A stretch of DNA of 64,000 nt from Octopus vulgaris. Lineage: Eukaryota. A program made the translations under genes and the position numbers. The DNA lies in the NCBI GenBank assembly GCA_951406725.2, contig OX597835.1, positions 14,446,001 through 14,510,000 on the forward strand, read 5' to 3'. Below the pieces are notes generated by a model. It saw only the letters and a program-made list of their open reading frames with translations. It did not search any database and had not been told where the DNA came from. Position 1 is the first letter of the stretch. The number at the start of each line of letters is the position of its first letter. Of the stretch, positions 1 to 64,000 are shown one piece after another.

Positions 1-265
1 GAGTGGATTTGGCAGACGGAAACTGAAAGAAGCCTGTCGTATATAGATATATATGTATGTGCTTGTGCTTCTCTGTTCGTTTTCACCCAACATCGCTTGT
101 CAAGCAATGCTGGTTTGTTTACGTCCCCGTAACTTAGCGGTTCGGCACAAGATATCGATAGAATAAGAACTAGGCTTACAAAGAATGTGTTGGGGGCGAT
201 TTGCTCGACTAAAAGGTGGTGCTCCAGCATGGCTACAGTCAAATGGCTGAAACAAATGAAAGAAA
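1..265 (+). mobile_element. SINE family A (tRNA-like head, internal microsatellite), 3' part; 5' end cut off by window
   Basis: GAGTGGATTTGG..GACGGAAACTGAAAGAAGCC and the tail CAGCATGGC..CAGTCAAATG.CTGAAAC match fuller copies at 7775, 15788 and 39476. Confidence 0.85.
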
Positions 266-343
266 ATGACAGAAATATATATTTATATATATATTCATAC
301 ACGCACACAAACATACACACACATATATATACATATATATACA

Positions 344-388
<45 letters not shown>

Positions 389-542
389 TACACAAACAAA
401 CAAACACACACATATATATATATATATGTATATATATTCATACACAAACAAACACACATGTATATATGTATATATATATATATATATGGGCCCGTGTGGG
501 CAGCCATCTAAAAGTTTTTGTGCATCTTGATGCTGACATAAG

Positions 543-641
543 TTCCTTGTTTTTCCTGATGAGAAGGCGGCATAATGCACCCCTTATTCCTTCGAAATTA
601 GGAATATGCAGCCTTCGAAACATATGTCGAAAATAAAGGAA
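543..641 (+). ncRNA. Type I hammerhead ribozyme, canonical core
   Basis: Stem I TTCCTTGTTTTTC/GAAAATAAAGGAA; CTGATGA 556-562; stem II GAAGGC-G-GCATA/TATGC-A-GCCTTC; GAAA 617-620; palindromic stem III CATATG; GTC triplet, predicted cleavage after 628. Confidence 0.85.
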
Positions 642-839
642 TTTTGTTAATTCGTCATTCAACTCCATTCTTTCATGTATTTGTATTTAAAAAAACACAC
701 AAATTTCCACACGATAGCACGTGATCTCTGCCCTAGGAATGTAGCTTCAACTGTGTTTTTTCTGACGTGAATTTGCTACCCAGGTATCGGTTAACCGAAT
801 TATCCATAATAAGATAATTCATTCATTCAACTACTCAAT

Positions 840-940
<101 letters not shown>

Positions 941-970
941 TACACAAACAAACATATATGTATATATGTT

Positions 971-1033
<63 letters not shown>

Positions 1034-1399
1034 GCCACCAGGCGTCTGTTGTATCTTCTCCAAAAGTGGAGATAATTTCCATAAATCCATTATGTATATT
1101 GTTCTGGTACATACCACGGGCGATAATGTGTCAGTGTGTTATTTATTTTAGCTCATTTCTTGAAAATTATGCAAATTAGGCAGGCCATAAATATATTCTA
1201 CTCTTTTTGTATTTTTTTTTTTTTTGTATATGTTTAAGCTTCGCGCGTCTTCTGCAAGCGAGAAGAATATTGCGGCAGGTTCACATAAATTGACACTTTA
1301 TCATAGCTTTATGTATTTCGAGTTTCCCAGGTGAAAACAGTATATTTCCTGTATCTCAAAGTTACTGAGTGTGTATGTGTGTGTGTGTGTGTGTGTGAT

Positions 1400-1713
1400 G
1401 GTGTGTGGCGGAGTGGTTATGGTATCTGGTTCCCGATCGTAAGTTCGTGAGTTCAATTCCCGGCTGCGCGTTGTGTCCTTGAGCAAGACACTTTATTTCA
1501 CGTTGCTCCTGTCTACTCAGCTGGCAAATAATGAGTCGTTGCCGTAATGCAATGGTCCACCCTTGTCACATTCTGTGTCCAGCTGAAACTTCCCAAGAAT
1601 TATGTTAAGGTCACGTGGGATCTGTGGAGTGACCAACCACTTGCACGTTAATTTTACGAACAGGCTTTTCCGTTGATCAAACCAACTGGAACCTTCATCA
1701 TCGTAACCGACAG
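1400..1713 (+). mobile_element. tRNA-derived SINE, CORE-like body + tail X
   Basis: A box (TGGCGGAGTGG), B box (GAGTTCAATTCC), GTTGTGTCCTTGAGCAAGACACTTT core-like motif, tail ending CGTAACCGAC shared with 10091 and 13337. Confidence 0.75.
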
Positions 1714-1830
1714 TTATATATATATTTAAACACAATAGGACATCTGACTCACTAGAAAGAGCAGTTAAACTCCAAACCACTAATAGTTGTAATTCTGAAA
1801 TGGAAAGAGAAATAAAAACGTTTACCCTAT

Positions 1831-1925
1831 CCTTTATGGACTATGCATAGTTTCGGCAATCTTTTGTAAATAAAATAAAATTATTTTAATTTACGATTGA
1901 CATTCCCATCTTCAGCAGAAAACCA
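1831..1925 (-). ncRNA. Type I hammerhead ribozyme (CUGAAGA+U variant)
   Basis: Minus strand: TTTTCTG-CTGAAGA-T-GG..long AU hairpin..CC-GAAA-CTATGCATAG-TC-CATAAAG; 10-nt palindromic stem III, GUC triplet, one mismatch in stem I. Confidence 0.7.
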
Positions 1926-2206
1926 AGGCTAGCATATATATAAGTTCAGCAAAATTTTAATTCAGATGAATATGGTACTTAACTCAAAGGCACCAGAATT
2001 TTGTATGGTATTATCCATATAAATCCATGGGGTGATTATAATCAAAATAAGCAACAAGGATATCCGAGTCAGAGGGTAAATTTAATACTATTATATTCTT
2101 AAGAATGAAATCAACCCCCATGTCTGTATATCTACTCTCTTTATAATGTTGGTAAACGAAAGAGATAAGAATGAGCATTGTCCGTTTGATTGGAAAATTT
2201 CTATAA

Positions 2207-2286
2207 GTGGCTGAAGATTGCACGACATTTTAAAACTGATGTAATACAGTGTTTAATCAAATGAGAGCATGAAACGATTGCACCGT
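2207..2286 (+). ncRNA. Degenerate hammerhead ribozyme (U16.1 changed to C)
   Basis: GTGG-CTGAAGA-T-TGC..GCA-T-GAAA-CGATTG-CA-CCGT; same stem III and same downstream CTTGTTGCTT-(TA)n as the 20476 copy. Confidence 0.5.
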
Positions 2287-2314
2287 ATTACCTCGGATAT
2301 ACTTGTTGCTTATT

Positions 2315-2353
<39 letters not shown>

Positions 2354-2357
<4 letters not shown>

Positions 2358-3239
2358 ATAACAAAGGGTAAAATTAATTAATTAAGAAGTAATCATTAAT
2401 TTCACCAAGTACAATTCGGCATGAAAAAAGGACCATTTCATGGTAAACTTAAGTAATACTAAATAATTAGGGCTCAGCAAAGATTTGCATTACCACATGC
2501 CGAAGTTTAGAAATAGCAGCCAAAAAACGTTAGCTATTTCTTCTACTTTAAAAAGGGACTCCCAGAAAAACCAAAATACTTGAAAGCAATCCACACAGGC
2601 AGAGAGAAGTAACGAAAATCAATCAATATCTGGTCACCTATGGACGAGCATTTCGGAATTAGGTTGGAATGAAGAATATAAAATTATACTTTACCAACCG
2701 TTTTCCTCTTCAGCATAGGACCCCATCAATAATTAAATATTGAAATATTAAATTCGAAGGTACTGGAATAATTGAACATATCTCTCCACCTAACGGTATC
2801 CGACAGATAATATTCAGTGCCAGTACCGCCGAATTCAAAACATGAATGAGGTTCAATTACCCTCCCCTGCCTGTCCTCGTGTGTCTACAAGTAAACTACT
2901 ACAGGAAAAAATTTGTAGCTTGTTATCAGGGAGAAAATTCTATTATCAGTAATAAAGGGTAAAATTAATTAATCAAGAAGTAATCAATAATTTAACCAAG
3001 TAGAATTCGGCATGAAAAAAGGACCATTTCATGGTAAACTTAAGTAATACTAAATAATTAGGGTTCAGCAAAGATTTGCTTTACCACATGCCGAAGTTTA
3101 GAAATAGCAGCCAAAAAACGTTAGCTATTTCTTCTACTTTAAAAAGGGACTCCCAGAAAAACAAAATACTTGAAAGCAATCCACACAGGCAGAGAGGTAG
3201 AAGTAACGAAAATCAATCAATATCTGGTCACCTATGGAC
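2354..3239 (-). mobile_element. Retrozyme/Penelope-like non-coding element, about 1.5 tandem units of a 594-bp monomer, flanked by (TA)n
   Basis: 2354-2645 repeated nearly identically at 2948-3239 (period 594); contains the hammerhead at 2632-2723; (TA)n on both sides. Confidence 0.75.
2632..2723 (-). ncRNA. Type I hammerhead ribozyme
   Basis: Minus strand: CCTATG-CTGAAGA-GGAA.GGTTGG..CCAACC.TTCC-GAAA-TGCTCG-TC-CATAGG; perfect 6-bp stem I, weak stem III; cleavage predicted between 2643 and 2642. Confidence 0.75.
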
Positions 3240-3277
<38 letters not shown>

Positions 3278-3278
<1 letters not shown>

Positions 3279-3935
3279 TAGCAGTATCGCCCGGCGTTGC
3301 TCGGGTTTGTAAGGGAAATAACTATATAAGCATTTTTAGAGAGTTATAGCAAAAAAATAGCAAAAAAATGCATTAAAAATGGAATAAAAAATTATGGTAA
3401 TTTTTTTTTTAAATCGTTGACTCATCATAGACATTTTTAGAGAGTTACTTCCCTTATATAATAGCGAAAAAATGGATTAAAATGGAAAAAATGATGGTAA
3501 ATTTTTTTTTAAATCGTAGACTCATGTAGACGCTTTCTTAGCCATTTTTGTTTTGGTGTCTTCAAGCCATGAAGTCGTTGTTCTAAAAGAACGCTGGTCT
3601 CCTTGACAACGCATTACGACGTTGATTTCTTTACACTCCCTTCCCCACAGCTTCACGAGGGAGGGAAGAAGGGGGAGAAGCAAACAGGTGCAGGTGTGAC
3701 CATGGACGCCAACTCCGCCGCCATCGACACACGAAAAATTATGCATTAAAATGGAATAAAAAATGATGTTAAATTATTTTTAAAATCGTAGACTCATCGT
3801 AGACGCGCGCTAATAGCCAGACAGGCTCGAAAGGAATCACGACTATAAGATACCCGAATTTGGTTAAACTGCACCGCAAAATGTGGGAGTAGTTAGGAAT
3901 CTAAATAGAAGGGGACAGACACTCACACAACTACA

Positions 3936-3950
<15 letters not shown>
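3278..3950 (-). mobile_element. Non-autonomous Helitron family B, long variant
   Basis: 3' terminus CCCGAGCAACGCCGGG hairpin + CTAG on minus strand; 5' end merges with (TA)n; homologous to 6172, 21822, 24409 and 38574. Confidence 0.8.
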
Positions 3951-3977
<27 letters not shown>

Positions 3978-4040
3978 TGAGTGTATATATATATATATAT
4001 GCATGAGTGTATATATATATGTATGCATGGGTGTATACAT

Positions 4041-4112
<72 letters not shown>

Positions 4113-4113
<1 letters not shown>

Positions 4114-4410
4114 GGAAGCACATAGCCTTGTGGTTAGAGCAGCAGTCGAGGGATCGCGGGTTCGAATCTCAGACTGGGCGATGTGTGTGTTTATGAGCGA
4201 AACACCTAAGCTCCATGCGGCTCCGGCAGAAGGTAATGGCGAACTTCTGTTGACTCTTTCGCCACAACTTTCTCTCACTCTTTCCTCCTGCATTTTGCAG
4301 CTCACCTGTGACGGACCGACGTTCCGTCTAGGTGGGGAAACTATTCGCCAAGGAAACTGGGAAACCGGCCCTTATGAGCCAGGCGTAGCTCGAGAAGGAA
4401 CAAACAACAA

Positions 4411-4413
<3 letters not shown>
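4113..4413 (+). mobile_element. tRNA-derived SINE, body 1 + tail Y
   Basis: A/B boxes (GGTTCGAATC), GAGCGAAACACCTAAGCTCCA body, tail GGGAAACCGGCCCTTATGAGCC..(CAA)n; second copy at 45918. Confidence 0.8.
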
Positions 4414-4461
<48 letters not shown>

Positions 4462-4465
<4 letters not shown>

Positions 4466-4674
4466 AAGGGGTACTGAAAATTTCCTGGCTTTAAGGGTCT
4501 CGCGAAAGGCTTGGCCTGGCCTGGTTGGAGGTCCAGCCTTCCGAGTTCTTTTACAGGACCGCTGCAATAAGTGTGTGAAACTGAGAGGAGAATATCTTGA
4601 ATAAAATCACAATTAACTGATTCTCCTGTATTTCCATTTACACAAAGTTAGGAACTTTTTGGCATACCTTTGTA
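4462..4674 (+). mobile_element. Mariner-derived MITE
   Basis: Imperfect TIRs (GGGGTACTGAAAATTTCCTGGCTTT / AAAGTTAGGAACTTTTTGGCATACC); retains the mariner C-terminal motif RCNKCVKLRGEYLE*; copies at 48925 and 54828. Confidence 0.7.
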
Positions 4675-5150
4675 TAATAACGTGTGTGCACAGGTGTATA
4701 TACATTGCTGTGACTTAAGCACCTTTATTTCCTCGCCTTTTTGCACACCAGGATTAAGCCTGATATCATTTCACATAGAAATCAAGAGATCTATTAAAAC
4801 TATTAAAACTACTTTCAAAGGTGCAGTAAAGCTTGTTGACCTCTTCCGAGCCTGACCTTCCAGATTGGTGACGCTGTTGAAGCCAATTTTGAAGCAGGTG
4901 TCTAGTTAGATCTACTGACTGTAGCATTAACAGTTGGATTTTATTTGTAACCGAACGAAAGACTGTTTGAATGAAAAGCAGACAGAAGAGTAAATAAATT
5001 ATATTACCATTATGTAGATAATGTAACACCTAAAATGCTACATCCGGTTGGATGGGCATTGGAGCTCAGTTTTGTTAATGGTGCCTATTCTTAAATACAC
5101 AGAACTTCTACGGAAAAGTGGACACATGCACAATATATATATATAATACG

Positions 5151-5194
<44 letters not shown>

Positions 5195-5305
5195 GTATGT
5201 GTGTATATATGTGTGTGTGTGTGTGTGTGCACTCAACAAAAAGGCACACTCACCTTAGCGTACACATACATACACAAGAGCACGAATATATATACGGTTC
5301 AGGTC

Positions 5306-5336
<31 letters not shown>

Positions 5337-5378
5337 TATATATATATGTATATATATACATACATGTCTCTGTCTCTC

Positions 5379-5419
<41 letters not shown>

Positions 5420-5490
5420 TTGTCTCTGTCTCTCTCTTTCTGTGTATATATATATATATACATACCTGTCTCTCTCTTTCTGTGTATGTG

Positions 5491-5537
<47 letters not shown>

Positions 5538-5676
5538 TTATTTCATTTGATACATATATCCTCTCACCTATGCTACTAGCTGGCATATACAGGTGCTTAC
5601 ATTTATCAAGTATTCACCCTGAATTTATTGTACCTACCTATATATATATATATATACCTGTTTCTGTCTCTGTCTT

Positions 5677-5741
<65 letters not shown>

Positions 5742-6171
5742 CACGGGTTACTGTACACATGTATCTGTATGTGTGTGTACGTGTACATAATACTTCTCTA
5801 TAAATATAAGTGTATGTCTCTTCTTATATAACATGTGAAAGGAGTTTATACGAACAAAAGGCAATACAACTGTGGAGTAAAATACGAATAATATAATCCG
5901 TTGTAGATAAAGCATCGTCACTTAAACCTTCACAATTAGTTACAATCTAAATAACCACTAAACGATGAAAATAGCCATTTTCTCCCGATAAATTCCATTT
6001 TGTTGATTTCTTGTCTTTACAGGTTGAAAAATCATTGCCACTTGTGCCCTTTAGGTGTGATGTATACTTCTCGTTTAGATAGAAATTCTAATAACTTATG
6101 ATCTAATTTAATTTTATGAGCATATTTTTGGCTCAATATTTATATCATTATAAGTGTTTAATATATATATA

Positions 6172-6553
6172 TCTTTATATATAAAACTAAAGTTGTGTGT
6201 CTGTCTCCTACGATTTAGATTCATAACTACTCCCACATCTAGCGGTGCAGTTTAACCAAAACCGGGTATCTTATAGTCGTGATTCATATCGAGCCCTGGG
6301 TATTAGCGCGCGTCTACGATGAGTCTACGATTTTTAAAGAAATTTACCATCATTTCTTTCCATTTTAATGCATTCCTTTCGCTATTATATAAGGAAAGTA
6401 ACTCTCTAAAAATGTCTACGATGAGTCAACGATTTAAAAAAAAATTACCATAATTTTTTTTCCATTTTTAATGCATTTTTTGCTATTTTTTGGCTCTAAA
6501 AATGCTTATATAGTTATTTCCCTTACAAACCCGAGCAACGCCGGGCGATACTG

Positions 6554-6556
<3 letters not shown>
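6172..6556 (+). mobile_element. Non-autonomous Helitron family B
   Basis: A|TCTTTATATATAAAA start; 3' hairpin then CTA running into (TA)n. Confidence 0.8.
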
Positions 6557-6603
<47 letters not shown>

Positions 6604-6616
6604 TAAATTGGTATAA

Positions 6617-6948
6617 GGCAGCGAGCTGGCAAATCGTTATCACGCCAAGCGAAATGCTTAGCGGTATTTCGTCTGCCGCTACGTTCTGAGTTAAATTTCC
6701 GCCGAGGTCGACTTTGCCTTTCATCCTTTCGGAGTCGATTAAATAAGTACCAGTTACGCACTAGGGTCGATATAATCGACTTAATCCGTTTGTCTGTCCT
6801 TGTTTGTCCTCTCTGTGTTTGGCGCCTTGTGGGTAGTAAAGAAATAGGTATTTCGCCTGCCGCTACGTTCTGAGTTCAAATTCCGACGAGGCCGACTTTG
6901 CCTTTCATACTTGATGAAATTAAGTACCTGTTATGTACTGGGGTCGAG
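6617..6948 (+). mobile_element. SINE family C (two internal units)
   Basis: GGC.GCGAGCTGGCA head; repeated GAGTTCAAATTCCG..GAGG.CGACTTTGCCTTTCAT central unit. Confidence 0.8.
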
Positions 6949-6949
6949 A

Positions 6950-7235
6950 AAAATGAAAACATTTTGAAAACTTTGCGTAGACCTCTGAGCAGGTATCGCA
7001 AAGCTTTCTGCAAAATTTGATGCAGATTCTCTGCTCAACTTTCTCTGTTAAGGTCAATGCGACGATCACACGCTACGTGCCTTCCATTCAAGCATCGGTG
7101 TAGACAGCGGATGTGAGCTAGAACGTCAAAACTTAGTGCGCATGCACAGCTGAGTTCAAAGTCAATCGGTGCCAAAGCAGCTTCACTCTCGACGCTATAG
7201 GCAATAGTCCGGATACTTATTGATCAGACCACGTA
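6950..7235 (-). mobile_element. Tc1/mariner-type element end
   Basis: Terminus TA-CGTGGTCTGATCAATAAGTATCCGG on minus strand; the same terminus occurs at 51962 on plus. Confidence 0.5.
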
Positions 7236-7559
7236 TAATTATATATATATATATATTTGTACTCCATCTGCCTTCGTCTTTTGTTTATTTTCGTAAACCT
7301 TCCCGACCTTCGAAACGTAGAGTAGATGAAACCATGGCGACTGAAGAAGGGGTTTTTTCCCCTTGTGTTATTTGTCCTGTACTCTTTTTGTTGTTGTTTA
7401 AGAAAAATGTCCAGTTCCTTGTGTTTGTGTCTATGTTTTCGTTTCTCATTGTGTTCGACGTTTTTTTTTTTGGTTTCCTGTACTCATATATGCGTGTATA
7501 TATACATGTAGAGGTAGGTACGTACATATATGTACATATATATGCATATGTTTTATTTA

Positions 7560-7599
<40 letters not shown>

Positions 7600-7774
7600 A
7601 AGAGAGAGAGAGCAATAAGAAAATGGAGGGGATCAATGGGTGATTCATCAACTTTTAGACATTACATTGTGTCAATTTATTTATTTACTAAAATGAAAAT
7701 TACAAGAATATGCATACATGTATAACATGCTTTACATATAAAATTTCCCAACCTCTAACTTTCTTGGAATTAAA

Positions 7775-8170
7775 AGGAGTGGCTGTGTGGTAAGTAGCTT
7801 GCTAACCAACCACATGGTTCCGGGTTCAGTCCCACTGCGTGGCATCTTGGGCAAGTGTCTTCTACTATAGCCTCAGGCCGACTAATGCCTTGTGAGTGGA
7901 TTTGGTAGACGGAAACTGAAAGAAGCCTGTCGTATATATGTATATATATATATATATATGTGTGTATGTTTGTGTGTATGTGTTTGTCCCCCTAGCATTG
8001 CTTGACAACCAATGCTGGTGTGTTTACGTCCCCGTCACTTAGCGGTTCGGCAAAAAGAGACCGATAGAATAAGTACTGGGCTTACAAAGAATAAGTCCCG
8101 GGGTTGATTTGCTCGACAAAAGGCAGTGCTCCCGCATGGCCGCAGTCAAATGACTGAAACAAATAAAAGT
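7775..8170 (+). mobile_element. SINE family A, near full length
   Basis: A box TGGCTGTGTGG, B box GGTTCAGTCCC, CTTGGGCAAGTGTCTT core-like motif, internal (TA)/(TG) tract, conserved tail. Confidence 0.9.
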
Positions 8171-8181
8171 ATATATATATA

Positions 8182-8507
8182 TTATTATGGCTGCCCCTCG
8201 TTATCGAGTATGGTCATTGCACGAAGCTTAACTGTTACTGGTGCTGTGATCGAATGTGACTTTTTGGCCCAGCTAAAGATCTACAATGTCTTGTACAGAA
8301 TTGGCAACTAAAACCTTTACTGGTAATAGCCGGCTGTAGTTGTAACTGGGCTTCATGTACCTTTGCATGTCGTTTAAGTCCTCCTGCCGAATTACACTCT
8401 CTTCCACATGCCCGACAGATATGATTAGTATGGCGTGTTACACCACCACCAGTGGCCAGGTTGTAACTCATCTGTCTCGCTTTATGACTACGAAAATGAC
8501 TGTTGAG
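8182..8507 (-). mobile_element. RTE-clade LINE 3' fragment (ORF C-terminus with two C2H2-like fingers, 3' UTR hairpin, (TAA)n tail)
   Basis: HICRACGRECNSAGGLKRHAKVH..FSCQFCTRHCRSLAGPKSHIRSQH*, then CTCGATAACGAG hairpin and ATAATAAT tail, as expected for RTE 3' ends. Confidence 0.7.
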
Positions 8508-9237
8508 TATATATATATATATATATATACGCACCGGTGTTACTGTGAATCATTATCGATCTGCTGCTGAAGAAAATTGCTTACCATGTCGTTACCACTG
8601 TTTCGGCAAGCCGCTTGATGTTATCATTTGAATAGACTGGGTTCCCAGTTAGTCACTTTCTCATCACACCATTTCTTCTTTGCTCTGCCCCGGCATGGAT
8701 CGCCATTTCAGAATGAATTTTGTCTAGTGGTTGCCTCTACTGTTAAATTTAACGTTTCCCCCCGTTGTTTCTTAACCACTCATTCACGATATTTCTTTTG
8801 AAGCAGACAACGAGGGGGTTAATTTCCTAACACGACCATTCTTACTGGAAGCGGCACAACCTAAAATTGATATCTTCTTTACGTATTTCTTTTAGTCTTT
8901 TTTCATTCCGCATTTATTCATAATCTTAAATCTACGGAGTCTGCTGCTTGTCGTGTTTCCCTTTCCTCTATCGCAAACACTTTTGGTGTTACCTCATCAA
9001 TTCGTATGAGTTTTTGGTTTTCTTTCTGTATCCGTTCATTCTCAGACAGTCAACCTTGCTTCCAGGCAAAAGAATTCTCTTTGTATTTCCTCTGTCTCTT
9101 GTCAAACAGTTTGTTAACAGAACATGATGTCATCTACGAGTCTCAGATGACAGAGTTATTTTTCTTTCTTTTCGTGAGTGTCTGTGTATGTGTGTGTAAC
9201 AACATATGATGGTCTGGTCGGTCACGTGATAACGTGA

Positions 9238-10035
<798 letters not shown>

Positions 10036-10090
10036 TTATATAGAGAGAGTTGGTTTTCTTGTTTTTCGAGTGTGTGTGCGTATGTCTAAA

Positions 10091-10430
10091 GGTGCATGGC
10101 TTAGCGGTTAGAGTATTCAGCTCTGGATCGTCAGTTCATGAGTTCGACTCCCGGCGGTGCGTTGCGTCCTTCAGCAAGTCACTTTATTTCATGCTATTCC
10201 CGCCCACTCAGCAAGCAATCACGAGCAGCACATGATTTTTCAAAGGGGCCAGCCCAGTCACATTCTGTATCTTGCAAGCTTGCTGACTCGCCCTGAGAAC
10301 TACGTTACGGGTACGCCTGCCAGTGCCTGTCTGCGGTGTACTCAGCCACTTGCATGTTAGTTTCACGAGCAGGCTGTTGCGCCGATTTTCATCAAATGGA
10401 ACAATAGTTGTTGTTACCGACAGTGTGCCA
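10091..10430 (+). mobile_element. tRNA-derived SINE, CORE-like body + tail X
   Basis: TGGCTTAGCGG A box, GAGTTCGACTCC B box, TCCTTCAGCAAGTCACTTT core, tail ending TTACCGACAGTGTGCCACA. Confidence 0.75.
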
Positions 10431-10539
10431 CATGTGTATGTGTGTATATCTGTATGTCCATGTATATTTATGTTTCCTCAGAGTACAAATGTATCGAGCT
10501 GTGAATATGCGATCTCGAAGATAAGAGACAAAATAATAC

Positions 10540-10540
10540 A

Positions 10541-10579
<39 letters not shown>

Positions 10580-10623
10580 ACACACACACATACACACGCA
10601 CACACACATACACACACACACAT

Positions 10624-10703
<80 letters not shown>
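10540..10703. repeat. (CA)n microsatellite
   Basis: Direct reading. Confidence 0.95.
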
Positions 10704-10704
<1 letters not shown>

Positions 10705-10902
10705 TAAATAATAGGATTGGGAGAATAAGAGGTACCGGAAAATATAGATATGAGTTAAGTCTACTAAATAATCGATGAGATCGAGCAGACGAAGGTATTT
10801 CATTTCACTACACACACATACATACACACACACATACACATTATATGTGCGTTTGTATACATATATATATACATACATATATATATATACATACATATAT
10901 AT

Positions 10903-10946
<44 letters not shown>

Positions 10947-10974
10947 ATATATATGTATATATATATATATACAT

Positions 10975-11081
10975 GTATGTGAATATATGTGTATTAATAT
11001 ATATGCACATAAATTTTTACATATGTATGTATATACATACATATATATATGTATATCATATATCATATGTATATATATATA

Positions 11082-11118
<37 letters not shown>

Positions 11119-11426
11119 GAGAATATATGTGTATTGATATATATGTACATAAATTTTTACATATGTACGTATATACATAAATATATATGTATGTATATTA
11201 TATATCATATGTATATATATATATATATACATGTGAATATATGTGTATTGATATATATGTACATAACTTTTTACAAATGTATGTGTATACATACATATAT
11301 ATATATATTCTATATATCATATGTATATATATGTATACACGTGAATATGTGTATTAATATATATGTACATAAATTTTTACATATGTATGTATATACATAC
11401 ATTTATATATATGTATATCATATATC

Positions 11427-11477
<51 letters not shown>

Positions 11478-11560
11478 TATGTGTATTAATATATATGTAC
11501 ATAAATTTTTACATATGTATGTATATACATACATTTATATATGTATATTATATATATATT
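10975..11560. repeat. Minisatellite, five units of about 110-140 bp built on a TA/TG background
   Basis: Motif GAATAT..GTGTATT.ATATATATG.ACATAA.TTTTTACA recurs near 10980, 11120, 11235, 11343 and 11475. Confidence 0.8.
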
Positions 11561-12175
11561 ATATATATATATATTATGTATATATATATAATGTATACGT
11601 GTATCTCTCTCTTTCTGTTTGCCTGTCTCTCTCTCTCTCTCTATCTCTATTTATCTATGAAACGTTAGTATATTTACGAAGTGTATATGCTCACATACAC
11701 ATAAATCTGTGCGCCCATGGTTTATGTGTCTATTGTGCGAATATATGTTTGCCAGTATCAAGATTTATAAGCAGTCAAGTGATGTCATATAAAATACATA
11801 AATAAGAATAAACAAACACGTAAACAATAAACAACGATTCTCTTCCATAACACAATTACTTCTCTGCTAAGTTTACATTTCAAAGTAAATATATACAACA
11901 CTAGATTTCTACAGATTTACACTTTTCAAACACCCTTTCACAATTCTTGTAATGTTCTGCCTTTGTTGCTGCCTTTTACGCCATTTTCTTTGGACCTTTT
12001 GTCTCGCTATGTGTGGTTTTTTTTTCTTCTTTTATATTCTGAAGCGATGGCTATATTTTTATTACTAAGTAGTTCTTTTTAAATGCATTTATATTTGCGT
12101 CTGCGCATAACTGCATACACAGAGACTCGTATATTGAAACAGTGATACATGGTTTCATACTATGTCTGTTTTTTA

Positions 12176-12622
<447 letters not shown>

Positions 12623-13336
12623 ACGCTCGTTATTGCTTAGTTCGGTAAAAGTCGCCGACAAACCTACAAATCTTCAAATACGCACAAGTACATGTGAAAC
12701 CTTTTCAAATCAAAAGCGTTTAAATCACACCTGTATACATGTGTCATGCAATCTCGTTTTCACAACAATAAATCAACGGTGTCAGCGTTGTATTGTCACC
12801 TTGGCGAGATTTCATTTCTCCAACCAAGCAAGCGACCACATCTTCTATGTCATTAAACGATCTTATCAAACTTTCTAATAACCCTTACCTGAGCACGATA
12901 TCTTCTATCTTAACCCTTGCCTTTTGAAGAAAATCCATTCCGGTAACCTTTATTCTTTAACACCGGAAGTTTCCTTCTCCAGAACCAACTGACTTTGTTT
13001 GCTGTCAAACTCCGTAACGGAAATTGGTTGCTGCTCATAGCTTGCCGTCAAACTGCGAACGGAAATCTTAGTTCTCAATCTTTCAAGAAACATCCTTTCT
13101 TCAAAGCCTGCTGCTACAATTCCACAATTCCTAGTCTTTGGTTTCATACTCTGCACGATCGTGGGACATTGCACCTCTCAAATACTACGCGCCTCATCTA
13201 ACCATTACGCCTTCCAGTCGGCTGTTACCCATTCAGACCCACGACTCCATCATTATTATCGATAATATACTGAATCACAATTAACTGGAACTTCCATCTA
13301 GTTCCACGCTTGTTGTCGTCTCTAATGTGTTGGTGT

Positions 13337-55531: not shown

Positions 55532-56927
55532 AAATAACTAAGAAATCTCGTTAAAATGACTGTTCCATAACGCGAGTTTCCAATCTGTAGAGAGAAAAAC
55601 AGCCAGACGTGGGAAAATTATTCATATATATATAAAAGATCCAAAAATAAAATTGCAGAAGACAAAGAGAAACGAACACTTAATCCAGCGAGAAAAAGTA
55701 TTGAAAATAACCTTTCACCGATAAATTATAATAGATATATATGCAAGATTCTTGATGTGGACAGGTGTGTTGGAGCAAATTTTGCTGTGTTTTAGTGTTT
55801 ATTGTTTAGTTAGTCTTGGGAATTTTAGTTTTTATCATTATTCTGCAAACCAAACAGGTATTACTTAAGGCTTTTTCAATAGATTATTGAATGCGTTTAG
55901 CAATCATTTCGTGTTCACCTGTTTGAGAGTTTGAAAGATTTCAAAGTACATTCCAATTGTTCGCGTTGCACCGCAGCCATTGCTTGGATTATTCTTTCTC
56001 TCCAGAATTGTTCAACTGCTACACTTACAGCTTGGAACATTTTCGCTAGTGTTTACCCTTCCATTATTCAGAACTCTTCCTCCATATCCTATGCTTCTTT
56101 TATGCCGTTGACCTTTGCATTGAGTTTTGTTTTTGTTTTCGATAAAAAGTTCTTGATAAAAATCGTTTTAGGTTTGAGTCGAATTATTTGTTTTGTTCAG
56201 AGAAGCATTGCTGTTTCTCAGATCGATTGATTCTTGGCGAATTAGCAAAGATATCGTGTTTTAGACATTCTTTGATTTTGGGTAATTCCTCTGATGTTAT
56301 TTTCCCCTCCTTTATTGTTACATTTCATTGATGATTTCGTTAAAGATTGAGATATCTTTTATTACATTTTCTCTCTCTATTGTATGTTTATTTTCTACGT
56401 CGTTTGTTTGGGATGAGATCTTCCAATATCACAAATGTTGAGGGGTACCGATTTTGGTTTGCGACGAATATGATGCCTGCATATATTAACCAATATATCC
56501 TTTCACAGATTTAACGATATTTCTTATTTATTTATCACCCGACGAGATACGTCTGCACCACCGGATACTCCTGAACCAGTTTTTGATGCTTTCCTGTTTT
56601 GCCAGTGTCTGCAACCCGACGGAAGACCTTCCATTTTTTATATCTAAATTAGTCTTGTTATATTTTATCTCTGAGACAGAGACTTCTCTTTGGTCCATCG
56701 AAAGATCTTTCACCGATTTAATTCCTTATTTTCTCCTTTTTAATTACTGCCGTATACAACGGTTCCGGTTTTAGAACCTTTCACTTTTAGAGAAAGTACT
56801 TTCATATTCCCTCCCATAGAATTACGTAGGCATGATGGGGGCTTGAGGTTGTTTTATTATTTCTTTCGTTTTTGCTGTTCGAAGACTATCTTCGCGATCC
56901 ATGTTCTTAATGTTGATACGTTAGAAA

Positions 56928-57510
56928 GGCGGCGAGCTGGCAGAATCGTTAGCACACCGGGCGAAATGCTTAGCGGTATTTCGTCTGCCGTTACGTTCTG
57001 AGTTCAAATTCCGCAGAGGTCGACTTTGCCTTTCATTCTTTCGGGGTCGATAAAATTAAGTACCAGTTACGCACTGGGGTCGATATAATCGACTGAATCC
57101 GTTTGTCGGTCCTTGTTTGTCCTCTCTGTGTTTAGCCCCTTGTGGGTAGTAAAGAAATAGGTATTTTGTCTGCCGTTACGTTCTGAGTTCAAATTCCGCA
57201 GAGGTCGACTTTGCCTTTCATCCTTTCGGGGTCGATTAAATAAGTACCAGTTACGCACTGGGGTCGATGTAATCGACTTAATTCGTTTGTCTGTCCTTGT
57301 TTGTCCTCTCTGTGTTTAGTCCCTTGTGAGTAGTAAAGAAATAGGTATTTCGTCTGCTGCTACGTTCTGAGTTCAAATTCCGCCGAGGTCAACTTTGCCT
57401 TTCATCCTTTCGGGGGTCGATGAAATAAGTATTAGGTATGTACAGGGGTCGATGTAATCGACTAGTTCCCTTCCCCACAAATTTTCAAGGCTTTGTGCCT
57501 AGAGTAGAAA
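56928..57510 (+). mobile_element. SINE family C with three internal units
   Basis: Head, units near 57000, 57185 and 57370, tail TTGTGCCTAGAGTAGAAA. Confidence 0.9.
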
Positions 57511-57711
57511 TGATCATTTTCGTCGTTTGCATTTTGCTCACCGTTACTATTGAGGTTATGCGTTTCTTTTTATTCAAACTGTTCTAGTTCTCTATCAAAT
57601 AGGGTCCTTTATTTTGTTTTGAATTAGTCTGTTGGGACCCAGAGTTACTTTTAGATCAATATCAGTTTCTTTCCAGCTATATACATATGCCGTAGTAATA
57701 AAATCTTTTAA

Positions 57712-57912
57712 TCTTTTACTTGTTTCAGTCATTTGACTGCGGCCATGCTGGAGCACCGCCTTTAGTCGAGCAAATCGACCCCAGGACTTATACTTTGTAA
57801 GTCCAGCACTTATTCCACTGGTCTCCTTTGCCGAACCGCCAAGCCACGGGTACGCAAACACACCAGCATCGGTTGTCAAGCGATGTTGGGGTGGACAAAC
57901 ACAGACACACAA

Positions 57913-57973
<61 letters not shown>

Positions 57974-58105
57974 GGGCTTGTTTCAGTTTCCGTCTACCGA
58001 TCCACTCACAAGACTATGGTCGTCCCGAGGTTATAGTAGAAGACACTTGCTCAAGGTGCCACGCAGTGGGACTGAACCCGGAACCATGTGGTTGGTAAAC
58101 AAGCT
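57712..58105 (-). mobile_element. SINE family A
   Basis: Reverse complement of the consensus, head truncated. Confidence 0.88.
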
Positions 58106-59011
58106 CTTGTTTTGTGCTTAAAAATGTCGCTTTGCAAGTAAAATATGCACAGGACTCGAAACCGTTTAGCTATTGTGTCCGTTTATGATCTCTCTGCTTT
58201 AGTTTATGGGCCCTGGGGAGTAAAATTCAGCGCCTTATTTAGCATGGCACTAGTTTTTTTATAGATTACTGAAATATTTACGTATCGCGTTTATTTATGG
58301 ACTTCCTATTAAATTTAGGTGTGAGGAGTAAAACGTCGCCATTTTAGATTTTTATTGAGTAAGGCAGTACGTAAGTTTTCAAGATTTTTCGTTTTGATAA
58401 AACAAAATGTACGTGGCCAACTAAACCCGACTACTTCCATTCACTTTAAGACAATCTGGCTCTCTGCTAATTTCAGAAAATTCTATTAATTATCTTGGTT
58501 CTTTTTACTTTGTGTGAATTAAATTTAACAATATGAAACCATGTAAGGCTGAATGCCAGGTGTTCAAGAATACTTGGAATAACACTCGGTATATTTATGT
58601 ATTGAAACCATTATAGCAATTATACGCATGCGTGTTTTTAAAAAAAGGAGTACAGAAATCGCGATGAGAACAATAGGTGTAGCAATTAAAAAAAATACGA
58701 ACAATGACAACAAAATAATAACAATGACGACGACGACGACGACGACGATGGTGATGATGATGATGATGACGAAGTAATCAGCGTTAAAAATTCTGCAATT
58801 ATTTCACTAGTTAATAATAATGTCTGGTGTATAATTAAATGATGATATGATATTTAAATGTGTTAACACCCGCTGAGGATTTGCGAATTACTATCAGAAT
58901 TTCGTGACTCCTTGCTCCTTTCTAGCACTAAAATGAAACCTATATATTTGTACTTATCGATATAATGATATCTCTTATCTCAAAACCTTATCTCGTTACC
59001 TTTCTCCCTCT

Positions 59012-59827
<816 letters not shown>

Positions 59828-60510
59828 ATATGTATTTTGGGAGCACAGGAGAGTGATTATATAGCATTCAAATGAAATACATTTGAGCCTAAATGTGACT
59901 TGATTCAATATCGTCAAACTGCGAGAATCAAATATCGAAGTGAAATGCCCAGAAGCTACGAGCATGCATTACAATAAGTATCCATAACAGATGTGACTGC
60001 ATTATCAGCTCTTCCAGCCTTTGCGTATCCCCCCCCTTCTCTTAAACGTGACCGCACACCCACACAAAGATTCACTTACACCCACACACACGATATGCAT
60101 TAGATTAGTTAAAGTGACGTCACTTACTTTAAAAAGGAGAGAAAATTGAACGTTGATTCTGTTTATTTAATCATTTGAGAAACGAAGTATATACGAATCA
60201 AGACGAAGTGTTTCATGTAGTTAGGAGAAAAAAATGAAGGCGTAATCTTAGTACCAACACGAATATTTCAAATTAGCCTAATGCAATAATTGATAGTATC
60301 AATAACGGCAAAGAAGAAAAATAATGTGCCACTTAATTTTAAAACAAAGCAGCCTAATATTCATTTCGGTGAAGAGGGTCAGGGAACTCAGGGGACTCAA
60401 AGGTTGTCTATGTTTGCTCACAAGTATTTAGGCACCTAGGAATAAGTGGTGAGAGAATGATGCATGCTTCCAAGCCTTATATGGTTGTGAGTAACGGCTG
60501 CGAGTTTTTA

Positions 60511-61980
60511 GGTGCAGGCGTTGTGTGTGTGGTAAGAAGTTCGCTTCTCGGGGGGGGGGGTCAAATATGCAATTGTCTGGTTGCTATTTGACTCCCCCGA
60601 AGAAGCTTGCGAATCCGCAAGCCAGCCGCTGGAGGGCAATGAAATTCAGTTCCTTCCCACTTCTTGTGGGAAGAAATTGACGAGGGCTTGGGTCTGCGGC
60701 TTGCCAAACAGAATTGAGTCCGAGTGGATAGAAGATTCTATCCGCCGGGGTCTGGGTGGTAGCAGTACCAAGCTGCTCGATGTTAAAATATTACCTGCGG
60801 CTGATTTGGAGGGGTCAAAAGCAGTTTTGACCCTATGGACCCAATCAGCCGAAAGTCTGGTTTTTCCAGATTTTTTAAGGATGGCCGGGTCTAGGTATCC
60901 GATGATGCTCAAGGGACGCCCCCCCCCAAAGGTGTCACCTGTTCCTGGAAACCGGCCATATCAAGAAGAACTACCCCAAGGACCAAAATAGGGTCCTGGA
61001 GCAGTTAATAGAAGCACCACTCCCTGGTCCCTCAGTGGAGGGAGAAAAGGAGGAAGTCGAGGAGGTGGAAACATCGTCGAAAAAACGAAAACGAAAGGTG
61101 GGCAACGATGGTTTGCCCACCGAAGGACCTGAGGTCTGCAGGAGGAAGGAAGGACCTGCTGAACAAAGCAGAGAAACACCACCCTCCCGTGATCCAAGGG
61201 GAAAAGAAGAAAAAAAGCGGGACATTTCCGGCGGTTTGTGACACGATGCCGGTGTGTCTCGATGCTCCTTCGACAGGTGTGCCCCTGGAGGACTAATTTG
61301 TGGTCCTCTTTCACAAGGGAGGGACACTGCAGAGCTTAGTTAAGAAATTTGAAAGGAAGGGCCGGTGGGAGGAGGGGCTTCTGTCCTGCACGGAGAACCC
61401 TGAGTGGCCTTGGCAGGTGGCTGCGGAGGTCATATGGGAAACCGATCTGTGCAGGATAACGAATTCTTTTCTAGTGGACTCCTTTAGATATATGACCAAG
61501 TGGTCCGGCTCGAAACCGACTAGATGCTTCGAAGAAGCGAGGAGCCTGGTCGAACAGAAAAGCTGAATTGGATATTTGTGTAAGAGGTGTATTGCCTCCA
61601 AAGTAAGAGGATTATTGCCTCGTTAATGTGCTTTTTTTTTCTTACTGAACTGTGTAAGAGGTTTATTGCCTCAGTGTGTTATTTTAAAGAGAACAATGTT
61701 TTAGAGAAGCGAAAGTCGGCGGGCGCTTTGCGTCTTCTCCCATCCTTATCATCCTTGCATCATTATCATTCATCTCATTAATGTCTGTGTCCTGCCCGCA
61801 AGCTTCTATCTCTGTGCTGCTCTTGTGGCAAATTTAATGAAATAAAGAAGTTTGCTTCTCAACCAAATAGTTTTAGTTTCGGGTTCTCCCCCACTGTGCA
61901 ACACCATGGTTGAGTGTCTTCAACCATAGCCTTGTGAGTGGATTTGGTCGACGGAAACTGAATGTAGTCAGTAGTGTGTG
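60511..61980 (+). mobile_element. Diverged SINE family A split by the insertion below (60511-60549 + 61845-61980)
   Basis: Head GGTGCAGG..TGTGTGGTAAGAAGTTCGCTTCTC resumes after 61860 as AACCA..GGGTTC..CCCACTG..GCCTTGTGAGTGGATTTGG. Confidence 0.75.
60550..61844 (+). mobile_element. ORF1-only non-LTR retroelement (Tx1/L1-type gag-like ORF, frameshifted) with 16-bp TSD
   Basis: TSD AAGAAGTT(C/T)GCTTCTC at 60534-60549 and 61845-61860; ORF 60581-61566 with frameshifts; GRPP-RCHL(F)LETGHIKKN(Y)P is a decayed CCHC knuckle; ends at AATAAA; no RT or EN. Confidence 0.75.
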
Positions 61981-62025
61981 TGTGTTTGTGTGTGTGTGTG
62001 TATGTGTGTGTGCATACATAAATAA

Positions 62026-62112
<87 letters not shown>

Positions 62113-62113
<1 letters not shown>

Positions 62114-62227
62114 CACGTGATCATGTGACCGACCAGACCAACAGATGGTGTTACACATCGCTGGTCACAATGCATTCGCATTGTTTTAGCCTTTGAATGA
62201 CGCCACCCCGCTGGCTAAGCGAGCAGG

Positions 62228-62232
<5 letters not shown>
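62113..62232 (+). repeat. Short interspersed repeat (probable LINE/SINE 3' tail); a fragment also lies at about 9194-9229 on minus
   Basis: TGACCGACCAGACCA..TGTTACACA shared between the two loci. Confidence 0.5.
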
Positions 62233-62282
<50 letters not shown>

Positions 62283-62325
62283 GGGCGAGCAACAGAATTA
62301 TTAATTATTAATTATTAATTATTAT

Positions 62326-62400
<75 letters not shown>

Positions 62401-62687
62401 TCACATATATGTGAGTGATGAAAATATACATTGCCCACATTGGGTAATTTGATAAACGTTTTAAATATATTTCACTTTTTGTGTTTACGCTATAATTCTT
62501 GAAATTACTCATGGTTGTAAAAGTGTATTAATATTACCGAAACAATTGACCTGGAATAAGTTTACTATTTGTTCCTTTAAGTTGAGCAAATAACCTTGTG
62601 ATTATTGCAAAAGAAAAATAATAATAATAATCATGCTTACGAGCAGCTTACTTGGAAAGCATATAGGGAAAACATTCATTGCAATAA

Positions 62688-62754
62688 ATAAAGCCTTGTG
62701 AGTGGATTTGGTAGACGGAAACTGAAAGAAGCCCGTCGTATATATGTATGTATG

Positions 62755-62828
<74 letters not shown>

Positions 62829-63025
62829 TGTGTCTGTGTTTGTCCTCTCCAACATCGCTTGACAACCGATGCTGGTGTGTTTACGTCACTGTAACTTAGC
62901 GTTTCGGCAAAAGCGACCGATAGAATAAGTACTAGGCTTACAAAGAATAAGTCCTGGAGGTCGATTTGCTCGACTAAAGGCGGTGCTCCAGCATGGCCAC
63001 AGTCAAATGACATGAAACAAGTAAA
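62688..63025 (+). mobile_element. SINE family A, 5'-truncated
   Basis: Body, internal microsatellite and tail match the consensus. Confidence 0.9.
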
Positions 63026-63452
63026 ATAGTAGTAAAATAGTACATAGTAAATGCAGACCCTTTCTTTCTGCTACAGCCAACCTACTGCCGTTTCCACCAC
63101 CAACTCCTCTACGTCGTCGTCGTCGTCGTCGTCGTCGTTCTCTTCCTCTGTCACTGCGCATGCGAGCATGTGTCATGTGTTTGGTGTCCATCGATTACGT
63201 AACCTTTATCATCTTCAAGATGTTAAAAGTTACGCAACCATTGCTTGTCAATCTCAGGGTTCTTTTATCGACTTTTAACTTCTTTTGTCGACTTTTTTTC
63301 AGTATTTCCTTTTTAAATCTATCGTCTTTTTCTCTCCCCTTTGTCTCTCCTCCCCCCGTCTCTCTCTCTCTCTCTCCCGCCTTGTCTCACGATATAAAGT
63401 GTTACTGGAGATATCAACCAACCGATATTTATACCGGCTATTACATACATAT

Positions 63453-63483
<31 letters not shown>

Positions 63484-63609
63484 CACATACGTACATGTGT
63501 GTGTATGTGTGTGTATGTGTGCGTGTGGAGAGAGAGAGATAAAGAGAAAGATAGATAGACAGACAGTAGATGAATAGATACATATTTCATGCTTAAATAA
63601 ATACTGTTC

Positions 63610-63723
63610 TATATATATATGCATGTATATACATACATATATATGTATATGTATACATATGTATATACATACATCCATATATATATATATGTATATATAT
63701 ATATGTATATATGTATATATAGA

Positions 63724-63800
<77 letters not shown>

Positions 63801-63861
63801 ATATGTATATATACATATATATATATGTATATATGTATATATACATATATATATATATGTA

Positions 63862-63934
<73 letters not shown>

Positions 63935-63945
63935 GTATGTATATA
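63610..63945. repeat. (TA)n/(TATG)n microsatellite
   Basis: Direct reading. Confidence 0.95.
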
Positions 63946-64000
63946 GGTGCGTATATAGATGTGGATTTGGTTTGCCTTTTTGTTTTCATAAGGTTTCTTG

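Follow-up and report, generated by a model that had tools for sequence, protein, structure and literature searches.

A hammerhead ribozyme repeat of Octopus vulgaris that lacks coding capacity and carries probable insertion footprints of Penelope-like elements

The insertion described here occupies positions 2354–3239, on the minus strand, of a window of 64,000 nucleotides from the Octopus vulgaris genome, and is a single-armed, 5'-truncated 1.5-mer of a 594-nt unit. Read on the ribozyme strand, it starts with the GTC of an upstream cut site (3237–3239), which is preceded by GAG and a (TA)n tract (3243–3275) and has no catalytic core before it. It then runs through one full cut-to-cut unit (2643–3236; 594 nt with 35% GC), the sequence predicted for the monomer or circle, to a type I hammerhead (2637–2719), and ends in another (TA)n tract (2317–2354) representing the 3' junction and the target. 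An earlier note on this DNA had proposed the same layout (start at GUC 3239–3237, a 594-nt unit, hammerhead GUC at 2645–2643, end in (TA)n) and a recurrence of 2354–2645 at 2948–3239, and both were borne out. In local alignment the tandem arms (~2347/2354–2645 and ~2941/2948–3239) are identical at 288 of 294 aligned bases, with small indels, and the period from GUC to GUC is exactly 594 nt. The reported absence of an ORF also holds: the longest stop-to-stop frame wholly within the element has 52 aa, so that it lacks coding capacity and any RT or GIY-YIG ORF. This frame (2884–2726) was considered as an ORF remnant and dropped by eye; it is not kept in sister families.

In the unit coordinates used below, 1 is the first base after the cut. 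The 3' part of the copy contains, on the minus strand, a structured cis element of ~200 nt (2354–2550, unit ~92–290), common to the sister families at ~70–75% identity. Two end sites, S1 and S2, lie within this region and are separated by a 'tail' of ~100 nt (2354–2455, minus strand). S1 (unit 190) corresponds to window position 2456 and is found a second time at 3047, in the upstream copy; the window copy terminates at S2 (unit ~287–293). Any target-site duplication would be indistinguishable within the (TA)n microsatellite. It should be mentioned that sister family 2 has left a remnant in the window (32724–32975), with two arms (S1 + S2) and a cis element ~73% identical. SINE-like units of 184 nt and 418 nt are arrayed in tandem at 27175–28201, 47557–48225 and 56975–57463.

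The hammerhead is composed, on the minus strand, of stem I (2719–2714 paired with 2642–2637, CCUAUG/CAUAGG), the core segments CUGAAGA (2713–2707), GAAA (2654–2651) and GUC (2645–2643), and an unusually long stem II (2706–2655); the predicted cut lies between 2643 and 2642. An Rfam search gave no hammerhead at the gathering score and none at E ≤ 10, and the assignment rests on motif, fold and covariation. By motif and predicted fold, the type I hammerhead is found once per repeat unit in the families. Across 89 motifs, the core pair 3-8 was C3-G8 in 80, U3-A8 in eight, U3-G8 in one and C3-A8 in none (Fisher p 1e-10, with the families treated as independent though they are not). Sister family 2 has U3-A8 instead of C3-G8, a core variant that has been reported in Schistosoma PLEs (PMC4209133). 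Stem I positions 2–5 show compensatory double changes between families, and the cleavage triplet is GUC, GUA or GUU. The motif search demanded four of six stem I pairs, which inflates the rates of stem I pairing, and it left the 3-8 pair unforced. The hammerhead thus appears to be under selection across the families.

The palindrome of stem III, which according to PMC4209133 permits hammerhead cleavage as a dimer, is perfect in 62 of the 89 motifs. In the window copy it is broken by two bases (2650 and 2647) that differ from the family, and the predicted self-dimer reaches -5.9 kcal/mol versus -14.7 kcal/mol for an intact copy. Because of these substitutions and the weaker predicted self-dimer, the ribozyme of the window copy is probably impaired. 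Two reports weigh against the overall reading given below: for Xenopus retrozymes, eight of nine dimers are reported to show no cleavage (bioRxiv 10.64898/2026.07.22.740005), and hammerhead cleavage is unnecessary for the insertion of an anole PLE in vitro (PMC11167929). Elsewhere in the window (18416–18474) minimal hammerhead-like motifs (CTGATGA...GAAAC) stand back to back, on opposite strands; the repeat holding them is unrelated and was also found at another locus, L221.

The unit belongs to a dispersed family, designated here family 1. Searching the 2.8-Gb genome with its DNA gave 60 matches from 40 scored candidates, and exact patterns gave 114 (unit 1–23) and 311 (unit 97–123) matches. 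The insertion set comprises nearly all places among the 100 matches listed per pattern: deduplication by exact sequence left 172 clusters and, after seven segmental duplicates were subtracted, 165 insertions, among them 77 single-armed, 87 two-armed divergent and one other. A superfamily core pattern has 3,227 exact matches; the sister families that it takes in number at least three, with units of ~545–600 nt, and include family 3 (unit 545–565 nt; 2,111 pattern matches). Head-to-tail units are dispersed, with at most ~1.6 units per arm in family 1 and at least 12 in family 3. Complete hammerheads in tandem are present at family 1 locus L005 and at family 3 loci; at the window locus there is a single complete hammerhead and no such pair. 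Our literature search returned no account of family 1; it may already be catalogued, e.g., in Repbase or Dfam, which lay outside that search. The words ribozyme and hammerhead are absent from the main text of a recent octopus repeat annotation (PMC13282606).

In total 251 terminal arms were analysed for their 3' ends. Of these, 219 finish at S1 (176–197) or S2 (278–298), and 94 at exactly unit 190. TA lies no more than 20 nt from the end in 211 of them, and a 3' TA tract was found in 64 of 71 single arms, versus a 19% background. Both sites, ~+190 and ~+287 from the cut, are preceded by an ACCCT motif. The fixed boundary of family 1 is the 3' end at these two internal sites and not the cleavage site, since 102 of the 117 arms that reach the cut run more than 25 nt past it. 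In the anole PLE, two internal RNA sites serve as starts of reverse transcription, the genomic ends coincide with them, and the target is cut and extended on both strands (PMC11167929). Two-site 3' ends are the tail signature of PLEs and so point to the footprint of a non-autonomous PLE; together with variable 5' truncation and (TA)n targets, they constitute the PLE insertion features found in family 1. The reverse transcriptase likely binds and starts in the cis element. The earlier proposal of a reverse transcription footprint primed at a TA tract gains support, the unit being apparently retrotransposed, TA-targeted and ORF-less.

The 5' ends were studied in 170 pattern-matching arms with intact 3' ends, the set from which the 117 come. 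Five of the 117 halt exactly at +1 versus 0.5–0.8 expected, a comparison in which BLAST-derived arm ends are uncertain by a few bases; the excess is weak if both arms of L107 are taken as a single case (p = 0.008, or ~0.08 after ten intervals). In a wider interval around the cut (-24..+11) there is no excess of 5' ends (19 versus 15–23 expected). Six arms reach the upstream cut; three halt within -3..+9 (the window copy, L002 and L015) and three run through. The clearest pile-up at the cut was seen in sister family 2 (L061–L090), where five of 13 arms halt at -2..+4, an interval picked after the data were seen; in a second sample of that family, six of six further arms read through. In family 3 only about two arms halt near the cut. 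At L107 (970–1658) two arms each begin exactly at +1, with ~300 nt of unrelated sequence between them; in front of each are short stretches that copy the unit's first bases in reverse complement. The earlier note took an end at the self-cleavage site as the footprint and recommended mapping the ends of all copies against the GUC; the 3' ends proved fixed and a small 5' excess at +1 exists, but the 5' ends are mostly scattered and most arms read through. Probably, a minority of templates had a ribozyme-cut 5' end, and the window copy may be derived from one of them. The three extra bases at its 5' end, GTC, could reflect read-through, chance or templated addition.

What form the template took can be approached through the longer arms. 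Twenty of the 170 family 1 arms exceed one unit, and their junction at the cut has no scar. Family 3 has one arm that spans six cuts and an array, bounded by gaps (L362), that spans at least 12; units at these two loci show no substitutions among themselves and three to four from the nearest other locus, and those of L363 and L364 differ by 3–9 substitutions. Multimers with locus-identical units would be expected if reverse transcription rolled round a circle, a process proposed for retrozymes (PMC7229834, PMC7761336). Uncut multimers or template jumping can also produce the family 3 multimers, and local homogenisation or a collapsed assembly can likewise make the units of a locus identical, the 12-mer lying between assembly gaps. 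In four runs presumed to be RNA, the contigs extend over most of the unit, with uneven coverage, and are uninformative on strand, ends, level and circularity. We rate an RNA circle as the template as slightly better than an even bet. It should be mentioned that family 3 looks young, with multimers of identical units (L362 854–7806, L378 1354–4659, L363 and L364), and is the strongest candidate for a retrozyme that is active.

The same element could instead have been copied without any circle, from a linear uncut or partly cut read-through template or by template jumping between linear monomers. The slight 5' pile-up at the cut requires linear cut RNA, unprocessed RNA serves the anole PLE as its main substrate (PMC11167929), and none of the 170 family 1 arms exceeds 937 nt. 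However, no long family 1 array occurs among the matches listed (100 of 114), and without one a linear-only lineage would be eroded by repeated 5' truncation. The locus-specific identical multimers of family 3 also speak against a purely linear route, as do the circular RNAs demonstrated for other animal retrozymes (PMC7229834). We regard linear copying as a serious possibility, at somewhat under even odds.

The two-armed insertions follow a strict pattern. In family 1, all 71 with both ends intact combine S1 with S2; the remaining 16 of the 87 have one end disrupted, and none is S1+S1 or S2+S2. Independent site choice would yield ~46% mixed pairs. Scoring by eye gave 20 of 20 S1+S2 in family 2 (sampled mostly on S2, so that S1+S1 could be missed) and 24 of 25 in family 3, the exception being L379 with S2+S2. 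In an ORF-bearing Neptune-like family of the same genome, also scored by eye, the tail is on exactly one arm in 23 of 23 intact two-armed insertions, and the rule thus holds in 138 of 139 cases over four families. A tail often present at only one end has been noted for PLEs (PMC3846280, PMC8557442). Our literature search, with supplements and subscription papers outside it, returned no count of tail pairing, no paired-priming model and no strict paired-end rule.

The arms of one insertion agree at 473 of 499 diagnostic sites (subfamily alleles) versus 282 expected, and 32 of 84 arm pairs have a rare variant common to both arms. On the opposing side, the within-insertion distance stays at or below that to the nearest other locus for tandem pairs in only four of 24 cases and for arm pairs in 18 of 84. 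The anole PLE protein is predicted to be a dimer (PMC11167929). The strict combination of end sites suggests paired priming, in which a dimer would prime the two strands on RNA from a single source, using one site for each. Alternatively, a single priming event followed by cDNA fold-back, with endonuclease trimming that makes the tail, might produce the two-armed forms. Self-priming and EN-mediated resolution have been proposed (PMC3846280, PMC8557442), and one arm is contained within its partner in 30 of 66 simple two-armed insertions. In the other 36, neither arm is contained, so each arm needed an RNA template and a single fold-back is insufficient; moreover, both strands are extended by the anole protein, which starts at two sites on the RNA (PMC11167929). 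Fold-back is therefore improbable as the general source of two arms, and paired priming remains our preferred explanation.

The search for a helper started from five PLE seeds, which we assign from motifs to Neptune-like (L078 and three more) and Nematis/Hydra-like (L017) groups. It reached several Neptune-like and Nematis/Hydra-like families, some with open frames of 800–870 aa. None of the PLE families reached by these seeds shares the unit or the cis element, and their 3' ends are unrelated; the 3' ends were hardly reached for the last Neptune-like seed, and the genome holds more PLE families than were sampled. Where inspected, PLE ORF fragments near family 1 copies are separated from them by TA tracts or other sequence and look like incidental nesting, which bears on the earlier note's proposed check for flanking full-length Penelope ORFs. 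Mobilisation of family 1 by a PLE is what we infer, from insertion footprints only.

Several PLEs of this genome deserve mention in their own right. A Neptune-like PLE (L146–L181, L382–L401) is abundant and young, with open frames of up to ~870 aa, a tail of ~40 nt and, by eye, a minimal U3-A8 hammerhead-like motif in its 3' region. The Nematis/Hydra-like PLE L212 (1271–3904) has an 806-aa open frame behind a hammerhead; a Pfam search of this ORF returned no family. An older, related family (L186–L200) has a hammerhead with a long stem II and a GGTTGG/CCAACC hairpin resembling the one in family 1, and no other detectable homology. A near-identical PLE family (L412–L421) carries, 3' of a GIY-YIG match, several repeats with ATTGG and TGACGTC motifs, which we take to resemble CCAAT/CRE promoter arrays.

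It could be argued that the insertion is only the pseudo-LTR partial tandem of a 5'-truncated autonomous PLE whose ORF lies beyond reach. All PLE end features are indeed present, but upstream of the hammerhead the unit itself follows again and no ORF does (L005, L008 and L016 cross two cuts), sister families contain pure multimers, and the nearby ORF fragments are set off as described; we consider this very unlikely. An ordinary local tandem duplication with GTC at its end by chance (a three-base match, 1 in 64) is refuted, since the duplication is not unique to this locus and the same 1.x-mers with the same 3' ends occur at many unlinked loci.

Comparison with known systems places family 1 closest to the animal non-LTR retrozymes. 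Like them, it consists of ORF-less tandem units with one type I hammerhead per unit and low GC, is dispersed as monomers to multimers and co-occurs with PLEs. It differs in a stem II much longer than 4 bp, in a conserved cis element with two fixed 3' ends and in a unit larger than their circles of 170–400 nt. A 2020 review states that animal retrozymes lack any conserved motif indicating a helper (PMC7761336). The earlier note called the monomer long for a metazoan retrozyme; 594 nt does exceed the 170–400 nt of circles shown experimentally (Cervera and de la Pena, 2020, PMC7229834), but it falls inside the 51–972 bp spanned by retrozyme units in a 2026 preprint (Li, Clavereau and Pollet, bioRxiv 10.64898/2026.07.22.740005). 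The preprint argues that animal retrozymes are non-autonomous PLE derivatives. With its single complete hammerhead, the window locus falls outside the definition of 'active' given there, which asks for two complete ones in tandem.

With the EN+ PLEs (Poseidon PAc, PMC11167929; Penelope, Neptune, Nematis, Hydra and Naiad, PMC8557442, PMC3846280), family 1 shares 5' truncation, partial tandems, an inverted 5' arm, an optional tail, (TA)n targets and a hammerhead with palindromic stem III; the U3-A8 core variant recurs in the superfamily. In contrast to them, it has no RT/GIY-YIG ORF, its tail is ~100 nt instead of 30–40 nt, the element as a whole forms a single unit that can be circularly permuted, and it has no sequence match to the PLE families sampled in this genome. 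Non-autonomous Chlamys elements such as MRC1 are likewise ORF-less PLE derivatives with pLTRs and head-to-tail multimers. As described, they generally resemble autonomous families at the 3' end and most are without hammerheads (PMC8557442), whereas family 1 matched none of those sampled and conserves its hammerhead. Family 1 is best filed as a putative new animal non-LTR retrozyme, i.e., a non-autonomous PLE. The earlier note had offered retrozyme and Penelope partial tandem as alternatives; both fit, and they describe the same thing.

We therefore read the window copy as a 5'-truncated, ORF-less hammerhead repeat, likely inserted into (TA)n by a PLE reverse transcriptase with GIY-YIG endonuclease (probability roughly 0.8); it is an ordinary and probably inactive family member. 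The family, its two 3' ends, TA targeting, scattered 5' ends, seamless read-through and covarying hammerhead are read from the sequence. The hammerhead would cut multi-unit transcripts, probably as a dimer formed through its palindromic stem III, and the resulting 594-nt monomers would likely circularise. A PLE protein would bind the 200-nt element and nick (TA)n, and reverse transcription would start inside the RNA at S1 or S2 and go round the circle, or along an uncut multimer, until the enzyme dissociates. On a minority of templates, linear RNAs that had been cut, it would run off at +1, and the window copy may derive from one of these. Where both strands were extended, one would likely start from S1 and the other from S2 on RNA of the same source, which would give the inverted two-armed form. 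That a superfamily of ribozyme circles of 545–600 nt is copied by a Penelope-type dimer, which primes both strands of a cut (TA)n target on one RNA, with one subunit per start site, and rolls round the circle, is a more tentative proposal that we put below even chances.

PLE mobilisation of animal retrozymes and circles as templates are published hypotheses based on co-occurrence and pLTR homology. Family 1 adds PLE-specific insertion footprints on an ORF-less ribozyme unit. These family-level footprints are the valuable part, as they open the helper, the circle and paired priming to direct test; the window locus itself is ordinary. The 200-nt cis element with its two start sites can be used directly in the existing in vitro PLE assay, and the near-perfect S1+S2 pairing makes of the remark that tails are 'often at only one end' a rule for insertion by a PLE dimer that can be put to the test. 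If a dimer does copy the circle, the genome would record both the life cycle of a retrozyme and a strict rule of one start site per strand, and this rule would explain the long-unexplained inverted-arm-plus-tail structure of all PLEs.
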